A stretch of DNA of 64,000 nt from a bacterium. Its GTDB lineage: Bacteria; Patescibacteriota; Minisyncoccia; Sungbacterales; SURF-37. The translations under genes were made by a program, and so were the position numbers. How positions within the stretch are numbered: position 1 is the stretch's first letter; the number at the start of each line of letters is the position of its first letter. Positions 1 to 64,000 of this stretch are shown here, piece by piece. Under the pieces are notes generated by a model. It did no database searches, had not been told where the DNA came from, and saw only the letters and a program-made list of their open reading frames with translations. The DNA lies in contig JAUSHI010000009.1 of NCBI GenBank assembly GCA_030648055.1, positions 112,769-176,768 on the forward strand, written 5' to 3'.

Positions 1-1097
1 CCGAAAATTTTTCTGAAGATTTTGATTATCGGGCCTATCTCGCCAAAGACGATATTTATTTTGTTACGCGTTTTCCACGGGTTGAATATTTGGGTTCCGG
101 AAATGGCAACTTATTTTTTGAGAAGCTTTTTTCTTTAAAGAGAGCGTTTGCGGATAATTTAAATTTATATTTGCCTGAGCCGGAAGCGTCTTTTGCCTCG
201 GGCTTAATACTCGGCGAGCGGAGAGCAATACCTCAAAAAATTCTTGATGAATTTGCCGAAACGGGAACGACGCACATAATCGCTTTGTCGGGTTATAACA
301 TTACTATTATCGCATCAGCCATAATGAAGGTTCTCGGTTTTTTATCGCTTCCATCGGCTTTCAGTATGGGGTTTTCAGCCGTAGGCATCGTGCTTTTTAC
401 TCTGCTCACTGGTGCTTCGGCCTCAGTAGTGAGGGCCGCGATAATGGGCCTTTTGATTCTTATTGCTCAAAAAGAGGGGCGGATGTATAGCGTTAGAAAC
501 GCTCTTGCTCTTGCGGGCGCCATGATGCTTTTTCAAAACCCGGCGATTCTTCGTTTTGATACTTCATTTCAATTATCATTTTTGGCGACCTTAGGGCTCC
601 TTTATGCTTCTCCTGTGATTGATCGCGGGTTTCAAAATATTAAGAACCACGGTGTAATATTTTTGCGAGACCATGGGCTTCTCGCCGTTTATCGCGAAAA
701 TAATAAACCAGCCAAAGCGTCTTTGGTGAGAGAAATTTTTGTTTCAACGCTTTCAGCGCAGGTTTTGGTCTTGCCGCTTCTGCTTCATAGCTTTGGCCGG
801 TTATCGCTGGTGAGCCCCGTCGCGAATCTTCTTGTTTTGCCGGTAGTTCCTCTTGAAATGCTTTTGAGTTTTATTACCGGATTTTTGGGTTTTTTCTTTA
901 CTCCTTTAGCTGTTGTTGTCGGCTGGGCGGGTTGGGCGGTCGCGCATTATCAGCTTTGGGCTATAGGCCTGTTAAGCCGCGTGCCAGCGGCTTCATTAAT
1001 GATTGGAAAAATGTCGGGTGCTGTTGTTTTTATGTTTTATGCGGTTATACTTTACTGGCTTTGGAAAAAAACAAAAAAGAATGTCGTCAATATCTAA
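1..1097 (+). CDS. comEC: ComEC/Rec2 DNA-uptake channel, membrane portion; 5' end outside window
   Basis: Frame is open from the window edge (..EDFDYRAYLAKDDIYFV..). Multi-TM protein with Competence-domain-like motifs GLILGERRAIP, TGTTHIIALSGYNITI, SASVVRAAIMG. Confidence 0.8.
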   Translation, partial: ENFSEDFDYRAYLAKDDIYFVTRFPRVEYLGSGNGNLFFEKLFSLKRAFADNLNLYLPEPEASFASGLILGERRAIPQKILDEFAETGTTHIIALSGYNITIIASAIMKVLGFLSLPSAFSMGFSAVGIVLFTLLTGASASVVRAAIMGLLILIAQKEGRMYSVRNALALAGAMMLFQNPAILRFDTSFQLSFLATLGLLYASPVIDRGFQNIKNHGVIFLRDHGLLAVYRENNKPAKASLVREIFVSTLSAQVLVLPLLLHSFGRLSLVSPVANLLVLPVVPLEMLLSFITGFLGFFFTPLAVVVGWAGWAVAHYQLWAIGLLSRVPAASLMIGKMSGAVVFMFYAVILYWLWKKTKKNVVNI

Positions 1098-1962
1098 AAC
1101 AAAAATTTTAAAATACTCTGTTTTTTCTTTTATTTTTGCGTCAGCTCTTGTTTGGACGTCAGTTTTTAAAATAGAGGCGCGCGGGGGGTTGCTTGCCGTT
1201 CATTTTTTTGACGTGGGGCAAGGGGACGCGATTTTTATTGAGTCGCCAAACGGCTATCAGGTGTTAGTTGACGGCGGGCCGGATAATTCCGTTTTATCAA
1301 AACTGGCTGGGGTGATGCCGTTTTGGGATCGTTCTATTGATTTGGTTATTTTAACTCATCCTCACGCGGACCACGTTGACGGTCTGCTTGAGGTTTTAAG
1401 GCGTTATGAAATCGGCGCGGTAATAGAGTCGGGGGTCAATCATTCTATTCCCGAATATGGAGAGTGGCACGCGTTTTTGGAAGAAAAGGGTGTTCCTGTT
1501 ACAATCGCGGAAGGCGGACAGGTAGTTAAATTTTCGGACGGCGTTTCTCTAAATATTTTGACGCCTTTCAAGAGTTTTGTCGGCGAGTCGCCCAAAAATA
1601 TCCATGATTCCATGGTTATCTTTCGCTTAACTTATGCTTCATCAACGGCTCTTTTTATGGGGGACGCAGAAAAATCATTGGAGCGCCGGCTGATTTCTTT
1701 GGGTGACGATATTAAAGCCGAAGTTTTAAAAGCGGGGCATCACGGTTCAAAAACTTCTTCGTTCGAAGAATTTTTAAGGGCGGTCTCGCCTGAGGTTGTG
1801 GTTATTTCCGTGGGCGCGAAAAATCGCTACGGCCATCCTTATCAGGAAGTGCTTGACCGATTTCATAAGCTTGGTATAAAAATTTTCCGCACCGACATGG
1901 ACGGAGATGTTGTTTTTGTAAGTGACGGTGTTCAGTTTTTACTGGACAAAGAACCTCAATAA
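1081..1962 (+). CDS. ComEC C-terminal metallo-beta-lactamase-fold domain encoded as a separate overlapping ORF
   Basis: ATG 1081 is M27 of track ORF 1003..1962. One TM helix, then MBL motifs FFDVGQGDAIF, LTHPHADHVDGL, GHHGS. Overlaps the comEC stop by 17 nt in another frame. Confidence 0.8.
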   Translation: MSSISKTKILKYSVFSFIFASALVWTSVFKIEARGGLLAVHFFDVGQGDAIFIESPNGYQVLVDGGPDNSVLSKLAGVMPFWDRSIDLVILTHPHADHVDGLLEVLRRYEIGAVIESGVNHSIPEYGEWHAFLEEKGVPVTIAEGGQVVKFSDGVSLNILTPFKSFVGESPKNIHDSMVIFRLTYASSTALFMGDAEKSLERRLISLGDDIKAEVLKAGHHGSKTSSFEEFLRAVSPEVVVISVGAKNRYGHPYQEVLDRFHKLGIKIFRTDMDGDVVFVSDGVQFLLDKEPQ

Positions 1963-2040
1963 AAAGAAAATTAGTAAAAAAAGCAAAAGGTATCTGGTCT
2001 AATTCGCGCGAATAGGAGAATAGTTTTTGGAAAGAAAAAG

Positions 2041-2063
2041 CCGGTCAACATGTGACCGGTTTT
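2041..2063 (+). terminator. Rho-independent terminator after the ComEC MBL gene
   Basis: CCGGTCA-acatg-TGACCGG followed by TTTT. Confidence 0.6.
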
Positions 2064-2156
2064 CATCTTAGTCACTTTTATTGACAATGTATGTGCGGTA
2101 TGTAACGAATACGATAACAGCCCGTTGAAAATAAAAAAGAGAAGGGGTAAATTACG

Positions 2157-2981
2157 ATGAAAACTGTATGCCTTTTCGGACCTAATTTGCCGCCATTTTT
2201 TGTGGATGCAAATCCGGCAAGTGAAGCGCTGGAAACCTGCGCGATCGACCTCTGGCATGCGGGGTTCGGTGTGTTGGTGCCGCATCTTAACGCTCCGCGC
2301 GCCGACGGGCTTAAAATCCCGTCATGGCTGCAGTTGAGTTTTGACGCGGCGGCAATCAGAAAGTTTTCAGATGCCGTTTTTGTTATGCCGGGATGGGAAA
2401 GCGATGATTCTGTGTGGGCGCGGGTAGCGCTCGCGGAAGAAGCGGGAAAGTCCGTGTTTGAATCTCTGGAACAGATTGTTCGCTGGCGCGAAGGTAAACC
2501 CCATGTAACTTTGAAAGGCGTTTTCGGCGAGGTGCTGTGGAATATTGATTTGGTAAGGCCGATCAAGATCGTCTTTGTCGTCGGTAAGTATTTTGTCGGT
2601 GAAAAGAAAGGCGATATCTGGGTTCCTGACCGGAACGCGATTCATGAGAACATTCTTGGGGCGAACCGTGTTGCGGTAACGCTATGGAATGAGGGTATCG
2701 GCGCTTTCACGCCGCACAATAACACGCATCACTTCGAATTGAAGACGCGTATCGGGGAGCCGATCTATCAGGAATTCGATCAATTGCTTCTGGAGCGTTT
2801 CACCGAAGCGCTTGTTGTGCTTCCGAGTTGGGTGAACTCAACTGGCGCACCGAAAGAAGTGGCCAAGGCCCAGGGGTTGGGACGGCTCGTAATAGATGCG
2901 TACGATTTGAAATCCATTCGGAACTGGCGCGACGGAAAAGGCAGTGTGAATGTCATCGCGACCGTATTGGCGGAAAAATAA
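2157..2981 (+). CDS. Tandem-duplicated DUF4406 / nucleoside 2-deoxyribosyltransferase-like protein
   Basis: Two ~130-aa halves share one pattern: VCLFGP..VLVPH..DAVFVMPGWESDDS and IVFVVGKY..AFTPH..EALVVLPSWVNSTGAPKEVAKA. GAAGGGG RBS-like upstream. Confidence 0.6.
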   Translation: MKTVCLFGPNLPPFFVDANPASEALETCAIDLWHAGFGVLVPHLNAPRADGLKIPSWLQLSFDAAAIRKFSDAVFVMPGWESDDSVWARVALAEEAGKSVFESLEQIVRWREGKPHVTLKGVFGEVLWNIDLVRPIKIVFVVGKYFVGEKKGDIWVPDRNAIHENILGANRVAVTLWNEGIGAFTPHNNTHHFELKTRIGEPIYQEFDQLLLERFTEALVVLPSWVNSTGAPKEVAKAQGLGRLVIDAYDLKSIRNWRDGKGSVNVIATVLAEK

Positions 2982-2984
2982 AAT

Positions 2985-3014
2985 AAAAAACCGGGCTTAA
3001 CGAGCCCGTTTTTA
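2985..3014. terminator. Bidirectional terminator between convergent genes
   Basis: A-run, CGGGCT-taacg-AGCCCG, T-run. Overlaps the stop of the minus-strand HAD gene. Confidence 0.6.
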
Positions 3015-3698
3015 TTTTCCGCTTCGTCTTGTGTGCACAGGGTATACCATATGTCTTTGTTCGTAGATGTGGTGAATCCAGTTAATGAATCCCTCCAGAC
3101 CCTTGAGGTTGTGCATAATTTTGTCTGGTTCTGCGTTGGCCAAGCGCGTGTATGAGCAGAATCCGCGGGCCGAGCCCACCACATAACAGCCGATTTCCCG
3201 CGCTAGTTTGAGGATCTCATCCATGTCATCCACGAATACCAGTTCATCCGCGGTAATTCCTTTCTCAATTATTACATCCGCGAGGGATTGGATTTTATCG
3301 GGGACTGATACTCCGCCTTTTACATTAGTAATCATTCCATCAAGACCGTAGAGCTTAAGAACTCTTTCAATGTCTTTTTTCGGGTGGCCGCTCACTACGC
3401 GTGTTTCAATTCCGCGGTGTGAGAGCCAGCGGAGTGTGTCATGCACATCCGGAAAAAGATTCGGCCGCGGTTCTTTCCGGGTTAAGGCAATAAACCGCCG
3501 AGTGGCTTCCTCGGTGTTTTTAATGGCGTACTGCAAAAAAAATTCTTTGTTGGTGGTTTTTGCGCTTTCGCGGAATTCCCAGAGCGTCACCGGCTCTTTG
3601 CCGTAGTGCGCGAGTACCGTGTTGAAGTGCTGCACATAAATTTCCGCGCTGTTGCAGAGCACCCCGTCCCAGTCAAAGACGACCACTTTGGTTTTCAC
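3012..3698 (-). CDS. HAD-superfamily hydrolase (phosphatase-like)
   Basis: Motif I VVFDWDGVL at the N-terminus. Later SGHPK and VFVDD motifs typical of HAD phosphatases. Confidence 0.8.
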   Translation of the reverse strand: MKTKVVVFDWDGVLCNSAEIYVQHFNTVLAHYGKEPVTLWEFRESAKTTNKEFFLQYAIKNTEEATRRFIALTRKEPRPNLFPDVHDTLRWLSHRGIETRVVSGHPKKDIERVLKLYGLDGMITNVKGGVSVPDKIQSLADVIIEKGITADELVFVDDMDEILKLAREIGCYVVGSARGFCSYTRLANAEPDKIMHNLKGLEGFINWIHHIYEQRHMVYPVHTRRSGK

Positions 3699-3790
3699 TA
3701 TCGCCCACCTCCTATTCTCTTTTCAAAGAAACGGTTTTACTGTATATTACCTATAGCGCATAAAAAAAGTTTTTGCAAGAGCAACATGAA

Positions 3791-3906
3791 TCCCGCACGA
3801 AATCGCGGACGCGTGTATACTATATATGAATTTTGTTAGAAAAAGTTTTATTAATAATAATTTGGAGCGCGGGATATTCTGCGTCCGCGTCCTATTTCGT
3901 ACGGGA
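3791..3906 (+). repeat. Palindromic MITE-like element, family C copy 1
   Basis: Terminal inverted repeats TCCCGCACGAAAT..ATTTCGTACGGGA, flanked by TGAA on both sides. The last A of the element plus flanking TG forms the ATG at 3906. Confidence 0.7.
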
Positions 3907-4982
3907 TGAAAGATTTTTCGTTTCCTATTTTTAAAACCAAAATTCCGGGGGTCTCCGGACGTTTTATGCTTGAAGACCCGGTAGAGCGCCGGAAATACTT
4001 TGACGCCAAAGCCGGGCCAGAGATTGAAAAGTTGCGCGGGTATTTAGAAAAAAACACCTTTTTAGGATTTATGCTTGGCCCGAAAAACTCCGGCAAGGGC
4101 ACGTATGTAAAACTTTTTATGGAGGCCGTGGGAGGAGACCGGGTGGCCCATCTCTCGGTCGGAGATATTGTACGAAATGTTCACAAAGAGTTAGTGGATG
4201 AAAAGAAAAAGAAAGAGTTAGTTGGGTTTTTGCAAAAACGATATCGGGGCTTTATTACCATTGATAAAGCCTTAAACATTATCTTGGGGCGCGACACCAA
4301 GACTCTGCTTCCCACCGAAATTATTTTAGCGCTGGCAGAGCGGGAAATAGACCGCATCGGTAAAAAAGCGATTTTTATTGACGGGTTTCCAAGGAACTTG
4401 GATCAAGTTTCTTACTCGCTTTATTTCAGGGCGCTTATCGGCTATAGGGACGACCCCGATTTTTTTGTGTTTATAGATGTTCCCGAGGCGGTAATTGATG
4501 AGCGCATGAAAACTCGCGTGGTCTGCCCGCAGTGTCAAAGCCCCAGGAATATCAAACTTCTTCGTACCAAAGAGGTTGGTTATGATTCCGCGACAAAACA
4601 ATTTTATCTCATTTGTGATAATCCGAATTGCCCCGGGTATGGGAAGGACCGCATGATTTCCAAAGAAGGGGATGAGCTCGGCATAGAGGCGGTTCGCGAC
4701 CGTATTGAAGTTGACAGAAAAGTGGCGCGTACACTTATTGACCTTAAGGGCGTGCCTCAAATATTTTTGCGAAATTCTATTCCCATTGCCGAGGCCAAAG
4801 AATATGTTGATGATTATGAGATTACACCGGCGTATCTATATGAGCTGGAGGAGGGCAAGGTTAATGTTATTGAGGAGCCGTGGACAGTAACGGATGATGA
4901 AGGCAATCTTTCGTATAGTTTGCTTCCGGTGCCGGTTGCGCTTGCTTTAATAAAAGAAACCGTTCGTGCGCTTAATCTTTAG
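3906..4982 (+). CDS. adk: Adenylate kinase-like NMP kinase, unusually long (358 aa)
   Basis: P-loop GPKNSGKGT, GDIVR, IDGFPRNLDQ, and a Cys4 LID (CPQC..CDNPNC). Has ~55-aa N-terminal and ~90-aa C-terminal extensions. Not in the usual secY-adk-map position. Confidence 0.6.
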   Translation: MKDFSFPIFKTKIPGVSGRFMLEDPVERRKYFDAKAGPEIEKLRGYLEKNTFLGFMLGPKNSGKGTYVKLFMEAVGGDRVAHLSVGDIVRNVHKELVDEKKKKELVGFLQKRYRGFITIDKALNIILGRDTKTLLPTEIILALAEREIDRIGKKAIFIDGFPRNLDQVSYSLYFRALIGYRDDPDFFVFIDVPEAVIDERMKTRVVCPQCQSPRNIKLLRTKEVGYDSATKQFYLICDNPNCPGYGKDRMISKEGDELGIEAVRDRIEVDRKVARTLIDLKGVPQIFLRNSIPIAEAKEYVDDYEITPAYLYELEEGKVNVIEEPWTVTDDEGNLSYSLLPVPVALALIKETVRALNL

Positions 4983-5016
4983 GGTATTTTTTTAGGCAGA
5001 ATGTATCAAAATTACG

Positions 5017-5040
5017 TTAAATATGCTATAGCATATTTAA
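5017..5040. promoter_or_regulatory. Perfect 24-bp palindrome upstream of the Nudix gene (operator-like)
   Basis: TTAAATATGCTA|TAGCATATTTAA lies ~100 nt upstream of ATG 5141. Its arms resemble the family H hairpins. Confidence 0.35.
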
Positions 5041-5140
5041 TGTGATTCTGGTTGCGGCTCATATGGTTGACCACCGCGAAGTGGAGTGCTAAGGTTGGAG
5101 CAATATAAATTCTTCGGTCTTTGAAAACGAGGAGGGTGTC

Positions 5141-5692
5141 ATGACGGATGAACGCCATGAACAAGAACTTGGGCGGTGCACCATTGTGGTTACCTGTGCG
5201 GTGTTTCGCCGAACCCACAGTGGACTGGAAACACTAATTCTGAAACGCTCCGAAACGGAAGGCGAGGGACCGGGCCTTTGGACGGTTCCCGGAGGGAAGC
5301 TACAGCTTTGCGATCTCGGGGAAAAGGTTTCGGGCGCGTCCTCGCATAACGTCTGGATGGACGTTTTGAATCGTGCGATCTTGCGTGAGATCAGGGAAGA
5401 AACTGGTATTTTGGAGCGCGAGATCCATCCCATACTTCTCCCGTCCAGAGAAAAAATTTTCATCCGCAAGGACGGCACGCCAACGCTTGTTTTCGTTTTT
5501 TGGACTTTGAGTTATTACGGCACTGAAGTGCGGCTTGGGGAAGGCGCTACCGAGCATCGGTGGGTACGCGAGGGAGAGCTTGACGGGTACACGTTCATTG
5601 GGAACGTGAAAGACGACATTAGGGCGGCGTTCCAAGCATTTTGGGAAAGCGAGCGGGAGCTGAATCGCCCGTTTACTTGCGAGAAGGACTAA
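5141..5692 (+). CDS. Nudix hydrolase
   Basis: Nudix box remnant GGK..(insertion)..REIREETGI. GAGGAGGG RBS upstream. Confidence 0.75.
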   Translation: MTDERHEQELGRCTIVVTCAVFRRTHSGLETLILKRSETEGEGPGLWTVPGGKLQLCDLGEKVSGASSHNVWMDVLNRAILREIREETGILEREIHPILLPSREKIFIRKDGTPTLVFVFWTLSYYGTEVRLGEGATEHRWVREGELDGYTFIGNVKDDIRAAFQAFWESERELNRPFTCEKD

Positions 5693-5710
5693 TAAAAATA
5701 GACATAAAAA

Positions 5711-5735
5711 CCGAAGAGCATACTTCGGTTTTTTT
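5711..5735 (+). terminator. Rho-independent terminator
   Basis: CCGAAG-agcata-CTTCGG followed by TTTTTTT. Confidence 0.7.
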
Positions 5736-5768
5736 CATCCACAGCCCCTCTTCTGTTTTTTAAAATTA

Positions 5769-5777
5769 TGTTATAAT
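5769..5777 (+). promoter_or_regulatory. Extended -10 promoter element (TGtTATAAT)
   Basis: Consensus TATAAT with an upstream TG. Would give a ~215-nt leader before ATG 5999. Confidence 0.4.
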
Positions 5778-5998
5778 TAATGTAGCCCCGAATAAATCGG
5801 AATCACGCTTTAGGTCAAGCAATTTATTTTAGGGAGTCCTACATTCTTTCTGCCCTTGGGCAGACGGTGCGGATACCCACTTATATTTTTGCTGAAGCCA
5901 GTTCTGATCCTCGGGGCTTTTGTGTTGCAAAAAAATACCCCTTTGTTACTATGGGGGCGTTCGTTAATAAACAAAGAATAGGAAAAGGAGGAGAGGCC

Positions 5999-6709
5999 AT
6001 GCCATACGTTCCGAGCAAGAAAACTGACGGGAAATCAATTGATCGCGAGGTCCTTGATGTGGCGGTTGAGGATTTGGCGCAGAAAGCGGCCGGCGAGATA
6101 ACCAACAACGCATCTTTGAAAAAAGTCTATAGGTTCATCTTTGTTAGAGTTGCAAGCGATGTACATACGATGCTTACCAGCCCCAGTGTGGTTGCGTCTT
6201 GTGAGGATCCCGAATGGGATCTAGCCAAAGCGATTTATGAAACCGGTGCTAAGTATGAATATGAAGGCGCATTTCTTGGCGAGTTCAACTACGCTTTTAC
6301 CCGTTTCATCCAGAGAGTCCCCCAGGTCAAGGTTCAGTGGGGCGCTTGGAAAATGACCGACGAGTTGCGCTATTGGTTGTATGCCGAAACTGTTGCGGCT
6401 CTGGTTTATGCCTCGCGGCATACGGAAGACTTGGACATCGCCGTTGACGGAGTGTTTATTGACATCAAGGATGAATACAAATGGCGCGTGAACAGGTCTT
6501 ACGAGACCGCGCAGATTATCAAGAGCGGGGACTGCTACGATACGCCGCATTACAATAAGCCGGTTGAGGTAGTTGATGAAAAAGGTAATCATGTGGGCCA
6601 TGTTTACGTTGACTTGAAGCGAAGCGAAGAAACGCTTCACGTTGACGTGCTACCCGGTCGCTTTGTTCTTTGTTCCAAAGTTGAAACTGACTATAAAAAT
6701 ATTGGATGA
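5999..6709 (+). CDS. Conserved hypothetical protein
   Basis: ATG 5999 (M45 of the track ORF) is preceded by AAGGAGGAG. Begins MPYVPSKK; contains GEFNYAFTRFI. No function recognised. Confidence 0.6.
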   Translation: MPYVPSKKTDGKSIDREVLDVAVEDLAQKAAGEITNNASLKKVYRFIFVRVASDVHTMLTSPSVVASCEDPEWDLAKAIYETGAKYEYEGAFLGEFNYAFTRFIQRVPQVKVQWGAWKMTDELRYWLYAETVAALVYASRHTEDLDIAVDGVFIDIKDEYKWRVNRSYETAQIIKSGDCYDTPHYNKPVEVVDEKGNHVGHVYVDLKRSEETLHVDVLPGRFVLCSKVETDYKNIG

Positions 6710-6756
6710 TTTCGGTTGCTTTGTTCTTCATATCGAAGGCGGCAAAAAGATTTAAC

Positions 6757-6782
6757 GCCGATGCATGTTCATCGGCTTTTTT
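6757..6782 (+). terminator. Rho-independent terminator
   Basis: GCCGAT-gcatgttc-ATCGGC followed by TTTTTT. Confidence 0.65.
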
Positions 6783-6795
6783 ATTTAAATAGAGC

Positions 6796-6820
6796 GGGTG
6801 GGGGGGTGGGGGGGGGGGTG
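6796..6820. repeat. Homopolymeric G tracts (G3-T-G7-T-G11-T-G)
   Basis: Read directly: gggtgggggggtgggggggggggtg. Intergenic, between a terminator and the tRNA-Pro-like gene. Confidence 0.9.
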
Positions 6821-6896
6821 CACTCTAAACAATAAAATTATCGTAAAAAAATCTCGCACACGCGGAATTTTTTTTGTTCGTAATTTTTGTTTAATT

Positions 6897-6969
6897 ATTA
6901 TGGGTTGGGAGAATCGGACTCCCGCTACAAGACCCCCAGCCTTGAGTACTACCATTATACTACACCCCG
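6897..6969 (-). tRNA. tRNA-Pro(GGG)-like gene with a mismatched acceptor 3' strand (possible pseudogene)
   Basis: Minus strand reads CGGGGTG-TA-GTAT-AATGGTA-GTAC-T-CAAGG-CTGGGGG-TCTTG-TAGC-GGGAG-TCCGATT-CTCCC-AACCCAT. D, anticodon and T arms are good, but only 4 of 7 acceptor pairs form. Confidence 0.5.
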
Positions 6970-7036
6970 AAAATTTAGTGCGGTGATGTACTGCCGTTAT
7001 ACTATGGCCCGTAGCCCAAAAATTTTTAAGTTTAGT

Positions 7037-7222
7037 TTATTTTGCTTTGTTGAGAGTTCGCATGCACTGTGTGCAGGCCTTTGTCCTTTTGCCGGATGCC
7101 AATTTGGCCCATTGAAGATTTGGGTATTTTCGCGAAGTTTTGGTAAGATTGTAGTGTCCACGAAGAAGTTTGCGTGTTCCGCCAAGCTTTGAACCTTTTC
7201 CGCATATTGCGCATTTTCTCAT
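7037..7222 (-). CDS. rpmB: 50S ribosomal protein L28
   Basis: 61 aa. MRKCAICGKGSKLGGTRKLLRGHYNLTKTSRKYPNLQ matches the L28 pattern. Confidence 0.85.
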   Translation of the reverse strand: MRKCAICGKGSKLGGTRKLLRGHYNLTKTSRKYPNLQWAKLASGKRTKACTQCMRTLNKAK

Positions 7223-7248
7223 AGTATGGATAAACTTATCATATTCTT

Positions 7249-7905
7249 ATGGAATCCGCAATAACTTTTATTTTTTATCTCGCCATTCTTATTTTTTCGG
7301 TAGTGATACACGAAGTGTCCCACGGTATCGCGGCCTATGCTCTGGGAGATTCTACGGCAAAATACGCCGGGCGTCTTACGCTAAACCCTATTCCGCATAT
7401 TGATATTTTTGGCTCAATTATTCTTCCGCTGGTTCTCGCTATACCTGCCGTGTTTGGAGCGCCGACGATAATTTTTGGCTGGGCAAAACCGGTGCCGTAT
7501 AATCCGCATAACTTAAAAAATCAGCAATGGGGGCCGGCGTTGGTGGGTGCCGCCGGACCGGGAGCAAATATTATTCTTGCTTCAATTTTTGGGTTGGCCA
7601 TACGGCTTTTGCCGGGGTTAGGTTTTTTGCCAGCAGGTTTTGTTGCCAACTTTGTCTCAACTCTGGCAATAATTGTTTTATTGAATTTGAGTCTCGCGAT
7701 ATTCAATCTTGTGCCGATTCCTCCGCTTGACGGCTCAAAAGTGCTTTTTTCTTTGTTACCCCACTATTTGTTTTATATTCGTGATTTTTTGGAGCGGAAC
7801 GGTCTTTTTATACTTCTTATTTTTATTTTCTTTTTTTCGCGCCTTCTTTTTCCGGTTGTGCTTTTCTTTTTTCAGCTTTTTACGGGGCAGAGCATTTCTG
7901 TTTAA
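7249..7905 (+). CDS. Site-2 protease family (M50) membrane metalloprotease
   Basis: HEVSH zinc motif, NLVPIPPLDGSKV motif, multi-TM. Confidence 0.8.
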   Translation: MESAITFIFYLAILIFSVVIHEVSHGIAAYALGDSTAKYAGRLTLNPIPHIDIFGSIILPLVLAIPAVFGAPTIIFGWAKPVPYNPHNLKNQQWGPALVGAAGPGANIILASIFGLAIRLLPGLGFLPAGFVANFVSTLAIIVLLNLSLAIFNLVPIPPLDGSKVLFSLLPHYLFYIRDFLERNGLFILLIFIFFFSRLLFPVVLFFFQLFTGQSISV

Positions 7906-8010
7906 GAAAGGTATCGTATTTATTTTTTAGGCGGGCTAACTCGCCACGATGTTAGGTATGTTAATAATTTTTAGCGTTTAATTTACTGTTTTTTTATTGC
8001 GTAACAAAAG

Positions 8011-8047
8011 TTTATCCAAATAAAACCCATCGGCTGTATTTGGATAT
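8011..8047 (+). repeat. Family H hairpin repeat, copy H1
   Basis: tttATCCAAATAaaacccatcggctgTATTTGGATat. A 37-nt copy with 2 mismatches occurs at 41474..41510. Confidence 0.6.
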
Positions 8048-8122
8048 GGGGCATGGAGATGCATAAAGTTGCGTAGTGTTACGCTTACTTGTTGAATTTG
8101 CGTTTTTGACTCCGTTCTCTAA

Positions 8123-8375
8123 TCAATAGCTTTGCAACACTTCGGTCGGCGTTTTGAAGTTTAACTCCAGGTGAGGGCGCTTGATATTGTAATAATGCAG
8201 ATATTCAAGAATTTCTTTGCGATAGCTCTTTAGGCTCCGGGAAATCCGCGGCAGATATCCATTCTATATTGTGCGGTTTAATCTCTCCGGGTGGGGATTC
8301 ATTGTGTATGCCATATCCGTATTTTTACCCCAAGGGTCATTCCATGCTGTTGAACTAGAACGGCGGCTTGTTTTT
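8123..8375 (-). pseudogene. Decayed C-terminal fragment of a DDE (rve-type) transposase
   Basis: Minus-strand translation gives ..LGVKIRIWHTQ*, a frameshift, then ..NPHPERLNRTI*NGYLPRISRSLKSYRKEILEYLHYYNIKRPHLELNFKTPTEVLQSY*. The YYNxxRPH tail is present; the N-terminal part is absent. Confidence 0.65.
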
Positions 8376-8472
8376 TTTAAGTACTGTGGTACAATAATAC
8401 CATAGATCTTTTTCAAAAACGGGCCTTCGCCAGCCCAGAGTAGTGCACGTTTTACAAGGAGAGGAGGTAGAG

Positions 8473-9012
8473 ATGTTCAAGCAGTGGACCAATTTTTCTT
8501 TGACCACAGTGATGATGCTCGTCATCGCCGTCGTGGCAACCGGGTGCGCCACGGTGGGCAAAACCATCGATGCTGGAACGATCGTGGCCCCGGACGGCAA
8601 CCTCCGCTGGACTCACGGAAGCGTGGTCCAGATGGAGGGCACCCAGATCGTGCGTAGCACGACTGAGTCGTGCGATCCTGCCACGGATGCGGCGGGGAAC
8701 ATCATCCCCAACAAGTGGACAAACTGCAGACCGCAGGACCACGCGGCAAGCGTTGCCTCCGGGGTGGACGACAGCCCTGGTATCAAAGCAACGAAAGCCG
8801 CTGTCGAGATCGGCAAAGCCGCGGCCCTCGCCGGTGGCATGGTCGGGGCAGCGGCAGTCCAGCGCCCAGCTAAGACCAATGTAACCCAGACCCAGACCGG
8901 AGCTTCGGCAACCGGTGGGTCTGCCACCAACACGAACACCAGTACCAACAAAAACTGCGCCCAGTCTACGGGTGCGGCTGGCAACAATGCCAGTCCCACG
9001 AACTGCCCTTAG
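8473..9012 (+). CDS. Lipoprotein, Ala/Gly/Thr-rich, in a GC-rich islet
   Basis: ATG 8473 follows GGAGAGGAGG. Signal peptide plus lipobox (VVATGC). The local sequence supports long ORFs in many frames, which is a high-GC signature. Confidence 0.6.
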   Translation: MFKQWTNFSLTTVMMLVIAVVATGCATVGKTIDAGTIVAPDGNLRWTHGSVVQMEGTQIVRSTTESCDPATDAAGNIIPNKWTNCRPQDHAASVASGVDDSPGIKATKAAVEIGKAAALAGGMVGAAAVQRPAKTNVTQTQTGASATGGSATNTNTSTNKNCAQSTGAAGNNASPTNCP

Positions 9013-9070
9013 GCAAGATGGGACTCTCCTTGCGGCTCCCTTGAGCCGCGAGGAGAACACCAAAAAGTAA

Positions 9071-9097
9071 CACGATCCAACGGGTCGTGCTTTTTTT
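9071..9097 (+). terminator. Rho-independent terminator
   Basis: CACGATCC-aac-GGGTCGTG followed by C and TTTTTTT. Confidence 0.6.
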
Positions 9098-9202
9098 AGA
9101 CACCCTTAAATGCTGTATTACAGAAACATGTTATCTCCCTTGAAAAAAAAGATTAATTGTGGTATGGGTGAAATAGTGTTGTTCGTTCACAATGAGGGAA
9201 AG

Positions 9203-10210
9203 ATGGCGAAGATTGTTATTGATACAAAAAAATGTATTGCGCTTACGGAACACATAAAAGAGTTTGGCGGCGTGCCTCCGGATGTGGAGGACCCGCTTCC
9301 ATACGCGTTTCCTGGGCATGTGGCGCATAACGGCTGGTGGGCGATGGTTGCCATCAATCAGCAGACCACACCCGTGGTCGGACAGGCGCTCAAAGGATTT
9401 GTAAAAGGGAGGCCGCTTCGCGGCTGGGACTATCTATTGCAGAAAGCGATCTACGAGACGACGCGACAAAGCGATATGTTTACCCGTGAGTGGCTTTGTG
9501 GTATTACGCCGGAGTGTTTGAAAGAGCTTTATTACGATGATGTAGAGGGCGACACGCTTTCTCAAGTGGAAGTTCGCGCCTCACTTCTTCAGGACCTCGG
9601 GCGTTTCCTTGAGCGTCACAATTGGACTTCAGTGCATGAGGCCTATCTCGCGTCCGAAGGATATATTCTGCGAAGCGACGGCAATGGCCTCGCGCAGATT
9701 CTTGCCGAGACTAAGGCTTATCAAGACCCGGTGCAGAAGAAACTTTTTTATCTTCTCGCTATTATGCGGAATCAAAAGTTTTGGGAGTACGTTGACAGCA
9801 TTTATCTTTCCTCGCCGGTTAACTACCATGAACAGCGTTTGCATCTGCGGCTTGGAACAGTACGTCTGCTTGATGCCTCGCTTGAGCGGAAGATTCGGGC
9901 GCGAGAAAACATTACCGACCAGGAAGATATTGAAATCCGTTTTGCTGTCAGAAAAGCCATTGAGTTCATAGCCCAGCTTCTTGATGTCACGCCGTCCATG
10001 ATGCATTACTTTCTTTGGAACCACGCCAGAAATTGTTGTAGCAGAGACAATCCGCATTGTGAAGGATGCGGAACGGACTGCAAGTTGCCGGAACGTTACC
10101 GTCTTGCGCCGTATCATAATTGCATTTTCAGACAAGTATGCCCCAGTGCGGGGGATCCGCCCTCATCCATGTTTATTGAGCCGCGAGTTGATACCACTAT
10201 TTGGCAATAA
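9203..10210 (+). CDS. HhH-GPD/AGOG/Qng1(DUF2419)-like N-glycosidase-like protein with a C-terminal Cys cluster, paralogue 1
   Basis: PVNYHEQRLHLRLGTV..EDIEIRFAVRKAIEFI resembles the DUF2419/AGOG pattern. C-terminal CSRDNPHCEGCGTDC..NCIFRQVC gives C-x6-C-x2-C. ATG 9203 has a GAGGGAAAG RBS. Confidence 0.5.
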   Translation: MAKIVIDTKKCIALTEHIKEFGGVPPDVEDPLPYAFPGHVAHNGWWAMVAINQQTTPVVGQALKGFVKGRPLRGWDYLLQKAIYETTRQSDMFTREWLCGITPECLKELYYDDVEGDTLSQVEVRASLLQDLGRFLERHNWTSVHEAYLASEGYILRSDGNGLAQILAETKAYQDPVQKKLFYLLAIMRNQKFWEYVDSIYLSSPVNYHEQRLHLRLGTVRLLDASLERKIRARENITDQEDIEIRFAVRKAIEFIAQLLDVTPSMMHYFLWNHARNCCSRDNPHCEGCGTDCKLPERYRLAPYHNCIFRQVCPSAGDPPSSMFIEPRVDTTIWQ

Positions 10211-10221
10211 GTAAAACATTA

Positions 10222-10246
10222 AGCCCGCTCTACGCGGGCCTTTTTT
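10222..10246 (+). terminator. Rho-independent terminator between the two paralogues
   Basis: GCCCGC-tctac-GCGGGC followed by C and TTTTTT. Confidence 0.65.
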
Positions 10247-10478
10247 ATCGCTCACAACCAAGCTCATTATTCTTAAATTACGTTTTAACTGGCTATAGCT
10301 TACTAAAACATGTTATTTGCAATAGCCACTGAATATTAAAAAACGTTATGGAAACCCAAGGATCGGATACGCGACAAAAAACCATTGAACCATTACCCGT
10401 CTTAATTGCTTCACCGAGGTTTCTGTGATAAGAAATAGTAATGTTCGTTTACATAGTAGAGAAAGGAGTTTTTGGCAT

Positions 10479-11504
10479 ATGGTGGCCCTTGATCATGTAC
10501 GGTGTCGCGCGCTCGGTAAATTCTTCAAAGAACTTCGGTTTCCGGAGGCGGCCAAAATTGATCCGCCGGGAGATCTGTCGGGGCCAGACCTTCGCATGCT
10601 TTATTTTATTGTGGTGGCGATTTGCCATCAGACGAGTCCTATTGGCAAGCCGCGGCTTGCGGGCATGGTCAATGGGCGGCTTCTTTTCGGATGGGACTAC
10701 TTGTGTGCCTCCTGGTTAGCTGCGGCAAAAGCCGACCCATCAATTCTTACTCCCGGGTGGCTGATGTTTACCCAAGCAAGCGATATCATCTATCTGCTTT
10801 ATGATAGTCACCGGCATTGTGGGTCGCATATTACAGATTCCGAGGGGCGGGCCAAGCTTCTGCGCGATATCGGATTTCGGATGTACTGCGACGGGGTTGG
10901 GCACATTGATGAATATTACAAAAAGGCCGATGGGTACCTTTTGGACGTTTGGTTTAGCCCCAGTGTCCATACGCCAGGGCTTGAATCGTTGTTCTCTAAG
11001 TTTGAAGCCTACGGAAAAGACCCGGTAAAGAAGAAGCTAACTTATTTTCTTACTTTGATGAATCGCTACGGCTTTTGGCGGTATCGTGATATTCATCATC
11101 TTGGTGTTCCGGTTGATTATCACGAGGTGCGTTTGCATTTGCGCCTTGGGACGGTCAAAATTACGGATACGGCGCTTGCAGCAAAAGTTGCGGCATGTAC
11201 GGTGCTGAATGCCGAGGAAGATGTTTGTATCCGTAGCGCGACCCATCGGGCAATTGTTGAAATCTCCGAGTTTTCAGGACGAATGCCGGCAGACATTCAT
11301 AATTTCTTTTGGAACATGGCGCGGAATTGTTGTATGAGAGATAAAACACATTGCGCGGAGTGCGGAAGCCACAGCGCGCTTCCGGAACGTTACGCGGGAT
11401 TGCTTGCCGAAGGGCGATGTGTCTTTGCTAACCATTGTGCGAGCGTTTCGTTGGCGCACTCTGAAAAACCGAAAGAGCCTGTTGTTGATACCGATTTTTA
11501 TTAA
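10479..11504 (+). CDS. HhH-GPD/AGOG/Qng1-like N-glycosidase-like protein with a Cys cluster, paralogue 2
   Basis: Collinear with 9203..10210: PVDYHEVRLHLRLGTV, FFWNMARNCCMRDKTHCAECG..RCVFANHC. ATG 10479 follows AAAGGAG. Confidence 0.5.
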   Translation: MVALDHVRCRALGKFFKELRFPEAAKIDPPGDLSGPDLRMLYFIVVAICHQTSPIGKPRLAGMVNGRLLFGWDYLCASWLAAAKADPSILTPGWLMFTQASDIIYLLYDSHRHCGSHITDSEGRAKLLRDIGFRMYCDGVGHIDEYYKKADGYLLDVWFSPSVHTPGLESLFSKFEAYGKDPVKKKLTYFLTLMNRYGFWRYRDIHHLGVPVDYHEVRLHLRLGTVKITDTALAAKVAACTVLNAEEDVCIRSATHRAIVEISEFSGRMPADIHNFFWNMARNCCMRDKTHCAECGSHSALPERYAGLLAEGRCVFANHCASVSLAHSEKPKEPVVDTDFY

Positions 11505-11558
11505 GCATTTGCAGTTGTTCGCTCGGCTCGGAGACAAAATGGAGAGGAGGGGAGACAA

Positions 11559-12017
11559 ATGAGTATATCATTTAGTATATTATTGGAAGAGCGACGGATG
11601 CAGTTAATATGGTTAATAAAGATAATGTTTAACGCTTGCTGGTCGCGCGAGACAAGCTCTGACCCTGACGGCTGGACTCCAGAAAACTCTTCGTACGGCC
11701 ATTGCGCACTTGCCACGCTTGCCGCGCAAGAAATGTTTGACGGTAAACTTTTGCGTTATGACCTTAAGGGCACTCCTTATGAGCACATGGGGTCGCATTA
11801 CAAGCTTCGTTTGCCTGACGGTATTATTCTGGATTTCACCGAGGCGCAGTTTCAAGGAAAGCCTCCGGTATGGGGCGAGCCGAAAGTGCGTACTCGTGAT
11901 GAACTTCTTGACCCGGCAATAAATCCGAGAAATCAGGAAACACGCGACCGTTACACGCTTTTCATGCGCCACATTAACTCATGGCTGACAGAGATTGAAA
12001 AAGTACCCAAAAGATAA
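11559..12017 (+). CDS. Hypothetical protein (YunG-like pattern)
   Basis: 152 aa. GGAGAGGAGGGGAG RBS. CWSRETSSDPDGWTPENSSYGHCALATLAAQEMFDG resembles the YunG family from memory only. Confidence 0.5.
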   Translation: MSISFSILLEERRMQLIWLIKIMFNACWSRETSSDPDGWTPENSSYGHCALATLAAQEMFDGKLLRYDLKGTPYEHMGSHYKLRLPDGIILDFTEAQFQGKPPVWGEPKVRTRDELLDPAINPRNQETRDRYTLFMRHINSWLTEIEKVPKR

Positions 12018-12018
12018 A

Positions 12019-12040
12019 GGCGAAAAACTTCGCCTTTTTA
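12019..12040 (+). terminator. Rho-independent terminator
   Basis: GGCGAA-aaac-TTCGCC followed by TTTTT. Confidence 0.65.
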
Positions 12041-12147
12041 TTTTTTATTATAAATTTATGGGATGCGGACGGGCGAGTTGAGTTTTTTGGAATAGGCTGG
12101 TGAAAGTTTGTTATTTCAAGATTAATTTTAAATGCATGACACGCGGG

Positions 12148-12176
12148 TTGACCCCCCTTTTTTTATTTGCTACTAT
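12148..12176 (+). promoter_or_regulatory. Sigma70-type promoter of the str operon (TTGACC-17-TACTAT)
   Basis: -35 TTGACC at 12148 and -10 TACTAT at 12171 with a 17-nt spacer. The -10 ends 7 nt before the rpsL ATG. Confidence 0.5.
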
Positions 12177-12183
12177 TTTCTCC

Positions 12184-12597
12184 ATGCCCACGATCAATCA
12201 ACTTTTAAGAAAAGGCAGGAAATTATCAATTTATAAGTCCAAAGCGCCCGCACTCCAGCGTGGTTTTAACATCAGACAAAACAGGCCGACTCTTTTTTCT
12301 TCACCCTTTAAACGAGGGGTGTGCGTGAAAGTCACAACCATGACTCCGAAAAAACCAAATTCCGCGCTTAGGAAAGTTGCGAGGGTGCGCTTGACCAACG
12401 GCATGGAAGTAACGGCTTATATCGGAGGCGAAGGGCATAATTTGCAGGAGCACTCTGTGGTTTTGATTCGCGGTGGCAGGGTGAAAGATCTTCCAGGAGT
12501 CCGTTATCATATTGTCAGAGGCGTTCTTGATACGACCGGAGTAAACGCCCGCAAACAGCAGAGAAGTAAATATGGCGCTAAACGGCCTAAAACATAA
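12184..12597 (+). CDS. rpsL: 30S ribosomal protein S12
   Basis: [13 protein letters not shown].. start (M29 of the track ORF); [15 protein letters not shown] motif. Confidence 0.95.
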
Positions 12598-12622
12598 AGC
12601 ATGAAGCATAAAACAAAATTGT

Positions 12623-12650
12623 ATGTTTCAGGTTTTATGTTTCAGGTTTT
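12623..12650 (+). repeat. Perfect 2 x 14-nt tandem repeat in the S12-S7 spacer
   Basis: ATGTTTCAGGTTTT twice, ending 9 nt before the rpsG ATG. Confidence 0.9.
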
Positions 12651-12659
12651 ATAATTTTT

Positions 12660-13127
12660 ATGCGAAGAAAAAGAAACATAAAACGGGAAATACCGCCCGA
12701 TCAAAAATATCAAAGCGCTCTCGTGCAAAAATTCATCAACTACGTGATGTATGAGGGCAAAAAATCCGTAGCCGAGAAAGTCGTTTACAGGGCTTTTGAT
12801 ATAATAGAAAAGGAACAAAAACAGGACCCGGTCGCGGTTTTTAATCTTGCTATTCAAAACGCCTCGCCACTTTTGGAAGTTCGTTCCCGGAGAGTTGGAG
12901 GCGCGAATTATCAGGTTCCTCGTGAGGTCCGCGGAGAGCGCAAACTTTCGCTCGCGTTCCGCTGGATTATAGGGGGGGCAAGGGCAAAATCCGGAACGCC
13001 GATGGCTAAGCGCTTGGCTGAAGAAATATCGCTTGCCGCGAAAAGCGAAGGAGTTGCCGTGAAGAAAAAGATGGATATGCATAGAATGGCTGATGCCAAC
13101 AAGGCTTTCGCTCATTTTGCGTGGTAG
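12660..13127 (+). CDS. rpsG: 30S ribosomal protein S7
   Basis: 155 aa. Typical S7 sequence: PDQKYQS..VQKFINYVMYEGKKSVAE..GGANYQVP. Confidence 0.95.
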   Translation: MRRKRNIKREIPPDQKYQSALVQKFINYVMYEGKKSVAEKVVYRAFDIIEKEQKQDPVAVFNLAIQNASPLLEVRSRRVGGANYQVPREVRGERKLSLAFRWIIGGARAKSGTPMAKRLAEEISLAAKSEGVAVKKKMDMHRMADANKAFAHFAW

Positions 13128-13340
13128 TGACGCTCGTCATCCTGTAAAATTTTTCAACTCGGGCTCGGGACAAATACGCTTCGCGCGCTTCGCAAAACGA
13201 TTCGGAAAAATTCAAACTCAACCTCGCTTCGCTCGGGATTCAAACAGTAAATTTTTCCGGTTTTGCTCATCCGCTTCGCTATTTGTCAGCTGATCTCTCG
13301 GAATGAAAAATTTTGCAGGACGGCTCGCTTAGATGAAAAT

Positions 13341-13886
13341 ATGACGGAACGCATCCCCGAACAACCCGAAGAAAATCTTCCGGATTGGGAAGAATTGAAT
13401 GATCCCAATCTTGACCCCGGTTTTCGGGAAGATCTTTTAGGACTTGCCAAAATAGACGAGAAAGAATTTTGGTCGGACGAAGGGCTTGCTCGGCGTCTTC
13501 AGGAAGATAAAGAAAATACTTTCGCGCCAAGTTTTTGGATGGGCACGCTTATTCTTTTAGAATCGCATGGCCTGTCAAAAAATAAAGATGTGCTGGATAG
13601 GTTTAACGCATTGTCGGACAGTTTTACCGGGGTGAAGCAGCGCGCAAGTATTGAAGAGCAGGTTCATGATATTCAGGAATTAAAAAAATATCTTTTATCG
13701 CTTGGAATAAGTGAAAAAAATGTAAGCGGTAAAGAAACTCTGCATCGCGCATATTGGGGGCGCGTTGCGCCCGGAAGTGAAGAAGCGCTTCGCATATTGC
13801 AAAACATTGCTATGGAAAACCCAAATTTTAGGAAAAAATTAGAAGAATTTGATAGAGAAGCGCGTGAGCGCGAACGCGGCGGATAG
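13341..13886 (+). CDS. Hypothetical acidic protein inserted between rpsG and fusA
   Basis: ATG 13341 (M27 of the track ORF). 181 aa, no recognisable motif, no clear SD. Confidence 0.5.
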   Translation: MTERIPEQPEENLPDWEELNDPNLDPGFREDLLGLAKIDEKEFWSDEGLARRLQEDKENTFAPSFWMGTLILLESHGLSKNKDVLDRFNALSDSFTGVKQRASIEEQVHDIQELKKYLLSLGISEKNVSGKETLHRAYWGRVAPGSEEALRILQNIAMENPNFRKKLEEFDREARERERGG

Positions 13887-13899
13887 GAAATAAATCCCC

Positions 13900-14009
13900 A
13901 TTCCTTCCTGCGGGGTATTGATTCCGCAGGAAGGAATCAACTAACTTCACATTCGTTCATCCTTACGGTAAGGTCACGGGGTTTCTGGGAAGGTGCGGGG
14001 ATAAATTTT
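13900..14009 (+). repeat. Family R repeat copy 1, with a 14-bp hairpin, abutting the fusA start
   Basis: Hairpin ATTCCTTCCTGCGG/CCGCAGGAAGGAAT, then GGAAGGAAT..TAACTTCACA..GAAGGTGcGGGGATAAATT, which recurs at 50973..51068. Confidence 0.55.
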
Positions 14010-16127
14010 ATGGCAAGAGAATATCCAATTGAAAGAACGCGCGATATCGGAATTATCGCGCACATTGATGCCGGCAAAACAACCGTGTCTGAACGGATTC
14101 TTTTTTATACCGGCGTTTCTCATAAAATCGGCGAGGTGCACGAGGGTACGACCGTGATGGATTGGATGGAACAGGAGCGAGAGCGCGGCATTACGATTAC
14201 CGCGGCCGCCACTACTTGCTTTTGGAAACTTACGCGCACTACTGATGATGGAGGGAAAAAATCTGGGGGCGAATACCGGATAAATATCATAGACACCCCG
14301 GGGCACATTGATTTTACCGTTGAAGTACAGCGCTCACTTAGGGTTCTTGACGCCGCGGTTGTTGTTTTTGACGGTGTCGCCGGGGTTGAACCGCAGTCGG
14401 AAACAGTCTGGAGGCAGGCCGATAAATTTCATGTGCCGAGAATTTGTTTTATCAATAAACTTGACCGCATTGGCGCGTCTTTTGAGCGCTCGCTTAACTC
14501 CATTTACGAGCGGCTCACACCCCATGCGGTTCCGGTGTCAATTCCCATAGGCCTTGAGCAAGAGCACGAAGGTGTGATTGACCTTATGCGAATGAAGTCG
14601 GTTAAATTTTTGGGAGAGCACGGCGAGAGGATAGAGCTTGAAGAAATTCCCGTGGCATTAAAAAGTTACGCGGATGAATGGCGCCACAAAATGGTTGAAA
14701 AAATCGCGGAAACCAATGACGCGCTTACGGAAAAATATTTGGAAGCAAAAGAAATTTCGGAAGAAGAATTAAGAAAAGCGCTTAGAACGGCGACTTTGGC
14801 CTATCGGCTGGTGCCGGTGTTTTGCGGCTCAGCCCTAAAAAATAAAGGCGTTCAGCTGGTGCTTGACGGCGTTATAGATTATTTGCCCTCCCCGAGCGAA
14901 CTTCCTGATATCAAAGGAACAAATCCGCAAAGTGGAGCAGAGGAGACGCGCGAGGCGAAGGATGACGCTCCGTTTTCCGCGCTTGCTTTTAAATTGCAAT
15001 CCGACCCTTATGTCGGCCAACTTACTTTTTTCCGGGTTTACTCCGGAACGCTTAAGGCCGGCTCCTATGTTTTAAATTCAGTCAAGGGCGAGCAGGAGCG
15101 CGTCGGCCGTATTTTGCGGATGCACGCCAATACCCGCGAGGAATTGAAAGAAATTGAGGCCGGAAACATCGGCGCGTTGGTCGGTCTTAAAAATACTCAT
15201 ACCGGAGATACGCTTTGCGATCCTGAAAAACCGATAGTGCTTGAAAAAATTGTTTTTCCTGAACCTGTCGTTGGTCTTAAGATTGAGCCGAAAACAAAAG
15301 CCGACCAGGAAAAAATGGGTTTGGCGCTCCGCCGTCTTTCCGAGGAAGACCCGACTTTCAGAATTAAAGGGGACCCCGAAACCGGCGAGACCATTATTTC
15401 AGGAATGGGTGAATTGCATTTGGAAATTTTGGTTGACAGGATGAAACGTGAATTTAATGTTGAAGCGAATGTCGGCCGCCCGCAGGTCGCCTACAAAGAA
15501 ACGATTAAGAAATCCGCCGAGGCCGAAGGCAAATATATTCGTCAGTCCGGGGGAAGGGGTCAATATGGCCACGTATGGTTGAGAGTAGAGCCGCAGGAAC
15601 GAGGCAAGGGTTTTGAATTTGTAAATGAAATTAGGGGCGGCACTATTCCTCAAGAATTTATCCCCGCGGTTGAAAAGGGTGTTAAAGAGGCAACAGAAAG
15701 AGGCGTTTTGGCGGGTTATCCAGTTGTAGACATTAAAATTGCACTTTATGATGGTTCTTATCACGATGTTGACTCTTCAGAGGCGGCGTTCAAAATCGCG
15801 GCTTCCATGGCTTTTCAGGAAGGAGCGAAAAGAGCCGGTCTTGTTATTTTGGAGCCGATTATGCGGATTGAAGTTGTAACTCCGGAACAATTTTTGGGCG
15901 AGGTAACGGGGGACTTGAATTCCAAGCGCGCGCGCATTGAAGAAATGCATGACCATGGTCTCGGTATAAAAGCGATTGACGCCAAAGTTCCGCTTTCAGA
16001 AATGTTCGGTTATGTGACTATTTTGAGGTCGTTGACGCAGGGCCGTGCTAGTTTTACTATGGAATTTGACCACTACGCGGAAGTTCCGAATAATGTTGCG
16101 CAACTCATTATAGAAGGCAAAAAGTAG
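14010..16127 (+). CDS. fusA: Elongation factor G
   Basis: 705 aa. [18 protein letters not shown] GTPase motifs and full EF-G domain order. Confidence 0.97.
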
Positions 16128-16150
16128 CGCCTCGTTTATAAAAGGATATT

Positions 16151-16173
16151 AAAAAGCGGCATTTGGATGCCGC
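16151..16173 (-). terminator. Terminator of the minus-strand 83-aa gene (hairpin also follows fusA)
   Basis: GCGGCAT-ttgg-ATGCCGC. The U-run is present only on the minus strand (plus-strand AAAAA at 16151..16155). Confidence 0.55.
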
Positions 16174-16188
16174 ACGTTGAGGCCGTTT

Positions 16189-16440
16189 TTACGAGAAGAG
16201 TTTTTCCAGAAGGCGGCGGATGAGAGTTTTGCGGGGAGGAGGGAATTTTAGATAGCCGAATTTATAAATGTAAAAATAGTTTATTTTTCTTTTGATCTCG
16301 GCAATTTCTGCCGGGGCGGCATGGCGGGCTTCCGCATCACGCAGTTCTTCCAAAAGTTTTTTATGTTCATCAAATACTTTTTGGGGCGGAACAAGCGCGG
16401 TCCATCCTCCACTCGGCGGATATTTTCCGGTCATTCCCAT
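16189..16440 (-). CDS. Hypothetical small protein, antisense to the str operon
   Basis: 83 aa. AAGGGGA RBS 6 nt upstream of the ATG on the minus strand. Confidence 0.55.
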   Translation of the reverse strand: MGMTGKYPPSGGWTALVPPQKVFDEHKKLLEELRDAEARHAAPAEIAEIKRKINYFYIYKFGYLKFPPPRKTLIRRLLEKLFS

Positions 16441-16522
16441 AATTGTCCCCTTGTTGTATAAAGAACATTATAAGGCGAGTATACACTACATTTTATAAAA
16501 TTCAAATAAAAATTATTTTAAT

Positions 16523-16936
16523 ATGCCTTTCCCATTCAAAAATTTTATCCCGTTAGAGATAGGAAACGCCCAAGGCGTTTCCGTAGCTATGATGCTGGCA
16601 GTATATCGCCGGTGTTTTCTCTACTCTGGGCAGGATGATAAAAAAATAAGGTTTGGATCTCTAACGGGATCCATAAAAAAAGGGGAAAAATACATTATGG
16701 TTGAAAACGGCAAGCCCGAATACGTGGTCATGCATTATGATGATTATGCCGAACTTATTGAAAGAAAAAATGTTGAGAATATGAATATGGTCGGGGATAG
16801 TTCTTTTGGCTTTCCTTCTGAAATAAAAAACGTGGCAATTCGCAACGAGGACACCTTTGTCCCAAAGGCCGCGTTTTTTGGCTCTAATTTGCCGCAGGAT
16901 ATTTCTAAAATTCGTCTTGAAGATTTGCCGTTATAA
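16523..16936 (+). CDS. Hypothetical protein with a Phd/YefM-antitoxin-like segment
   Basis: KKGEKYIMVENGKPEYVVMHYDDYAELIE resembles the Phd/YefM core. The start codon is uncertain. Confidence 0.4.
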   Translation: MPFPFKNFIPLEIGNAQGVSVAMMLAVYRRCFLYSGQDDKKIRFGSLTGSIKKGEKYIMVENGKPEYVVMHYDDYAELIERKNVENMNMVGDSSFGFPSEIKNVAIRNEDTFVPKAAFFGSNLPQDISKIRLEDLPL

Positions 16937-16940
16937 TCAT

Positions 16941-17603
16941 ATGGCGGAAAGTTTTGGAAAAAACGAGGGAGGTCAGGTTTTTGAACATCGCGATATCGCG
17001 AATGAAAAAAGACCCAAACTTTCACCCGCGGTTTATGAACGCGTCCGGGCGAGATTTTTTTATGATTTGATGGAAGAAACCTTTAGGAATTATGATACGG
17101 CAAAAAAAGAACGCCCGGGGGCAGAAAAATCCCCCGTCAGAAATATAGGATTCTTTTTTAAAAAATCCTGGGACAATTTCACCGAGCCCCTGATTGAATA
17201 CGAAGATATGCTTGCCGATATTATGGCCAAGAAGTGGGAGTCAAACGGGGCGAAAAGCCGGGCGCTTAACGAGTTGGAAGAGCGGAGGAAAAAAAGTTTA
17301 GGCGGAGTAACGTTATTGGTGCCGGATTTTTTGTTTAATGAAAAGGAAAAACAGAAAAAAATTCTCGCAAAAATATATGAAGGTTATGCCGGTTTTATAG
17401 AGACAGATGAAAATAAACTAGACTATATCGCCGATGATGTTGGAAAGGGTTTTGGGAGCATTTTGCAACGTTTTTTGCGGACAGTGGATGATTATGAGGT
17501 ACGCATATTAGTAGAAAGGCGGCAGAAGAAGAAAATGCGGAAGAAAATAGGGTCGTTTGCTGAAGATGTCGTGTTGCCGGATGCCCCAGATGAGGATGTG
17601 TAG
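16941..17603 (+). CDS. Hypothetical protein
   Basis: ATG 16941 lies 5 nt after the upstream stop (operonic). 220 aa, Lys/Glu-rich, no motif recognised. Confidence 0.5.
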   Translation: MAESFGKNEGGQVFEHRDIANEKRPKLSPAVYERVRARFFYDLMEETFRNYDTAKKERPGAEKSPVRNIGFFFKKSWDNFTEPLIEYEDMLADIMAKKWESNGAKSRALNELEERRKKSLGGVTLLVPDFLFNEKEKQKKILAKIYEGYAGFIETDENKLDYIADDVGKGFGSILQRFLRTVDDYEVRILVERRQKKKMRKKIGSFAEDVVLPDAPDEDV

Positions 17604-17619
17604 CTTGCGAAGGGAGGGG

Positions 17620-17649
17620 TTGACGGATTGGTATGCTTTTTGCTACTAT
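17620..17649 (+). promoter_or_regulatory. Candidate promoter for tuf (TTGACG-18-TACTAT)
   Basis: Shares the TGCTACTAT -10 context with the rpsL promoter. ~115 nt upstream of the tuf ATG. Confidence 0.35.
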
Positions 17650-17768
17650 TCGTTCTGTTGCGTAAATAGCAATATATATAAGGTTTTTCAATAAATCGCT
17701 AACCCTTCAGGGTTTTTATTGTCCAAGCTTGGGCCTGAATTACCTGGGGATAGCAATAATAAAAGGAT

Positions 17769-18962
17769 ATGGCAGAAAAATTTGAGCGGACAAAACCGCA
17801 TTTAAACGTAGGTACTATTGGGCACGTTGACCACGGTAAGACTACTCTTACCGCGGCCATCACTAAAGTTTTAAGTTTGGCCGGATTTAAGTCGCGGGTG
17901 GAATCAGTTGACCAGATTGACAACGCGCCGGAAGAGAAAGCGCGCGGTATTACCATTGCCCTTCACCATTCGGAGTATGAAACAGCGAAGCGCCACTACG
18001 CGCATATTGATGCTCCGGGACACGCCGACTACATTAAGAACATGATTACGGGGGCCGCTCAGATGGACGGCGCAATTTTGGTGGTTTCAGCCGTTGACGG
18101 CCCGATGCCTCAGACCAGAGAACACATACTTCTCGCGCACCAAGTAGGCGTTCCGACAATTATAGTATTTCTCAATAAGGTTGATATGGTTGAGGACAAA
18201 GAAATGATTGACTTAGTTGAGGCTGAAATTCGCGAGCTTTTGAAAAAATATGAATTCCCCGGAGACCAGGTTCCAGTTATTCGCGGTTCAGCCCTTAAAG
18301 CGCTTGAAGCGAAATCGGTTGATGATGAATGGGCAAAACCAATTATGGAACTTGCCAATGCGCTAGACGCATATATTCCTGATCCGGTTCGTGATACGGA
18401 AAAACCGTTTCTTATGCCCGTTGAAGATGTATTTTCAATTGAAGGCCGTGGCACTGTTGTAACTGGCCGAATTGAACGGGGCAAGGTTAAACTTAACGAA
18501 GAAATAGAAATAGTCGGTATGCGCCCGACGGTAAAGACGATTGTAACCGGCATTGAAATGTTCAATAAATCCCTTGATGAAGGTATGGCTGGAGACAACG
18601 CCGGGCTTCTTTTGCGCGGACTGAAGAAAGAAGATGTAGAACGCGGGCAGGTGCTGGCTAAACCGGCTTCAGTTACTCCTCACACTGAATTTGACGCGGA
18701 AATATACATCTTGTCCAAGGAAGAAGGAGGCCGCCATACGCCGTTTTTCGCTGGATACAAGCCGCAATTCTACATCAGAACTACCGACGTAACCGGTGAG
18801 GTTACTCTTCCGACAGGAACCGAAATGGTTATGCCCGGTGATACGGTTAAACTCGGAATTAAACTTATTGTTCCGGTAGCCTTGGAAGAAAAACAGCGTT
18901 TTGCGATCCGCGAGGGAGGCAAGACCGTTGGCGCGGGTGTTGTAACAAAGATTAACAAGTAA
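17769..18962 (+). CDS. tuf: Elongation factor Tu
   Basis: 397 aa. [18 protein letters not shown] motifs. Confidence 0.97.
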
Positions 18963-18996
18963 GGAAGGAAGATATTGATCTGCTCTTTTTAAACCC

Positions 18997-19344
18997 ATGG
19001 CTACCAAGACCACCAAGACAAAACCAGTACAAGCAGAAGCAACGCAACGGCTTCGCATCAAAGTCCGCGCTTACGACAATAAAATTATTGATTCGTCGGT
19101 AAAGCAGATTGTTGATACTGCCCGTCGTTTTGGAGCTGAAGTCGTAGGACCGGTTCCGCTTCCCACTGAAATTCATAAGTACACCGTTAACCGCTCCTCA
19201 TTCGTGCATAAAAACGCGCGCGAACAATACGAGATGCGCGTACACAAAAGATTAATTGACATCAATAACCCGACTCCAAAAACGATTGACGCGCTGATGA
19301 ATCTGAATCTTCCGGCCGGAGTGGATATAGAAGTTAAGTTATAG
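18997..19344 (+). CDS. rpsJ: 30S ribosomal protein S10 (with a short N-terminal extension)
   Basis: [24 protein letters not shown] pattern. Confidence 0.95.
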
Positions 19345-19360
19345 TAAATAGAGATAAATT

Positions 19361-19693
19361 ATGAGAGAAGGTGCACCAGAAATAGAAAAAGGGGATTCCG
19401 TGGTAGAGCAACCAGAGCGTCCGACAAGAGAAAAGTTAGAGCAAGAAGCAGAATCTGTTTGGAAAAGTCACGAGCCCATGGCGGAAACCTTCCGAGAGAT
19501 AGCGGGCCAAACCAGCGTTGATCGTAAGATGAACGAATATGTTGACACGGCTATACGAGATTTACGTAATACAGCAAAAGAGCCAAACCATTATAAAAAT
19601 CCAGATAGCGTAGCCAAGAGCTATCCTGGTTGGGAAGCGGAAGATTTTGAAGACCTTGCCAAGATATTAGAAGCAAAGAAAATAGATATGTAA
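19361..19693 (+). CDS. Hypothetical acidic protein inserted between rpsJ and rplC
   Basis: 110 aa ORF starting 17 nt after the rpsJ stop. No motif recognised. Confidence 0.45.
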   Translation: MREGAPEIEKGDSVVEQPERPTREKLEQEAESVWKSHEPMAETFREIAGQTSVDRKMNEYVDTAIRDLRNTAKEPNHYKNPDSVAKSYPGWEAEDFEDLAKILEAKKIDM

Positions 19694-19877
19694 ATCAAAC
19701 TTTAATCATTGAGCAGTTCTCCGCGAGGCGACTCGCGGGGAGAACTGAGTGATTAAGTGATTTGGCGAGCCCATCAGCGCGCCGAAAAATCGCTCAACTC
19801 GGTTGTCTGAGTATGAAAATTAATATTTTTATTTTCACTTAAGAGTTTTAAGGAATAACTCCCGAGGTTTTTAGATA

Positions 19878-19901
19878 GGCCGGGTTTGTTCCCGGTTTTT
19901 T
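19878..19901 (+). terminator. Weak terminator-like hairpin inside the S10 operon spacer
   Basis: CCGGG-tttgtt-CCCGG followed by TTTTTT. Confidence 0.4.
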
Positions 19902-20105
19902 CAATGTTTATCTGCGAATGCAAGCCGGAAGGCGCAGCATGAGCAGGTATAAACATTGAACCCGCCGAAGCTCCGCAAGGAGCGAAGGTGGGTGGTAATT
20001 ATTGGTGTCCGCCTTCGCTTCCGCCATCGCTAAAGCTATGGCGGACAAGAAAGCTACGGCGGATGCTCATATTCGTAGCTACTCGCTACGCTCGCAGACG
20101 AAATT

Positions 20106-20711
20106 ATGGCAAAGTTCATCGTCGGTAAAAAAATAGGTATGTCCCAGATTTTTGATAAAGAACGGAAGGTCATTCCGGTGACTATTATTTATGCCCCCGC
20201 CGTAACCGCTGTTCAGGTTAAAACAGAAGAGAAAGACGGATACGGCGCGGTTCAATTCGGGGCGGGAACAAGAAAAGAGAAAAACATAAAGAAACCCCAG
20301 AGAGGGCACATGAAAGATTTAGAATTTTTTGAAGTCTTGAAAGAAGCGAAAGGTTTTGGCGGGGTGGAGAGAGGCGCGAAAATTGATGTAACGCAGTTTC
20401 AGGAAGGTGATAAAGTAATGCTTTCGGGCGTTTCAAAAGCAAAAGGATTTCAGGGCGTGGTTAAGCGGCACGGCTTTCACGGAGCGCCGGCAACGCACGG
20501 TACTAAGCACGCTCATCGCGAACCGGGTTCCATCGGACCGACTTGGCCACAAAGAGTGCTTAAAGGAAGAAGAATGGCCGGGCGAATGGGTGGCGATAGA
20601 ATTACACTGAAGACCGCGAAAATCGCGAAGGTGGACGCCGAAAATAATATTTTAGCGATTAAAGGGCCGGTGCCGGGAAGAAGAGGAACGCTGATAGAAA
20701 TCAGAGGATAA
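20106..20711 (+). CDS. rplC: 50S ribosomal protein L3
   Basis: 201 aa. GKKIGMSQIF..FQGVVKRHGF..GS pattern. Confidence 0.95.
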   Translation: MAKFIVGKKIGMSQIFDKERKVIPVTIIYAPAVTAVQVKTEEKDGYGAVQFGAGTRKEKNIKKPQRGHMKDLEFFEVLKEAKGFGGVERGAKIDVTQFQEGDKVMLSGVSKAKGFQGVVKRHGFHGAPATHGTKHAHREPGSIGPTWPQRVLKGRRMAGRMGGDRITLKTAKIAKVDAENNILAIKGPVPGRRGTLIEIRG

Positions 20712-20825
20712 ATCAATTACGCCATAGGCGGAATTGGTCGCCCGGACACTCGTGTTATTGAGTGTCTGATGGATTAAAAAGGCCCTCGGAGCGAGGGCGA
20801 TAATGGATGATGAGTGAGAGCTATG

Positions 20826-21134
20826 CTATGAAGAATTTTTTCTAGGAAAGAGCCGCATAAGCGTGAAGAAAGTAATAAGGTAGGAAAGCAACCATGTGGC
20901 TAAAGCCGTGAGTCCAGTAACAATCGGAGCTGAGAATGGGGAAGTGAACTTGATTCCAAGTAAGCCGAGTAGTAGTTTACAGAAAATATCAGCGCAATAT
21001 AGTGCAAGGAGAAGAACCAGAAAGCGCTTAAGTTTCGTAGACCAGAGGGTAGCGTTTCCATGGCGGTAGTAAAAAAAGTATAAGGTAGTTCCGTAAACAA
21101 CGCCGTAGATCAACTCCTGTGTGGTGAGCGCCAT
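20826..21134 (-). CDS. Small 3-TM membrane protein, antisense, between rplC and rplD
   Basis: ATG 21134 (M27 of the track ORF) follows AAGGGGGAA. 102 aa, hydrophobic. Confidence 0.55.
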   Translation of the reverse strand: MALTTQELIYGVVYGTTLYFFYYRHGNATLWSTKLKRFLVLLLALYCADIFCKLLLGLLGIKFTSPFSAPIVTGLTALATWLLSYLITFFTLMRLFPRKNSS

Positions 21135-21188
21135 TGTTCCCCCTTGGATTGTCAACGAACAGCAGTTTAATATGTAGCAGAAATAAAA

Positions 21189-21848
21189 ATGAATGTCAAG
21201 ACATACAATCAAAAAGGCGAAGAGGTGGGGATGGTAGAATTACCGGATTCTATTTTTGCGTTGAAATGGAACGCCGATTTGGTGCATCAGGTTGCCGTCT
21301 CGCAAGAGGCCAACAAAAGGCAGAATGTCGCGCACGCCAAAGGACGGAGCGAGGTCAGGGGTGGAGGCAGAAAGCCATGGCGCCAGAAAGGCACGGGCAG
21401 GTCCCGCCACGGTTCCATTCGCTCGCCTTTGTGGAAAGGAGGCGGAGTAACACACGGACCTTTGAAAGAAAAAGTTTACAAAAAGAAGATAAATAAAAAA
21501 ATGGCTGCCAAAGCGCTTGCCATCGTGCTTTCTGCAAAAATGAAAGACAGCGAGCTTTTGATTCTTGACGGCGTTAATCTTTTAGCACCCAAAACAAAAG
21601 AGGCAAAAATGATTTTAAATAATATTTCAAAAATTTCCGGATACGCCGGTCTTAGTTCCAAAAGCGTGATTATGGGAATCGCCGAGCACGAGGCCGGAGT
21701 AATCCGCGCTTTTCGAAATTTGCCGAATTTTGACACCGAAGAGGCCAGAAACATTACCTGCCTGGATCTTCTCGCGCACAAATTCATAATTTTACCGAAA
21801 GAAGCGTTAGAAGTTTTTAAAAAACGGTTAGCGAAGCAGTATGTTTAA
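21189..21848 (+). CDS. rplD: 50S ribosomal protein L4
   Basis: 219 aa. RGGGRKPWRQKGTGRSRHGS motif. Confidence 0.95.
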   Translation: MNVKTYNQKGEEVGMVELPDSIFALKWNADLVHQVAVSQEANKRQNVAHAKGRSEVRGGGRKPWRQKGTGRSRHGSIRSPLWKGGGVTHGPLKEKVYKKKINKKMAAKALAIVLSAKMKDSELLILDGVNLLAPKTKEAKMILNNISKISGYAGLSSKSVIMGIAEHEAGVIRAFRNLPNFDTEEARNITCLDLLAHKFIILPKEALEVFKKRLAKQYV

Positions 21849-22236
21849 TCTTTTCAAAAAAGAAAGCGATAAGCCCGCCGTAAAACCAAATCCAAAACCT
21901 CGCGTAAAAGAGGAGGCGAAAGAAGTTGCGGTAAAAGTAGCTCCGAAAACGGTCTTCGGCAAATATCCGCTTGGTATTTTGATTGCTCCGCGAATAACCG
22001 AAAAAGCGACCATGTTACAGAGCAACAATCAATATGTTTTTGAAGTTTCGGATAATGCCAACGCCAGTTTGATTAGGAGAGCCGTTGAGGGCAAATACGG
22101 AGTTCGTGTTCGCGGGGTAAATGTTTTGAATCAGCCCGGAAAAAAAGTCAAAACTGGCCGCCGTGAAGGATGGAGCAAGGGCTTTAAAAAGGCGATTGTT
22201 TCTCTGGAAAAAGGCCAGACCATAGATTTTACGTAA
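21841..22236 (+). CDS. rplW: 50S ribosomal protein L23 (Lys/Pro-rich N-terminal extension)
   Basis: ITEKATML..YVFEV..NA.K..I..AVE pattern. Overlaps the rplD end. Confidence 0.9.
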   Translation: MFNLFKKESDKPAVKPNPKPRVKEEAKEVAVKVAPKTVFGKYPLGILIAPRITEKATMLQSNNQYVFEVSDNANASLIRRAVEGKYGVRVRGVNVLNQPGKKVKTGRREGWSKGFKKAIVSLEKGQTIDFT

Positions 22237-22436
22237 AGGGCTTTGTCTGCGAGGTGGGCGTACATACGCGAAGCCGAGCAGGAACAAAACCTTTACCCAG
22301 CCCTTTATGCGGTAAAACCAATCTAAAATTAAAATGGAAAAAGCGGCAACATTCAAATTAAAATCAAATCCAGACAGCTTAAAGGGCTGGGTGCTGAATT
22401 TTATATTTACTCATTACATTCGTAAGTAAAATTCGC
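22237..22436 (+). repeat. Family A structured element, copy A1 (L23|L2 junction)
   Basis: Conserved blocks TAAAGGGCTTTGTC, ACAAAACCTTTACCCAGCCCTTTATGC, GCTTAAAGGGCTGGGTGCTGAATTTTATA, TAAAATTCGC-ATG. Contains a 31-codon mini-ORF at 22334..22429. Confidence 0.85.
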
Positions 22437-23255
22437 ATGAAGAAATATAACCCAACAACGCCGTCGCGGAGAAGTATGGAAAAAATAGATTTTCGCTTTT
22501 CTTCAGATGGGCCTTATAAAAAACTTACCTGCGGCCGTAAAAGGGATGTTGGCAGGAATAATCAGGGGCGCATTACGACCAGGCATAAGGGTGGCGGAGT
22601 CAAGCGGCTTTGGCGCGAGATTGATTTTTTGTATAACAAGAAAAATATTATGGCAACGGTTGAAACCGTAGAGTACGACCCGAATCGCACAAGTTTTATT
22701 GCGCGAGTTCTTTATAAAGACGGTGAGCGCCGATATGTTCTTGCTCCTGCCGGCTTTAAAGAAGGAAGCACTTTTGTTGTTTCTGAAAAAGCTCCGTTGG
22801 AGGCAGGCAACCGTTTGCCGCTTAAAAATATTCCCGTTGGAACACCTGTTTTTAATATTGAATTAAATTTAGGTAATGGAGCCGTGCTCGTTCGTTCAGC
22901 CGGCACTTCCGCGCAGATTCTTGCCGAGGAGGGTGGATATACCCAGCTTAAAATGCCTTCGGGCGAGATAAGGAAAGTGCATTCATCCAATTGGGCGACC
23001 ATTGGAAACGCATCCAACCCTGAAAGGAGTCTTATGGTTTTCGGAAACGCCGGAAGGATGAGGCGCTTGGGCGTCCGTCCGACTGTCCGAGGTTCTGTCA
23101 TGAACCCGAGAGATCATCCGTACGGCGGAGGCGAAGGTAAGCAGGTTAGGGGCACAAAGCGCCCGAAGACCATGTGGGGTAAAATCGGCAGAGGTGTTAA
23201 GACGCGAAGAAATAAGAAAACCAACGTATTTATTCTTAAGAGGAGAAGTAAATAA
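22437..23255 (+). CDS. rplB: 50S ribosomal protein L2
   Basis: 272 aa. GRNNQGRITTRHKGGG..MNPRDHPYGGGEG motifs. Confidence 0.97.
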   Translation: MKKYNPTTPSRRSMEKIDFRFSSDGPYKKLTCGRKRDVGRNNQGRITTRHKGGGVKRLWREIDFLYNKKNIMATVETVEYDPNRTSFIARVLYKDGERRYVLAPAGFKEGSTFVVSEKAPLEAGNRLPLKNIPVGTPVFNIELNLGNGAVLVRSAGTSAQILAEEGGYTQLKMPSGEIRKVHSSNWATIGNASNPERSLMVFGNAGRMRRLGVRPTVRGSVMNPRDHPYGGGEGKQVRGTKRPKTMWGKIGRGVKTRRNKKTNVFILKRRSK

Positions 23256-23262
23256 AATTAAC

Positions 23263-23598
23263 ATGTCCAGATCACTTAAAAAAGGTCCATATATCCATCC
23301 GTCAATTATTAGAAAGCTTGCCAAACTTAGGCCTGGAGCCACCGCGGTTATTAAGACATGGGCGCGGAATTCGGTCATTACTCCGGAGATGATCGGCATC
23401 ACTTTTCAGGTGCATAACGGCAGGATATTTATTGACGTGAAAGCGCGCGAGGAAATGGTTGGGCATCGCCTCGGCGAATTCTCGCTGACGCGCAAGTTTG
23501 TAAGGCACGGAGGACGAATGCAAAAAGAACTTGAGATAAAAGCCGCGGAAGGCGAGAAGGTCAAAGCCGCCGCTCCCGAAGTTAAGCCGGCTAAATAA
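23263..23598 (+). CDS. rpsS: 30S ribosomal protein S19 (C-terminal extension)
   Basis: MSRSLKKGPYI.. start at 23263 (M24 of the track ORF); GHRLGEF motif. Confidence 0.95.
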   Translation: MSRSLKKGPYIHPSIIRKLAKLRPGATAVIKTWARNSVITPEMIGITFQVHNGRIFIDVKAREEMVGHRLGEFSLTRKFVRHGGRMQKELEIKAAEGEKVKAAAPEVKPAK

Positions 23599-23609
23599 TA
23601 AAAATAATT

Positions 23610-24128
23610 ATGGAAATTACCGCAAAATTGAATAACTTGCGACTCGCGCCACGGAAGGTACGGCTTGCGGCTGATTTGATTCGCGGAAAAAAAGTTGGAG
23701 AAGCCGAACGCGAATTGAAGTTTTTGATAAAGCGCGCCTCATTGCCGTTAATCAAGCTTTTGAAATCCGCGGTCGCAAATGCTACAAATAATTTTAATCT
23801 TATCAAAGACAATTTGTATATTTCAAAAATAACCGTTGATGGCGGTACTCCGTTAAAAAGGTCCCGCCCGAGAGCTTTTGGGCGCGCTTTTCCGATACGA
23901 AAGCGAACCAGCCACATAACGCTTGTTTTAGGCGAGATTAAAGGTAGTACGGCGCGACGGAAAGCTGGCGGCAAGAAAGGCGGACCGGTCGTGGCCGAAG
24001 AGGGCGAAATTCGCGAAGAGAATGAGGATAAAAAGCGGTTCGGAAAAGAATCGCGCAGTGGCAAAACTGGAGACATAAAAAGATCGTCCAATGTTATCCG
24101 TAAAGTATTTCAACGCAAAGTCATATGA
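23610..24128 (+). CDS. rplV: 50S ribosomal protein L22 (long basic/acidic C-terminal tail)
   Basis: LRLAPRKVRLAADLIRGK..GTPLKRSRPRAFGRA pattern. Confidence 0.95.
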   Translation: MEITAKLNNLRLAPRKVRLAADLIRGKKVGEAERELKFLIKRASLPLIKLLKSAVANATNNFNLIKDNLYISKITVDGGTPLKRSRPRAFGRAFPIRKRTSHITLVLGEIKGSTARRKAGGKKGGPVVAEEGEIREENEDKKRFGKESRSGKTGDIKRSSNVIRKVFQRKVI

Positions 24129-24829
24129 CCCATAGAGTTCACCCATTTATTTTTAGGTTAGGCGAAACAACGACATGGCGGTCGCGTTGGTTTAACCGTA
24201 AAAATTATCAGGAGTACCTCCGCGAAGACACTCTTTTGAGGGAGTGGCTTGAAAAACTTCTTCGTTCCGCTCATGTTTCGGTTATTGAAATAGAGCGCTC
24301 GCCGAATATTTTAAATATTATTTTAAAGACAAGCAGGCCCGGTATTTTGCTTGGCCGCGGTGGAGAGGGCATTACCAAGCTTAAGAAAGATATTGAGAAA
24401 AGGATTATTAAATTATGGAAAAGGCGGCCTCTTGCTAAAGCCAAGTTGGGAAAGCGCGAGATTAAAGTGACTGTTGAGGAAATAAAATCTCCCGAGACCG
24501 ACGCCTCGATTGTCGCGCAAATGATGGTTGAAGACATTGAAAAACGTTTTCCTTTCAGGCGCATTTTGAAGCAGACCATTGAAAAAGTCATGTCCCATAA
24601 AGAGGCCAAGGGCGTAAAACTTTCGTTGTCTGGCAGGCTTGATGGCTCTGAAATGGCGCGCTACGAATGGCTGAAAAAGGGGAGAGTGCCTTTGCAGACA
24701 TTGCGGGCCGATATTGATTATGCACAAAAAAACGCGTATACAACATACGGTGTTATCGGGGTTAAGGTCTGGATTTATAAGGGTGATATTTTTAAGAAAA
24801 AGGGTGAGGAGATAAAGACGAACCAATAG
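24125..24829 (+). CDS. rpsC: 30S ribosomal protein S3
   Basis: 234 aa. KH domain GILLGRGGEGI, plus GRLDGSEMAR. Confidence 0.96.
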   Translation: MTHRVHPFIFRLGETTTWRSRWFNRKNYQEYLREDTLLREWLEKLLRSAHVSVIEIERSPNILNIILKTSRPGILLGRGGEGITKLKKDIEKRIIKLWKRRPLAKAKLGKREIKVTVEEIKSPETDASIVAQMMVEDIEKRFPFRRILKQTIEKVMSHKEAKGVKLSLSGRLDGSEMARYEWLKKGRVPLQTLRADIDYAQKNAYTTYGVIGVKVWIYKGDIFKKKGEEIKTNQ

Positions 24830-24844
24830 TAATTTTGAATAGTT

Positions 24845-25249
24845 ATGTTGCAACCCAAAAAAGTAAAACATAGAAAATGGCATAAGGGCGTTTCCGGCGG
24901 ATGGGAAACTCGAGGAACCGAGCTTGCTTTCGGCTCTTTTGGCTTGAAAGCTTTGGAACCGGCTTGGATTACCGCACGCCAAATTGAAGCGTCACGCCGG
25001 GCCATCACGGGTTACATTGAAAGAGGCGGCAAGATATGGATAAGGATTTTTCCTGATAAACCCGTGACCAAAAAACCGCCCGAGGTGACTCTTGGAGGCG
25101 GAAAGGGCGCGGTTGATCATTATGTTGCACCCATTAAGCCCGGAAGAATAATATTTGAGATGGACGGTGTTTCTGAGGAAGTTGCGCGGGAGGCGTTGAG
25201 ATTGGCCGGACATAAATTGCCTGTTAAAACAATTTTTGTTAAAAAATGA
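24845..25249 (+). CDS. rplP: 50S ribosomal protein L16
   Basis: [21 protein letters not shown] pattern. Confidence 0.96.
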
Positions 25250-25250
25250 C

Positions 25251-25442
25251 ATGAAAACGAAAGAACTCCGTCAAAAATTGCCCCGGGATTTGGAAGAATT
25301 ATTGCAAGAAAAAAAGAAGCGATATGACTACGTTGTGGAAGCTTTGCGTGAAAAAAAGCAAAAAAACGTTAAAGAGCTTCGGGGAATTAAAAAAGATGTC
25401 GCTAGGATTTTAACGATTATGCGTGAGACGAAGAAGGGATAA
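25251..25442 (+). CDS. rpmC: 50S ribosomal protein L29
   Basis: MKTKELRQK.. start at 25251, directly after the rplP stop. Confidence 0.9.
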   Translation: MKTKELRQKLPRDLEELLQEKKKRYDYVVEALREKKQKNVKELRGIKKDVARILTIMRETKKG

Positions 25443-25452
25443 ATAAAAAAAT

Positions 25453-25755
25453 ATGGATACACCGGTAAAAAAACGAAAATTGAAAGGAACAGTGGTTTCC
25501 AATAAGATGGCCAAGACCGTCGTTGTTAAAATTGGTTTTTTGAAGAAGCACCCGAAATATGGAAAATATTTTAAAAGGTCTACCCGTCTGAAGGCTCACG
25601 CGGAAAACTCCAAAGATTACGGAGTTGGAGACTTGGTTATGATAGAGGAGACCCGCCCGTTATCAAAAGAAAAACGCTGGAAAGTAATTCAATTAATAAC
25701 TCCCGCCAAAAAAGAAACGTCCGACGAGGAGCAGGAAGAAAAAGAAGAAAAATAG
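25453..25755 (+). CDS. rpsQ: 30S ribosomal protein S17 (acidic C-terminal tail)
   Basis: [36 protein letters not shown] pattern. Confidence 0.95.
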
Positions 25756-25757
25756 CC

Positions 25758-26123
25758 ATGATTCAAACGCGTTCAATGTTAAAAGTTGCCGATAATTCTG
25801 GAGCCAAACTTGTTCAGGTGATAAAAGTTTTGGGCGGCTCACGGAGGAGATACGCCGGGCTCGGTGATATTGTTGTTGTTTCAGTTAAAATTTCCGAACC
25901 GCGCAAACTCGTCAAGAAAAAGGACGTAGTTAGGGCGGTAATTGTTCGCCAACGCGCGCCTTTCAGGCGCAAAGATGGCAGCTATATTCGTTTTGACGAC
26001 AATGCTGTGGTTATTGTTGATGGGCAAGAGCCGAAAGGCGGGCGCATTTTTGGCCCCGTAGCAAGAGAACTTCGTGAACGGGGATTTGCTAAAATTATTT
26101 CACTGGCTCCGGAGGTTGTTTAA
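25758..26123 (+). CDS. rplN: 50S ribosomal protein L14
   Basis: [17 protein letters not shown] start, 121 aa. Confidence 0.97.
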
Positions 26124-26325
26124 AGGGCTTTGTCCGCTGTTTGGAGCCGCAAGCGAACAAACAGCGGTTACAAAACCTTTACCCAGCCCTCTATGCTGTT
26201 TGATTACGAGACGCAATAATTTATGAAGAAAAAACTTGTAAAAAGTAATAAACGAAATTCGGGCGGCTTAGAGGGCTGGGTGCTGAATTTTATAGTTATT
26301 CGCTTTGCTCATAAATAAAATTCGC
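26124..26325 (+). repeat. Family A structured element, copy A2 (L14|L24 junction)
   Basis: Same block order as A1. 10-bp hairpin CCGCTGTTTG/CAAACAGCGG. ACCCAGCCCTCTA pairs with TAGAGGGCTGGGT. Mini-ORF at 26223..26318. Confidence 0.85.
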
Positions 26326-26631
26326 ATGAAGATTAAAAAAGGTGATACAGTCAGAATATTATCGGGTAAAGATCGTGGTAAAAACGGCAAGGTTATTCGT
26401 GTTTTGCCGGACGAGACGCGCATTTTGGTTGAGGGAATTAATTTGAAAAAAAAGCATGTGCGTTCCAAACGGCAGGATAAAAAAGGTGAAGTTGTCTTAA
26501 TTCCCGCTTTTTTAAACGTTTCGCGATCTATGTTAGTATGCCCGAATTGCCAAAAGCCAACGCGGGTTGCCAGTAAAGTAATAGGCGATAAAAAATATCG
26601 CATGTGCAAACATTGCGATAAGGAATTTTAA
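26326..26631 (+). CDS. rplX: 50S ribosomal protein L24 with a C-terminal Cys4 zinc-ribbon
   Basis: MKIKKGDTVRILSGKDRGKNGKV KOW motif. C-terminal CPNC..CKHC. ATG 26326 is M8 of the track ORF. Confidence 0.93.
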   Translation: MKIKKGDTVRILSGKDRGKNGKVIRVLPDETRILVEGINLKKKHVRSKRQDKKGEVVLIPAFLNVSRSMLVCPNCQKPTRVASKVIGDKKYRMCKHCDKEF

Positions 26632-26633
26632 AT

Positions 26634-27176
26634 ATGATGTCTTTACGGGAAAAATATCAAAAAGAAGTTTTGGCTAAGATGACCGAGGATTTTAAATATA
26701 AGAGTCCGATGGCCGTACCCAAGATTGAAAAAGTCGTTGTTAACGTGGGTGTGGGCAGAATTCGTGACGATAAGGTCACTCAGACAATTCAAAAAACGCT
26801 TGCTTCAATTGTTGGCCAGAAACTTTCCGCGCGTCCGGCAAAAACCGCGATTGCGGCTTTCAAAACCCGCACGGGTATGATAATCGGTTATACTGCCACA
26901 CTTCGCGGGAAGAGGATGTACGATTTTCTTGAACGCTTAGTCCGCATAGCGCTTCCGCGTCAGCGCGATTTTCAAGGCATTCCGGAAAAATCTTTTGACG
27001 GTAAAGGCAATTTGACGATAGGAATAAAAGAACATATTGTGTTTCCAGAGATGATCGGGGAAGATGTGCGGTCTATTTTTGGATTTGAAGTAACGGTCGT
27101 AACGAGTGCTGGCTCCAGAAAGGAAGGGGTGGCACTGTTGAAATATTTAGGTTTTCCTATTAAGTCCATCGTTTAA
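26634..27176 (+). CDS. rplE: 50S ribosomal protein L5
   Basis: 180 aa. Typical L5 sequence: [26 protein letters not shown]. Confidence 0.96.
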
Positions 27177-27180
27177 AATC

Positions 27181-27366
27181 ATGGCTAAGCAATCTGTAAT
27201 AGCAAGAGCGTTAAAGACGCCGAAATTCAAATCGCGGGTAGTGCGGCGATGTTTTCGTTGCGGGCGAAAGCATGGCTATATGCGTGATTTTGATTTGTGT
27301 CGCATATGCTTCAGAGAGCTTGCTAATAAGGGTGAAATTCCGGGAGTTAAAAAATCAAGCTGGTAA
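27181..27366 (+). CDS. rpsN: 30S ribosomal protein S14, type Z (zinc form)
   Basis: 61 aa. [22 protein letters not shown]. Confidence 0.95.
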
Positions 27367-27377
27367 TTTAAATTTTT

Positions 27378-27767
27378 ATGACTGATCCAATAGCAGACAT
27401 GTTTATAAGGATTATGAACGGGAGTCGCGCCGGCAAAGAGTCCGTGATTATTCCGCATTCAAAAATTAAATCCGAAATCGCGCGAGTACTTAAAAATCGC
27501 GGATTTATTAAGGATATAGAAAAAAAAGGCAAAAAGGTGAGGAAATTTTTGGAGTTGACCCTTTCCTACAAGGGTAAGGATCCGGTGCTTTCCGGTCTGG
27601 TGAGAGTATCAAAGACATCACTACGGGTATACGTAAAAAGTGGAGATATAGCAAAATCAGCGCGTGGTTTTGGAATGATGATAATTTCAACATCTCGTGG
27701 AATTATGACCGGAGACGATGCCATGAAGGCAAAGCTCGGCGGAGAAATAATAGGAAAGGTTTGGTAA
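27378..27767 (+). CDS. rpsH: 30S ribosomal protein S8
   Basis: MTDPIADMFIRIMNG start, 129 aa. Confidence 0.96.
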   Translation: MTDPIADMFIRIMNGSRAGKESVIIPHSKIKSEIARVLKNRGFIKDIEKKGKKVRKFLELTLSYKGKDPVLSGLVRVSKTSLRVYVKSGDIAKSARGFGMMIISTSRGIMTGDDAMKAKLGGEIIGKVW

Positions 27768-27772
27768 AAATT

Positions 27773-28318
27773 ATGAGCCGAATTGGTAAAAAAATTATAA
27801 AAATTCCCGCGAGCGTTGTGATTACAAAGACGGGGGACAAGCTGAATGTTAAGGGCCCTAAAGGGGAGCTTGTTTTAGGGTTAAATCCGATAATTGACAT
27901 TGAAATTTCAGGAGAGGAACTTTCAGTAAAGCCGGTCAAGACGACCAAGAGAACTCCGGCTCTCTGGGGGCTTTTCAGGGCGCAAATAAACAACATGGTT
28001 GACGGTGTTACCAAAGGATTTGAAAAAAAATTGGAACTTGAAGGAATTGGTTACAAGGCTCTTTCGGAAGGCGCGAACCTTGTTTTTTCGCTTGGTTTTT
28101 CGCATACGATAAAATTTGAGGCACCCAAAGGCATTCAGCTTAAGATTGAAAAAAACGTAATTACCGTTTCAGGAATAGATAGGTCTTTGGTGGGTGAGAC
28201 CGCGGCCCGCATCAGGAGCCTTAAACCGCCGGAGCCTTATAAAGGAAAGGGAATTCACTATCAAGGTGAAATTATCCGCAGAAAACAAGGGAAAAAAGCG
28301 GTTGCCAGCGCGTCGTAG
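27773..28318 (+). CDS. rplF: 50S ribosomal protein L6
   Basis: MSRIGKKIIKIP start (M5 of the track ORF); PEPYKGKGI motif. Confidence 0.95.
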   Translation: MSRIGKKIIKIPASVVITKTGDKLNVKGPKGELVLGLNPIIDIEISGEELSVKPVKTTKRTPALWGLFRAQINNMVDGVTKGFEKKLELEGIGYKALSEGANLVFSLGFSHTIKFEAPKGIQLKIEKNVITVSGIDRSLVGETAARIRSLKPPEPYKGKGIHYQGEIIRRKQGKKAVASAS

Positions 28319-28346
28319 ACCTAATTTTAAAAATATAGTTTACATA

Positions 28347-28703
28347 ATGAAGATTAAAAGTTCAAGAGAAAAAAGGATAATACGCCATAAGCGTACCAGG
28401 GCGATAATAAAAGGTACGGCCGAGAAGCCGCGGCTTTCGGTTTTCCGCTCTAATCGTCATATGTGGCTTCAGTTGATTGATGACATTTCCGGCAAAACTT
28501 TGGTTTCGGCAAATGATGCCGAAATTAAAACCAAAAAGAAAAGTGTCGGCAAAGACACGGCCTCTTTAGTCGGAGAATTGCTTGCTAAAAGAGCTGGTGA
28601 GAAAAAAATTGAACGCGTTGTTTTTGACCGGAGCGGGTACTTGTATCACGGTTTGGTACGCGAAGTGGCCGAGGGAGCAAGAAAAGGCGGTTTAAAATTT
28701 TAA
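28347..28703 (+). CDS. rplR: 50S ribosomal protein L18
   Basis: ATG 28347. RHKRTRAIIKGTAEKPRLSVFRSNRHMWLQLIDD; FDRSGYLYHG. Confidence 0.95.
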   Translation: MKIKSSREKRIIRHKRTRAIIKGTAEKPRLSVFRSNRHMWLQLIDDISGKTLVSANDAEIKTKKKSVGKDTASLVGELLAKRAGEKKIERVVFDRSGYLYHGLVREVAEGARKGGLKF

Positions 28704-28907
28704 AGGGCTTTGTCCAAAATTTAGAGTAGTCGTCAAATAGACTTTGGAAACAAAACCTTTACCCCGCCCTCTATGCTACAGTTTATAAGTAATAGATAGT
28801 TTATGTATACGGAACTTGCAAAGCACAATAAGGCAAAGCGGAATCGCTTAGAGGGCGGGGTGCTCAATTTTATAGTTATTTATTTCATTCATAAATAAAA
28901 TTCGCAT
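28704..28907 (+). repeat. Family A structured element, copy A3 (L18|S5 junction)
   Basis: Same blocks. ACCCCGCCCTCTA pairs with TAGAGGGCGGGGT, a compensatory change relative to A2. Mini-ORF at 28803..28898. Confidence 0.85.
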
Positions 28908-29396
28908 ATGCCAAGATTTGGTGGTTCAAAATTTAAGAGAGGGGGAGAGCGCGAGAAGTCGGAATATGACCAGAAAGTGCTGGATATCCGCAGGGTAGCG
29001 CGCGTGGTTGCCGGAGGGCGCCGTTTTAGCTTTAGGGCGACGGTTGTTATAGGGAATCGCAGAGGAAAAGTCGGCGTGGGTGTCGCCAAGGGCGTTGATG
29101 TAGCACAGGCCGTTGAGAAAGCCACTCATAAGGCAAGAAAATACATGGTTGTTGTTCCGTTAACTAAATGGGGTTCTATTCCCCACAGAGTGTTGGCTAA
29201 GTTTTCAAGCGCGAGGGTTCTTTTAAAGCCCGCGCCGGAGGGTTCCGGTATTATTGCCGGAGGCTCTGTTCGCGCCGTGGCTGATCTTGCTGGCATAAGG
29301 AATCTTTCTTCAAAAATTCTGTCCCGTTCGCCGAATAAATTAAATAATGCCCGCGCCGCGCTTGCCGCCTTGGCGAGTCTTAAGGCGCGAGAATAA
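28908..29396 (+). CDS. rpsE: 30S ribosomal protein S5
   Basis: 162 aa. RVARVVAGGRRFSFRATVVIGN..GSGIIAGG pattern. Confidence 0.96.
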   Translation: MPRFGGSKFKRGGEREKSEYDQKVLDIRRVARVVAGGRRFSFRATVVIGNRRGKVGVGVAKGVDVAQAVEKATHKARKYMVVVPLTKWGSIPHRVLAKFSSARVLLKPAPEGSGIIAGGSVRAVADLAGIRNLSSKILSRSPNKLNNARAALAALASLKARE

Positions 29397-29398
29397 AT

Positions 29399-29809
29399 AT
29401 GCAATTACATCAATTAAATTCAAAAACTAATTTTCGAAGAGGCCAAAGGATCGGCAGGGGCGGCAAGCGCGGTAAAACTTCTGGGAGGGGCACAAAAGGC
29501 CAGAAGTCCAGAGCCGGCCACAAGATTCGTCCCGCTATTCGTGATATTATTAAAAAATTGCCCAAACTTCGCGGCTATAAGTTTAAATCTTTCGCAAAGG
29601 AAACGGTTGTTATTAATCTGAAAGATTTAGAAAGGCATTTTCAGTCGGGTGATACGATTAATTCAAAGATGCTTATCGCGAAAGGGCTTGTAAATAAAAT
29701 AAAAGGGCAGATTCCCAGGATAAAAATTCTTGGCGCCGGAAAGATAGAAAAAAAGTTCATTTTTAAAGATGTTGTGCTCTCGGGCAGTGTTAGAGAGAAA
29801 ATGAAATAG
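29399..29809 (+). CDS. rplO: 50S ribosomal protein L15
   Basis: GRGGKRGKTSGRGTKGQKSRAG motif. Starts 2 nt after rpsE, so no rpmD lies between them. Confidence 0.95.
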   Translation: MQLHQLNSKTNFRRGQRIGRGGKRGKTSGRGTKGQKSRAGHKIRPAIRDIIKKLPKLRGYKFKSFAKETVVINLKDLERHFQSGDTINSKMLIAKGLVNKIKGQIPRIKILGAGKIEKKFIFKDVVLSGSVREKMK

Positions 29810-29856
29810 GCATGTTTTCCCGCATTAAATAATTAGGCGTGGCTTAATTAGACGAT

Positions 29857-31122
29857 ATGTTTCAAAAACTTTTGTTGATGTTTAAGCTTCCGGATTTGCG
29901 CAAAAAGATTTTTTTTGTGCTTGGGGTTCTTTTGGTGTTTCGCTTGGTCGCCGCGATCCCAGTGCCGGGGGTTGATCCCATAAGACTTAAAGCTTTTCTC
30001 GCTGGAAATCAATTTTTCGGTCTTTTGGATATTTTTTCCGGAGGCGTACTTGGTAATCTTTCCATCGTAATGCTTGGCGTTGGCCCTTACATCACCGCGT
30101 CCATTATCATGCAGCTTTTGACCATGCTTTTCCCGTCGCTTAAAGAAATGTACCAGGAGGAGGGTGAGGCGGGGCGCCAAAGGTTTAATCAATACTCCCG
30201 TCTTCTTACCGTGCCGCTTGCCCTGCTTCAGGGTTACGGGCTTTTGATCATTCTTGTCCGCCAGCAAATTATTCCCCAGCTTGGGTTTTTTGGTTTTGCA
30301 ACCAACTTGATTATTGTGACCGCCGGGACTCTCTTTCTTATGTGGCTCGGTGAGCTTATTTCTGAAAAAGGCATTGGCAACGGTATTTCTCTTTTGATTT
30401 TTGCCGGTATTGTCTCAAGAATCCCCATTGATCTTCGGCAGACTCTTTTTACTTTTGACTTTTCACAGCTTCCGTCCTACCTTGCTTTTTTGGCGGTCTC
30501 ACTCGTTGTTATCGCGGGTGTTGTGGTAATCACGGAAGGTCAGAGAAATATTCCCGTCTCCTACGCAAAGCGTATTCGCGGAAATCGCGTATACGGCGGA
30601 GTTTCAACCCATCTTCCGCTTCGCGTTAATCAGGCCGGAGTTATTCCGATTATCTTCGCGGTCTCGCTTATTCTTTTCCCGGGCCTCATTGGCAACTTTT
30701 TAGCAGTTGTTCCGAATCCCGCCGTGCAGTCTATTTCGCGCTTTTTGATTGAGCTTTTGAACAATCAGTTGCTTTACGGGTCTTTTTATTTTCTGCTTGT
30801 TTTTGCTTTTACTTATTTTTACACCGCGGTTACTTTTGATCCCCAGGCGATTGCCGATAATCTTCAAAAGCAGGGCGGTTTTATTCTCGGCATACGGCCC
30901 GGCAGGCCAACCGCTGAATATCTTTATCGCATTCTTAATCGTATTACGCTTGCCGGAGGACTTTTTTTGGGCGTAATCGCCGTCTTGCCTCTTATCGTGC
31001 AATACGCTTTCGGTCTTCGGACCCTGACCATCGGCGGCACCTCGCTTCTTATCGTGGTGTCTGTGCTTCTTGAGACAATGAAACAGATTGATGCCCAGTT
31101 GGTGATGCATGAATATGAGTGA
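29857..31122 (+). CDS. secY: Preprotein translocase subunit SecY
   Basis: 421 aa, 10-TM pattern. GVGPYITASIIMQLL, WLGELISEKGIGNGISL motifs. Confidence 0.96.
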   Translation: MFQKLLLMFKLPDLRKKIFFVLGVLLVFRLVAAIPVPGVDPIRLKAFLAGNQFFGLLDIFSGGVLGNLSIVMLGVGPYITASIIMQLLTMLFPSLKEMYQEEGEAGRQRFNQYSRLLTVPLALLQGYGLLIILVRQQIIPQLGFFGFATNLIIVTAGTLFLMWLGELISEKGIGNGISLLIFAGIVSRIPIDLRQTLFTFDFSQLPSYLAFLAVSLVVIAGVVVITEGQRNIPVSYAKRIRGNRVYGGVSTHLPLRVNQAGVIPIIFAVSLILFPGLIGNFLAVVPNPAVQSISRFLIELLNNQLLYGSFYFLLVFAFTYFYTAVTFDPQAIADNLQKQGGFILGIRPGRPTAEYLYRILNRITLAGGLFLGVIAVLPLIVQYAFGLRTLTIGGTSLLIVVSVLLETMKQIDAQLVMHEYE

Positions 31123-31207
31123 TGTCCCGATAAAAATTGAATTTGCAATTTTTATCGAGGATCCTCGATTTCGCTACGCCACTTTTTGTGGCGGCGAAAT
31201 CGGGACA
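31123..31207 (+). repeat. Palindromic MITE-like element, family B copy 1
   Basis: 9-bp perfect TIR TGTCCCGAT/ATCGGGACA. Three internal hairpins including the central palindrome ATCGAGGATCCTCGAT (31154..31169). CATGAATATGA occurs on both sides. Confidence 0.7.
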
Positions 31208-31244
31208 TGAATATGAATAGCTTTGTCGGGTTACGGTTTTAGAT

Positions 31245-31276
31245 AAAAAAATCGCGCCTGGGTTAGCGCGATTTTC
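31245..31276. terminator. Bidirectional terminator
   Basis: A-run, ATCGCGC-ctgggtta-GCGCGAT, T-run. Overlaps the stop of the minus-strand kinase gene. Confidence 0.6.
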
Positions 31277-31925
31277 TTTTGAGCCCCAGAGATGAAAGAA
31301 TTTCTTTTAGCTTTTTGTGAACTGGTTCTTTGTCGTCGTAGTTATTGGTGATGACGAAGGGCGCCTTGCTTATTATCCAGTTAACTTCGCGTTCAATGGG
31401 TGAGTGTTCGCCGGTCCCCCTTTTTCTGTCCCCCATAAATTCATTGAAAGTCATTTTTCCTTCATCGCGTTTTTGGGTTTTGTGAGCGGCATCTTTAAGC
31501 GCGCGCGCGTATCGGACTTTGGGGTCGGCCGTGACGCAGATGAGGATTCCTTTTCTCTTTTCCACGAACGCGCGGTATTCTTCTTTGGTGCGGATGGCTT
31601 CAACAAGCGCGATTTTCGGTTTTTCCGTATCCAGCATGTGGGCAACTCTTCGCATATACGCGGATTCACCAAGAAGCGGATAGAGGAGTTTGTTTACGCC
31701 GAAAAGCGCGTGGTAAACCCTGCGGTCGGCTTCCAGGCCCAAGATTTTAGCGATAAGCATGGGCGCGTCAGCAATGCGAAGATGCTTTACGCTTTTGTAG
31801 TTTCTGACAATATATTCCACGGCCACATCCTTTCCCGCTTTACGCGGACCGGCAACTGCGATAATTTTTATTTTCTGGCGTTTCCAGCTGGAAATGGCCC
31901 TGTTGAGTTCTGATTTGGTAAGCAT
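31263..31925 (-). CDS. T4 gp1-like deoxynucleoside-monophosphate kinase family P-loop protein
   Basis: IIAVAGPRKAGKDVAVEYIVRNYKSVKHL parallels T4 dNMP kinase LSGVKRSGKDTTADFIMSNYSAVKY. The C-terminal FVITNNYD..KLKEIL parallels LVITNDGS..KIKNTL (from memory). Confidence 0.55.
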   Translation of the reverse strand: MLTKSELNRAISSWKRQKIKIIAVAGPRKAGKDVAVEYIVRNYKSVKHLRIADAPMLIAKILGLEADRRVYHALFGVNKLLYPLLGESAYMRRVAHMLDTEKPKIALVEAIRTKEEYRAFVEKRKGILICVTADPKVRYARALKDAAHKTQKRDEGKMTFNEFMGDRKRGTGEHSPIEREVNWIISKAPFVITNNYDDKEPVHKKLKEILSSLGLKRKSR

Positions 31926-31990
31926 AAGATATTCCTTTATTATTAATCTTAGACGGGTCGGTTGTAAATACCCACTGAAAGCATAAGTAA

Positions 31991-32764
31991 ATGATCATCA
32001 AAAACGAAAAAGAGCTCTCAATCCTTCGCGAATGCGGCAGAAAACTTGCCATGATTTTGGGTGTGGTGGAAAAAGCCGTCAAGCCCGGAGTTACGACTAA
32101 AGAGCTTGATGATTTGAGCGAAAAATTAATCCGCGACTCGGGCGGCGAGCCTGTGTTTAAAGGTTATCGCACGCTTCGCGGTGAGCCACCATTTCCCTGT
32201 TCTCTTTGTACCTCTGTCAATGATGAGGTGGTGCATGGCATTCCTTCCGGAAGCCGTGTTTTGAAAGAAGGCGATATTGTCGGTCTTGATATCGGCATGC
32301 GCTGGCCCGCTAAAGACGGTTTTATAACCGATATGGCGGTAACGGTGGGTGTGGGCAAGATTTCCCAAAAAGCTGAACGCCTTATCGCTGTAACCAAGGA
32401 TTCATTTGAAAAGGGTATCGCGGTGTTGGCACCCGGCATTCGGCTGGGCGATCTCGGCGCGGTTATTCAGAATCAATTGGAAAAAAACGGCTATGGAGTA
32501 ATTCGCGATCTTGCCGGGCATGGCGTGGGCAGGAAACTTCATGAAGAACCTTTTGTTCCAAATTACGGCAAGCGCGGAGCAGGGCCTGTTGTGCTTGAGG
32601 GCACGGTGCTTGCCATTGAACCGATGGCCACCGAGGGCGACTGGCATGTTGTGCTTGATAAGGATGGTTGGACATTTAAGACGCGCGATGGAAAATTGGC
32701 AGCGCATTTTGAGCATACTGTTGTTGTGACAAAGGATGGCGCGAAAGTTTTGACAACAATCTGA
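31991..32764 (+). CDS. map: Methionine aminopeptidase, type I
   Basis: 257 aa. VHGIP, DIVGLDIG, GHGVG, EPM, HFEHTV metal-ligand motifs. Confidence 0.95.
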   Translation: MIIKNEKELSILRECGRKLAMILGVVEKAVKPGVTTKELDDLSEKLIRDSGGEPVFKGYRTLRGEPPFPCSLCTSVNDEVVHGIPSGSRVLKEGDIVGLDIGMRWPAKDGFITDMAVTVGVGKISQKAERLIAVTKDSFEKGIAVLAPGIRLGDLGAVIQNQLEKNGYGVIRDLAGHGVGRKLHEEPFVPNYGKRGAGPVVLEGTVLAIEPMATEGDWHVVLDKDGWTFKTRDGKLAAHFEHTVVVTKDGAKVLTTI

Positions 32765-32820
32765 AAATTTAGTACACATAAGATTGTTCTTTTCAATATA
32801 AATACTGCGGGGGGTGCACA

Positions 32821-33126
32821 TTGAAAACCATCGCGAAACTCGTCGGTTGTTTCTGTATGCTTTCTTTTTTGGTTTTCGTATGGTTGAGTCATAGCGGCGT
32901 TCTGCCGGGTTCTGCCACAGCGCACGGCTGGGGAGGATCCGGGTTTGCTGTCCTTGCTTTTGTCGGCTGGGTCTTGCTCATGATAATGTCAGAGGGTCCT
33001 ATACGTTCGCATGAGATGGCTAATAAATTTTGTTTCATTTACGGCTTCCTCCTGGTTATAAATGCCATCACATACACGCTTTTGCGTCTTGATAGTCTTA
33101 TTGGCCCCGCTCATACATTAAGGTGA
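32821..33126 (+). CDS. Hypothetical small membrane protein (TTG start)
   Basis: 101 aa, 3 hydrophobic segments, G-rich RBS-like upstream. Weak support. Confidence 0.35.
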   Translation: MKTIAKLVGCFCMLSFLVFVWLSHSGVLPGSATAHGWGGSGFAVLAFVGWVLLMIMSEGPIRSHEMANKFCFIYGFLLVINAITYTLLRLDSLIGPAHTLR

Positions 33127-33240
33127 CGCTCCTGTTGTTATGATCAGTGTTCTTTATTACGGCTTGGCCATTTTTGGCATGTGGATGATATATGCGGCGG
33201 CTGAAGATGGGCTCGTCTAATAACCCAAAAATAATCCATT

Positions 33241-33262
33241 GCGGCCCCGGGGCCGCTTTTTT
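33241..33262 (+). terminator. Rho-independent terminator
   Basis: GCGGCC-ccgg-GGCCGC followed by TTTTTT. Confidence 0.6.
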
Positions 33263-33402
33263 CTTTGCGCATTGCACACGCCACACTTATGATATATATA
33301 AATGTATCATAAGTTTTATCTTAATTATACTTGACCGGCCGGACATATTTGATTAAGATAATTTTTGTTGATTTTTGGTAGGGGTGCGTTATTATAAAAG
33401 AT

Positions 33403-34914
33403 ATGGAATATGAAACGGTAATTGGTTTAGAGATACATTCGGAACTTAAGACGCGGACAAAAATGTTTTGCGATTCCTTGAATGACCCGAACGAGAAGCA
33501 TCCGAACATCAACATCTGCCCCGTATGCATGGGCCATCCGGGAACTCTGCCCGTGGCAAATAGGGAAGCGATTGAAAGCGTTATTAAAGTTGGCTTAGCG
33601 CTTAACGGCTCAATCCCACCCTATTCGCAGTTTGACCGCAAGAATTATTTTTATCCCGACCTTCCTAAGGGTTACCAGATTTCGCAATATCAGCACCCTT
33701 TGGTAAGGGGCGGTTTTTTAGAGATAACAAAAAAAGACGGGACGGTTAAGAAAATCAGAATAACAAGAATTCATTTGGAAGAAGACGCCGGTCGTTTGAT
33801 TCACGATGAAAAAAAAGGTACTTCGTTGGTTGATTTTAATAGGGCTGGAATTCCGCTGATGGAGCTTGTAACTGAGCCGGATTTGCGGGATGCCGAAGAG
33901 GCGCGGCTTTTTGCCGAGGAGTTTCGCGCGATTTTGCGGTTTTTGGGCGCATCAGACGCTGATATGGAAAAAGGGCAAATGCGTATTGAGGCCAATGTTT
34001 CTATAAGGCTAAAGGGTTCGGAAAAATTTGGTACAAAAGTGGAAGTAAAAAATATTAATTCTTTCAGGTTTGTGGGTGACGCGATTGCCTATGAGATAGA
34101 ACGCCAAAAGAAAGTTTTGAATGGGGGTGAGAACGTTGTTCAGGAAACGCGCGGATGGGATGAGAAGAAAAACGTGACGGTTTCCCAGCGTCTTAAAGAA
34201 GAGGCTCATGATTATCGTTATTTCCCGGAGCCGGATTTGCCCCCGTTGAATATCACCCAGGAATTGGTTGATACTCTTGCTGTTCGCGTCCCAGAGCTTC
34301 CACAGAAGAAGTTGGAGCGTTTTCAGAAAGAGTATGGCATGGGGCAGGAAGCGGCAAGAATGATTGCTTACGACAAAGATATGGCAGCTTATTTTGAGCA
34401 GGCCGCCTCCGAAGTTGTAAGTTGGTGCGCGGATTCGGCGGACGCGAAAACCCTAAAGGGCGAGCCTCGGGCTATAGCCTGCAATCAGTTCGAGCTTTTG
34501 AAGACACTTTCAAATTATATGACCACGAGCTTACAGGCCCTTATCGCCGAGGCGAGCGCGTCAATCAGTGAAATTCTTATTACTCCGGAAAATTTAGCCG
34601 AGCTTGTTACTTATGTTGCCTTAGGCAAGCTTTCACAGCCGGCGGCAAAAGAGGTTTTGAAAATAATGTTTCAAACGGGCGCCGACCCCTCGGTTGTAGC
34701 TGATGAAAAAAATCTTTGGCAGGTTTCTGATACAGGGGAGCTTGATGGCATTGTTTCCAAAGTAATTGCCGGAAATGAAAAAACGGTTGCAGAAATTAAA
34801 GCCGGCAAAACAGAGGCCGTGCAATTTATCGTGGGCCAGGTTATGAAAGAATCCAAAGGCAATGCTAATCCTGGTGTCGTGCAGGAATTAATTAAGAAAC
34901 ATCTTTTGCAATGA
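33403..34914 (+). CDS. gatB: Asp/Glu-tRNA amidotransferase subunit B
   Basis: 503 aa. MEYETVIGLEIHSELKT, FDRKNYFYPDLPKGYQISQ, C-terminal YqeY-like tail. Confidence 0.96.
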   Translation: MEYETVIGLEIHSELKTRTKMFCDSLNDPNEKHPNINICPVCMGHPGTLPVANREAIESVIKVGLALNGSIPPYSQFDRKNYFYPDLPKGYQISQYQHPLVRGGFLEITKKDGTVKKIRITRIHLEEDAGRLIHDEKKGTSLVDFNRAGIPLMELVTEPDLRDAEEARLFAEEFRAILRFLGASDADMEKGQMRIEANVSIRLKGSEKFGTKVEVKNINSFRFVGDAIAYEIERQKKVLNGGENVVQETRGWDEKKNVTVSQRLKEEAHDYRYFPEPDLPPLNITQELVDTLAVRVPELPQKKLERFQKEYGMGQEAARMIAYDKDMAAYFEQAASEVVSWCADSADAKTLKGEPRAIACNQFELLKTLSNYMTTSLQALIAEASASISEILITPENLAELVTYVALGKLSQPAAKEVLKIMFQTGADPSVVADEKNLWQVSDTGELDGIVSKVIAGNEKTVAEIKAGKTEAVQFIVGQVMKESKGNANPGVVQELIKKHLLQ

Positions 34915-35168
34915 TTCGCGTAAGAAAAAGAACACTTCGCGTTGTAGAGTTTTTAATTGTTGGAGTGCTGTTCGGATTGATTGAAGACATACTTGCGGTT
35001 GAGGCCGTCGCGCACATACAGATAACGCCGAGGGTAATTCTTATTATTCTTGCTGTTGCCGTTCCATTCGCGGTTTTAAGCGAACTTATAGTTGACCACC
35101 CCCGGTTTTGGGAACTGCTTCGGTTTAAGCGGGTGGATAAAGACGGCGACCCTTCAACACCTATTTAA
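34911..35168 (+). CDS. Hypothetical small 2-TM protein
   Basis: ATGA overlap with the gatB stop. 85 aa. Confidence 0.45.
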   Translation: MIRVRKRTLRVVEFLIVGVLFGLIEDILAVEAVAHIQITPRVILIILAVAVPFAVLSELIVDHPRFWELLRFKRVDKDGDPSTPI

Positions 35169-35172
35169 TTTC

Positions 35173-35243
35173 GCGGGATTGGTTTAGTGGGAGAACGCGA
35201 CCTTCCCAAGGTTGAGACACGGGTTCGATTCCCGTATCCCGCA
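35173..35243 (+). tRNA. tRNA-Gly (anticodon CCC)
   Basis: GCGGGAT acceptor pairs with ATCCCGC. Anticodon loop TTCCCAA. T arm ACGGG-TTCGATT-CCCGT. CCA not encoded. Confidence 0.9.
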
Positions 35244-35293
35244 TTTATATGAGAAGGGATGGGTGTTTATTCTCGTCTTTGTTTTAATTGGTA

Positions 35294-35926
35294 ATGAAAA
35301 CAGCATCAATAAAAACTGAAGCAGTTCGTCTGACGGCATTGGCCTATCTTGTCGGATTTATCGCATGGAATTATTTTTTAAGCCACTTCGGATTTTTTGA
35401 ATATAACCTTTTGCAGACGAGATTTGTATCTGCGGGAGTGCTTTTTATATCTCCGGTTGTTCTTTGTCTTGTTTTATATAAATTTTTTCAGATTGAGGTA
35501 GATTTTAAAATTTATGAAGTTGCCGCTCTTTTACTTGTGTATTTCTTTGTTTTTGTAATATTAGAATTCCCGTTGATGCCTCAATATTTTGGTGGCGCCC
35601 GTCCATTTGCAACTTCATTGATTGGAACGAAGGAACAAATTAAATATTTGAGAAATTTTGGTATTCAATCAGAAAAGAATGTGGAGGGGGAAGAATCTAT
35701 ACAGACAAAGCCCGTGTGTCAAATTTACCAAAATAATGAATTTATTATAGTTGGGGTTGCAATGCCAGAGGGTGATATTACAAAAGACGCTCCTTTAACT
35801 TTACGCGTGCGCGGCGGAGCGCTTATTCTTAAACAAAATCAAGTGTCTGGTTTCAACTCCATCGATACGCAACTTGCTAAAGGGGCAGATATTTTATGCG
35901 CCCCGTTCCTTCACTTCAAATTTTAA
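35294..35926 (+). CDS. Hypothetical membrane protein
   Basis: 210 aa with an N-terminal multi-TM region. No motif recognised. Confidence 0.5.
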   Translation: MKTASIKTEAVRLTALAYLVGFIAWNYFLSHFGFFEYNLLQTRFVSAGVLFISPVVLCLVLYKFFQIEVDFKIYEVAALLLVYFFVFVILEFPLMPQYFGGARPFATSLIGTKEQIKYLRNFGIQSEKNVEGEESIQTKPVCQIYQNNEFIIVGVAMPEGDITKDAPLTLRVRGGALILKQNQVSGFNSIDTQLAKGADILCAPFLHFKF

Positions 35927-35965
35927 TGGCGGTGGACGATCCCCGCTGCTCGCATTAAACACAAA

Positions 35966-35988
35966 ACCCGCCATCGGGCGGGGTTTTT
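35966..35988 (+). terminator. Rho-independent terminator
   Basis: CCCGCC-atcg-GGCGGG followed by G and TTTTT. Confidence 0.65.
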
Positions 35989-35989
35989 G

Positions 35990-36496
35990 TTGTTCTTTGT
36001 TTCTATAAGCCGAATCCTGTCCTCTGCCTTACGGCAAAGGGGTGATTATCTGTCTAGGCCCGGAATTGCTTCGCGGGCTCAAGCGGGTATTCCCTATAAA
36101 AAATACTTGGGATCCCCTTGCACCAGGTAGGAGTTTTTCTTATCCCGCCAGTCGCCTGCCGGAACTGTGGGCTCTTACCCCACTCTTTTCACCTTTGACC
36201 TCCTTCGCATTGAAAACCTTTAGAGTTTTCGTAACGACGATCGGTAGTATTGTCTCTGTGACACTGTCCCGTTCTCCCTCCCCAATTTTGCACCCGAGTT
36301 ATTCAGTCGAATCAATCGCGATAAGCAAAATCATTCTTTACTGTCTATTTATCTCTGATGCAAAACTGGAGAGGGATATGGTGGCTGTTAGCCACTACCA
36401 CTTTTTTCCAGCTTAACGCTGGAAGGTGTTCGGACTTTCCTCACCAAGCACATAAAAAGTTATGTGCTTGGCGCAATCACCCGAAACAAAGAACAA
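35990..36496 (-). ncRNA. rnpB: RNase P RNA (bacterial type), unusually long at ~507 nt
   Basis: Minus strand carries GAGGAAAGTCCGAAC (CR-I/P4) and GACAGGATTCGGCTTATAG (CR-V/P4). P1 is TTGTTCTTTGTTTC/GAAACAAAGAACAA. Its own TTGCTT-17-TATACT promoter lies just upstream. Confidence 0.85.
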
Positions 36497-36500
36497 AATG

Positions 36501-36529
36501 AGTATAGCATAAGGATTAGGAAAAAGCAA
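36501..36529 (-). promoter_or_regulatory. Promoter of rnpB (TTGCTT-17-TATACT on the minus strand)
   Basis: The -10 ends ~5-7 nt before the predicted P1 5' end at 36496. Confidence 0.6.
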
Positions 36530-36588
36530 GGATATACGGCAAAACCCCGCTTTTTAGCGGGATTTTGCATAGAACAAGAATAGTTTAT

Positions 36589-37239
36589 TTATTTGTGAAA
36601 ACCAAGGTCGGCCGGATTATCTTCGCCTGAAACATGCTGTATTTTCCCTCCAGTTTTTTCAAATTTTTTCCTTAGCTTAGTCACGGCAAGCGCCAGATCA
36701 ATAGTTTCCTGCGGCAGAACATTTTTTACGGTCGGCATGGATGGAATTATCGGAGTCGCTACTCCTTTTACGATTCCATTTGACCAATAATCTATGACCA
36801 GCTTGCTGTCTCCAAAAATTTTTTTAACACCGTGTTTCATGGCAATCTCCAGCGCGTATTTGCACGCCATCAGTTCGCCGAAATTGTTTGTTGCGTTTCC
36901 GCGTATAAGATGTTTGCCATGTTTGTTTATCTCTATTTTCGGAAGAACTTTGCTTAACAAATTTTTGCCGTTTTCGTCGGTCACGCTGACTTCAACTCCT
37001 GCTCCGCGTCCGGTTCCCGCGTCAAAATAAATTCCGGCTGTAAGCCACGGTTTTTGTATTTTAACGCCGTAGTCGGCTCCTCGCTTAAGCCACTCCTCGG
37101 CCTCCGCCGTCGTTTTGAAGCCTTTGAACTTCGCGTCTTTTTCGCCTTTGATAATTTTTTCGCATTCTTTCCATTCATCAGTTATCCCAGTCTTATCGGT
37201 GCGCGGTATAAAATAGGCGTAATATTTTTTTGTTGCCAT
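36589..37239 (-). CDS. rnhA: Ribonuclease HI with an N-terminal hybrid-binding (viroplasmin-like) domain
   Basis: KKYYAYFIPRTDKTGITDEWKECEKIIKG..FKGFKTTAEAEEWL is the HBD. Then DAGTG.., NNFGELMA, GDSKLVI, NPAD catalytic pattern. Confidence 0.85.
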   Translation of the reverse strand: MATKKYYAYFIPRTDKTGITDEWKECEKIIKGEKDAKFKGFKTTAEAEEWLKRGADYGVKIQKPWLTAGIYFDAGTGRGAGVEVSVTDENGKNLLSKVLPKIEINKHGKHLIRGNATNNFGELMACKYALEIAMKHGVKKIFGDSKLVIDYWSNGIVKGVATPIIPSMPTVKNVLPQETIDLALAVTKLRKKFEKTGGKIQHVSGEDNPADLGFHK

Positions 37240-37250
37240 AAAAGATAAAT

Positions 37251-38957
37251 TTAATAAGAATCAATCGCGAGTTTAGCGTCCACTACACGCAATTCAATGT
37301 TTTGTACTCCATTCCATGTATTTTTTTGAAGCTCCGCGGCCACATCAACCGTATCGCCAGTTTTAAAATTGTTTTCCCCCGCTTTGAAATATATCGCGCC
37401 AAGATAACGAGGGCCGAGTTTCATTTTGAGATGAGCACCGTCGGCACCCACTTTGCGAAGGTCGGCAATTTTGGCGTTCCGGATTATAAAAAGCGGTCGG
37501 GGATTTCCCTGGCCGAACGGTTCAAGCGTTTTAACAAGTTCGTAAGTGATTTCACCCACTTCATCAAGTGAAAGCTCGGCGTCGGCATCAATGGCGGGTT
37601 TTTGTGTTTTTTCTATTTCGTTTCCGGCAAGTTCCAGTTTTTCTTTGAGCATCGGCAAGTGTTCGGGTATCGTCGAAAAGCCACCGGCAAGTGTATGCCC
37701 GCCGAAATCCGAGAAAAATTCTCCGGTTTTAGACATAAGTTCCATTACATTCGTCCCCGTCGGCGCGCGGCAGGAACCTTTCACAAGTTCGCTATTCATC
37801 GCGTAGAGGAACACCGGGCGTTGGTAGGCTTCAACCAGGCGCGTTGCGGCGAGGCCCAGCACTCCAGCGGGCCACTCGGATGAGCCTTCAAAAATTATTG
37901 ATGCGGGTTTTGCCGCGGCAAGTTTGGTGGTGAGGTCATTAAGTATGTCTTCCACAACCCTTTTTCTTTCTTCGTTTTTTTCTTCTAAACGGCCGGCCAG
38001 CCACCTCGCTTCTTCTTCGTTCTCGGTTGTTAAGAGATTGAAAGCGGTATCGGCGTGGTCCATACGACTGGCGGCGTTTATCCGCGGGGCAATAAAATGC
38101 GATATTGTTTCAACGTCGGCGTTGACGGGATTGTCGCCTCTTAAACGAAATAATTCGCGAAGGCCTGGGTGTTTGGTTTTGCGGAGAACCATAAGCCCGT
38201 ATTTTACCAGCGCTCTGTTTTCTCCTGTGAGTGGTACCATGTCGGCAACTGCGGCGATGGCAACGATATCAAGGAGCCATTTTTCCCATCCGGCCGGAAC
38301 ATTGAATTTTCCCGACCCAATGAGCGCCTGCACCATTTTAAAAGAAAGGCCGGCTCCGGAAAGTACGCGCTCCGGATATGTTTCGTCTGGGTGTTTGTGG
38401 TCAATTATAGCAAAAGCATTTGGCCATTTCGGCGGCACGACGTGGTGGTCAAGAACGATTACGTCCATGCCGATTGAATTCGCAAGCTCAATTTCGTCGT
38501 AATCGGTTACTCCGCAGTCAATAGTAATCAAAACTTTTGTTCCTGTTTCGTGAAAGTCCCGGATTTTTTGGAGAGACATGCCGAAGCCTTCGCGGTTGCG
38601 GTCGGGGATAAAGACATCGTGATTGGCGTTAACAAGTTTGAGAAATTTGCACATTACCGCGGCTCCGCATACGCCGTCGGCGTCATAGTCGCCGAAAACG
38701 GTGATTTTTTCTCCGCTGGCGATGGCTTTTTCAATTCGTTCCGAGGCTTGCTTCATGTGACGGAAAAGAAAAGGCGAATGGACATGTTTTTGATAATCGG
38801 GATTTAAAAAATCTTCGATTATAGCGGATTCGGTTATGTTTCTGTTCCAAAGCAGTTGGCGGGTGAGTATCGGAAGATGTGAAAATTTTTTCGCAAAACT
38901 TTCGGGGGGGACCGGCTTAACGCTCCAATGTTTTTGTTGGGGCTTTGTTTTTGTCAT
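37251..38957 (-). CDS. recJ: Single-stranded-DNA-specific exonuclease RecJ
   Basis: 568 aa. DHH motifs VFGDYDADGVCG, ITIDCG, LDHH, and a DHHA1 region. Confidence 0.93.
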   Translation of the reverse strand: MTKTKPQQKHWSVKPVPPESFAKKFSHLPILTRQLLWNRNITESAIIEDFLNPDYQKHVHSPFLFRHMKQASERIEKAIASGEKITVFGDYDADGVCGAAVMCKFLKLVNANHDVFIPDRNREGFGMSLQKIRDFHETGTKVLITIDCGVTDYDEIELANSIGMDVIVLDHHVVPPKWPNAFAIIDHKHPDETYPERVLSGAGLSFKMVQALIGSGKFNVPAGWEKWLLDIVAIAAVADMVPLTGENRALVKYGLMVLRKTKHPGLRELFRLRGDNPVNADVETISHFIAPRINAASRMDHADTAFNLLTTENEEEARWLAGRLEEKNEERKRVVEDILNDLTTKLAAAKPASIIFEGSSEWPAGVLGLAATRLVEAYQRPVFLYAMNSELVKGSCRAPTGTNVMELMSKTGEFFSDFGGHTLAGGFSTIPEHLPMLKEKLELAGNEIEKTQKPAIDADAELSLDEVGEITYELVKTLEPFGQGNPRPLFIIRNAKIADLRKVGADGAHLKMKLGPRYLGAIYFKAGENNFKTGDTVDVAAELQKNTWNGVQNIELRVVDAKLAIDSY

Positions 38958-40120
38958 TTGCCTGCTTTTTTTAGCGCGTCTATCGCTGGCAATTTGTTGC
39001 CGGAAATTAATGTCATAGTTGAGCCGCCGCCGGTTGCTATATGGTTTATGCCTTTTAGCAGACGGCGTTTTTTAAGAAAAGCCACAAGGTCGCCTCCACC
39101 CACGACTTTATATGCTTTTATTCGCCTAAGCACTTTTGCTATTTCCGCGGTTCCGTTGCTGAACTCTTTTCTCTCAATCAGGCCTAACGGACCGTTCCAT
39201 AATATTGTTTTGGCGCTTTTCAGTTCTTTGGCGAACAGGCGGATAGTTTGTTTGCCGGCGTCAAGAATAAAATCATTTTTTCCGATTTTGCTGATGGTTT
39301 TTTTCGAGATATTGCGCGAATTAGGGCTCTCAGCGACTATCGCGTCGGTTGGCAGGATAAGTTTTTTGTTTTTCGCGATGCGCCGCACGGCGGGCATGGT
39401 TTTTTGTTCAAAAGGGGATTTGCCTATTTTGAAACCTTTAATTTTAAGTGCAGTGTTGGCAAGCGCCCCGCCAAGAAGTACGCGGTCGGCCCGCTTCGCA
39501 AGATTTTCTATGAGCTTGAGTTTTGTTGAAATTTTTGCACCCCCCATAATAACTACAAAAGGTTTTTTGGGGTGGTGCATTAGGGGCGACAGAGCTGAAA
39601 TTTCTTTTTTGATAAGCGGGCCTCCATAAGAAGGGAGGAAGCGCGGGAGCCCGATCATGGTCGCGTATGGGCGGTGAATCTCGCCGAAAGCGTCTTGTAC
39701 GAATACTTCGCCTAAGCGCGAAAGTTTTTTTGCAAACACGGCGTCGTTTTTTTCCTCTCCTTTCCAGAATCTAACATTTTCAATTAAAAAAATACTGCAT
39801 AGCGGAGTCCGGCGGATGGTATTAACTGATGCATTGGAGAAGGGGTTCGTAATTAGCACCACCTTTTTACCAAGAAGCCGGCTAAGGCGTCGCGCTACGG
39901 GCCGGGCCGATAGGGCGGGTACTATTTTTCCGCCGGGCTTGCCGATATGTGTCAGAAGAATTATCGTATTTTTGTTTTTAAGTAAACCGCGGATTGTTGG
40001 CAGATGAGCGCGAATTCTAAAATCATCAAGTATGCGCCCCTTATTAAGCGGAACATTAAAATCAACGCGTACAAGTACGCGTTTTTTTCTTGGTGGTGCT
40101 TCATCAATCCAGCGAATCAT
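38954..40120 (-). CDS. pgk: Phosphoglycerate kinase
   Basis: 388 aa. RVDFNVPL, VVIMGGAKISTK, STGGG motifs. 4-nt overlap with recJ. Confidence 0.95.
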   Translation of the reverse strand: MIRWIDEAPPRKKRVLVRVDFNVPLNKGRILDDFRIRAHLPTIRGLLKNKNTIILLTHIGKPGGKIVPALSARPVARRLSRLLGKKVVLITNPFSNASVNTIRRTPLCSIFLIENVRFWKGEEKNDAVFAKKLSRLGEVFVQDAFGEIHRPYATMIGLPRFLPSYGGPLIKKEISALSPLMHHPKKPFVVIMGGAKISTKLKLIENLAKRADRVLLGGALANTALKIKGFKIGKSPFEQKTMPAVRRIAKNKKLILPTDAIVAESPNSRNISKKTISKIGKNDFILDAGKQTIRLFAKELKSAKTILWNGPLGLIERKEFSNGTAEIAKVLRRIKAYKVVGGGDLVAFLKKRRLLKGINHIATGGGSTMTLISGNKLPAIDALKKAGK

Positions 40121-40170
40121 GGTGATTTCAGTATAGCAGATTTCCTTGATTTTTGTAGTATAATTGGAGC

Positions 40171-41424
40171 ATGGGAAAAGTAGACGGGATAAAAAATATT
40201 GTTGTTATTGGCGCCGGCTTCGGCGGTCTTACCGCAACTTTGAAATTATCCGAAGCGATCAAAAGGAAAGGGCTTGGCAAAAACTGCCGCGTTCTTTTGT
40301 TTAACAAGACTTCTTACCAAGTTTACACCCCCGCGCTTTATGAAATTGCCGCTGTTCCGAGAGGTGAGGCAAGCGCGGTGTGCCTGAAAACCTCCATTTG
40401 TATTGACTTGGAGGATGTCGCTTCCCGCGAGGGCTTTCAGTTTATAGGCGGAGAGGTTGTGAGCGTTGACCCTGCAAAAAAATTAATTACTTTAGCAAGC
40501 GGCGAGACCCAGGCCTTTGACTATCTGGTAGTAGCACTTGGCACGGAGACGAACTTCTTCAATATACTGGGTTCCAAGGAACATTCACTACCGTTAAAAA
40601 CTTTTGAGGATGCGATTCGGTTAAGAAACAAGACCGAGAAGGCAGTTCTCTCGGGAGTGAGTCCGATACATGTTGTGATAGGTGGAGGGGGAGCTACCGG
40701 CGTGGAGCTTGCCGCTGAATTTGAAAACTTCGTGTGTTATTTGAAAGAGAAGTTACTGCCCGCCAAAAGGGTCTGCGACGTTGATATCACTTTGGTTGAG
40801 GGCGCTTTAGACATTCTTCCGGGTTTTGAGCCGTGGCTTGTAAAGAAGGCACGGAAGAAATTGGAAGTGCTTGGCGTTAAAATTCTTGCGGGAAAGATCG
40901 TTGCGGGAGTTGACGAAAGAATAGTCACTTTTAAAGACGGCGCGGCTCTTCCGTATCACATTTTTGTCTGGGCAGGAGGCGTTATGCCGGCGGGGGCAAT
41001 TAAAAATTTTGGCCTACCTCTTTCACAAAAAGGCAGAGTTATAGTGAACGAATATTTAGAGGCCGTACACCATTATATTTTTGCGGTTGGAGATAATGCT
41101 GAATTTGCCGGAAAGGACGGCAAGCCGCTTCCAGGAAATGTTCCGGTGGCCGAAGCTGAAGCAAGAGTTGCGGCAAAAAACATCATCGCCGATATTCAAG
41201 GCCGGCCACATCAGGAATTTTTTCCCATGAAAAAATATCCGTACATTCTTGCTGTTGGCCGGAAATACGCGATAGCTGATCTTGTATTTTTCCATTTTTC
41301 TGGTTTTTGGGGCTGGTGCGCGAAACAGCTTATAGAACTCCGCTATTTGGTTTTTGTTCTCGGGTTCAGGAAGGCGCTTAGTATGTGGTGGAGGAGCGTG
41401 AAGTATCAGATGTCCAATGATTAA
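40171..41424 (+). CDS. ndh: Type II NADH dehydrogenase-like FAD/NAD(P) oxidoreductase
   Basis: IVVIGAGFGGL and VVIGGGGATGVELA dinucleotide-binding motifs. C-terminal membrane-anchor-like tail. Confidence 0.85.
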   Translation: MGKVDGIKNIVVIGAGFGGLTATLKLSEAIKRKGLGKNCRVLLFNKTSYQVYTPALYEIAAVPRGEASAVCLKTSICIDLEDVASREGFQFIGGEVVSVDPAKKLITLASGETQAFDYLVVALGTETNFFNILGSKEHSLPLKTFEDAIRLRNKTEKAVLSGVSPIHVVIGGGGATGVELAAEFENFVCYLKEKLLPAKRVCDVDITLVEGALDILPGFEPWLVKKARKKLEVLGVKILAGKIVAGVDERIVTFKDGAALPYHIFVWAGGVMPAGAIKNFGLPLSQKGRVIVNEYLEAVHHYIFAVGDNAEFAGKDGKPLPGNVPVAEAEARVAAKNIIADIQGRPHQEFFPMKKYPYILAVGRKYAIADLVFFHFSGFWGWCAKQLIELRYLVFVLGFRKALSMWWRSVKYQMSND

Positions 41425-41428
41425 AAAT

Positions 41429-41451
41429 TCCCGCAGTGTGCGGGATTTTTT
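41429..41451 (+). terminator. Rho-independent terminator after ndh
   Basis: TCCCGCA-gtg-TGCGGGA followed by TTTTTT. Confidence 0.7.
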
Positions 41452-41473
41452 AATTTGATTTGATGAAGAAGGT

Positions 41474-41510
41474 TTTATCCAAATAAAACCTATCGGCCGT
41501 ATTTGGATAT
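41474..41510 (+). repeat. Family H hairpin repeat, copy H2
   Basis: tttATCCAAATAaaacctatcggccgTATTTGGATat matches H1 (8011..8047) at 35 of 37 positions. Confidence 0.6.
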
Positions 41511-41586
41511 AAAAAATAGGGTTTGTTTTGCCTTTCTTGCGATTGTTCGCCTTGATTTTTCTTTACTTTTTTGATATAATTGCATC

Positions 41587-43494
41587 ATGGAACACGGTTT
41601 TCTCAAAGAAAAATATGGCCTCCACAAGAGCCAGGAGGTTGAGCGGGCAGCGGAACGTACAGAACAGCGCACAGGCGAAAAAGTGCCCCAAGACCCCGAA
41701 GCTCGCATTCAGAACTACCTTGACCGCTTGCAGAATATCATAAATCCCCCTAAATTAGAGGGTCATTCCGGCTTTGACAGGCGTGAACGAAACCTTGAAA
41801 TGATCAAGCGCGGTCTCTATAACAAATTCGTCATCAAGCCCGAAGATATCCCCGAACAATACTTTGATAACCAGCGCCGCCTCGCAAGAGAACAGGGCCA
41901 TGGCGACATTGAAATCACCCGAGAGACGCGCGACCAGTTTTCCGAAGTCATCGTTACCGATCAACGAAATTCGCTCAATAACTGGGTGGACTATCTTGCC
42001 TCTCCCGATGCCGCCTATCCCGATTGGCTGAAGTACTGGACGATCCGAAGCATGCTCGGCATTGGCGAATACGACAAAGAAAAGAAAGCGTTTGCTAAGC
42101 GGTCAAAAGGAACTACCAAACCGTTCCCCGACATCAACCGCGAGGCGCTCGCATATGTCCTTGATGCCGTTTCGCAAAAATACGGCAAGCGGCATATGGA
42201 ACTTCTGGCGCTCGACGAAGGAGAGAAAAAAGAATTCGAAAAACTCCTTCAAGGCGAGAATTTCGCGAAGCTATACGCCTGGGCGCTTGAGAAAACAGCC
42301 ATCGCGCCGACTGAATCCCTGGCGAAGACCGCCGGCAAGTGGGTGAAGTACTCCAGGGATTCCAACCGTTTACCGCTTGTCGAATCTCTCCGGGGCCACG
42401 GCACGGGCTGGTGCACGGCCGGAGAATCAACCGCCCAGATACAGCTCAAGGGAGGAGATTTTTACGTATACTATTCTTTTGATCAGAAAGGAGGGTCCAC
42501 CATACCGCGAGCCGCCATCCGCATGGAAGAAGACCGAATCGCCGAGGTGCGAGGCATCGGCGAACAACAGAATCTTGATTCCTACATTGCTCCGGTTGTT
42601 GAATCCAAGCTCAAGGAATTTTCTGATGGCGCCGCGTTTGAGAAGAAAACAGAAGACATGAAAATGCTCACGACGGTTGAACGGAAATCAAAAATAAACG
42701 AAACGCTAACCAAAGACGACCTCGTTTTTTTATACGAGATAAACGCGCCTATTGAGGGTTTCGGATACCAGCGAGACCCGAGAATCGCCGAATTGCGTTC
42801 ACAAAGGAACTCCGAGGAAGATATGGCGGTTGTTTTTGAGTGTGGCAAGGAGCAAATCGCGTATAATATTTTTGAAATTAAAGAAGGAACCATGGCTTAC
42901 GTCGGTCCGCTTGTCCCCGGCATTTTTGACAAAATCCAGAAATACGGCATTGAGCAAATATACACCTCCTTCCCCGCAGGCCGCATCCGCAAGGAAACTA
43001 TTGAAATCGGCGGCAAGAATGCCGCAACACTCATCAAGGAAATGCGTGATAAAATCAAGGAAATGCGTGATAAAAAAATCAACATCAGCGACTACGCGAT
43101 GGATATATTGAAAAGTAGAGAATTCACAACGCAGAAAGAAATAGAAGACGCCATACTTATCCGCCTCAAAGTCGGAGACCTGGGTTTCCCTAAAAACAAG
43201 TATCCGATAACGGACGAAATCTACAGGCGCATTGAAGAACTGGGATTGGAACTCTGCCCCGCGGAAATTGGGCCGCACTACCGTCTTAAATATTTGGATC
43301 AGCTGTTGGGCGAGTGGTTTCGGATTGGCATGAAGCAAATAACCGATCGCGTTGGCAGCCCGCGCGTCTTAAGCCTGGCACGGAGTGAGGACGGTTTGTG
43401 GCTGGACGACCTTTGGACGTATCCGGGCGATGAGTGGGCTCCCAGCCGTGGGTTTGTCTTTCGTCTCCGCAAGTTGAAAAACTTGGAAACTTAG
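41587..43494 (+). CDS. Large orphan protein (635 aa) carried on the ndh-3' insertion
   Basis: Long uninterrupted ORF with no motif recognised. Contains a perfect 2 x 21-bp in-frame tandem duplication at 43033..43074 (IKEMRDK twice). Confidence 0.7.
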   Translation: MEHGFLKEKYGLHKSQEVERAAERTEQRTGEKVPQDPEARIQNYLDRLQNIINPPKLEGHSGFDRRERNLEMIKRGLYNKFVIKPEDIPEQYFDNQRRLAREQGHGDIEITRETRDQFSEVIVTDQRNSLNNWVDYLASPDAAYPDWLKYWTIRSMLGIGEYDKEKKAFAKRSKGTTKPFPDINREALAYVLDAVSQKYGKRHMELLALDEGEKKEFEKLLQGENFAKLYAWALEKTAIAPTESLAKTAGKWVKYSRDSNRLPLVESLRGHGTGWCTAGESTAQIQLKGGDFYVYYSFDQKGGSTIPRAAIRMEEDRIAEVRGIGEQQNLDSYIAPVVESKLKEFSDGAAFEKKTEDMKMLTTVERKSKINETLTKDDLVFLYEINAPIEGFGYQRDPRIAELRSQRNSEEDMAVVFECGKEQIAYNIFEIKEGTMAYVGPLVPGIFDKIQKYGIEQIYTSFPAGRIRKETIEIGGKNAATLIKEMRDKIKEMRDKKINISDYAMDILKSREFTTQKEIEDAILIRLKVGDLGFPKNKYPITDEIYRRIEELGLELCPAEIGPHYRLKYLDQLLGEWFRIGMKQITDRVGSPRVLSLARSEDGLWLDDLWTYPGDEWAPSRGFVFRLRKLKNLET

Positions 43495-43702
43495 AATTTT
43501 CTGTATTTTGATCCTTTGTCTCTTTGACTCTTTTTGATTTCGCCCGCGAAAATTTTTTTGATATACTTTTATCAGGCGGGTTACGTCGGGCGGCTACGGT
43601 TTCCCGAGACCCTTCTGGCACATGCAGATTGAGAGTCCGTCCGGCTAGCCTTCGACTTACTCAGGCCAAGCGGTTTGGCGGAGAGGATTTGCAAATTCGC
43701 CA

Positions 43703-43813
43703 ACAAAAAAGAAACAACTTGGTGCGCTGTGCTGGCGGATTTTTGTGCTCGGATTCAGGAAGGCGCTTAGTATGTGGTGGAGGAGCGTGAAGTATTCGGT
43801 GTCGAACGATTGA
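43703..43813 (+). pseudogene. Orphan duplicate of the ndh 3' end
   Basis: Translates to ..QLGALCWRIFVLGFRKALSMWWRSVKYSVSND*, against the ndh C-terminus ..QLIELRYLVFVLGFRKALSMWWRSVKYQMSND*. The 42-nt identical core is 43754..43795 = 41365..41406. Confidence 0.8.
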
Positions 43814-43815
43814 TA

Positions 43816-43844
43816 TTGACAAGTTATTTAAAGTAGAGTATATT
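43816..43844 (+). promoter_or_regulatory. Promoter TTGACA-17-TATATT
   Basis: Consensus -35 and a near-consensus -10, ~70 nt upstream of ATG 43912. Confidence 0.55.
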
Positions 43845-43911
43845 ATAAGCACAGTAAAAACAGCCCTTTACAAGCCCTTTAACAACCAAATACCAGAAAA
43901 GGATAAGAAAC

Positions 43912-44136
43912 ATGGATGAAAGAAGGCCTTGTTGCAGGAGAACTTCCTTAAAACTTTATATCGTGTTTTTCTTGGTTCTGGCAGGCGCTGTTATTACAGG
44001 TATTATACAAAGAGAAACTGGTTTTATGCCTATTGCATGGCGTTACATTGGCCAAACATGGACCGACGTCTTAATTTCAATTTTTTGCATCATTGTCGCA
44101 ACTGTCCTTGCTTTAAGACTGCGAGGTCAAAAATAA
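43912..44136 (+). CDS. Hypothetical small 2-TM protein
   Basis: 74 aa. AAAGGA RBS-like. Has its own promoter and a downstream hairpin. Confidence 0.5.
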   Translation: MDERRPCCRRTSLKLYIVFFLVLAGAVITGIIQRETGFMPIAWRYIGQTWTDVLISIFCIIVATVLALRLRGQK

Positions 44137-44231
44137 TAACAAGATCTTGCAAATAAGCCGACCCAAAAGTCGCACAAGCGACACAACAAGGGCGGTTCGA
44201 TGCATCACGCACGATCCGCCCCTTCTTTTTC

Positions 44232-45008
44232 TTAAAAATCAGATATTTTTTCAAGTTTGGCGGCAGACTTAACAATTTTGACAAATTCGATCGGATGCAA
44301 GCTTGCCCCGCCAACGAGCATGCCGTCCATGCCGCCGCCGTTTGAAGAAACAAACGGAGCGGCGTTTTTTGCGTTTACCGAGCCGCCATAGAGAATTCGT
44401 GTTGATGTATTAGTTGTTTTCCACAGGCGTTTCAGTATTTCTTGTATTGCCGCGAGCGCTATACGAGCGTGCTCCGGAGTTGCCGAGAGGCCGGTGCCGA
44501 TAGCCCAGACCGGCTCATAGGCGATAACGCCGTTCTTGAATGCAATTTTTGAGATGCCGTTCAGGTCTTTTTTAAGTTGTGTTTCCAATATCCTGCGTAT
44601 TTTTATTTCCGGCATACGTTTTTTCTCGCCGATGGCGAGCACCGGAATAATTCTATTTTTTAAAGCTGTTTTTATTTTTTTATTGATTTGTTTATCCGTC
44701 TCACCCAGCGCCCTTCGTTCGGAGTGGCCGATTATGCAGTAGCTGACGCAATCATCCCGCAGCATATCGGCCGAAATTTCGCCGGTGTAGGCGCCCCTTT
44801 CTTCCCAAAATAAATCTTGCGCTCCAAGTTTTGCTTTACGTAGTACCTTGGCGATGGGCACAAGGAATGGAAAAGGGGGCGCGACAACTATTTCTGCGTT
44901 AGGAGCATATTTTGCGCTTTTTTCTATTTTTTGGGCAAGCAGGACCGCTTTAGCAAGCGAGGAAGGGTTCATTTTCCAGTTCGCAATTATGAGTATTTTT
45001 TTTGACAT
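44232..45008 (-). CDS. tpiA: Triosephosphate isomerase
   Basis: Start MSKKILIIANWKMN (M37 of the track ORF); IGHSERR, AYEPVWAIGTG motifs. Confidence 0.93.
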   Translation of the reverse strand: MSKKILIIANWKMNPSSLAKAVLLAQKIEKSAKYAPNAEIVVAPPFPFLVPIAKVLRKAKLGAQDLFWEERGAYTGEISADMLRDDCVSYCIIGHSERRALGETDKQINKKIKTALKNRIIPVLAIGEKKRMPEIKIRRILETQLKKDLNGISKIAFKNGVIAYEPVWAIGTGLSATPEHARIALAAIQEILKRLWKTTNTSTRILYGGSVNAKNAAPFVSSNGGGMDGMLVGGASLHPIEFVKIVKSAAKLEKISDF

Positions 45009-45018
45009 GGGTTCATTT

Positions 45019-45108
45019 TCTCCCGATTTTGTTCCCGCTGAAAGCGGGATTACAAAATCGAGGATCCTCGATTCGTTAACCGCGCTTTGCGCGGGACGAA
45101 TCGGGACA
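45019..45108 (+). repeat. Palindromic MITE-like element, family B copy 2
   Basis: TCTCCCGAT..ATCGGGACA ends. Same central ATCGAGGATCCTCGAT (45057..45072). Flanking hairpins TCCCGC/GCGGGA and CCGCGC/GCGCGG differ from copy 1. Confidence 0.7.
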
Positions 45109-45143
45109 GTTGGCAATGATTAATTTTTTTGGCATGTTTGAAT

Positions 45144-45815
45144 TTAGCTATCGCTATTTTTACGCCTTAGATATTTTATTGATATCCAGACGAGTGCGGC
45201 AATTACCGCGGCAATGATCAATATATCAAGTTTGCGGAAATATGCTTCAAGTATATTCCAACGCTCCCCCAGAATTAAGCCGACATATGCGAGAGTCATG
45301 GTCCAAATAAATGAGCCGGCAAGCGTGTAGAAATTGAATTTCCAAAGATTCATATTTGCCACTCCGGCCGGGAAAGAAATGTAAGTTCTGATAACTGGCA
45401 ATAATCTTCCGAAAAAAACCGCCTGGACGCCATATTTTTGGAACCATTGCTCTGCTTTGGTAAGATGAGCTTCTTTTATGAAAAGTAAATAGCCCCAGCG
45501 CGACAAAAACGCCCCGCCGCCGTATTTCCCTATCCAATAAAGAACAAGCGAACCCGCGGAATTCCCAAGCGTTCCCGCCATAACCGCGAGCCAAAAGTTT
45601 AAAATCCCGCGTCCGGCAAGAAAACCGGAAAACGGCATGGTAATTTCCGAGGGTATCGGTATGGCAGCGCTTTCCAGAAGCATTAATAAAAATATGCCTG
45701 TATATCCCGCGCGTCCTATGATCTGTAAGATGAGAGAGCCGACTAATGCAATAACGATGGTGATGAAATTTCTAATATAGCCGACAAAGATAATAATGGT
45801 TTGGATAAAGCTCAT
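45144..45815 (-). CDS. DedA family membrane protein
   Basis: 223 aa. LLESAAIPIPSE and GRLLPVIRTYISFPAG motifs. Confidence 0.85.
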   Translation of the reverse strand: MSFIQTIIIFVGYIRNFITIVIALVGSLILQIIGRAGYTGIFLLMLLESAAIPIPSEITMPFSGFLAGRGILNFWLAVMAGTLGNSAGSLVLYWIGKYGGGAFLSRWGYLLFIKEAHLTKAEQWFQKYGVQAVFFGRLLPVIRTYISFPAGVANMNLWKFNFYTLAGSFIWTMTLAYVGLILGERWNILEAYFRKLDILIIAAVIAALVWISIKYLRRKNSDS

Positions 45816-46021
45816 TTGTTTTAGATTTTAACGGTTTTCTTTATATAAGTAAGGTGTTTGTAAAATTTTTCATTGCATAACCGCAACAACAAATTCAGGA
45901 GCGCGCGATGCAAAATAGAAAAAATTTGCTTGCTTCAAATTTTTACGAAAATTTTGTGAAGCGCGTGACATAAATTTGTTTGCGGTGGAGCTGAAAAATT
46001 TTACAAATGCCGAGCGCCATT

Positions 46022-47053
46022 TCATACTTTAATTTTTCGCAAAAATTTCGCGGCTTTTTCGGGGGCGATTGTGGATATATCAATGCCGGTTGATATTTCA
46101 AAGCCGGCCCAAATGGCGGTTTTTGGGATGATCTCAAGGTGCCAGTGATAGTGGTTAAATTCGGCCGTGGATGTTACCGGAGAAGTATGGATGAAAAAAT
46201 TATGGTCGGGGTTGCCAAGTCCTTTATAGAGTTTGGCTAAAGCTGTTTTTAGTGCGTCAGCGATCGCCGGCAAGTCGTCGTCCTCGCTTATTTCAAACCG
46301 GGGATTGTGGCGTTTTGGAAAAATGTGCACCTCAAATGCGGCTCTTGAAACGAAGGGGCAGAAAACAATGAAATCATTATTTTCATAAACTATGCGTCTT
46401 TTGTCCTTCATTTCAAAATCTATCATAACGCAGTGCACGCAGGCGTTTTTATGGGTGCGGGCGAAAAGTGCGGAGCCTTTTAAACTGCGTGAAATATCCG
46501 GAGGAATGACCGGGGTCGCGATAAGCTGTGAGTGGGGATGAAAAACACTGGCCCCCGCGCTCGGTCCGTGATTGTGGAATATGGATATGTATTCAACGCA
46601 GTCTTCGTCTTTTAGGGATTTGTAGCGCTCGCGGTAACTTTTAATTATGCTTTCAACTTCACGCTGAGTCATTTCCGCTATCGGGCGGGTATGATTGCGG
46701 GAAATTATTACCTCATGAAAGCCGACGCCATCCATCCAAGAGTGCGGACCAAGTTTTCGCTCCACTTGGCATATCCCTTTGTCAAAAGCCGGATATTTAT
46801 TGGGTACGACCTGCACAAACCAGTTTTTTTTTAGATAAGGCAGATCTTTTTTTGTTAATCGGTAAGATTCGTTTTTTCGGTCAATTATTAAAAGAGCGTT
46901 TTTCATCAGCTCTTCAAAACGGCAATTTTCTTTTGGCGGGATTGTCTTTTTTTCTTTGCGGGCAAACGCTTGCGGCCGTTTTGCCCGTCCGGTAGCGATT
47001 AGAACCCAGGCGCCGGTGACCGGGTCCTGCCTTAGTTCGGAGCTCTTCTTCAT
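46022..47053 (-). CDS. galT: Galactose-1-phosphate uridylyltransferase-like HIT-family enzyme
   Basis: 343 aa. Active-site FHPHSQL; RCPFC replaced by NCRFE context. Two HIT-like halves. Confidence 0.75.
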   Translation of the reverse strand: MKKSSELRQDPVTGAWVLIATGRAKRPQAFARKEKKTIPPKENCRFEELMKNALLIIDRKNESYRLTKKDLPYLKKNWFVQVVPNKYPAFDKGICQVERKLGPHSWMDGVGFHEVIISRNHTRPIAEMTQREVESIIKSYRERYKSLKDEDCVEYISIFHNHGPSAGASVFHPHSQLIATPVIPPDISRSLKGSALFARTHKNACVHCVMIDFEMKDKRRIVYENNDFIVFCPFVSRAAFEVHIFPKRHNPRFEISEDDDLPAIADALKTALAKLYKGLGNPDHNFFIHTSPVTSTAEFNHYHWHLEIIPKTAIWAGFEISTGIDISTIAPEKAAKFLRKIKV

Positions 47054-47060
47054 GCGAATT

Positions 47061-47792
47061 TTATTTTTTAAATTTATATTTCCCGCTGATAAAATTCCAT
47101 CTTATGTGAAAGACATCAAGAAAAACATTGAGATAGGCCTTGAGTGTTACCTTGCTGTCCGCTTCAAAGTGCCAACGCACCGGAATTATCGCCATTTTAA
47201 ATCCGAGCCTTTTTGCGAGCGCCAAGATTTCTATATCAAAAGCGAAGCCGGGTATGAGTTGCATCGAAAAAATAGCTTCGGCGGCTTTTTTGGTGAAGGC
47301 CTTAAAACCGTTTTGCGTGTCCCAAATGCCCCATACTCCGAAAATTTGAATGATAAGATTTCCTAATCTTCCCAGAATTTCCCTGTACCACGGCTCTTTG
47401 ACATCCCGGGCGGCGCCTTTGGCGTCTTTGGGGTCGCGCGAGCTGATTACGATGTCATGGCCCTTTTCAAAAAAAGGAATCATTTGGTCAAAATAATTCG
47501 GCACGGTTGAATTATCGGCGTCGGAAAAAAGACGGATGTCTCCTTGAGCGGCAAGCATTCCGACTTTCACCGCGTTACCTTTTCCTCTGTTTTCTATCTC
47601 TATAAGGCGCACATTTCCGAATTCCGCGGTGATTTTATTGATTATTTCCCTGGTTTTGTCTTTGGACGCGCTGTCGGCGATTAGAATTTCGTAGGAAAAA
47701 TTTTTTGTTTTAAGATAGGCCTCAACCTCGCGGAGCGTTTTTTCAATTCGTTTTTCTTCGTTATAGGTAGGTATTATCCAGGAAAGATGCAT
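47061..47792 (-). CDS. Family 2 glycosyltransferase (dolichyl/polyprenyl-phosphate glycosyltransferase-like)
   Basis: IIPTYNEEKRI, ADSASKD, DADNS motifs. Confidence 0.85.
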   Translation of the reverse strand: MHLSWIIPTYNEEKRIEKTLREVEAYLKTKNFSYEILIADSASKDKTREIINKITAEFGNVRLIEIENRGKGNAVKVGMLAAQGDIRLFSDADNSTVPNYFDQMIPFFEKGHDIVISSRDPKDAKGAARDVKEPWYREILGRLGNLIIQIFGVWGIWDTQNGFKAFTKKAAEAIFSMQLIPGFAFDIEILALAKRLGFKMAIIPVRWHFEADSKVTLKAYLNVFLDVFHIRWNFISGKYKFKK

Positions 47793-48063
47793 GTCAGTTT
47801 TATTTATGAGCGTAGTTAATAACTACCCGCCCGCCTTGAGTTCGCCATTTTATGGAATTATATGTTATTTTTACCATTGTATTGAACTAAGGATAACAAG
47901 TGATTTCCAGCAAGCACTCAAGGCGAAGTCGGGCGCGGTAAAATTGAGCACCTCGCCCCTTAAGCAACTCAAATTATTTTCATCTTTTTTATAAAGTTTT
48001 TCCATAATAACAATTATTATAATTCCAGCAACATAGAGGGTGGGGTAAAGACATTGTCAAAAT
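47793..48063 (-). repeat. Family A-like element, divergent and 5'-truncated copy A4 (ruvX|GT2 junction, minus strand)
   Basis: Minus strand reads TAA-ATTTTGACAATGTCTTTACCCCACCCTCTATG..GCTTAAGGGGCGAGGTGCTCAATTTTACC..GCTCATAAATAAAACTGAC-ATG. In-frame ORF at 47871..48005. Confidence 0.6.
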
Positions 48064-48465
48064 TTATTTAGAAGGTAAATTTTGACCACGCTCTTTGTCC
48101 AAATATGATTGCAAAATTATCGCCGCCGATGCCTTATCAAGATTTTCGGCGGAAATCCCGTTTCGCACGGCCATTTTTGTAGTCAGCACTTCATTTTCAA
48201 ATTCTATCGGCAAGTTTATTTCTTTTTTGAGCAACGAGGCGAATTTTTTTACTTCAAGCAGTTGTTTTGATTCTCCGCCGCCGAAGGGGATAGGGAGGCC
48301 GATGATTATTTTTCCTATTTTTTCTTTTTCAATAGTTTCTTTAAGGGCTGTTATAAGTTTTTCTGAGCCGGGTATGGTTTTGTGCGGAAAGGCGATACTC
48401 CCTCCTTCGTCTGAAATAGAGAGGCCGGTTCGTTTTTTTCCGTAATCAATACCGAGATACCTCAT
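48064..48465 (-). CDS. ruvX: Holliday-junction-resolvase-like / pre-16S rRNA nuclease YqgF
   Basis: MRYLGIDYGKKRTGLSISD start, 133 aa. Confidence 0.9.
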   Translation of the reverse strand: MRYLGIDYGKKRTGLSISDEGGSIAFPHKTIPGSEKLITALKETIEKEKIGKIIIGLPIPFGGGESKQLLEVKKFASLLKKEINLPIEFENEVLTTKMAVRNGISAENLDKASAAIILQSYLDKERGQNLPSK

Positions 48466-48920
48466 ACCAGGCGTTTTAAAAGCTCTTTCGGCGTTTCAAC
48501 TATTTCATGCACTAATTTTCTTGAAGAGGGTTCTTCGTATAAGTCTTTCGGGTAGTGGCCCATGAGTGTTTTGGGGTGCAAGGCGTAGATGGTTTTTCCA
48601 AGAGCCGCGGCCGCGAAAAGTTCGCCGTTGGTATTGGCACCCAGATATCCATCTTTATTGAAGATGAAGCAGACATCCGCTACCCGGACCTTGCGGAAAA
48701 GGTGGTCGTAAACCCTGCCGGCAACGGTCATTTTGTATGTTTCATCCTGCATCCGGTCTTTTTCATGCTGGTTTTCAAAATGAGGCGGCTTGGCTTCAAA
48801 TTCGGGGTCAAAAATAGTAAGATGAATGTTGCGCTTTGCGGCAAGACCGCGAAGGTCGTGGATGAAGCGGTCCATGTCTTTTCTAAAGCGCTGGCTTGAA
48901 CAAAATACTACGCTCTTCAT
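48462..48920 (-). CDS. Nucleoside 2-deoxyribosyltransferase-like (NDT/Rcl-fold) protein, paralogue a
   Basis: MKSVVFCSSQRFR.., VADVCFIFNKDGYLGANTNGEL. Clear paralogue of 50446..50871. 4-nt overlap with ruvX. Confidence 0.55.
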   Translation of the reverse strand: MKSVVFCSSQRFRKDMDRFIHDLRGLAAKRNIHLTIFDPEFEAKPPHFENQHEKDRMQDETYKMTVAGRVYDHLFRKVRVADVCFIFNKDGYLGANTNGELFAAAALGKTIYALHPKTLMGHYPKDLYEEPSSRKLVHEIVETPKELLKRLV

Positions 48921-48984
48921 GTCTTTATTATAACATCGCCCCTTTTATAATAACAAATCCGACAGGTGTTCTGTCGGATAAATA

Positions 48985-49746
48985 TTAGTGACTGATTTTG
49001 AAAAGCCGGCCGGCCGTCTTTGTGTTGATTTTTCTTGCGGCAAGAAGTTTCTTGGTCCACAATTCAAAAAATAGTTTTCCAAAAATCGGGAATTCGTTCA
49101 TGGAAAGAATGCGCGGCAGATCTTTCTTGAGTGCGATGATTACGTCCTCGGCGCTATGATAGATGTTTTTGCGCCGCAGGATTTTTCGTCCGTTAAAATG
49201 CATGGCAACAATCACATGGCGCGACGGATAGCGTTTGATGACGTCTTCCGGCGCAAAGAGGTAGTTGGGAATACCCGCCATATCAATGTAGGCCAACTCA
49301 AAGGCCGAACCGCCGGAAACTTTAAGCTCCGCGAAATGGCTGATTATGACCACCCGGTCATTGGGACCGAAGCGGAACAAGGTGCGTAATTCTGCGAGCC
49401 AGATGGGCATGAAATAGCCGGATAGTTCGCGGATTTTCATTTTCTCCTGCAACTTTCGCAAGAGCGGCTGTAGGAGGTCCATACGGGATCGCGCGACTTT
49501 CTCATCAAGCCGAGTAGGATCAACAATGCGTGGATCTACTCCTAATTTTTCAAATTCTCCGCGCACATTTTCAATTATTTCAGTAATACCTTTGCGCCAG
49601 CGCCTGCCATAGTCGCCGTACATTCCCTTTTTCTTTTTGTCTATTTTTTGAATACGGTAGAGGTTCTGGATTGAGCCCAGGAGGTATATATGAAGACGCA
49701 CGGGCTTTTTGCCGTCCTTGTTTTTACGGCTATTTCGTCTGCTCAT
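48985..49746 (-). CDS. Hypothetical protein with an NDT-like core
   Basis: 253 aa. LHIYLLGSIQN and IISHFAELKVSGGSAFELAYIDMAGIP resemble the NDT-fold pattern. Basic N-terminus. Confidence 0.4.
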   Translation of the reverse strand: MSRRNSRKNKDGKKPVRLHIYLLGSIQNLYRIQKIDKKKKGMYGDYGRRWRKGITEIIENVRGEFEKLGVDPRIVDPTRLDEKVARSRMDLLQPLLRKLQEKMKIRELSGYFMPIWLAELRTLFRFGPNDRVVIISHFAELKVSGGSAFELAYIDMAGIPNYLFAPEDVIKRYPSRHVIVAMHFNGRKILRRKNIYHSAEDVIIALKKDLPRILSMNEFPIFGKLFFELWTKKLLAARKINTKTAGRLFKISH

Positions 49747-49919
49747 TGTCTTCGCCCCTTTTTATGTTTTGCGCCTTTGAGGCAGAACCGATTTTTAAAA
49801 AGCTCGTGCCTTATTTGTAGCGCATAGGCTCTCTCGTGTAAAGCGGTTTTTTACGCAAAATAAAAACGGCGCCGAAGCGTCGTTTATTGCCCTTTTTAGT
49901 ATTAGCACAATTTGTTAAG

Positions 49920-50432
49920 TTAAATTTCCCGTAAGCGCTTTAAAAAATTGTACCATACTGGTTCAAGTCCGGGCGAGGATTGCCATTCAGCGTCGGCGGA
50001 GAACGCGGAGGTGAGCGTGGAAAGGTCGTAGAGCGGTATTTTGTGCTTCGCAGAAAATTCTTCAGTGCGGCGCGCCAGAGCGGAAAGCCGTTCAGGTGTG
50101 GCCCATTCAGCTGATTTGGTTTCGTCTTCGGCGCGTTTTAATTCGCCGCTCCACTCGCTCGCGCGGAATATTTCCCATTGATGATGTGTTCCTTCATCTC
50201 TGCGGCAGGGGTTGGGCGTTTCAGCGCTGAATAAGTGTTCCATGTTTGAGGTAGCGATTCCGGTTTCTTCCATAAGTTCTCTTTTTGCTCCGTCGCGGAA
50301 CGAATCGCCATCAAGGTGTCCGGCCGGAAGCGCAAATCCCGCGGGAAATTTTTTTCTCTCAATTATTAAAGTACGGCCGCCTTTCTGGACGAGGATGCCG
50401 ACGCTTTTATGGTCGCATACTTTGTCGGACAT
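49920..50432 (-). CDS. Nudix hydrolase
   Basis: Nudix box GHLDGDSFRDGAKRELMEETGI. Confidence 0.8.
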   Translation of the reverse strand: MSDKVCDHKSVGILVQKGGRTLIIERKKFPAGFALPAGHLDGDSFRDGAKRELMEETGIATSNMEHLFSAETPNPCRRDEGTHHQWEIFRASEWSGELKRAEDETKSAEWATPERLSALARRTEEFSAKHKIPLYDLSTLTSAFSADAEWQSSPGLEPVWYNFLKRLREI

Positions 50433-50445
50433 TTTTTCCTCCTTA

Positions 50446-50871
50446 TTAAATTAGGCGCTTTACCAAATCTTCCGGTTTTTCAATAATTTCCGTAAAAAGA
50501 ATATCGCGGCAAATTTCTCCGCCCTGGCCTACTGGTTTTTCCATCTCAAGCGCGTAGATGACCATGTTTTTGCCGTGCGCGAATCCGAGTTCAAGGGTGG
50601 TGTTGATGCCAAGGTAGCCCTGCTTGTTATAAATGTAGCAGACGTCGGCTTTTCTGATGTGGTCAAAATGTTCGTGTACCATTGCTGGCACGCGGTCGCG
50701 GTATGATTTTGACGCCAGCCGGTCCTTTTCAGTTTTGGTAAGCATAGCTTTTCTTTGGCGCTCAAAATTGGGTTCAAATACAACGGGGACGCCAAGCTTG
50801 CGAAGTTTTATAGCAAAGCCCCGGATTTCTTCTCTATATCGCTGAGAACCGCAAATAACCACGGATTTCAT
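50446..50871 (-). CDS. Nucleoside 2-deoxyribosyltransferase-like (NDT/Rcl-fold) protein, paralogue b
   Basis: MKSVVICGSQRYR.., KADVCYIYNKQGYLGINTTLELGFAHGK, ..PEDLVKRLI. Confidence 0.55.
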   Translation of the reverse strand: MKSVVICGSQRYREEIRGFAIKLRKLGVPVVFEPNFERQRKAMLTKTEKDRLASKSYRDRVPAMVHEHFDHIRKADVCYIYNKQGYLGINTTLELGFAHGKNMVIYALEMEKPVGQGGEICRDILFTEIIEKPEDLVKRLI

Positions 50872-50972
50872 AATATTTTTGCCAGTGAGATTTATTTCTC
50901 GCTGGTCTTGTTATTTATATTGAAAGCGTAGCATTCGGGTATTAATTTTGCAATAAATCCTCACAGCTTTTC

Positions 50973-51068
50973 GCGGGGCATTGACATTACGGGAAGGAAT
51001 TAACTTCACACCCATTCACCCCCGTGGCAAGACCGCAGGGTATTTTGCGAAGGTGAGGGGATAAATTC
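50973..51068 (+). repeat. Family R repeat, copy 2
   Basis: GCGGGGCATTGA..GGAAGGAAT-TAACTTCACA..GAAGGTGAGGGGATAAATT aligns with 13911..14009. Confidence 0.55.
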
Positions 51069-51182
51069 AAGTTTTTTGCCGGGCAGTTCAGAAGATTTAA
51101 GGCCGAGGGTGGCGGATTTTGTTTGATTTTCGCAAATAGGAATAAATTGCGGTGTGGCCGAAAATATCTTATGGTATAAAAG

Positions 51183-52109
51183 ATGGCACTAAATACGGTA
51201 AAAATCTGCGGGCATGGCCGGCAGATTAAATACTTAGAAAAATTGAAAAAGCGTGGCTTGCCTATTTCGGCGTTTCTGTTTTCGGGGAAGGATGGGGTTG
51301 GTAAAAAAACCGTCGCCTTAAATTTTATTGCCGGCCTTTTTTGTGAAGAAGGAGTATTGCCCGGAGTTTTGGCCTGCGGAGAGTGTGAAAATTGCCAAAG
51401 ATTGATCAGTGGCGCGCACCCTGATTTTTCAATATTGTCCGGGGAAGAGGAAATCGGTATTGATGAGGTAAGAGAGCTCAAGCGCCGGCTTTCGTTCTCT
51501 TCTTATTCGGGTTCGTGGAGAGGCGTGCTTGTTGATGACGCGCACCGCATGAATGAGCAGGCACAGGGGGCGCTTCTTAAAATGGTGGAGGAGCCGATAG
51601 GCAAAACACTTTTTTTCTTCGTTACATCAATGCCATATCTCCTTTTAGAAACGGTGCGCTCCAGACTTTTGGAACTTTCTTTTGGAGCCGTTTCGGACGG
51701 AGAGCTAAAGAGCTGGGCAGAAAATAATTTTGTTAAATCAAAAGGCTTAGGAGAGGTTTTTGCTGTTGCTAACGGGCGGCCGGGTAAGGTTAAGCTTTTT
51801 TTGGAAAACCCCGAAGCGTTTAAAGAGGAAAAGGTGAGGGTTTCAAAATTTGAGCCGGTTTTAAAAACTTCGCTTGCTGATCAGTTTTTATTTTCCGAAA
51901 AGCTTTTGCGCGAGGACGACAGTGAGGTCAGGAACTTTTTACAGTTTTTAATAGGTAAGGCGCGTGACCGTGTTTTGAGCGGCGGGGGCGGACCGGACGC
52001 GCGTGAAGAAGTCGGCCAGATGCTTAACCATTATTTTCAACTGGAAAACACAAATATAAACCGGCGTCTCATTATTGATTCGGCATTACTTTCGTTTAGA
52101 AATTTATGA
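51183..52109 (+). CDS. holB: DNA polymerase III delta-prime subunit
   Basis: 308 aa. FSGKDGVGKKT P-loop-like, CGECENC zinc module, VDDAHRMN. Confidence 0.85.
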   Translation: MALNTVKICGHGRQIKYLEKLKKRGLPISAFLFSGKDGVGKKTVALNFIAGLFCEEGVLPGVLACGECENCQRLISGAHPDFSILSGEEEIGIDEVRELKRRLSFSSYSGSWRGVLVDDAHRMNEQAQGALLKMVEEPIGKTLFFFVTSMPYLLLETVRSRLLELSFGAVSDGELKSWAENNFVKSKGLGEVFAVANGRPGKVKLFLENPEAFKEEKVRVSKFEPVLKTSLADQFLFSEKLLREDDSEVRNFLQFLIGKARDRVLSGGGGPDAREEVGQMLNHYFQLENTNINRRLIIDSALLSFRNL

Positions 52110-52110
52110 G

Positions 52111-52252
52111 TCCCGTACGAAATCCCTGCCTGCCGGCAGGCAGGCAGGGCGGACGCGCATATATCATATATATGAATTTTGTTCTGGGAAAATTTAGAAG
52201 TAATAATTTGGGATGCGAGATTTTCTGCGTCTGCGTCCTGTTTCGTACGGGA
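52111..52252 (+). repeat. Palindromic MITE-like element, family C copy 2
   Basis: TCCCGTACGAAAT..GTTTCGTACGGGA ends with flanks TGAG|TGAA. Carries a nested (CCTG)2/(CAGG)3 near-palindrome at 52124..52149. Its last A plus TG forms ATG 52252. Confidence 0.7.
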
Positions 52253-53343
52253 TGAAAACAATTTTAATAGCCGGTGCTGTAATGTTCGGCATTATTGTCT
52301 TAGCGATTGTTGTCCTGCCGTTTATTTTCGGCGTAACTTTTAGTGCGCCTTCCACCGCAGGGAAAGCGGATACTCAGGGCGTATTTCTTTCCGAAGACGG
52401 AGGGGCGACATGGCAGGCAAGAAATAACATAAAAGATTCTAAGCTGAAGCTTTCGGGCCTAAACATAACCGATTTTGCGATAGATTCTAAAAATAGCGGC
52501 TGGCTTTTTATGGCAACAAGTAACTCCGGCATTTGGAAAAGTGATGATGGGGGCCAGAATTGGGAGAAGGTTGTTGATAAGGCCGGCACCCTTGACCCCA
52601 AAGCTCAAGTTTTGCGGCTTGTTATTTCTAAGAAAAATTCCAATTTGTGGTTTACCGCCGTATATCAAAAAAACCGCGGCGCGGTATTAAAGAGCGAAGA
52701 CGGCGGCGAGACATTTAAAGAAGTGTATTTTGTTCCGGTGGAGCGTTTTGGAGTGTTTAACCTTGCGTATGACGATGCGGCCGGTATCGTGACCATCGTT
52801 AACGGGCAGGGTGGGCTTTTGGAGTCGCGCGACTTAGGGAAGTCTTGGAGGGTGGTTAAATGGTTTACGGACGGGCTGACCGGAATTGTCGCCGATCCCG
52901 TAGCATCTTCCATTTATTATATTTTGACCGCTAAAGGTAAAATTTTTAAGACTGCGGATCGCGGGGCGAGTTTCACGGACCTAAGTTCTAATTTTAGTTC
53001 TTTTGACAAAAGCTGGAAAAATCAAAATCTAACCATTGACCCTTTGAGCGGCACTCTTTACCTTGGCTCGGATTACGGTATTATACGCTCAAAAAACGGG
53101 GGTTTTTCATGGGAGAGCGTTCCGGTAATAATTCCACCCGAGGCTCTGCCGGTTTTAAGTATTGCTGTTAATTCCAACGATTCACGCGCATTTTTCGTAA
53201 CGGCGCAGTCGCAGATTTATAGGACGGCGGATGGCGGCGTAAATTGGTCAATTGTTCCCTCACCCATATCGGGGCGGCGGATTACCAAGTTCGTTATTGA
53301 TAAAAACGACGCCAACCGTATATATCTTATTGGCAATAAGTAA
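52252..53343 (+). CDS. Membrane-anchored BNR/Asp-box beta-propeller protein (Ycf48/sialidase-like fold)
   Basis: Start MKTILIAG (M14 of the track ORF) with a TM helix. Seven SxDxGxxW-like repeats (SEDGGATW, SDDGGQNW, SEDGGETF, SRDLGKSW, TADRGASF, SKNGGFSW, TADGGVNW). Confidence 0.75.
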   Translation: MKTILIAGAVMFGIIVLAIVVLPFIFGVTFSAPSTAGKADTQGVFLSEDGGATWQARNNIKDSKLKLSGLNITDFAIDSKNSGWLFMATSNSGIWKSDDGGQNWEKVVDKAGTLDPKAQVLRLVISKKNSNLWFTAVYQKNRGAVLKSEDGGETFKEVYFVPVERFGVFNLAYDDAAGIVTIVNGQGGLLESRDLGKSWRVVKWFTDGLTGIVADPVASSIYYILTAKGKIFKTADRGASFTDLSSNFSSFDKSWKNQNLTIDPLSGTLYLGSDYGIIRSKNGGFSWESVPVIIPPEALPVLSIAVNSNDSRAFFVTAQSQIYRTADGGVNWSIVPSPISGRRITKFVIDKNDANRIYLIGNK

Positions 53344-53360
53344 CTAATTTTTAAAAAGAT

Positions 53361-53918
53361 ATGGATAATTCTTTTTCCACGAATTTAAAATTAAGGGTTG
53401 ATAAAATAAACGCGCAGGCCAAAACGGAAGTAGCCACTCTTCGTACCGGCCGCATAACCTCGGCTCTTATTGAGGATATTGACGTTGATTACTATGGAAC
53501 TAAAACCCCCCTAAAGGCGCTTGCGTCTTTTTCGTCTCCCGAACCGCGGCAGATTGTGATCCAGCCGTTTGATAAAAATGCCGTTGAGGCGATTCAGAAG
53601 GCCATTTTTGCTTCTCCCCTTGGGTTTAATCCGATTGCCGAAAAAGATGTGCTTCGGATTGTCGTGCCGCCGCTTACGGAAGAGCGCAAGCAAGAGCTTG
53701 TCAAAGTTTTAAAGAAAAAAGTTGAAGAGGCCCATATTCATATTCGTCAGGCCCGTGACGAGGCCATGAAAGAAGCGGGTGCTAAAGAGAAAGCTAAAGA
53801 AATTTCCGAAGACGAGAGATTTCGCATGAAAAACGAAATTGAAAAAATAATTGATGAGGGAAAGGAAAAGTTGGAAGAGCTTTCTTTGTCAAAAGAGCGC
53901 GAGATTATAAACGGTTAG
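53361..53918 (+). CDS. frr: Ribosome recycling factor
   Basis: 185 aa. TLRTGRITSALIEDI.VDYYG..TPL pattern. Confidence 0.95.
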   Translation: MDNSFSTNLKLRVDKINAQAKTEVATLRTGRITSALIEDIDVDYYGTKTPLKALASFSSPEPRQIVIQPFDKNAVEAIQKAIFASPLGFNPIAEKDVLRIVVPPLTEERKQELVKVLKKKVEEAHIHIRQARDEAMKEAGAKEKAKEISEDERFRMKNEIEKIIDEGKEKLEELSLSKEREIING

Positions 53919-53995
53919 GGCTAAGCTGTCAGACCGTAACTGTGCTGATATGCTGTATTCAATAAAGTATAAAAAGGCCATGGTTTTCGGGAAAT

Positions 53996-54029
53996 ACTAT
54001 TCGCTTATTCGCGCGAATAAGCGAATAGT
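53996..54029. promoter_or_regulatory. Perfect 34-bp palindrome between frr and tlyA
   Basis: ACTATTCGCTTATTCGC|GCGAATAAGCGAATAGT, 27 nt upstream of ATG 54057. Confidence 0.4.
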
Positions 54030-54056
54030 ACGCAAGCCATAATATGATGGAGAAAA

Positions 54057-54773
54057 ATGAAAAGAAAACGACTTGATGATGTGCTTATAACAAATGGCCA
54101 TGCTGGCGATAAAAATGAGGCCTTTATAATTGTTACCGAAGGCAGAGTATTTGTTAACGGTCAGCGTGCGGTCTCGCCCGCGCAAATGGTTAGGGAAGAT
54201 GATAAGATTGAAGTAAAAGGCGGGAGGGAATATGTCGGGCGGGGGGCTTATAAGCTGGATTCAGCCCTTGCGAAGTTTGATATTGATGTTCATGATAAGG
54301 TTTGCGCCGACATAGGGTCGGCCACGGGCGGATTCGTTGAGGTTCTTTTGAAACGCGGGGCGGCAAAAGTTTACGCGGTTGATACCGCGCGCGGGAAGCT
54401 TGATATTAAATTGCGCGAAGATAAGAAGGTGGTTGTAATGGAAGGAACGGATGTTCGCGGTATTGAGTCGTTTCCGGAGAGTATTGATTTTGTAAGCGGG
54501 GATGTTTCTTTAATTTCGCTCAAAAACATTCTTCCGCATATCAAGCGCTTGGCTCCTAAGAGTGAAGTAGTTGTGCTTTTTAAACCGCAGTATGAGGCGC
54601 GCGACCCTTCAATTTTGAAGCACGGCGTAATAAAGGATGACGCGGCGCGCGAAGCATTGCTAAAAGATTTTCAGGATTGGCTTAAAGAAAACGCCTGGGA
54701 AATAAAGGGGCTTTCAGAATCTCCCATTCGCGGAAGCGAGGGAAATGTTGAATATCTTTTTTACCTTAAATAG
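54057..54773 (+). CDS. tlyA: TlyA-family rRNA (cytidine-2'-O)-methyltransferase
   Basis: S4-like N-terminus (RLDDVLI), YVGRGAYKL, DIGSATGGF SAM motif. Confidence 0.9.
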   Translation: MKRKRLDDVLITNGHAGDKNEAFIIVTEGRVFVNGQRAVSPAQMVREDDKIEVKGGREYVGRGAYKLDSALAKFDIDVHDKVCADIGSATGGFVEVLLKRGAAKVYAVDTARGKLDIKLREDKKVVVMEGTDVRGIESFPESIDFVSGDVSLISLKNILPHIKRLAPKSEVVVLFKPQYEARDPSILKHGVIKDDAAREALLKDFQDWLKENAWEIKGLSESPIRGSEGNVEYLFYLK

Positions 54774-54775
54774 AA

Positions 54776-55288
54776 ATGAGTTTTGTAAATCCGAAAATAT
54801 ACGTGAAAGAGACGGAGGGCGCCAGGAGGGGTAAGGGCGTTTTTGCTGATAAAAAGATTTTGAAAGGAGAATTGATTTATGATACAAAGGGCGAGGCGGT
54901 GATGGTCGCAAAGGAATCCGTTGTGGATCTTCCGGGATATTGTTATGAGGCCGATGACAAGCACGACATGTGCCCGAAAGATTTTAATAACCCCGCCCCT
55001 TTTTGGTTTACAAATCATTCTTGCGAACCGAATGTCGGGGCGCTACCGGATTTGTATCGCACGGTGGCAATGCGCGATATTGAAGAAGGGGAAGAATTGA
55101 CTTATGACTATGCCATGACTGATTCCGAGGATTATGAAATGGAGTGCTTTTGCGGGAAGCCGAATTGCCGCCATTGGATTCAGGGTAGTGACTGGATGAT
55201 TCCGGAATTACAGGAAAAATATAAAGGATATTTTCAAAAAAACATTCAGGAAAAAATTGATGCCTTAGCGGTATCAAAAAAGCCATGA
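54776..55288 (+). CDS. SET-domain protein (lysine methyltransferase fold)
   Basis: FTNHSCEPN, ELTYDY, and post-SET Cys cluster CFCGKPNCRHW. Confidence 0.85.
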   Translation: MSFVNPKIYVKETEGARRGKGVFADKKILKGELIYDTKGEAVMVAKESVVDLPGYCYEADDKHDMCPKDFNNPAPFWFTNHSCEPNVGALPDLYRTVAMRDIEEGEELTYDYAMTDSEDYEMECFCGKPNCRHWIQGSDWMIPELQEKYKGYFQKNIQEKIDALAVSKKP

Positions 55289-56367
55289 TTTTAACCATAT
55301 TTTTTTTCATATTGCTTATTGGGATTTTGGTGCTCGTGCACGAATTCGGTCATTTTTTTGTGGCCAAAAAACTTGGCATCAGGGTTGAGGAATTCGCTTT
55401 TGGTTTTCCGCCAAGGATTATAAGCGTTGTCAGAGGCGGGACGCGTTATGCTTTAAACCTTTTGCCTCTCGGCGGATACGTAAAAATTTTTGGAGAAGCG
55501 GGCGAAGGCGAAGGCGAAAAAGAAAGTTTTATAACGCGCGCGATTTGGCAGAGGTTTTTGGTAATTGTCGCGGGCGTTTTAATGAACTTGATTTTGGCGT
55601 GGTTCTTTTTTTCAATTGGAAGCGGCCTCGGCCTGCCTACAGCCGTTACTCCTGAAAACGAAGCGCTGGTTCAGAACGCAAAAGTTGGGATTATTGGAGT
55701 TGATGAAAATTCTCCTGCGCGGCTTGCCGACATCCGCTTCGGCGATATTGTGAAGAGCGTTGAGGTAAACGGCGAAAAACAAGAAATATGGGAGATTGAT
55801 GACTTGCAGAAATTTATCGCCGGGCACGCGGGCAAAGAAATTACTTTAAATATTGAGCGCGGCAAAGAACCTTTGGTTAAAAAAGCCATTTCCCGCGAAG
55901 TGCCTCCAGAAAGAGAGGGACCACTTGGAGTTGCTCTCGCAAAAATAGGCATTATCCGCACGCCGTGGTATCTGGCTTGGTGGGAAGGCCTTAAGACGGT
56001 GTCTTTTACCGTTGTCGCTATTGTGTTTGGCTTTTTCGGACTTTTTAGGGATTTATTCGCGACCGGAAAAGTAAGTGCGGATGTTTCCGGGCCAGTGGGC
56101 ATCTTTCTTTTCGCGCGCCAGTTTACCGAGCTTGGATTTATTTATCTTTTACAGCTCGCCGCTCTCCTTTCCGTGAATCTCGCTATTTTGAATGCGTTAC
56201 CTTTCCCCGCGCTTGATGGCGGCAGGATTTTATTTCTCGCGATTGAAAAAATTAAAGGGTCAAAAGTTGACCAGCGGATAGAAAAAGCGATTCATACTTT
56301 TGGTTTTGTTATCCTCATACTTTTAATGCTTGCCATTACTTATCGGGACATTGTAAAAGTTTTTTAA
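55285..56367 (+). CDS. rseP: RIP zinc metalloprotease RseP (M50 with PDZ)
   Basis: HEFGHFFVAK, a PDZ-like middle region, NALPFPALDGGR. Confidence 0.92.
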   Translation: MILTIFFFILLIGILVLVHEFGHFFVAKKLGIRVEEFAFGFPPRIISVVRGGTRYALNLLPLGGYVKIFGEAGEGEGEKESFITRAIWQRFLVIVAGVLMNLILAWFFFSIGSGLGLPTAVTPENEALVQNAKVGIIGVDENSPARLADIRFGDIVKSVEVNGEKQEIWEIDDLQKFIAGHAGKEITLNIERGKEPLVKKAISREVPPEREGPLGVALAKIGIIRTPWYLAWWEGLKTVSFTVVAIVFGFFGLFRDLFATGKVSADVSGPVGIFLFARQFTELGFIYLLQLAALLSVNLAILNALPFPALDGGRILFLAIEKIKGSKVDQRIEKAIHTFGFVILILLMLAITYRDIVKVF

Positions 56368-56449
56368 GAGTCATTATTAAGCGGGTTGACGAAATAGTGC
56401 CGAAAGCGCTATTTTATCTTTAGCGCAATTCATAATTGCGAGGTGGGCA

Positions 56450-56734
56450 ATGGAGAGTCCAGAATCAGTTAAAATTGAGATAATTTACGGAAGTGAATCA
56501 GGAGAACTGCGAATTAATTCGCCTCCGGTTCACAGAACCTTAGAGAGTTTTTGGGGAGGTCATGATGGTGTCAAGTTTCCGTATGTAGTAGAGGCGTCAA
56601 CGGAAGAGGCAGACAGGCTTTTCAAGGCTTTTGTAGAATATCGTTGGGCTCAAAATAGATTGTGTGAACTTGCACGGGGCCTGCCGCCCAAAAACTGCGC
56701 GTGCGGCAACTGCCCAAGTTTGGCCGGCTACTAA
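56450..56734 (+). CDS. Hypothetical protein
   Basis: 94 aa. GAGGTGGG RBS. C-terminal CACGNC. Confidence 0.5.
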   Translation: MESPESVKIEIIYGSESGELRINSPPVHRTLESFWGGHDGVKFPYVVEASTEEADRLFKAFVEYRWAQNRLCELARGLPPKNCACGNCPSLAGY

Positions 56735-56749
56735 CTGCCGGCCTTTTTT
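56722..56749 (+). terminator. Rho-independent terminator
   Basis: GGCCGGC-tactaact-GCCGGCC followed by TTTTTT. Confidence 0.7.
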
Positions 56750-56780
56750 AAATCAAAAGAATAAAAAAGTAGAGAGCTGA

Positions 56781-56820
56781 AGCGTCGCAAATATGACCTA
56801 TCGGTCATATTTGCGACGCT
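56781..56820 (+). repeat. Family H-like hairpin H3 (perfect 18-bp stem)
   Basis: AGCGTCGCAAATATGACC-tatc-GGTCATATTTGCGACGCT. Shares CAAATAnnACCyATCGG..TATTTG with H1 and H2. Confidence 0.6.
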
Positions 56821-56860
56821 CTTTAAAGCTAAAATGTTTTAGCCAGCCACCGCAATGCTA

Positions 56861-56889
56861 TTGCAATTTTTTTCGTTCCATGCTATACT
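56861..56889 (+). promoter_or_regulatory. Promoter TTGCAA-17-(TGc)TATACT
   Basis: Near-consensus hexamers with an extended -10 TG. Gives a ~140-nt leader before ATG 57035. Confidence 0.55.
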
Positions 56890-56955
56890 CCTTTTTGCAC
56901 GGTTAAAAACGTGCGAAAGGTCATTTATAAAACTAGCAGGCGAGTAAGTATCTAT

Positions 56956-57031
56956 ATTTTCTAGGAATTGCTACGAGTACTTAGTATTCAACGGTATTCG
57001 CTAGAAAATTAGTATGTATTCGTAGCAATTC
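56956..57031 (+). promoter_or_regulatory. Candidate pseudoknotted 5' leader of the zinc-ribbon gene
   Basis: ATTTTCTAG (56956) pairs with CTAGAAAAT (57001), and GAATTGCTACGA (56965) pairs with TCGTAGCAATTC (57020). The order is interleaved (A-B-A'-B') and ends 3 nt before the ATG. Confidence 0.4.
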
Positions 57032-57034
57032 GTA

Positions 57035-57259
57035 ATGTTTCAGAGAAACGACAGGCAGGATTTTAGCGCAGGACCGAGACCCATGTTTAAGCCGAAAGAT
57101 GGCGTAATGTGGGCATGCTCGGAATGTAATGCCGAAATCGCCGAACTTCCTTTTAATCCTCGCACGGATGAAAAAGGAGTTCCGACTTCTCCTCTTTACT
57201 GCCGCGATTGTCATCGCGCGCGGATGGGCAACCGTCCGAGAGGACCGAGGCGCTTCTAA
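57035..57259 (+). CDS. Small Cys4 zinc-ribbon protein
   Basis: 74 aa. CSECN..(17)..YCRDCH. Basic, Arg-rich C-terminus. Confidence 0.6.
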   Translation: MFQRNDRQDFSAGPRPMFKPKDGVMWACSECNAEIAELPFNPRTDEKGVPTSPLYCRDCHRARMGNRPRGPRRF

Positions 57260-57282
57260 TTAAATTTAGCAAGCATTCAAAA

Positions 57283-57304
57283 ACCCGCCAGTGGCGGGTT
57301 TTTG
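57283..57304 (+). terminator. Rho-independent terminator
   Basis: CCCGC-cagtg-GCGGG followed by TTTTT. Confidence 0.65.
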
Positions 57305-57355
57305 AATTGAGTGGTGTTTTGTGGGAAAAACAATTGTGTTACATTTAAAAAGGAT

Positions 57356-58627
57356 ATGCACTACAACTATTTGATAATCGGTGGGGGGATTGCCGGCGTG
57401 ACTGCCGCGGAGACAATCCGCGGCTTGAATAAGGACGCGACCATCGCGATTATGTCGCAGGAGCCGCATCTTTTGTATTCCAGGGTGCTTTTGCCTAATT
57501 ACGTGAAGAAAAAAATCCGGAAAGATCAGGTTTTTTTACGGACTATAGACGATTTTGAAAAGAAAGATATTGTTCTCCTGCTCGAAAAAGAAGCTGTTTT
57601 TTTGGATGTCGCCAAAAGAGAAGTTAAGGCGAAAAGTGGTGAAATTTGTTCTTTTGATAAATTACTCATTGCTTCTGGTGGTGCGCCCATGCCGGTGAAC
57701 ATTCCGGGTGAAAAACTCGCGGGCGTGTTCCGCCTGCAAACTTTGGACGACGCGGATTCTTTATTGGAAGCGCTACCTGAAGCTAAAAAAGCGATTGTAA
57801 TAGGCGGCGGCTTTATCGGCCTTGAATTTCTGGAAATTGCCCATGTTTATAAAATTCCGACGGTATTGTTATCAAGAGGCCCGAAATTTTTTGAAAACGT
57901 TTTGGATTCCACGGGCGGAGAACTGATGAGGAAAAATTTTGAGCGTTTTGGCATAAATGCTATTTTTGAGGACGAAGTCGTGGAATTTGGAGGAAAGGAG
58001 CGGGTTAGCGGCGTTCGCACTAAAAAAGGTATTGTGGTTGATGGTGATATTGTGGGCGTCGGGATCGGCCTTAAAATGAATGATAATTTCTCTCTCGGGA
58101 TAGGCCTCGGTTCGCCTCCGCAGGCGGGTGTCGCGCCCATTCACACGGATATGCCCGAGCGTGGCATCCGCGTGAATGAATTTTTGGAGACGGCAAATCC
58201 GGGAATTTTCGCGGCCGGAGATGTTGCTGAATATTTTAATGTTTCTTCCGGGCGTTTCGGCAGGCATGGTAATTGGACGAATGCTTTTCTTCAAGGGAGA
58301 ACGGCGGGACAAAATATGGCTGGTAAAGAACGGCTGGTGTTTAAGAACGTTCCTTTTTATTCCACAACCAATCTCGGCCTGCACATCACTTTTTTGGGGG
58401 ATACGGAAGAGGGCGAAGGAGCGGAGACTGTTTCCAGGAACGCCTTGCCCGGTAATATGTATGAAAGATTTTTTTTGCGTGAAGGGAAGTTGGCGGGAGC
58501 GGTTATTATTAATATGTTCCATGATAAACCGGCCTTAGCCGAGCTAATTGAAAAAGGAGTTTTGATTAATAACGCGCGCGAAAATCTTACTGATATGTCT
58601 TTTGAAATCAAGACGCTTTTGGGGTGA
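57356..58627 (+). CDS. FAD/NAD(P)-dependent pyridine-nucleotide-disulfide oxidoreductase family protein
   Basis: ATG 57356 follows AAAAGGA. YLIIGGGIAGV and VIGGGFIGLE Rossmann motifs; AAGDVAE. Confidence 0.8.
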   Translation: MHYNYLIIGGGIAGVTAAETIRGLNKDATIAIMSQEPHLLYSRVLLPNYVKKKIRKDQVFLRTIDDFEKKDIVLLLEKEAVFLDVAKREVKAKSGEICSFDKLLIASGGAPMPVNIPGEKLAGVFRLQTLDDADSLLEALPEAKKAIVIGGGFIGLEFLEIAHVYKIPTVLLSRGPKFFENVLDSTGGELMRKNFERFGINAIFEDEVVEFGGKERVSGVRTKKGIVVDGDIVGVGIGLKMNDNFSLGIGLGSPPQAGVAPIHTDMPERGIRVNEFLETANPGIFAAGDVAEYFNVSSGRFGRHGNWTNAFLQGRTAGQNMAGKERLVFKNVPFYSTTNLGLHITFLGDTEEGEGAETVSRNALPGNMYERFFLREGKLAGAVIINMFHDKPALAELIEKGVLINNARENLTDMSFEIKTLLG

Positions 58628-58673
58628 AAATCGGTCCATTTGTTCTTGGCGGCTTTTTAAATTAGGCGTTTAG

Positions 58674-58702
58674 TTGACATTTGCCTGCAATGAGAGTATA
58701 CT
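58674..58702 (+). promoter_or_regulatory. Promoter TTGACA-17-TATACT
   Basis: Consensus -35 and a near-consensus -10, 35 nt upstream of ATG 58737. Confidence 0.6.
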
Positions 58703-58736
58703 TAACGGGTTAATTTGAATTTAAATTAAATTTCTT

Positions 58737-59438
58737 ATGAATAATAAGTTAGGTGATAAGTTTTTTATTTCCGCCTCAATTATTGTTGCCGGTCTTCTTG
58801 TTGCGAGTGCTGTAATTTACAGCGGAGGCTTCTTTTCAAAAAATAACGGCGGAGAAGCGGCTGTGGATGTCGCGGCAGAGGACCTTGCCGGCAAGTCGCC
58901 GTTTTTGGGTAATCCCGAAGCGCCGGTTACCATGGTTGAGTTTAGCGACTATCAGTGTCCGTTTTGCAATCAATTCTTCCGCGGCTCGGAAAAGCAAATC
59001 GTGGATAAATACGTAAAGACCGGAAAAGTTAAATTTGTCTATCGCAATTTTGCTTTTCTTGGACAGGAATCTCAGTGGGCTTCTGAGGCGGCGGAGTGCG
59101 CCAACGAGCAGGGCAAGTTCTGGGAGTACCATGACCATCTTTTTAATTATATCTGGGACAATTATTACGCGAAAAATGTAAATGGCGAGAATGTGGGCGC
59201 GTTTTCAAAAGACAATCTCAACAAATTCGCGGCCGATCTTGGTCTTGATATCCAGAAATTTAGTTTCTGTCTTGATTCCGGGAAATACGCCGGTGCGGTA
59301 AAAAAGGAAACCGCGGAGGGAAGAGCGGCTGGAGTTACCGGTACGCCGACAACTTTCATAAATGGCAAAGCGATTACGGGCGCTTTGCCTTTTGATCAGT
59401 TTAGCTTGGCGATAGAAGCGGCGTTAGGCGGAAAATAA
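58737..59438 (+). CDS. Membrane-anchored DsbA-like thiol:disulfide oxidoreductase
   Basis: N-terminal TM helix, CPFC active site, thioredoxin-fold context (VEFSDYQCPFC). Confidence 0.85.
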   Translation: MNNKLGDKFFISASIIVAGLLVASAVIYSGGFFSKNNGGEAAVDVAAEDLAGKSPFLGNPEAPVTMVEFSDYQCPFCNQFFRGSEKQIVDKYVKTGKVKFVYRNFAFLGQESQWASEAAECANEQGKFWEYHDHLFNYIWDNYYAKNVNGENVGAFSKDNLNKFAADLGLDIQKFSFCLDSGKYAGAVKKETAEGRAAGVTGTPTTFINGKAITGALPFDQFSLAIEAALGGK

Positions 59439-59454
59439 CCTTTTTTGACTTTAG

Positions 59455-59496
59455 ACCCGCCCTTTCGGAGTTTTCCGAAGGAGCGGGTTTATTTTT
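59455..59496 (+). terminator. Rho-independent terminator (extended hairpin)
   Basis: ACCCGCCCTTTCGG..CCGAAGGAGCGGGT followed by a T-rich run. Confidence 0.6.
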
Positions 59497-59575
59497 ATCG
59501 ATACTTGGTTTAAAATGAAAGCACGTTCTTTAATCACTCCGTTTACTAATTATTTAAATTTTTAATTTAAAAAAT

Positions 59576-59812
59576 ATGGCAAAGGTTAAAATTTATACCA
59601 CCCCGACATGTGTTTATTGCAAAATGGCAAAGGCCTTTTTTAAGGAGCACAATGTTGAGTATTCGGAAGTTAATGTTGCCACCGACGCTAAAGAGCGCGA
59701 GGAGATGGTTAAAAAATCGGGCCAGCTTGGCGTGCCGGTTATTGATGTTGACGGTCAGGTAACCGTAGGCTTTGACCAGACACGGCTTTCTGAATTATTG
59801 GGAATCAAATAA
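59576..59812 (+). CDS. Glutaredoxin/NrdH-like small redoxin
   Basis: 78 aa. KIYTTPTCVYCKMAK, GVPVI. Confidence 0.85.
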   Translation: MAKVKIYTTPTCVYCKMAKAFFKEHNVEYSEVNVATDAKEREEMVKKSGQLGVPVIDVDGQVTVGFDQTRLSELLGIK

Positions 59813-59829
59813 TTTCACGGCTGACTTTT

Positions 59830-60087
59830 ATGGCGCTTTTAGAATTTTACGGTATGGAATGTTCGCATTGCGAGAACATGCATCCGCTCGTGGAACGACT
59901 TCAGAATGAAGCGGGTATTAAGGTTGATAAGTATGAAGTGTGGCATAATAAGGAGAATGCAAAAAAATTAGAAGAGTATGACAAAAATTTATGTGGCGGG
60001 GTACCGTTTTTCTATAATGTCGAGACTAAAGATTTTATTTGCGGCGAGGCGGATTATGGCCGACTAAAAAAGTGGGCGAACGTGTGA
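59830..60087 (+). CDS. Thioredoxin-fold small protein (CSHC)
   Basis: 85 aa. EFYGMECSHCENM, GGVPFF. Confidence 0.65.
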   Translation: MALLEFYGMECSHCENMHPLVERLQNEAGIKVDKYEVWHNKENAKKLEEYDKNLCGGVPFFYNVETKDFICGEADYGRLKKWANV

Positions 60088-60102
60088 AATAAAAAAAATA
60101 TT

Positions 60103-61071
60103 ATGGGAATGCGTGAACAAATAGTAAATTTTAATAAGCAGTTTGCTTTTGAGCCGGAAATAAAAAACGCGGCGAATTTAAGAAAGTATAAAAAGTTTAT
60201 TGTGGCCGGCATGGGCGGCTCACATCTTGCCGGCGACCTTATTAAAGGATGGATGCCGGAGCTTGATATTGTTATTAATTCCGATTACGGTCTTCCAACA
60301 ATTAATGAATCGCGCAAGTCCGAAACACTTTTAATAGCGAGTTCTTATTCCGGAAACACAGAGGAAACATTAGACGCATTTAAAAAAGCTCAAGAGGAAA
60401 ATATCTCCATTGCCGTTGTTGCCGCTGGCGGGGAACTGCTCCGGCTTGCCGACGAGACCGGCAGTCCTTATGTACAATTGCCTGATACCGGAATTCAGCC
60501 AAGAATGGCAACTGGTTTCAGTTTCAAAGCTCTTTTGAAGCTTATGGGTCAAGAAGACGCACTGAAAGAAGTAACGGCTTTGGCCGGTACTCTCAAACCA
60601 TCGGAGTACGAGGACGAAGGCAAAGCGCTTGCTGAAAGATTACGAGGGCATATTCCCGTGATATATTCTTCCAGCCGGAATCGCGCCACTGCTTATAATT
60701 GGAAAATAAAATTCAATGAGACTGGTAAAATTCCTGCCTTTTGCAACGCATTTCCTGAATTGAATCACAATGAGATGACGGGCTTTGATATTCAGGAAGC
60801 AACCAGTGATTTATCCAAGAACTTCTATTTCATTATTCTAAGAGACAGAAATGATCATCCGAAAATTTTAAAGAGGATGGAAGTTATGGCGGGACTTCTT
60901 AAAAAAAGAGGCTTGCCTCCGGAGTTCGTGGAATTAAAAGGCAAAAACATTTTTGAAAAAATGTTTGCTTCACTCGTGCTCGCTGATTGGGTCGCTTTGT
61001 ATACGGCAGAAGGGTATGGAGTTGAGTCCGAAAAGGTGCCAATGGTTGAGGAATTTAAAAAGTTAATATGA
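60103..61071 (+). CDS. Bifunctional phosphoglucose/phosphomannose isomerase-type SIS protein
   Basis: 322 aa. GMGGSHLAGDL, SYSGNTEET, NHNEM pattern. Confidence 0.8.
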   Translation: MGMREQIVNFNKQFAFEPEIKNAANLRKYKKFIVAGMGGSHLAGDLIKGWMPELDIVINSDYGLPTINESRKSETLLIASSYSGNTEETLDAFKKAQEENISIAVVAAGGELLRLADETGSPYVQLPDTGIQPRMATGFSFKALLKLMGQEDALKEVTALAGTLKPSEYEDEGKALAERLRGHIPVIYSSSRNRATAYNWKIKFNETGKIPAFCNAFPELNHNEMTGFDIQEATSDLSKNFYFIILRDRNDHPKILKRMEVMAGLLKKRGLPPEFVELKGKNIFEKMFASLVLADWVALYTAEGYGVESEKVPMVEEFKKLI

Positions 61072-61093
61072 TATGATGTATCGGCGTTATGAA

Positions 61094-61214
61094 TCCCGTT
61101 AGAAGCCGTGGTCGCAGTATCGGAAATACATATTTAGTAATAGATGAAAAAGAAAATTTTAGAGTATCAACATAATAACTGGCAGGCGCTGACCGCGACC
61201 TGCTTCTAACGGGA
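61094..61214 (+). repeat. Palindromic MITE-like element, family C copy 3
   Basis: TCCCGTTAGAAGC..GCTTCTAACGGGA ends, flanked by TGAA|TGAA. Its last A plus TG forms ATG 61214. Confidence 0.65.
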
Positions 61215-61768
61215 TGAATGAAAAAGAACTGCGCATCTCTCGGGCAACAAAAAGAAAAATAATAAAACGTCTTGGCATATTGGCGGTAATAGTTTTAGTA
61301 TTCGCGGGTTTTACGTTTTGGCTCATCATTTATTTTTCAAATAGCGGAAAGAACCTGCCCGGTACCCTGTATCCCCAAACAGGCAGGACTCACATTCTCG
61401 CTGGCACTCATAACCCAAACTATAATTCTAATCCCCCGACTTCCGGAAATCATTGGGCGAATCCAGCCGATTGGGGTGTATATGATAAGGAGCTTCCTGA
61501 CGAGGAGGTGATTCACAATTTAGAGCATGGCGGGATATGGATTTCCTATAAGCCGGATATTTCAGAGGACATTCGCAAAAAACTTGAAGGGTTTTACCAA
61601 AAATTTGGAAGCCATATTATTATTACTCCGCGCTCAGCAAATGACGCCGATATCGCTCTTGCCGCCTGGCAGAGACTGGATAAATTTAATGTAGCGGATT
61701 ATTCGGATGAGCGCGTGGACAAGTTTATAAAAGCATATAGAAATAAGGGACCGGAATACGTTCCCTGA
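61214..61768 (+). CDS. DUF3105-like membrane-anchored protein
   Basis: TM helix, PPTSGNHW, HNLEHGGIWISY pattern. Confidence 0.7.
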   Translation: MNEKELRISRATKRKIIKRLGILAVIVLVFAGFTFWLIIYFSNSGKNLPGTLYPQTGRTHILAGTHNPNYNSNPPTSGNHWANPADWGVYDKELPDEEVIHNLEHGGIWISYKPDISEDIRKKLEGFYQKFGSHIIITPRSANDADIALAAWQRLDKFNVADYSDERVDKFIKAYRNKGPEYVP

Positions 61769-61784
61769 TGGCTCTTGGCATACT

Positions 61785-62552
61785 ATGGAAGAATTACATC
61801 AAAAAATTTTGGAAGCACCAAAAGATGCCAATTTGGAAGCGAGCGAGTGGTTTGACCGTAAATGGGTGACTGCGCGTTTTAAGGAAGGCAAAATAGATTG
61901 GGAAGTGCGCGCGAGAGAAGGTTTCCATCCAGTTGAGGAAATAAAGAGGGTGGAAGGACCGACGATTGAAGTTGCCGGTCCAACCGATGAGGGTTTCTTT
62001 TTTCACGATATCAGAAAGAATATTACCCGGCCGGGCAAACTAGATCTTTTTAAAGAACGGGAAGTGTTTGTTTCTAATTTGTATCCCGGTAGGTCTGAAT
62101 TCGCGATGGGAAAATTCAATCGTTTTGTGGGAATGGCGGATTTTATTGCCGACGCGCGAGAACTTCCCATAAAAGAAGGAAGGGTTGCGGCTTTATTCTG
62201 TTCATGTCTCGGTCAAATGGGACAAAAGGGGCGAGAAGAGATGAGGCGCTTGGGTTTTGAGAAAACAGCCCTGCGCCTTGAGTCGGAGAAGAAGGCCGCA
62301 AGCGGGAGAAATCGCTTAGAAAATAGTATAAAAGGAAGCACGCGCCTCCGTGAGGAAGTTATCCAAGAGGTTCAGCGGGTACTAAAAGAGGGAGGATTGC
62401 TGGTGTGGCAGGGCGGCATGTTGGACGATCTTAAGTTCGCGTTGAATAACGGTTTTATTCTTTTGCAGATAGAACAAAGAAAAACGGTAAGCGGCGGCGA
62501 GTTGTCCCCAAAGATGATTTTTCAGAAAAGGCATACTATAAAAGAAAAGTAG
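61785..62552 (+). CDS. Hypothetical protein (possible class I methyltransferase-like fold)
   Basis: 255 aa. IEVAGPTDEG and LKEGGLLVWQGG faintly resemble SAM-MTase motifs I and post-III. Confidence 0.4.
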   Translation: MEELHQKILEAPKDANLEASEWFDRKWVTARFKEGKIDWEVRAREGFHPVEEIKRVEGPTIEVAGPTDEGFFFHDIRKNITRPGKLDLFKEREVFVSNLYPGRSEFAMGKFNRFVGMADFIADARELPIKEGRVAALFCSCLGQMGQKGREEMRRLGFEKTALRLESEKKAASGRNRLENSIKGSTRLREEVIQEVQRVLKEGGLLVWQGGMLDDLKFALNNGFILLQIEQRKTVSGGELSPKMIFQKRHTIKEK

Positions 62553-62556
62553 AATT

Positions 62557-63531
62557 ATGTTATACGACGTAATCATTATTGGCGCGGGACCGGCCGGAGT
62601 AGCGGCCGCTATTTACGCCGCGCGGAAAAAACTGAAAATTCTTCTCGTTACCGAATCATTTGGCGGGCAATCAATAGTGTCGGATGATATCCAGAATTGG
62701 ATAGGTGAGACGCATATTTCCGGCTTTGATTTGGCGCGAAAACTTGAAGCCCACGTGCGCTCTTTTTCGGATGCTGTTGAGGTTGCTATCAAGGAGCGTG
62801 CAAAAAGTGTTCGCGAGATTGTATGCAACGATGCAGGAAGGGTGTGCGATTTTGAAGTGGAAACAGAGTCGGGTAAAAAGTTCCAAACAAAAAGCATTAT
62901 TATTACCGCGGGTGCTCGGAGAAAAAAACTTGGAGTGTCGGGCGAAGATCGCTTATCGGGCAAAGGCGTGGCATATTGCTCAACCTGTGACGCGCCACTT
63001 TTTTCCGATAAAATGGTGGCTGTTATCGGCGGGGGTAATGCCGGGCTTGAATCGGTTATTGACCTTTTTCCGTATGCCGCAGGCATATATCTTTTGGAAT
63101 ACGGCGAACAGCTGAAAGGAGATCCGGTAACGCAAGAAGAGATGAAAAAGAACCCGAAACTTAAAGAAATTATTTTTAACGCTCAAATTTTAGAAATTTT
63201 GGGAGATAAGTTTGTTGGCGGTCTTAAATATAAAGATAAAAAAACAGGAAAAGAAGAAATACTTGATGTTGAAGGCGTTTTTGTTGAAATAGGTTCAGTG
63301 CCCAATTCAGAAATAGTGGAAGACCTGGTTAAGCTTGATAAGTGGGGGCAGGTGATTATTGATTCAAAATACGCCTCAACAAGTCATGCTGGAGTTTTCG
63401 CGGCGGGCGATATTACCGATGATCCGTTTAAACAAAATAACGTTTCGGTGGGGGATGGGGTTAAGGCCGCGCTTTCCGCTTATGCTTATCTGCTTAATTT
63501 GAGTAGGCAGAGCCCGGCTGAGGAAAAATAA
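62557..63531 (+). CDS. trxB: Thioredoxin-disulfide reductase
   Basis: YDVIIIGAGPAG, redox-active CSTCD, VIGGGNAGLE, AAGD. Confidence 0.93.
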   Translation: MLYDVIIIGAGPAGVAAAIYAARKKLKILLVTESFGGQSIVSDDIQNWIGETHISGFDLARKLEAHVRSFSDAVEVAIKERAKSVREIVCNDAGRVCDFEVETESGKKFQTKSIIITAGARRKKLGVSGEDRLSGKGVAYCSTCDAPLFSDKMVAVIGGGNAGLESVIDLFPYAAGIYLLEYGEQLKGDPVTQEEMKKNPKLKEIIFNAQILEILGDKFVGGLKYKDKKTGKEEILDVEGVFVEIGSVPNSEIVEDLVKLDKWGQVIIDSKYASTSHAGVFAAGDITDDPFKQNNVSVGDGVKAALSAYAYLLNLSRQSPAEEK

Positions 63532-63557
63532 AAACGAGAGCAGTGCTCTCGCTTGGG

Positions 63558-63935
63558 TTAAGCCCAAAAAGGCCAAAGAAGGATACTTCTAATACAGGAT
63601 GTGATGATTATTCTGCGGTCAGAAATTGAATCAACAAGGCTTGAGGCATTCGTTGGTCCGTATGCCGCACTAAGATGCTCATAGATTCTATGGCGTTCAA
63701 GGGCAACTGCTGCTTTTGCGGGTGTCGGATAAGTTACTTTACTTGCGGCGTTGAACGCAAACCGGTCTGTCTTATTGGCAGCACCCTCATACTGTTCAAA
63801 GTAATCTGATATCTTTACTTGTTTTTTGCCTTTTCGCCGCCAGTCGTAATAGGTTAATAGTTGGGCGGTTATAACCAACCCGGTGCCGGTTATAAGATAG
63901 GAGAGCAACATAAATGCAATAATCGTGACCGCCAT
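63558..63935 (-). CDS. Hypothetical membrane-anchored protein
   Basis: 125 aa with an N-terminal TM helix. Minus-strand terminator hairpin CGAGAGC/GCTCTCG plus a T-run downstream. Confidence 0.45.
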   Translation of the reverse strand: MAVTIIAFMLLSYLITGTGLVITAQLLTYYDWRRKGKKQVKISDYFEQYEGAANKTDRFAFNAASKVTYPTPAKAAVALERHRIYEHLSAAYGPTNASSLVDSISDRRIIITSCIRSILLWPFWA

Positions 63936-64000
63936 ACTTTTTCCCCCTCGGCTTTCGTTTTGAATGAGCTTTAAATAATATATATTGTTAATACATAAGT

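Follow-up and report, generated by a model that had tools for sequence, protein, structure and literature searches.

Several kinds of short bacterial repeat are moved by enzymes that they do not encode, or persist in genes without disabling them. In REPINs, doublets of REP sequences form hairpins that are mobilised by RAYT, a single-copy IS200-like Y1 (HUH) transposase. The Rickettsia palindromic elements (RPE) are selfish palindromes of ~100-150 bp that are tolerated in essential genes of a reduced-genome lineage. In integron attC sites, as in the single-stranded CTX-phage DNA that is recombined by XerCD, a folded hairpin of 60-140 nt combines a conserved base stem with a variable apex; extrahelical bases on one strand set the polarity, the reaction is orientation-specific, and the enzyme comes from outside the inserted unit. 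Repeats may also lie close to gene starts: the Correia (CREE, Neisseria), ERIC and RUP MITEs are often found 5' of genes and can influence their expression, and the Neisseria REP2 and Borrelia IR repeats sit immediately 5' of genes, to which they bring their own ATG, promoter and ribosome-binding site (PMC3184786, a review that also cites Ogata 2000 on the RPEs).

Here we present an apparently undescribed and very large family of ~120-base hairpin-forming mobile insertions in the ultra-small Patescibacteria (CPR), termed family C, members of which lie in a stretch of 64,000 nucleotides (the window) from a bacterium of the Sungbacterales (Patescibacteriota; Minisyncoccia; SURF-37; GenBank assembly GCA_030648055.1, contig JAUSHI010000009.1, positions 112,769 to 176,768 of the forward strand). 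A sequence-only reading of the window had pointed to three MITE-like elements inserted in start codons and regenerating them. The full-text literature that we searched, the coverage of which is incomplete, contained no description of such elements, and an earlier description is possible.

Family C in the window

The three elements of the sequence-only reading, C1 to C3, lie exactly where it had placed them and all three are genuine, but it had overlooked a fourth, C4 (Table 1). All four have 13-bp terminal arms of the form TCCCG....CGGGA, and the arm-pair pattern yields these 4 copies in the window as against 0 in 100 shuffles. At C1 (arms TCCCGCACGAAAT/ATTTCGTACGGGA), C2 (TCCCGTACGAAAT/GTTTCGTACGGGA) and C3 (TCCCGTTAGAAGC/GCTTCTAACGGGA), the flanks read caacATGAA[C1]TGAAAG, tttATGAG[C2]TGAAAA and gttATGAA[C3]TGAATG, respectively. 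As had been proposed, the terminal A of each element and the flanking TG together form the ATG of the downstream gene, the three ORFs starting on the last base of the element, and an orphan ATGA(A/G) is left on the other flank.

Table 1. Family C copies, their orphan start codons and adjoining genes (positions are those of the window)
Feature	Position	Strand	Remarks
Copy C1	3791..3906	+	116 nt; P1 arms 3791-3803 and 3894-3906; IRR-side motif GCGTCCGCGTCCT
Orphan ATGAA 5' of C1	3786..3790	+	Original start codon and two bases; TGAA again at 3907-3910
ADK-like nucleoside monophosphate kinase gene	3906..4982	+	A of ATG is the final base of C1
Copy C4	16547..16670	-	14-bp arms ATCCCGTTAGAGAT and ATCTCTAACGGGAT; polarity marker on minus strand
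C5, possible distant relative	31123..31207	.	Core TGTCCCGAT..ATCGGGACA; three internal hairpins
DNA pol III delta'-like ORF, upstream of C2	51183-52109		Stop codon inside the left ATGA of C2
Orphan ATGAG 5' of C2	52106..52110	+	Its TGA (52107-52109) is the stop of the upstream ORF
Copy C2	52111..52252	+	142 nt; C1 sub-family
GC-rich palindrome CCTGCCTGCCGGCAGGCAGGCAGG nested in C2	52125..52148	.	24 nt; missing from C1 and L127 (alignment)
BNR/Sortilin-type repeat protein gene	52252..53343	+	Begins at the regenerated ATG
Orphan ATGAA 5' of C3	61089..61093	+	TGAA again at 61215-61218
Copy C3	61094..61214	+	121 nt; major sub-family; left TCCCGTTAGAAGC-CGTGGTCGC, right GACCGCGACCT-GCTTCTAACGGGA
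DUF3105 gene	61214..61768	+	Begins at the regenerated ATG

C1 is 89% identical to an element at a different gene in another genome, L127. C2 is a C1-type element with a nested 24-nt GC palindrome, and the L047 element has a similar palindrome nested in the same place. At the gene behind C2, the regenerated ATG gives a BNR protein of 363 aa, against 362 aa in its orthologues, and is therefore the true start. NCBI models this protein with 376 aa and a start inside C2; gene callers evidently place some starts inside the element, and this protein is annotated 13 residues too long.

C4 lies between divergent genes, in reversed polarity and off a start codon. It has kept an orphan ATGGA (16670-16674, minus strand), but on the gene side the A of the element is followed by TAAA, and there is no matching repeat; it is a decayed or rearranged copy. 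C5, a possible distant relative, lies directly 3' of the SecY stop codon (31120-31122), is flanked by a 15-nt direct repeat (CATGAATATGAGTGA / CATGAATATGAATAG) and has arms that do not fit the family arm consensus. The secY-adk junction is occupied by true family copies in other genomes (L067).

Distribution in Patescibacteria

A flank-free scan for the arm-pair pattern in contigs representing one genome per species gave at least 135 copies at no fewer than 119 loci, and nearly all of these listed copies are in Patescibacteria. A flank-blind probe consisting of the right arm only recovered at least 109 unique sites from metagenomes. By our estimate, ~0.03 random matches are expected in the whole genome collection. 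There are tens of copies per genome. The genes that they adjoin are diverse and mutually unrelated, with just 14 small clusters among 114 host proteins; they include housekeeping genes and form no cassette arrays. The ribosomal-protein/secY region, which is highly expressed, shows an enrichment of copies. Carriage by phages was rejected, there being a single match in 2.9 million viral contigs.

At gathering score, Rfam 15 gives only RNase P and two tRNAs; the elements themselves have no match at that score and only chance-level ones at E up to 10. A known structured RNA family (riboswitch, leader or ribozyme) was rejected on this ground and on that of the unrelated host genes.

Insertion at start codons with variable repeat and fixed polarity

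When flanks are tabulated after a search with the arms, the enrichment at start codons that the first three copies had suggested is borne out. In both samples, the terminal A and flanking TG give an ATG or ORF in 84-98% of copies: an ATG with an ORF of at least 50 codons is present in 114 of the 135 listed arm-pair copies, and the listed metagenome sites have a regenerated ATG in 107 cases out of 109 and an ORF in 101 out of 109. The first base of the orphan tracks start-codon usage (A 101, G 9, T 2, C 2), and the target logo is A-T-G-R-R. In a crude gene census of the window, ATGRR occurs at 27 ORF starts, at 82 places in non-coding DNA and at 406 within ORFs, so that a preference for ATGRR does not by itself account for the positions of the copies; intergenic non-start ATGRR are ~3x commoner than start sites, yet hardly any carries a copy, young copies included. 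The exclusive use of start codons could owe much to selection, because lethal intragenic insertions are never seen and neutral intergenic copies may vanish fast in streamlined genomes.

The repeat that flanks the element is usually TGRR, with a modal length of 4 nt (80 of 114 genome copies and 60 of 109 metagenome sites) and further lengths of 0, 3, 5, 6 and 7 nt, the right junction being fixed throughout. It differs by site (TGAA, TGGA, TGAG, TGCG and others), with a preference for TGAA, then TGGA, then TGAG. Since it differs even between sister copies that are 99% identical, which carry TGGA versus TGAA, the repeat is derived from the target. No position of the element co-varies with it, and on this basis we rejected guide-type targeting of the IS200/IS605 kind. 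In 3 of 41 young copies the left and right repeats mismatch by one base. There is also a class with zero repeat, whose left flank has TAA as its last bases; in 9 of 11 cases this is exactly where a long upstream ORF stops. The 4-bp target duplication of the sequence-only reading is thus correct as to its origin and commonest length, but the length ranges from 0 to 7 nt and both the right junction and the polarity are fixed; likewise, its expectation of direct repeats at further copies holds for most of them but not for C4 or the TAATG class.

An IRR-specific probe gives a polarity of 125:2 (~99% in the same direction relative to the gene); the ratio is 40:0 in the CGCGRTCG sub-family and 88 vs ~7 overall, and at least 5-7 copies of reverse polarity have intact repeats. 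Because both termini end in ..CGGGA, selection for regeneration of the ATG cannot fix the polarity. Several other readings were considered and rejected. An outward promoter as the cause of the polarity is contradicted by the promoter-like matches, 31 sense versus 27 antisense among 114 copies, the plausible promoter TTGTTx-17-AATAAT being confined to the C1/C2/L127 lineage. If the orphan ATG served for translational coupling or an in-frame extension, a frame bias would be expected, but the frames are used 43/28/26 and the uORF that begins there ends within the element in 92 of 97 cases. Nor are leaderless genes specifically targeted: 20% of hit genes, versus 14% of control ORFs, have a -10-like TANNNT with its end 7 nt ahead of the start, and this motif is a trait of the phylum and not of the target.

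Conserved ends and predicted fold

The elements are usually 114-123 nt long (full span noted, 114-142 nt) and consist of two conserved inverted ends of ~22-26 nt that enclose an unconstrained, A/T-rich interior. The left end, IRL, reads TCCCGTTAGARRY+CGCGRTCGC, and the right end, IRR, reads GAYCGCG+AYCT+RYYTCTAACGGGA, 4 bases more than IRL; the arms pair perfectly over 13 bp or imperfectly over ~22-26 bp. Instead of the hairpin of ~50 bp that had been envisaged, the element is predicted to fold, as RNA or single-stranded DNA, into a 13-bp stem P1, then, beyond a 3'-side bulge of 4 nt, a 7-9-bp stem P2, and lastly the variable A/T-rich interior. Elements of the window fold more stably than their shuffles (z from -3.3 to -7.5). 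The two arms co-vary, as the earlier reading had noted from three copies: at arm positions 6-8 and 11-13, 3-10% of pairs are non-Watson-Crick, as against ~50% if the arms were independent. There are also conserved asymmetric positions, T at -14 (99/114) and C at -15 (96/114). G.U pairs exceed A.C pairs in P2 (18-30 versus 3-6), whereas P1 has 10 of each; as evidence for a single-strand structure these counts are weak and mixed.

The interior cannot be aligned between sub-families and is A-rich on the sense strand. C1, C2 and the L127 elements have in common TTGTTx-17-AATAAT, with a variable spacer. In family C as a whole, promoter and SD signals are not a general feature, and the orphan ATG has been well preserved. 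An internal ATGRR motif was dismissed, being accounted for by base composition and shared ancestry.

Empty sites, recent copies and the search for an enzyme

Comparison with relatives supports the self-healing insertion into ATGAA-type starts that had been postulated, and the same anatomy recurs in hundreds of public copies. The C1 site is empty in the closest relative, L001 (89% aa identity), where it reads ..gcaagggtagATGAAAAATTTT.., and the junction orthologous to that of C2 is empty in L128 and L129 (..ATGAAAACAATT..); the empty sites contain one ATGAA. As the L128 and L129 sites show, the ancestral state at C2 was an ATGA stop/start overlap. In L127 the corresponding holB-BNR junction is filled, by an element 87% identical to that of the window, despite third codon positions between the two genomes that are saturated at 48%. 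This junction is either old and constrained or has been repeatedly invaded, and both fit equally. Elsewhere, copies of 95-99% identity occur at different genes, some within one contig, and a single start codon can carry two elements in tandem, from different sub-families (L018, L097).

None of the ~260 copies exceeds 200 nt with an ORF, which leaves no element-encoded enzyme among them. As the sequence-only reading had remarked of its three copies, no transposase is linked to any copy examined, and no autonomous IS with the same termini was found among the ~260 copies or in ~1.6 Mb of DNA flanking the retrieved loci. Candidates for such a partner were rejected in turn: arm pairs 200-5000 nt apart all proved to be separate small copies, unpaired arms to be decayed or short copies, and the DNA between inverted copies to hold ordinary genes. 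Genes of the Y1_Tnp/RAYT-like type are enriched near copies (10 in 1.59 Mb; none in the window) and have >7600 homologues in the phylum, where they are syntenic and apparently single-copy. They are flanked by short hairpins of their own, e.g. TACAAGGTTCAACCTTGTA, that are different from and unrelated to the family arms; despite their enrichment near copies, they are on this account no more than an unsupported candidate for the cognate enzyme.

Proposed mechanism and alternatives

We favour, with a probability of roughly 0.6, the reading of family C as a non-autonomous, non-coding DNA insertion of Patescibacteria that is mobilised in trans and integrates in a polar fashion between the A and the TG of the start codon. 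The element would spread by copy-and-paste and integrate with a single polarity. Its IRR end would be joined to the TG, with the terminal A of the element becoming the A of ATG, and GTG and TTG starts would likewise be turned into ATG. The IRL end would be joined a few bases downstream, usually 4, giving rise to the orphan ATGRR and the direct repeat TGRR, while at TAATG stop/start overlaps no repeat would be formed. As both the downstream start and the overlapping upstream stop survive, the insertion is tolerated, housekeeping genes included. We infer that integration is directed, being specific in sequence and polarity, rather than random and then selected. We also suggest, more tentatively, that the enzyme handles the folded hairpin, with the asymmetric bulge setting the polarity, in a manner akin to REPIN/RAYT or attC and not by a classical DDE cut.

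The terminal inverted repeats, the many copies, the empty sites and the direct repeat of mostly 4 nt would equally suit a classical MITE. Some IS families produce 3-5-bp duplications, and a DDE transposase whose gene lies elsewhere, being rare or on another replicon, could make ~4-bp staggered cuts at TGRR in either orientation, with purifying selection and rapid deletion of neutral DNA leaving the copies that rebuild a start; the reverse-polarity copies with intact repeats indicate that both orientations can occur. However, such a transposase should not produce so lopsided a polarity from two termini with the same ..CGGGA end, nor a repeat of varying length at a fixed right junction with a systematic zero-repeat class at TAATG, nor should it spare the commoner intergenic ATGRR, which even young copies hardly ever occupy; the autonomous partner, too, is missing from the ~260 copies and their flanks. 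A classical DDE MITE is at odds with the variable repeat, the fixed polarity and the exclusive use of start codons, and we regard this alternative as unlikely. It is rather improbable, too, that the family spreads with no transposase at all or by means of a host enzyme, either a host tyrosine recombinase or HUH enzyme recombining the folded hairpin with a short asymmetric TGRR core, as at attC sites or with CTX-phage DNA, or replication switching template on the ATGRR microhomology at either side of a donor copy. The repeat would then be the required homology and the polarity inherited, which explains the fixed polarity, the variable repeat down to zero at TAATG, the restriction to TGAA > TGGA > TGAG with their single-transition differences, the one-base mismatches in young copies, and the conserved asymmetric bulge beside a variable apex in an element that encodes no enzyme; the abundance of Y1_Tnp/RAYT-like genes and their enrichment near copies also speak for the host-enzyme route. 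Yet the 99%-identical sisters with different repeats call for tolerance of mismatches, the hairpins beside the Y1 genes are unrelated to the arms, the arms, compared by eye, are unlike the attC R-box order or dif, five bases are a very small homology for template switching between distant loci, and the restriction to start codons is left unexplained.

Much the least probable of these alternatives is that family C is primarily a functional leader module 5' of genes and not a mobile parasite: selection would retain a structured RNA or DNA at gene starts, e.g. to control translation initiation or mRNA processing, and the module would now and then be copied to new genes. It would account for the 87% identity of the holB-BNR elements of the window and L127 in the face of saturated neutral sites, for a polarity that is fixed relative to the transcript, for the sense-strand G.U excess in P2 and the A-rich sense interior, for the preservation of the orphan ATG, for the TTGTTx-17-AATAAT common to C1, C2 and L127, and for the enrichment in the ribosomal-protein/secY region. 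Against it stand the sister genomes with empty sites (L128 versus L127), the unrelated host genes, the interior that defies alignment between sub-families, the near-equal promoter matches on the two strands and the lack of an Rfam match; moreover, the target-derived repeat and the tandem double insertions are hallmarks of insertion.

Returning to the trans-mobilised polar insertion, a transcribed element would form a structured leader with the AUG at its base, and translation of the uORF from the orphan AUG could melt the stem. Since ~20% of the hit genes look leaderless, insertion would in these cases give a previously leaderless mRNA a structured leader, itself beginning with an AUG. A bolder and more doubtful proposal is that of a selfish element that homes to starts as such (ATG, GTG or TTG) across the superphylum, enzyme-less and offering its hairpin to a host or RAYT-like ssDNA enzyme, with the outcome that a sizeable fraction of Patescibacteria genes (~6% in the window) have a hairpin of 120 nt that separates the start codon from the signals that originally drove their expression. 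If so, translation initiation at these genes would be unusual, for example through melting of the stem by the uORF, processing of the hairpin or initiation of the leaderless type.

If our main reading holds, family C is the most target-precise small bacterial insertion known to us, with a junction that always lies between bases 1 and 2 of the start codon, in one orientation, at hundreds of unrelated genes and in many lineages of Patescibacteria. With the start codon rebuilt and overlapping stops preserved, it would be a near-harmless parasite of a streamlined genome, and it raises the question of the molecular feature by which a DNA insertion recognises start codons. In practical terms, contigs of Patescibacteria might be recognised by the conserved 13-bp arms, which also offer a possible way into the search for the enzyme.

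Comparison with known systems

Family C agrees with MITEs in being short and non-coding, with inverted repeats, presence/absence polymorphism and multiple similar copies; it departs from them in that the retrieved loci have no cognate autonomous IS and insertion is not in either orientation. An intron is made less likely by the unconserved interior and by the target-derived repeat. With the Correia/CREE, ERIC and RUP elements it has in common a short length, terminal inverted and flanking direct repeats, the lack of a transposase and long RNA hairpins. Those elements, however, produce TA duplications, occur at scattered intergenic sites in either orientation, and are not reported to lie in start codons or to rebuild them, whereas in family C the repeat is variable and the polarity fixed. 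REP2 brings a complete expression signal and has not been described as a hairpin inserted between copies of a start codon; family C, in contrast, contributes a single base of the ATG, its A, and lacks a general promoter or SD signal.

Among elements linked to single-stranded DNA, the IS200/IS605-derived PATEs insert without duplication on the 3' side of four or five fixed bases, and their guide bases co-vary with a right-end cleavage site that the element encodes; in family C, sister copies have different repeats on both sides, covariation is absent and the empty sites hold a single ATGAA. Sites of the attC type, at the 3' ends of gene cassettes arrayed beside intI, have at the hairpin base the core R''/R', RYYYAAC...GTTRRRY, which is not followed by the arms TCCCGTTAGA...TCTAACGGGA; in these the order is reversed, GTTAGA preceding TCTAAC. 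Further, unlike attC and CTX, the mobile unit is the hairpin alone and not a cassette, and its targets are hundreds of starts and not one attI or dif. REPINs are extragenic, are not tied to start codons and lack target duplication, whereas family C sits on starts with a TGRR repeat; and copies of the cognate REP lie on either side of a RAYT gene, while the Y1 genes here are flanked by unrelated short hairpins. The likeness to REPINs lies in the size of ~100-120 nt, the inverted end units of ~22-26 nt around a poorly conserved spacer of ~65-70 nt within one hairpin, the non-autonomous and non-coding nature with no IS sharing the ends, and the presence of RAYT-like Y1_Tnp genes in the phylum. 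Finally, RPEs lie in frame within coding sequence and are translated, whereas family C lies outside the ORF and heals the start; both, though, are palindromic selfish insertions that preserve the function of the gene.

Family C elements in the window

Re-reading of the sequence bears out the positions of elements C1, C2 and C3 of family C, the ~120-nt hairpin-forming insertions on start codons (see table). Their terminal 13-bp arms start with TCCCG and end with CGGGA, an orphan ATGA(A/G), read as the stranded original start, precedes each element and TGAA follows it, and in all three the terminal A together with the flanking TG is the start of a long ORF, as the sequence-only reading had proposed. 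While these three copies stand, its count of three does not: a degenerate arm-pair pattern that ignores the flanks, TCCCGYWMGARRY-N88-118-RYYTCKWRCGGGA, matched four times in the window against none in 100 shuffles, recovering the overlooked copy C4. The DNA polymerase III delta'-like gene upstream of C2 ends in a TGA that is part of the left ATGA of C2. The relatives of the ADK-like protein are found in Parcubacteria-type Patescibacteria, Sungbacteria and others. The public model of the BNR-type protein (376 aa) begins at an ATG within C2, while its orthologues are of 362 aa and begin at the position matching the regenerated ATG; family C elements can mislead gene callers. Just inside the left arm of C2 lies a nested 24-nt GC-rich palindrome, CCTGCC..GGCAGG, which recurs at the same position in a family C copy of a different genome (L047, about 5192-5215) and points to an insertion of even smaller size or to a variant of the lineage.

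Features located in the window
Feature	Position	Remark
C1	3791-3906	family C
C2	52111-52252	family C
C3	61094-61214	family C
C4	16547-16670	family C
ADK-like ORF	3906-4982	opened by C1 terminal A + TG
BNR/Sortilin-type protein ORF	52252-53343	opened by C2 terminal A + TG
DUF3105 ORF	61214-61768	opened by C3 terminal A + TG
Q7R91_02775	52213-53343	public BNR-type protein model
Nested palindrome	52125-52148	in C2
~205-nt repeats	22220-22437, 26118-26330, 28703-28913	between ribosomal-protein genes
Third hairpin family	13140-13320, 45857-46007	16-17-nt arms
Hairpin with three internal stem-loops	31123-31207	directly 3' of SecY stop
RNase P RNA match	35990-36492	minus strand

The window holds other repeats as well. 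Copies of a second, ~205-nt family start at the upstream stop codon (TAAAGGGCTTTGTC), continue with a hairpin ACCCAGCCCTCTATGC..GCTTAGAGGGCTGGGT and then GCTGAATTTTATAG, and finish ..AAAATTCGCAT(G) at the following start codon; the family may represent a further intergenic insertion of the stop-to-start type. In a third hairpin family the arms read T(C/T)TGTAAAATTTTTCA..TGAAAAATTTT(G/A)CA(G/A)A, with TG after the right end of both copies (..CAGGA-TG and ..ACAAA-TG). The hairpin following SecY has the core TGTCCCGAT..ATCGGGACA and is flanked by a 15-nt direct repeat (13/15 identical); no adk follows secY here, and the secY-adk junction bears true family C copies in other Patescibacteria. The match to RNase P RNA includes every one of the 367 model positions but extends over 503 nt, so that the gene seems to carry ~135 extra bases.

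Distribution and position on start codons

In contigs of one genome per species, the flank-free pattern yielded at least 119 loci with at least 135 copies including those of the window (first set), ~0.03 chance matches being expected by our own estimate. Among the matches listed, the hosts are almost all Saccharibacteria, Paceibacterota/Parcubacteria groups, Levyibacteria, Kazan, Kerfeldbacteria and similar lineages. Four high-GC matches outside Patescibacteria are without any family C feature and probably reflect chance, and viral contigs gave a single match in 2.9 million. Judged from these matches, family C is huge and specific to one phylum. For metagenomes we used a probe made up of the right arm and the adjoining 7 bases that mark polarity, GCGTCCTRTTTCGTACGGGA (second set; at least 127 matches at at least 109 unique sites), which reads the right end only and is thus blind to flanks, left arm and length.

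Among the matches listed, the ATG made by the terminal A plus TG starts an ORF of ≥50 codons in 114 of 135 first-set copies, the remainder being upstream members of tandem pairs, contig-end copies, chance matches and decayed copies. In the unbiased second set, again among the matches listed, ATG is regenerated at 107 of 109 sites, and at 101 there follows an ORF that is ≥50 codons long or open to the contig end. This wider search for the terminal repeats with tabulated flanks, proposed earlier as a check, extends the start-codon enrichment far beyond the window. The left-flank consensus is A-T-G-R-R, and the base preceding the flanking repeat (A 101, G 9, T 2, C 2 among the first-set matches listed) tracks start-codon usage rather than base composition, so that GTG and TTG starts are also targeted and turned into ATG. 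The host genes are diverse, with 114 proteins giving just 14 small clusters; the ribosomal-protein/secY region is over-represented (S5 in 11, SecY in 10 and L6 in 9 of ~240 loci).

Empty sites and moved copies

Relatives provide the empty sites that had been suggested for comparison. In locus L001, which holds the nearest relative to the ADK-like gene (89% amino-acid identity), the homologous leader has an empty C1 site (..agtttttgcaagggtagATGAAAAATTTTCC..), and the holB-BNR junction occupied by C2 is empty in L128 (71%) and L129 (64%), with the predicted ATGA overlap. The same junction in L127 (73%) holds a 116-nt element 89% identical to C1 and 87% to C2. In L126 a different 235-nt insert (1266-1500) follows an orphan ATGA; its arms, CCACAGTACTAAATTTCGC..GCGAAATTAGTACGGGG, resemble family C loosely, and the gene's ATG lies 50 nt past the right arm. 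With the gene tree ((L126,L127),L128),window,L129 and saturation of third codon positions when the window is compared with these loci, the element either entered once, was held under constraint and underwent precise loss in L128, or belongs to a circulating lineage that reached this junction on two occasions. A metagenome sub-family with many 95-99%-identical copies at different genes is direct evidence of recent copy-and-paste; near-identical pairs also occur on single contigs (L140, 99%; L185, 97%), and in L018 and L097 two unlike sub-family members stand in tandem on one start codon.

Structure, flanking repeat and polarity

The elements in the window fold more stably than shuffled controls (z -3.3 to -7.5). 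The continuous ~50-bp helix envisaged earlier gives way to a predicted 13-bp closing stem, a second stem of 7-9 bp with a 4-nt bulge on the 3' side between them, and an A/T-rich interior that varies. The ends of the element differ: on the gene side there are four additional bases, AYCT, and among the first-set matches listed 99 of 114 copies have T at -14 and 96 have C at -15. Among the matches listed, the flanking repeat is of 4 nt in 80/114 (first set) and 60/109 (second set), ranking TGAA > TGGA > TGAG. Since 99%-identical sister copies differ in it on both sides (TGGA versus TGAA) and we found no element position covarying with it, the repeat derives from the target. The proposed 4-bp target duplication thus survives in its origin and usual length, although repeats of 3, 5, 6 and 7 nt and a systematic no-repeat class also occur. 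In the latter the left flank ends in TAA, where a long upstream ORF stops exactly in 9 of 11 cases, indicating that the element splits a TAATG stop/start overlap between its shared A and the TG. Taken together, this spread of lengths implies a fixed right junction, element A to TG, and a variable left one. Polarity is near-absolute: the gene lies on the marked side in 125 of 127 second-set matches listed, in 40:0 in the CGCGRTCG sub-family, and in 88 versus ~7 overall.

Mechanism and alternatives

We posit, with a probability of about 0.6, that family C elements are non-autonomous DNA, are mobilised in trans and integrate in one direction between A and TG of start codons; insertion would be tolerated as the start codon is rebuilt and overlapping stop codons are kept. 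Selection certainly contributes, because lethal intragenic insertions cannot be seen. Of the ATGRR sites in the window, 27 are at ORF starts, 82 in non-coding DNA and 406 within ORFs, so that a preference for ATGRR with loss of intragenic insertions is alone insufficient for the start-codon exclusivity, and, CGGGA being common to both termini, polarity cannot be selected through ATG regeneration. An enzyme acting on the folded hairpin, with REPIN/RAYT-like or attC-like logic, is our tentative inference: it agrees with a right junction that stays fixed while the repeat varies, with the near-absolute polarity and with the conserved asymmetric bulge beneath a variable apex, features that a symmetric DDE cut fits less well.

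As had been remarked of the window copies, no transposase accompanies the element: none of ~260 copies is coding or long. Y1_Tnp (IS200-like) genes weakly similar to REP-associated tyrosine transposases have >7600 homologues in Patescibacteria (~219 aa; conserved synteny, e.g. rpsB, Y1, prfA-rpmE) and are over-represented in loci with the element (10 in 1.59 Mb). Each is flanked on both sides by its own short, lineage-specific perfect hairpin, to which the family C arms are unrelated; hence these genes remain a lead rather than the identified partner. Such hairpins (e.g. TACAAGGTTCAACCTTGTA or ACTTGGGTGC..GCACCCAAGT) have one more copy within the gene (L250-L260, L045, L021, L096, L121, L132, L222), and the whole looks like a domesticated REP/RAYT-type system.

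On the mRNA, insertion would give the order orphan AUG, hairpin, true AUG at the stem base. A -10-like box ends 7 nt before the orphan start in ~20% of target genes versus 14% of control ORFs, so that many such transcripts would start with the orphan AUG. Across L006-L249, about 14% of crudely called control ORFs have a TATAAT-like hexamer whose end lies exactly 7 nt ahead of the start codon, so that leaderless transcripts would be common in these genomes. Neither beside the regenerated ATG nor ahead of the orphan ATG was a Shine-Dalgarno-like signal found. The uORF opened by the latter stops inside the element (92/97); its translation could open the stem so that the true AUG becomes accessible, or the stem could be processed. 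Coupling through this uORF was rejected, there being no in-frame extension or frame bias, as were a general outward promoter across family C copies and a match to any Rfam family.

Comparison with known elements

Tested against the defining features of known element families, family C lacks several. In form it is closest to REPINs and bacterial MITEs such as Correia and ERIC, and in life-style to the Rickettsia palindromic elements, which are tolerated within essential genes. To our knowledge, neither these nor Neisseria REP2 and the Borrelia IR repeats are described as start-codon-seated, regenerating and of fixed polarity, and we found no published description of such elements in the full-text literature, as far as its incomplete coverage extends. 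Neisseria REP2 and the Borrelia IR repeats come nearest in that both supply an ATG (PMC3184786). We rate family C as a small non-autonomous palindromic insertion of a known kind, with an unprecedented target.

Follow-up and report, generated by a model that had tools for sequence, protein, structure and literature searches.

A GC-rich lipoprotein islet that probably represents a displaced member of a gene family seen in CPR type IV pilus clusters

CPR bacteria are thought to rely on type IV pili and surface proteins for attachment to host cells, and to our knowledge almost nothing is known about variation of the CPR cell surface. Hypervariable loci that lie between conserved genes and are exchanged by recombination include Pseudomonas pilA with its accessory-gene alleles and the capsule and O-antigen loci, and a GC below that of the surrounding genome is typical of such loci. 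Among pilus components, PilP (PF04351) is a small lipoprotein of the pilMNOPQ alignment subcomplex, about 170–190 aa long and encoded after pilO. In the vls system of Borrelia, the cassettes average 49.1% GC versus about 28.6% for the genome and have a GC skew of 0.52, with strong coding-strand skew and G-runs (PMC11499132). Here we describe a GC-rich islet in a 64-kb window (the whole stretch of DNA analyzed), for which we consider it reasonably probable that an intact lipoprotein unit of a CPR-only family, at home in a type IV pilus slot and subject to cassette exchange, was displaced to its present position, most likely from another CPR genome.

Analysis of the GC profile of the window (mean 0.453, sd 0.034) revealed that positions 8440–9100 form its strongest GC peak, with a GC of 0.62–0.64 versus the window mean of 0.453, in agreement with the sequence-only reading, which had described ~8440–9060 as far more G+C-rich than its surroundings. 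The best 540-nt segment, 8511–9050, reached a GC of 0.635, compared to 0.546 for the next highest, and the lipoprotein ORF itself (8473–9012) had a computed GC of 0.617. The codon-usage comparison, named in that reading together with the sliding-window profile as a check, gave a GC3 of 0.736 versus 0.541 expected for the same protein encoded with host codon usage (z 5.5; 0 of 20,000 simulations), and 19 host genes ranged from 0.40 to 0.575 versus 0.74 for the ORF. The islet is thus anomalous at synonymous sites, as expected of horizontally acquired DNA. The GC skew of the gene was about 0 (−0.04 to 0.07), and a search for G-runs and G4 motifs found 0 G4 on either strand.

The islet contains a plus-strand gene of 179 aa (8473..9012), with homologs of the same architecture at 33–57% identity. 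Its N-terminus, MFKQWTNFSLTTVMMLVIAVVATG-C25, has K3, a hydrophobic core within an uncharged stretch from 4 to 24, and then A-T-G-C; the predicted signal peptide spans 8473–8544 and the codon for the lipobox Cys25, which is invariant across the family, lies at 8545–8547. Lipoproteins of the PROSITE PS51257 type combine a positively charged n-region with a hydrophobic h-region that is free of charges up to the lipobox, [LVI..][ASTG..][GAS]-C, whose Cys falls at residues 15–35. As read from its sequence, the window protein conforms to this signal peptidase II rule, and every type A and type B member of the family has G/A at −1 of the lipobox. The core within 8473..9012 is of type A, with Cys67 and Cys85 conserved among homologs, and is accompanied by an Ala/Gly-rich helix (~8776–8859) and a Thr/Gly/Ser/Asn-rich tail (8869–9009). 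A GGAGG ribosome-binding site (8463–8467) ends 5 nt before the ATG at 8473, and AGGAGG or GAGGAGG occupies the same place in all family members. Together, the sequence and the invariant family Cys uphold the original description of a lipoprotein gene at 8473–9012 with a GGAGG site, a lipobox and an Ala/Gly/Thr/Asn-rich tail, and the product is predicted to be a lipid-anchored surface protein.

Comparison with the homologs showed a clear coding signature, with an identity of 0.46 at codon position 3 and of 0.72 and 0.76 at positions 1 and 2, and a dN/dS of 0.24 against L001, which shows this to be a genuine gene under purifying selection. The NCBI annotation holds only a 120-aa version that starts from an internal GTG (Q7R91_02495), a start that drops the signal peptide; an exact search for this 120-aa product found no entry. 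Searches of Pfam, NCBIfam, PHROGs and PDB sequences with the family proteins gave nothing meaningful, with only signal-peptide-level matches to Rv1280c and a Cor protein, and an AlphaFold2 model built from a 6-sequence alignment was poor (pLDDT 47).

Around the gene, a candidate extended −10 element, TGGTACAAT (plus strand, 8387..8395), aligns with the TATAAT boxes of native family promoters; because its −35 is poor, it was not listed by the consensus promoter scan. Downstream, the 3′ UTR contains hairpin A (plus strand, 9025..9056), a 14-bp GC-rich stem kept in the family, whose base CTCCyCGC...GCGrGGAG is present in L003, L004, L002 and L086 with some compensatory pairs. It is followed by an intrinsic terminator, CACGATCC-AAC-GGGTCGTG plus a T-run (plus strand, 9071..9097), found by a terminator scan and likewise kept in the family, with the homologous ACACGAyCC...GGrTCGTG-TTTT in L002, L086, L001 and L005. 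With this terminator the family-derived segment ends on its right side.

Relatives were sought with a full HMMER scan of 1.84 billion cluster representatives and with two word-indexed searches of 5.8 billion proteins. Fewer than ten came to light, all in Parcubacteria (CPR) DNA of ~44–52% GC: P0002–P0005 and P0007, together with slot genes found by context in L086, L088, L097 and L098. The named PilM relatives belong to Sungbacteria, Colwellbacteria and Parcubacteria; because most of the family contigs are 1–2 kb long and of low coverage, hosts were assigned from the GC of the flanks and from similarity of PilM. Peptide-pattern scans of JGI metagenomes and IMG/VR added no members, and a leader-motif DNA scan of JGI metagenomes returned six chance matches with no GC-rich gene downstream. 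The literature searched offered nothing pertinent on GC-rich CPR genes or on a lipoprotein at a CPR pilus locus; the lipoproteins described in PMC13194787 are those of the Actinomyces host. The sequence databases searched thus indicate a tiny, unannotated family, known to date from groundwater Parcubacteria alone.

In L001–L005, L086, L088, L097 and L098, the gene occupies an identical slot in a type IV pilus cluster beside pilM, where it is divergent from pilM-pilN-pilO and convergent with a pilus-associated protein of ~450–480 aa and minor pilins. By gene neighborhood, the product is probably a pilus-associated, fast-varying surface lipoprotein. A tblastn search of the 64-kb window with L002 proteins found no pilus locus, and the window copy lies away from pilus genes. 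The sequence-only reading had named homologs confined to related CPR genomes at the same locus as the finding that would speak against it: the homologs are indeed confined to CPR, but their locus, the pilus cluster, is a different one.

Comparison of the slots revealed both conserved and exchanged parts. Neighboring proteins are 60–85% identical, while the lipoproteins are 31–47% identical. L001 and L005 share 97.1% and 98.6% identity in the two arms and 65.7% in the middle, and between L097 and L002 the leader (93%) and the signal peptide (94%) match up to the Cys codon, after which identity falls to 46%, versus 44% in shuffled controls, which puts the breakpoint precisely on the codon for the lipobox Cys. 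Homology between the two core types, A and B, is limited to the tail. These alignments reveal mosaics with sharp breakpoints between near-identical strains. Silent partial copies were absent from the 64-kb window, and L002, L086 and L088 (loci up to 17 kb) each showed a single GC peak; no RT-family Pfam match was present among the called genes of L002, L086, L087 and L088, most contigs being short, and no second gene copy that could act as the template repeat of a diversity-generating retroelement was found in the window. The window copy has a 3′ UTR homologous to that of the family and lacks the native leader; its core is closest to L001 and its signal peptide and tail are closest to L003, which is only suggestive of a mosaic because these segments are short and of low complexity.

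The GC anomaly is shared by the whole family. In the relatives the gene has a GC of 0.63–0.68 versus 0.44–0.52 in the flanks, with a GC3 of 0.68–0.85. In the family, window copy included, GC3 exceeds the expectation from the codon usage of the respective genome by 5.5, 7.1 and 9.9 sd for an identical protein. It is ~0.8 whichever codon class or part of the gene is considered, the arms (signal peptide and tail) being as GC-rich as the cores. Synonymous divergence between members (pS 0.58–0.67) is at about the ceiling for this composition, so the GC3 excess persists across the family despite saturated synonymous sites, indicating that the gene itself maintains its high GC3, which is not the mark of fresh foreign DNA. 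Expression-driven codon bias was ruled out, since S12, S7, EF-G and L28 have GC3 values of 0.40–0.49. We infer that high GC is held by a gene-specific force, which could be selection acting on the DNA or the transcript, or GC-biased conversion linked to recombination.

The window copy lies in the spacer between the M50 gene and the next gene. This spacer is 1297 bp in the window (7906–9202) and ~170–180 bp (933 to 1099/1111), containing only a terminator, in L006, the closest relative, which is syntenic and has flanking proteins 77–85% identical. The extra DNA, approximately 8017..9130, is bracketed by short flank matches, AAAGTTTAT (8008–8016) and CTCCCTTGAAAAA (9135–9147), with fuzzy boundaries, as intergenic sequence is little conserved between genomes this far apart. 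Such an alignment identifies the ~1.1-kb block as an insertion; as L006 is the only comparator that retains the M50/next-gene pair, gain rather than loss rests on parsimony and the IS remnant. The empty orthologous site in this sole comparator agrees with the proposal that the lipoprotein islet had been acquired and lies beside a decayed IS, and it supplies the locus comparison that had been suggested with it.

The IS is represented by a decayed C-terminal remnant of an rve-type DDE transposase (minus strand, 8123..8330), resembling IS3/IS481 elements in its matches to Pfam, to the NCBIfam models and, by tblastn, to annotated transposases, the best of which belong to the IS3 family (41% identity, E 7e-6). 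The minus-strand frame from 8401 to 8126 (stop at 8123–8125) matched the C-terminal region of rve_3 with 31.2 bits (cutoff 26.5 bits; profile positions 16–67 of 67), and the matches to IS481 (31.9 bits) and IS3 (30.8 bits), far under the NCBIfam cutoffs of 224 and 160 bits, covered only the last ~50 of 284 or 369 profile positions. Unlike these elements, the remnant keeps ~70 of ~300–370 codons, with an in-frame stop at 8264–8266, and recognizable transposase is limited to about 8126–8330. An rve-type transposase, the minus strand and an in-frame stop had all been noted from the sequence, but the frameshift noted with them was not confirmed: one frame holds the whole matched part. Relative to what we take to be a 'QTNGK' consensus, this frame has a gap of ~5 residues. 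No complete transposase with a DDE triad and terminal inverted repeats was found, nor an inverted-repeat pair bracketing the remnant, nor a convincing intact relative in the fetched CPR loci; with the catalytic core absent and no recognizable terminal inverted repeats, the remnant is assigned no more narrowly than IS3/IS481-like.

The remnant, which has a host-like GC of 0.43, retains only the 3′ part of the transposase gene; the missing 5′ three-quarters would fall in the place now taken by the lipoprotein unit. This unit thus cuts short or replaces the IS instead of lying within a complete element, which lends no support to the earlier suggestion that an IS had delivered the lipoprotein. Beyond the remnant lies a ~38-nt hairpin repeat, TTTATCCAAATAAAACCCATCGGCTGTATTTGGATAT (plus strand, 8011..8047), reported in the sequence-only reading and now supported by a second copy at 41474–41510 with 2 mismatches and the stem kept (0 expected by chance). 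Only ~38 nt are shared, the flanks of the two copies being unrelated, and the repeat is absent from all 85+ fetched loci; it may be either part of the insertion or an independent small repeat.

Several other explanations of the islet were weighed. That the GC-rich block is a structured ncRNA or other non-coding element with a fortuitous lipoprotein ORF, or that its true gene is an ORF on the opposite strand, would fit with the frequent occurrence of RNA genes as GC-rich blocks in lower-GC genomes, with the strong hairpins that flank the block and with the long ORFs in several frames, and yet has a vanishingly small chance of being correct. Rfam 15, applied to the block at E up to 10 and to the whole window at gathering scores, returned nothing relevant (best match in 7800–9300, 21 bits versus a 60-bit threshold, E 1.9–6.8), the lipoprotein frame has clear codon periodicity and a dN/dS <1, and every member keeps the signal peptide and the Cys. 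The four overlapping ORFs listed originally do exist (8452..9063 on the minus strand, 203 aa; 8570..8884; 8613..8999; 8670..8873), but the statement that such ORFs occur nowhere else in the window was overstated, as the window holds more than 10 further antisense ORFs of 150 aa or longer. Synonymous-codon permutations of the lipoprotein gene give stop-free runs in the other frames that are just as long, so these ORFs carry no information and are a by-product of high GC, and an overlapping or antisense gene in the islet is ruled out by these controls. We give equally negligible weight to a chimeric join or a contaminating high-GC fragment; the block is short and chimeras do occur among MAG contigs, but host-like syntenic DNA continues on both sides, and ten independent contigs, taken from ENA, Logan, JGI and NCBI assemblies, show islets of the same kind.

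The composition of the islet and its neighborhood led to the earlier idea of a recent transfer from a high-GC lineage, possibly the host of an episymbiont, delivered by an IS that later decayed and still carrying the donor's un-ameliorated composition. The strength of the anomaly, a codon usage like that of a ~65% GC genome, the adjacent IS remnant and the empty site in L006 all fit, but no donor lineage of matching composition was found and no homolog in a GC-rich context among ~15 billion proteins. All relatives reside in CPR DNA of 44–52% GC and are equally GC-rich there, an un-ameliorated recent transfer does not predict saturated synonymous sites at a GC3 of 0.68–0.85, and the remnant is itself CPR-like in GC, with the unit in place of the missing transposase 5′ part; a high-GC host as the source is thus most improbable. 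A related possibility, which we regard as unlikely, is that cassettes evolve in an unsampled GC-rich reservoir (high-GC CPR, phage or plasmid) and are repeatedly imported through the pilus-locus arms, so that the copies are young and un-ameliorated. Mosaics with sharp breakpoints and near-identical arms, two unrelated core types that are both GC-rich, a uniform GC3 of ~0.8 as in a GC-rich genome, and the mobility of the unit evident from the window copy are consistent with such import. However, for import by way of homologous arms a donor must share the pilus-locus flanks, and hence be a related CPR; GC-rich flanks were seen in 0 of 10 loci, IMG/VR and PHROGs gave no matches, and the resident arms are as GC-rich as the swapped cores.

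We instead favor the displacement of a member of the CPR family. The islet is an intact unit consisting of a promoter-like element, a ribosome-binding site, the 179-aa ORF, the conserved 3′ hairpin and the terminator. The normal home of its family is the fixed slot in the type IV pilus cluster, where the gene is always ~20 percentage points GC-richer than the genome and where the part encoding the mature protein is probably swapped, cassette-like, by recombination between an upstream arm (promoter, leader and signal peptide) and a downstream arm (Thr/Gly-rich tail and 3′ UTR). An IS-linked or illegitimate recombination event could then have moved ~1.1 kb, comprising the hairpin repeat, the IS3/IS481-like remnant and the lipoprotein unit, into the M50/next-gene spacer, the donor most likely being another CPR genome and not a high-GC host. 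A more far-reaching proposal, which we consider rather doubtful, is that groundwater Parcubacteria run a recombination-based system of surface variation at the type IV pilus locus, that the extreme and conserved GC-richness is required for or produced by the exchange, in the manner argued for Borrelia vls or by very strong GC-biased gene conversion, and that displaced full-length copies such as that of the window serve as archival or donor cassettes for an expression site at the pilus locus.

These results bring to light an unannotated lipoprotein family with a fixed slot at the pilus locus and cassette-like exchange among near-identical strains in one aquifer. Because the family keeps a GC3 near 0.8 in genomes with a GC3 near 0.45, despite saturated synonymous sites, it offers a compact natural test of biased gene conversion versus selection as the force that upholds GC content against mutation bias in bacteria. 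It also warns that a textbook compositional island beside an IS may be mistaken for an import from a foreign phylum although its anomaly is a trait of the gene family.

Comparison with known systems revealed both likenesses and differences. Like PilP, the CPR lipoprotein is small and encoded beside pilM, pilN and pilO; unlike pilP, its gene is divergent upstream of pilM in all loci and does not follow pilO, and the protein is hypervariable. Five members gave no Pfam match, to PilP or otherwise, at E up to 0.1, and no secretin partner was seen in the fetched loci. The slot resembles the pilA, capsule and O-antigen loci in having conserved neighbors beside divergent or unrelated alleles, and differs from them in its much higher GC, its single small gene and its breakpoint at the lipobox Cys codon. 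Genome-wide GC trends attributed to recombination are reportedly much smaller than the difference in GC3 seen here (~0.8 versus ~0.45). As in the GC-biased gene conversion described for highly recombining bacterial genes (Lassalle et al. 2015, PMC4450053), a recombining gene shows a raised GC3 that is independent of expression, whereas the CPR effect is confined to one transcription unit with sharp edges.

The vls system of Borrelia differs from the CPR family in several respects. The family has no sequence or Pfam similarity to vls, its gene has a skew of about 0 without G-run or G4 motifs, no silent-cassette array was seen in the window or in loci up to 17 kb, and its context is a type IV pilus cluster where that of vls is a telomeric plasmid. 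Nevertheless, both vlsE/vls and the CPR family comprise a surface lipoprotein gene with a variable region ~20 points GC-richer than its genome (~64% versus ~45% in the CPR family), and in both the central region is replaced between conserved flanks, in the CPR family as known between strains and not within a clone. In vls and the CPR family alike, the GC anomaly is kept across species, implying a force that maintains it.

The GC-rich segment pointed out in the sequence-only reading is indeed the compositional maximum of the 64 kb: among 540-nt windows, 8511-9050 ranked first at 0.635, ahead of a runner-up at 0.546 and a mean across the window of 0.453 (sd 0.034). The plus-strand ORF at 8473-9012 carries the lipoprotein signals as claimed, namely the RBS GGAGG at 8463-8467, a signal peptide and the lipobox A-T-G-C25; the NCBI annotation (Q7R91_02495, 120 aa) has an internal GTG start, with loss of the signal peptide. 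GC3 of this ORF was 0.74 compared to 0.40-0.575 in 19 host genes, and ATC served for 8/8 Ile codons (22% in the host), CAG for 8/8 Gln codons and GTC or GTG for 87% of Val codons (38% in the host); these synonymous choices are foreign to the window genome. Because re-encoding the same protein with host codon usage (20000 draws) predicted a GC3 of 0.541 (sd 0.035, maximum 0.691) and a total GC of 0.554, about half of the GC excess stems from the Ala/Gly/Thr-rich protein and about half is truly synonymous. All four overlapping ORFs that had been listed here exist, but they carry no extra information, since other-frame stop-free runs were equally long after permuting synonymous codons; they are a by-product of high GC.

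The GC-rich block is a real gene. Identity to the relative in the type IV pilus locus L001 was 0.72, 0.76 and 0.46 at codon positions 1, 2 and 3 of the lipoprotein frame, and dN/dS against relatives was 0.24-0.6, showing an intact ORF under purifying selection. A structured RNA was rejected on the basis of this coding signature and of an Rfam search of the block that returned no family near threshold. An assembly artefact was likewise rejected, given syntenic, host-like DNA on both sides and similar islets in ten independent contigs drawn from four data sources.

Comparison with the closest genome in the GTDB representative set (L006, CAZDKA010000018.1), a set outside which the window's own MAG falls, revealed the block as extra DNA in the window lineage. 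L006 is syntenic with the window, with identities of 77% for M50, 80% for the next gene and 80-85% for S12, S7 and EF-G. Its M50 gene ends at 932 and the downstream ortholog begins at 1100 or 1112, so that the spacer is ~170-180 bp and contains only a terminator hairpin, whereas the window spacer (7906-9202) is 1297 bp. The extra DNA is delimited by short motifs common to both genomes, near 8017 and 9130. Since L006 alone among 80 relatives fetched retains the gene pair, the case for gain over loss rests on this one comparator and the IS remnant. A 9-nt direct repeat, CTCCCTTGA, lies at 9036-9044 and 9135-9143, on either side of the terminator segment, and occurs once in the L006 spacer, where CTTTGCCGCTCCCTTGA is alike to window 9028-9044 at 15/17 positions (blastn E 0.04 against a very small search space); the repeat could be microhomology at an integration junction, or chance.

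Downstream of the block, a 366-aa mechanical ORF begins at 9110; the L006 ortholog aligns only from MAKIVIDTKK, and the ATG at 9203 is preceded by GAGGGAAAG, so the true start is probably MAKIVIDTKK at 9203 and not 9110. The genes at 9203-10210 and 10425-11504 are tandem paralogs, ~35-38% identical and with a C-terminal Cys cluster (CC..D..HC..C(G/S)..), and the pair is conserved in L006. They gave no match in Pfam, NCBIfam or PDB sequence searches and are an uncharacterised CPR protein family.

A word-indexed search of 5.8 billion proteins returned only the lipoprotein gene itself; an exhaustive HMMER scan of 1.84 billion representatives recovered four relatives (P0002-P0005, 36-57% identity), and a profile search added P0007. 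No relatives were found in Pfam, NCBIfam, PHROG or PDB, no members in JGI metagenome contigs or IMG/VR, and no trace of the family in the literature searched. All five relatives share the same build, comprising a lipobox-Cys signal peptide, a core of ~75 aa in which two Cys are conserved, an Ala/Gly-rich helix (GGMVGAAAV) and a Thr/Gly/Ser-rich tail. In the pilus loci L001-L005, whose contigs come from Logan assemblies and from well H51 of the Hainich aquifer, the gene lies in a fixed slot, with a divergent PilM gene upstream and, downstream, a convergent gene whose product is ~456 aa, after which come genes encoding prepilin-type N-termini; the window has no pilus cluster of this kind. PilP was rejected as an identity, as the family has no PilP domain and the position and orientation are wrong. 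Because the named PilM relatives are Sungbacteria, Colwellbacteria and 'Parcubacteria group', the family hosts are CPR. Further slots were reached by walking outward through PilM relatives. The slot is not universal in such clusters, as it is empty in L087 (3571-3579; Hainich; PilM 57% identical to L002), in which a large upstream protein (634 aa) on the pilM strand ends 8 bp before pilM.

Comparison of the slots revealed mosaic patterns of identity. Between L001 and L005, from the same well, the promoter and early leader are 97.1% identical and the stretch from codon ~138 through the tail, 3' UTR and beyond is 98.6% identical, whereas the middle ~470 nt (late leader, signal peptide and core) is 65.7% identical, with dS 0.65 and dN/dS 0.53. 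Between L097 and L002, pilM is ~88% identical overall (up to 93-97% in 60-nt windows), the leaders share 93% identity, and the codons of the signal peptide match at 51/54 positions up to the lipobox GCGGGGTGC; directly past the Cys codon, sequence identity drops to 46%, compared to 44% in shuffled controls. The mature domain of L097 belongs with that of L086 (type B), to which it is 37% identical, and profile-profile comparison related types A and B only in the last 26 tail columns (94.6% probability). Across pairs, the lipoproteins have mostly diverged far more than their neighbours (35% vs 85%, 31% vs 74% and 46% vs 68% identity). Therefore, mature-domain cassettes that are unrelated and equally GC-rich are swapped between conserved arms; silent cassettes were not seen in the window or in the pilus loci examined. 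At the sequence level, these comparisons showed a family with rapid, modular variation, a canonical lipobox, conserved mRNA ends and a pilus-cluster neighbourhood.

GC-richness is common to the whole family. In L001-L005, gene GC is 0.65-0.68 and GC3 0.69-0.81, with flanks at 0.45-0.52. The L086 slot (PilM 71% identical to L002) encodes a 177-aa lipoprotein with GC 0.652 and GC3 0.848 over a background of 0.452; the L097 and L098 slots hold partial genes (GC 0.64 and 0.63), and the L088 slot (PilM 53%; GCA_964412615.1) holds a damaged gene with GC 0.64 over a background of 0.442. This L088 gene (7037-7810, CAYPPK010000007.1) contains an N-run and becomes an Arg/His-rich nonsense frame after ~95 codons, which suggests a frameshift or assembly problem within its GC-rich segment; slot genes of this kind may be systematically mis-assembled or mis-called. 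In L002 the GC3 was 7.1 sd above what host codon usage predicts, and in L086 it was 9.9 sd above. When seven genes were pooled, every codon class had a GC3 of ~0.8, compared to 0.32, 0.44 and 0.62 in host genes, and the values were alike in signal peptide, core and tail; Lys was encoded by AAG in 78% of cases, Ile by ATC in 84% and Gln by CAG in 81%, the codon usage of a ~65% GC genome.

The sequence-only reading had attributed such composition to a high-GC donor, perhaps a host lineage, a proposal that the family did not bear out. The relatives are in CPR, at loci separated by PilM divergence down to 50% identity, and synonymous differences between members are at the composition ceiling (pS 0.58-0.67, dS at least 1). 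A single old import was rejected, as amelioration would be expected by now, yet GC3 is 0.68-0.85 in every member; high GC is therefore maintained in this transcription unit within CPR genomes, and it does not mark a recent foreign donor. Translational selection was also rejected as the cause, because highly expressed window genes are host-typical in GC3 (L28 0.40, S12 0.46, S7 0.49 and EF-G 0.48).

The window copy kept the 3' end of the family unit. Its hairpin A (9025-9056), linker ACACCAAAAAG and terminator (9071-9097) have homologous counterparts in the 3' UTRs of the pilus-locus copies, and the family-derived segment therefore reaches ~9097, where GC drops. The promoter TTGACT-N17-TATAAT is common to the pilus-locus copies, as is a two-hairpin 5' leader (L001 690-805, L005 30-145, and upstream of the slot gene in L086 and L088); hairpin 1 shows a compensatory change from GCGGC...GCCGC to GTGGC...GCCAC, and hairpin 2, GGCCGCGAGGCC, abuts the RBS. 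This leader, which may be regulatory or mRNA-stabilising, is missing from the window copy, and an extended -10 at 8387-8395, TGGTACAAT, is plausible in its place.

On the minus strand, the frame running from 8401 to 8126 translates as ...PHPERLNRTI, a stop, NGYLPRISRSLKSYRKEILEYLHYYNIKRPHLELNFKTPTEVLQSY and a final stop. It scored 31.2 bits against Pfam rve_3 (threshold 26.5), aligns to the NCBIfam IS481 and IS3 models over no more than their final ~50 positions, and is 41% identical to annotated IS3-family transposases. The decayed transposase described earlier thus held up through this match and the in-frame stop at 8264-8266, without confirmation of the proposed frameshift, and it is a dead 3' stump. 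Its GC is 0.43, CPR-like, and the lipoprotein unit now occupies the expected place of the missing 5' three-quarters. The unit does not look like cargo of an intact IS. In the simplest reading, a fragment that originated in another CPR genome, or at a different site of the same one, would have landed in or beside the IS by IS-linked or illegitimate recombination.

The hairpin repeat noticed beyond the stump is real: the 38-nt element at 8011-8047 has a second copy at 41474-41510, both on the plus strand, with two base differences that preserve the stem (A-U becomes G-U when the minus strand is folded). Both copies lie ~70-110 nt 3' of a plus-strand gene, encoding the M50 peptidase or a pyridine-nucleotide-disulphide oxidoreductase, and no copy occurs in any other fetched locus, L006 included; the repeat may be REP-like, or may be a target of an IS. 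Elsewhere in the window, a bacterial class A RNase P RNA (35990-36492, minus strand, 150.5 bits) spans 503 nt against a 367-position model, corresponding to ~135 nt of insertions, and a minus-strand tRNA-Pro(GGG) at 6900-6969 scored 35.4 bits on the Rfam tRNA model (threshold 29), compared to 67.5 bits for a tRNA-Gly.

In sum, the window feature is a displaced family member beside a dead IS; of the sequence-only reading, the insertion of a lipoprotein gene beside a decayed IS stands, its high-GC or host-lineage origin does not, and IS delivery is unproven. We hold with moderate confidence to the full account, in which a displaced, inserted lipoprotein belongs to a cassette-swapped, GC-rich CPR pilus-locus family and a high-GC donor is unsupported. 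The main interest lies at the family level, in a cassette-swapped pilus-locus lipoprotein that stays GC-rich in mid-GC CPR genomes. The product would be lipid-anchored on the outer face of the membrane, presenting a small Cys-bridged beta-rich domain followed by an Ala/Gly helix and an extended Thr/Ser/Gly tail; the secondary structure of an AlphaFold2 model, itself unreliable (pLDDT 47), agrees with this layout. It may interact or be co-regulated with the pilus machinery, and its variation may reflect exposure to host cells or phages.

Candidate sources of the GC bias include GC-biased conversion tied to recombination (Lassalle et al. 2015, PMC4450053), selection for a stable, U-poor and hairpin-capped transcript, and selection at the DNA level that favours the exchange process, an argument made for Borrelia vls. 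The vls cassettes, at 49.1% GC vs 28.6% for the chromosome (PMC11499132), are the compositionally most similar known system. Unlike vls, from which it departs in several defining features, the lipoprotein family has a GC skew of about 0 and has no G-runs; like hypervariable surface loci, it works by exchange between conserved flanks.

Follow-up and report, generated by a model that had tools for sequence, protein, structure and literature searches.

The element that fills the gaps ahead of several ribosomal protein genes in the stretch of DNA analysed here (the window, 64,000 nt) is probably conserved as an RNA fold and not as a small gene, with the mini-ORF found in it riding along as a facultative passenger of a cis-acting mRNA element. 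A sequence-only reading of the window had described a conserved 31-codon ORF in every copy of this element, ending just before a ribosomal protein start codon, and had proposed a uORF-type coupling device, with a small peptide or a by-product of RNA-level conservation as alternatives. We found the fold in copies from many Patescibacteria, most of them without the frame.

A stop-to-start element of three hairpins

Five copies of the element were present in the window (scores are covariance model bit scores):

22234 to 22436, plus strand: copy A1, from the rplW stop to the rplB ATG at 22437; 152 bits
26121 to 26325, plus strand: copy A2, from the rplN stop (TAA, 26121 to 26123) to the rplX ATG (26326 to 26328); 183 bits with covariance model R1
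28701 to 28907, plus strand: copy A3, from the rplR stop to the rpsE ATG at 28908; 163 bits
47793 to 48097, minus strand: divergent copy A4, adjoining the ATG (47792 to 47790) of a glycosyltransferase-like gene; 53.9 bits for 47861 to 48097
19901 to 20105, plus strand: fifth, divergent copy, flush with the rplC ATG (20106); 54.9 bits, E = 3.5e-12

The element measures about 205 nt and consists of three hairpins (P1, P2 and P3) that follow one another without linker and fill the whole intergenic gap. Bases 1–3 are the stop codon (TAA) of the upstream gene, and pairing ends on the A of the downstream gene's ATG. In A2 the three hairpins are:

26121 to 26181, plus strand: P1 hairpin; TAAAGG pairs with CCTTTA at the foot, a GC/A internal loop follows, and the stem above it covaries
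26182 to 26280, plus strand: P2 long-range helix, CCCAGCCCTCTATGC...GCTTAGAGGGCTGGG around a variable A-rich loop
26281 to 26326, plus strand: P3 hairpin, TGCTGAATTTTAT...ATAAAATTCGCA, whose 3' strand is the AU-rich leader and which ends on the A of the rplX ATG

Three other copies depart from this plan in details. In A3 the usual ATG position reads ATA and the rpsE start lies 2 nt further on, A4 carries a nested hairpin of about 110 nt within the P3 tip, and the fifth copy, although its P1 and P2 sequences differ, follows the three-hairpin layout and has the P3-loop motif CTCGCTACGCTCG at 20082 to 20094. Elsewhere in the window the P3-loop motif YTCRCTNYRYTCR occurred at chance frequency, and the extra matches were not element-like. 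Ahead of the fifth copy (about 19878 to 19899) we noted a GC hairpin followed by a T-run that looks terminator-like by eye and was not listed by the consensus terminator scan.

The predicted fold of A2 has a minimum free energy of -76.2 kcal/mol (z = -6.4), and the architecture is strongly supported by covariation in an alignment of 30 sequences. In this alignment 95.7% of the cells were paired, compared with 77.4% after shuffling and at most 52% with slid partners; compensatory cells numbered 242 against 75 in the shuffles (0 of 500 shuffles reached the observed value), and 26 of the 47 pairs showed double changes. Compensatory changes were found at 13 of 20 pairs in P1 and at 12 of 15 pairs in P2, and the fourth pair of P3, for which the consensus is TGCT(G/C)AATTTTAT...ATAAAATT(C/G)GCA, changed from G:C to C:G in 6 of the 30 sequences. 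The P2 helix opens with CCC...GGG and its remaining sequence is free. Across 69 whole P2 helices (mean span 19.5 positions, range 11 to 33) we counted 1158 Watson-Crick, 79 G-U and 30 A-C pairs, and the excess of G-U over A-C identifies the sense strand as the folding strand. A DNA-level palindrome, suspected from the rarity of G-U in the outer 15 pairs, was rejected on the same whole-helix counts. A fourth helix joining the coding flanks in a cloverleaf-like manner was likewise discarded, the duplex energy being -3.87 kcal/mol for own flanks and -3.96 kcal/mol for mismatched ones.

When the alignment was viewed by eye, no co-variation was apparent between the P3 loop and the P1 tip that would indicate a kissing interaction. 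A consensus scan gave no -35/-10 promoter site and no intrinsic terminator at a fixed place common to A1–A3, and the variable length of P3 makes a fixed promoter or terminator spacing impossible. The window-type P2 has a U-U mismatch that A1, A2 and A3 all retain in an unchanged context (UAUGC opposite GCUUA; 26193 to 26195 with 26267 to 26269 in A2).

No match to the element was found in Rfam 15, either at the gathering threshold or at E values up to 10, and the literature search returned no description of it. The only Rfam matches in the window were the RNase P RNA and two tRNAs, none of which overlaps an element; the RNase P RNA match (class A, 35990 to 36492, minus strand) is 503 nt long for a model of 367 positions, which implies sizeable insertions. 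The element is thus apparently an uncatalogued structured RNA family, unusual in its stop-to-start borders and its strict sense orientation.

Several other features of the window were recorded. The S10-type operon contains an extra ORF of 110 amino acids between rpsJ and rplC (19361 to 19693) and a gap of 478 nt between rplC and rplD (20712 to 21188) with an antisense ORF of 102 amino acids (20826 to 21134). Three two-copy repeats are unrelated to the element: 3810 to 3911 with 52156 to 52257 (79% identical), 41322 to 41422 with 43711 to 43811 (80%), and a hairpin-like 37-nt sequence at 8011 to 8047 and 41474 to 41510 (95%).

Copies in other Patescibacteria and their borders

A search with the pattern CTTTACCC-N80-110-GGTGCTNAATTTTA returned 27 genome loci and 63 metagenome loci. 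Nineteen of the 27 genome loci carried true copies (20 copies in all), and the metagenome-assembled genomes (MAGs) concerned were all Patescibacteria (Wolfe-, Giovannoni-, Jorgensen-, Taga- and Sungbacteria, Paceibacterota and 'Saccharibacteria'); among viral contigs the pattern gave no match. A covariance model built from the 30-sequence alignment and run on the fetched loci gave 77 distinct forward copies, often two to four per locus and again all from Patescibacteria. These include a class of mini copies:

L012, 1527 to 1653: mini copy before L32
L036, 162 to 292: mini copy before S10
L010, 672 to 810: mini copy before the aspartyl-tRNA synthetase (AspRS) gene

With a P2 loop of 3–4 nt and a total length of 127–139 nt, the mini copies are still flush with the ATG of L32, S10 and AspRS, and the P2 loop is therefore dispensable. 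Two copies from one Giovannonibacteria MAG, one before S11 (L018, 2291 to 2478) and one before a PilC-like gene (L021, 950 to 1137), differ at 4 of 188 nt, a near-identity that suggests a recent copying event or gene conversion across unrelated loci. The only public contig with an identical L24 (L091; Logan contig SRR13727527_824659, 2650 nt) begins 71 nt upstream of rplX and stops some 200 nt past rplR, consistent with assembly breaks inside A2 and A3.

Borders were counted over 82 copies, with a cut-off of at least 50 codons for upstream ORFs. In 44 copies the upstream ORF ended on element bases 1–3; a further 16 had the ORF end within the element, and only 4 had it end 1–45 nt upstream. The 38 copies without a flush upstream ORF include some that follow terminator-like hairpins. 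The terminal ATG of the element was the start of the downstream ORF in 60 copies; 9 others had a start slightly offset from it, and none used GTG or TTG. Every scored copy was sense to its gene, no antisense copy being seen among the 82. Conservation ends abruptly at both borders, the TAA and the ATG. The ends (TAAAGG... and ...GGCATG) are not inverted repeats, and neither terminal inverted repeats nor target duplications were seen at them, the flanks showing no repeat or pairing.

Among 67 downstream proteins whose N-termini were read by eye, about half were ribosomal proteins (S3, S4, S5, S10, S11, S13, S14, S16, S18, S20, L2, L3, L6, L14, L19, L20, L24, L25 and L32); the others were mostly EF-G, aminoacyl-tRNA synthetases, FtsE/X/A, MreB, SecE, SSB, DnaJ and PilC, and Pfam confirmed the families of part of these proteins. 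Occupancy of junctions varies: the window has the element before L3, L2, L24 and S5, and locus L052 has it before L14 and S14. Locus L010 carries a copy before an oxidoreductase gene (7043 to 7235), the window orthologue of which (at 57356; region compared, 57300 to 57356) has a plain AAAGGA leader behind the same terminator hairpin.

Five further copies shed light on the role of P3. They precede an NrdD-like gene, GalT, the tryptophanyl-tRNA synthetase (TrpRS) gene, S5 and a membrane protein gene. AAA stands at the P3 foot, and the apical loop of P3 (CGCTATGCTC / CACTATGTTC) contains an in-frame ATG exactly 27 nt further upstream:

L074, 6993 to 7212: AAA-foot copy
L062, 5270 to 5487: AAA-foot copy
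L039, 573 to 796: AAA-foot copy
L033, 2116 to 2334: AAA-foot copy
L090, 1686 to 2054: AAA-foot copy

The downstream proteins start with M-F/L-K/Q-N-x-N-K-I-x-K (for example MFKNFNKIGK), a decapeptide encoded by the P3 3' strand. Fold-directed initiation at a non-AUG codon (AAA) in these GGCAAA copies was considered and rejected, since each has the in-frame ATG 27 nt upstream. We infer that P3 is the initiation region. AU-rich leaders without a Shine-Dalgarno (SD) sequence are the norm for genes in the window, and genes that lack the element often still carry a leader of the AAATAAAATTnnC-ATG type, so that the P3 3' strand resembles the SD-less leader in general use in the window organism. Examples of leaders of element-less genes are AAATAAAATTAAC-ATG before rpsS (23245 to 23265) and AAATAAAATTCGC-ATG before the GalT-like gene (47053 to 47085, minus strand).

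The frame inside the element

Four window copies hold the frame:

22334 to 22429, plus strand: mini-ORF of A1, ATG, 30 codons and TAA
26223 to 26318, plus strand: mini-ORF of A2, 31 codons plus TAA, coordinates and translation verified
28803 to 28898, plus strand: mini-ORF of A3, ATG, 30 codons and TAA
48005 to 47871, minus strand: 44-codon frame of A4, phase kept through the conserved block

Most of what had been reported for these copies was reproduced: the exact 31-codon ORFs of A1–A3 are present at the stated coordinates with the quoted peptides, and A4 holds the same frame through the conserved block over 44 codons. The statement that such an ORF lies in every copy is correct for A1–A4 and fails for the fifth copy (19901 to 20105), in which the ORF list shows no ATG mini-ORF of this kind. 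In A2 the ATG lies in the P2 loop, codons 16–31 coincide with the P2 3' strand and P3, and the stop is a UAA within the P3 3' strand (AUAAAAUUG). As the sequence-only reading had noted, the frame takes in the whole terminal hairpin as well as the long-range helix's 3' strand, and it stops beside an SD-less start, 7 nt ahead of it in A1 (rplB) and A2 (rplX) and 9 nt ahead in A3 (rpsE), and no GGAGG-type SD sequence lies between stop and gene ATG in A1–A3. The first codons are indeed unrelated and stop-free, codons 2–15 differing almost wholly among A1–A3 (10–13 non-synonymous and 0–2 synonymous differences). In the folding model the gene leader is about 90–96% paired in A1 and A2 (unpaired probability 0.04–0.10; 0.10 in A2), and the 15 nt ahead of the mini-ORF ATG are unpaired with a probability of 0.5–0.75 in A1–A3, so that the loop AUG is predicted to be accessible in the window genome. 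Loop shuffles put the chance of such a frame at 0.06–0.16 per window copy; its presence in four out of four would be unexpected only if the copies were independent, which they are not.

Outside the window the frame is mostly missing, an outcome that the sequence-only reading had itself named as a refutation. The ATG, expected to be kept in homologous copies if the ORF mattered, had no in-frame counterpart before the conserved block in 43 of the 77 non-window copies, and in only 18 of the 77 did an ATG lie within the element 15 or more codons upstream. Nor were length and frame preserved: total lengths ran from 31 to 48 codons, the junction-to-ATG distance from 20 to 159 nt, and length variants of P3 did not hold the phase, non-modal lengths being in phase 15 times and out of phase 24 times. 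The non-window copies contain stops in the frame or, in the mini copies, leave no room for it; it is missing from all mini copies and also from copies that stand before the same genes (S5, S13, S4, S20 and L20). The frame is therefore not a defining feature of the element, no peptide is conserved, and a helix-opening uORF cannot be its general mechanism.

The second half of the peptide, described as conserved, is so in the window genome and its nearest relatives only and not across the family. Base pairing of the P2 3' strand and P3 holds this half and the stop codon constant, so the by-product alternative explains both fully. The expected bias towards synonymous sites was absent. Between A1, A2, A3 and their nearest relative (locus L010), differences at the three codon positions were flat (9/8/7, 9/6/11, 7/6/7 and 5/4/5), with 0–3 synonymous and 8–13 non-synonymous codon differences. 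Together with the lack of any Pfam match for the mini-ORF peptides, the flat codon positions count against the small-peptide alternative. A stronger P3 in ORF-bearing copies, which had been considered as a candidate distinction, was not borne out by the stability comparison, P2 and P3 being equally stable with or without the frame. Of the 23 copies with the ORF, 8 have their first ATG within the paired part of P2.

Long ATG frames are nevertheless more frequent than shuffled loops predict (23 of 81 copies, 5.9 expected), and the excess held against three kinds of shuffle. To weight for relatedness, loops were clustered at 68% identity, counts were cluster-weighted with the window copies excluded, and dinucleotide or block shuffles were used; a threshold of 55% identity left just two clusters and was not adopted. 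In the mini-ORF phase, ATG frames of 15 or more codons then amounted to 11.2 clusters against 3.0–3.1 (P < 1e-4, an optimistic value as relatedness is under-corrected). Phase +1 frames, which end inside the P3 5' strand, reached 7 clusters against 2.5, and phase +2 frames 1 against 1.9, whereas openness of the frame alone was not enriched (25 against 22 clusters). The counted frames begin within the loop and run on past the P2/P3 junction, and they are three to four times commoner than in shuffles. In 17 of 21 copies with the ORF the stop is the UAA that lies 7 nt ahead of the gene, and 17 of 21 are in phase, compared with 18 of 38 ORF-less copies. In two sub-lineages (W, which is window-like, and X) the frame stays open through loops that can no longer be aligned. 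Against reading the excess as selection stand the lack of enrichment for openness alone, the first ATGs buried in P2, and the relatedness that the clusters miss, the frame-bearing copies falling by eye into some seven or eight sub-lineages. Even with optimistic P values, this excess is not explained by the by-product view. Of the proposed coupling device, then, the structural premises hold and a subset of copies shows an excess of frames, but it is not a general property, 43 of the 77 copies lacking the ATG.

Interpretation, rival readings and significance

On the reading we prefer, that of a conserved fold with a passenger frame, the frame is open in the window sub-lineage and in about a quarter of the other copies and missing from the remainder. 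Its unrelated first 15 codons correspond to the hypervariable, dispensable P2 loop, and the invariant part of the peptide (L-E/K-G-W/G-V-L-N-F-I...) spells out the P2 3' strand followed by the 5' strand, loop and 3' strand of P3. Judging from its anatomy, the element would act on the downstream cistron: P3 would hold the AU-rich, SD-less leader and offer the AUG either at the foot of the hairpin or, as in some variants, within the apical loop, and the helices without linker would set the upstream stop beside the downstream start on the open side of a three-helix junction. In operons with little space between genes, such adjacency would make termination-reinitiation or defined processing easier. 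In the window genome ribosomes may translate the mini-ORF, melt P2 and P3 and be released 7 nt before the gene AUG, and this translation would then be an optional booster and not the core mechanism.

A possible but less probable reading is that a subset of copies maintains, in a lineage-restricted manner, a cis-acting uORF whose peptide is irrelevant: ribosomes would load at the loop AUG, unwind the P2 3' strand and P3, stop at the UAA and re-initiate or clear the leader. The three- to fourfold frame excess argues for it, as do the common UAA with its 7-nt gap that ends 17 of 21 frames and the predicted contrast between an accessible loop AUG and a paired gene leader in A1 and A2; flat codon-position differences are expected of a uORF whose peptide does not matter, and since SD-less AU-rich leaders are usual in the window, the loop AUG could be recognised. 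Against this, some 70–75% of the copies lack the frame, including all mini copies and copies before the same genes, with no compensating weakening of P3 where the ORF is absent. The first AUG sits inside the P2 helix in 8 of 23 ORF-bearing copies, phase +1 frames that end in the P3 5' strand are enriched too, and openness alone is not. The notion of a functional small protein with a basic N-terminal half and a hydrophobic/aromatic tail is very improbable: although four window copies keep the frame open and three have it at identical length, nothing is conserved outside the RNA-constrained block, non-synonymous outnumber synonymous differences (10–13 to 0–2 among A1–A3) with flat codon positions and no Pfam match, most homologous elements have no frame, and the hydrophobic stretch of about 8 residues is too short for a membrane helix.

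The element might also be chiefly a selfish, proliferating repeat, tolerated at stop/start junctions because its fold hides it from translation, with the loop frames as decaying relics. Junction occupancy that differs between genomes (the window, L052 and L010), the two copies of one MAG that differ at 4 of 188 nt at unrelated loci, nested insertions in loops and tips, and a public assembly that breaks at copies would all suit such a repeat. We nonetheless regard this as improbable, given that all scored copies are sense and most flush with a start codon, that terminal inverted repeats and target duplications were not seen, that neither a gene-carrying copy nor a viral match was found, and that the element stands before the same housekeeping genes in lineages far apart, which fits long-term retention. 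More far-reaching, and in our estimate rather unlikely, is a Patescibacteria-wide translation device in which the element would serve as a stop-to-start bridge without linker to an SD-less AUG (shunt-like reinitiation) or would yield near-leaderless processed messages, with the loop uORFs evolved as a second route that opens P2 and P3 from inside.

The element shares features with several known systems and differs from each. As in the translational attenuation of ermC and cat, the downstream initiation region is paired in a hairpin into which a short upstream frame extends, and a ribosome in that frame would melt the hairpin. The erm and cat leaders have a conserved start, length and often peptide, have an SD sequence and depend on drug-stalled ribosomes, whereas the element has no family-wide start or length and no SD sequence, and most copies are frameless. 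With termination-reinitiation systems (bacterial overlapping stop/start codons, the cauliflower mosaic virus (CaMV) 35S RNA shunt and the calicivirus TURBS) it appears to have in common a stop at the 5' foot, a start at the 3' foot and a free interior, but 38 of the 82 copies have no flush upstream ORF; the ribosome shunt of the CaMV 35S RNA and the calicivirus TURBS are eukaryotic systems. Like REP/BIME, ERIC, Neisseria Correia and Rickettsia palindromic elements it is multi-copy, about 100–250 nt in size, folded, located in operons and patchy in occupancy. Those repeats are near-palindromes that occur in either orientation and keep no set position relative to start codons, while the element is asymmetric (three different hairpins), always sense and bounded by stop and start. 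Autoregulatory leaders of ribosomal protein operons (S8/spc, L4/S10 and S4/alpha) are likewise structured RNAs before ribosomal protein cistrons that overlap the initiation region; each of them mimics the rRNA site of one protein and stands before one cistron, unlike the one motif found here before at least 19 ribosomal protein genes plus EF-G, aminoacyl-tRNA synthetases, FtsE/X, MreB and SecE, and none of the Rfam families of such leaders matched the element. Finally, the intercistronic RNase III hairpins of T7 and lambda are also long, near-perfect helices between cistrons, and by analogy the downstream message might be released or made more stable by processing of the element; these hairpins have nothing that corresponds to its conserved helix feet or its P3 loop motif.

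The mini-ORF is an example of RNA-level conservation that imitates a conserved peptide, and it tempers small-ORF calls in structured spacers: both 'GVLNFI' in the window copies and 'MFKNFNKIGK' in the variants with relocated starts are dictated by the RNA. The element would also affect gene calling, start-site annotation and assembly, as contigs break at its copies. The Patescibacteria, whose genomes are very small, devote some 200 nt to this one uncatalogued fold at several places in an operon, and if the element governs translation start or message processing, it would be a lineage-wide expression signal that replaces the Shine-Dalgarno leader.
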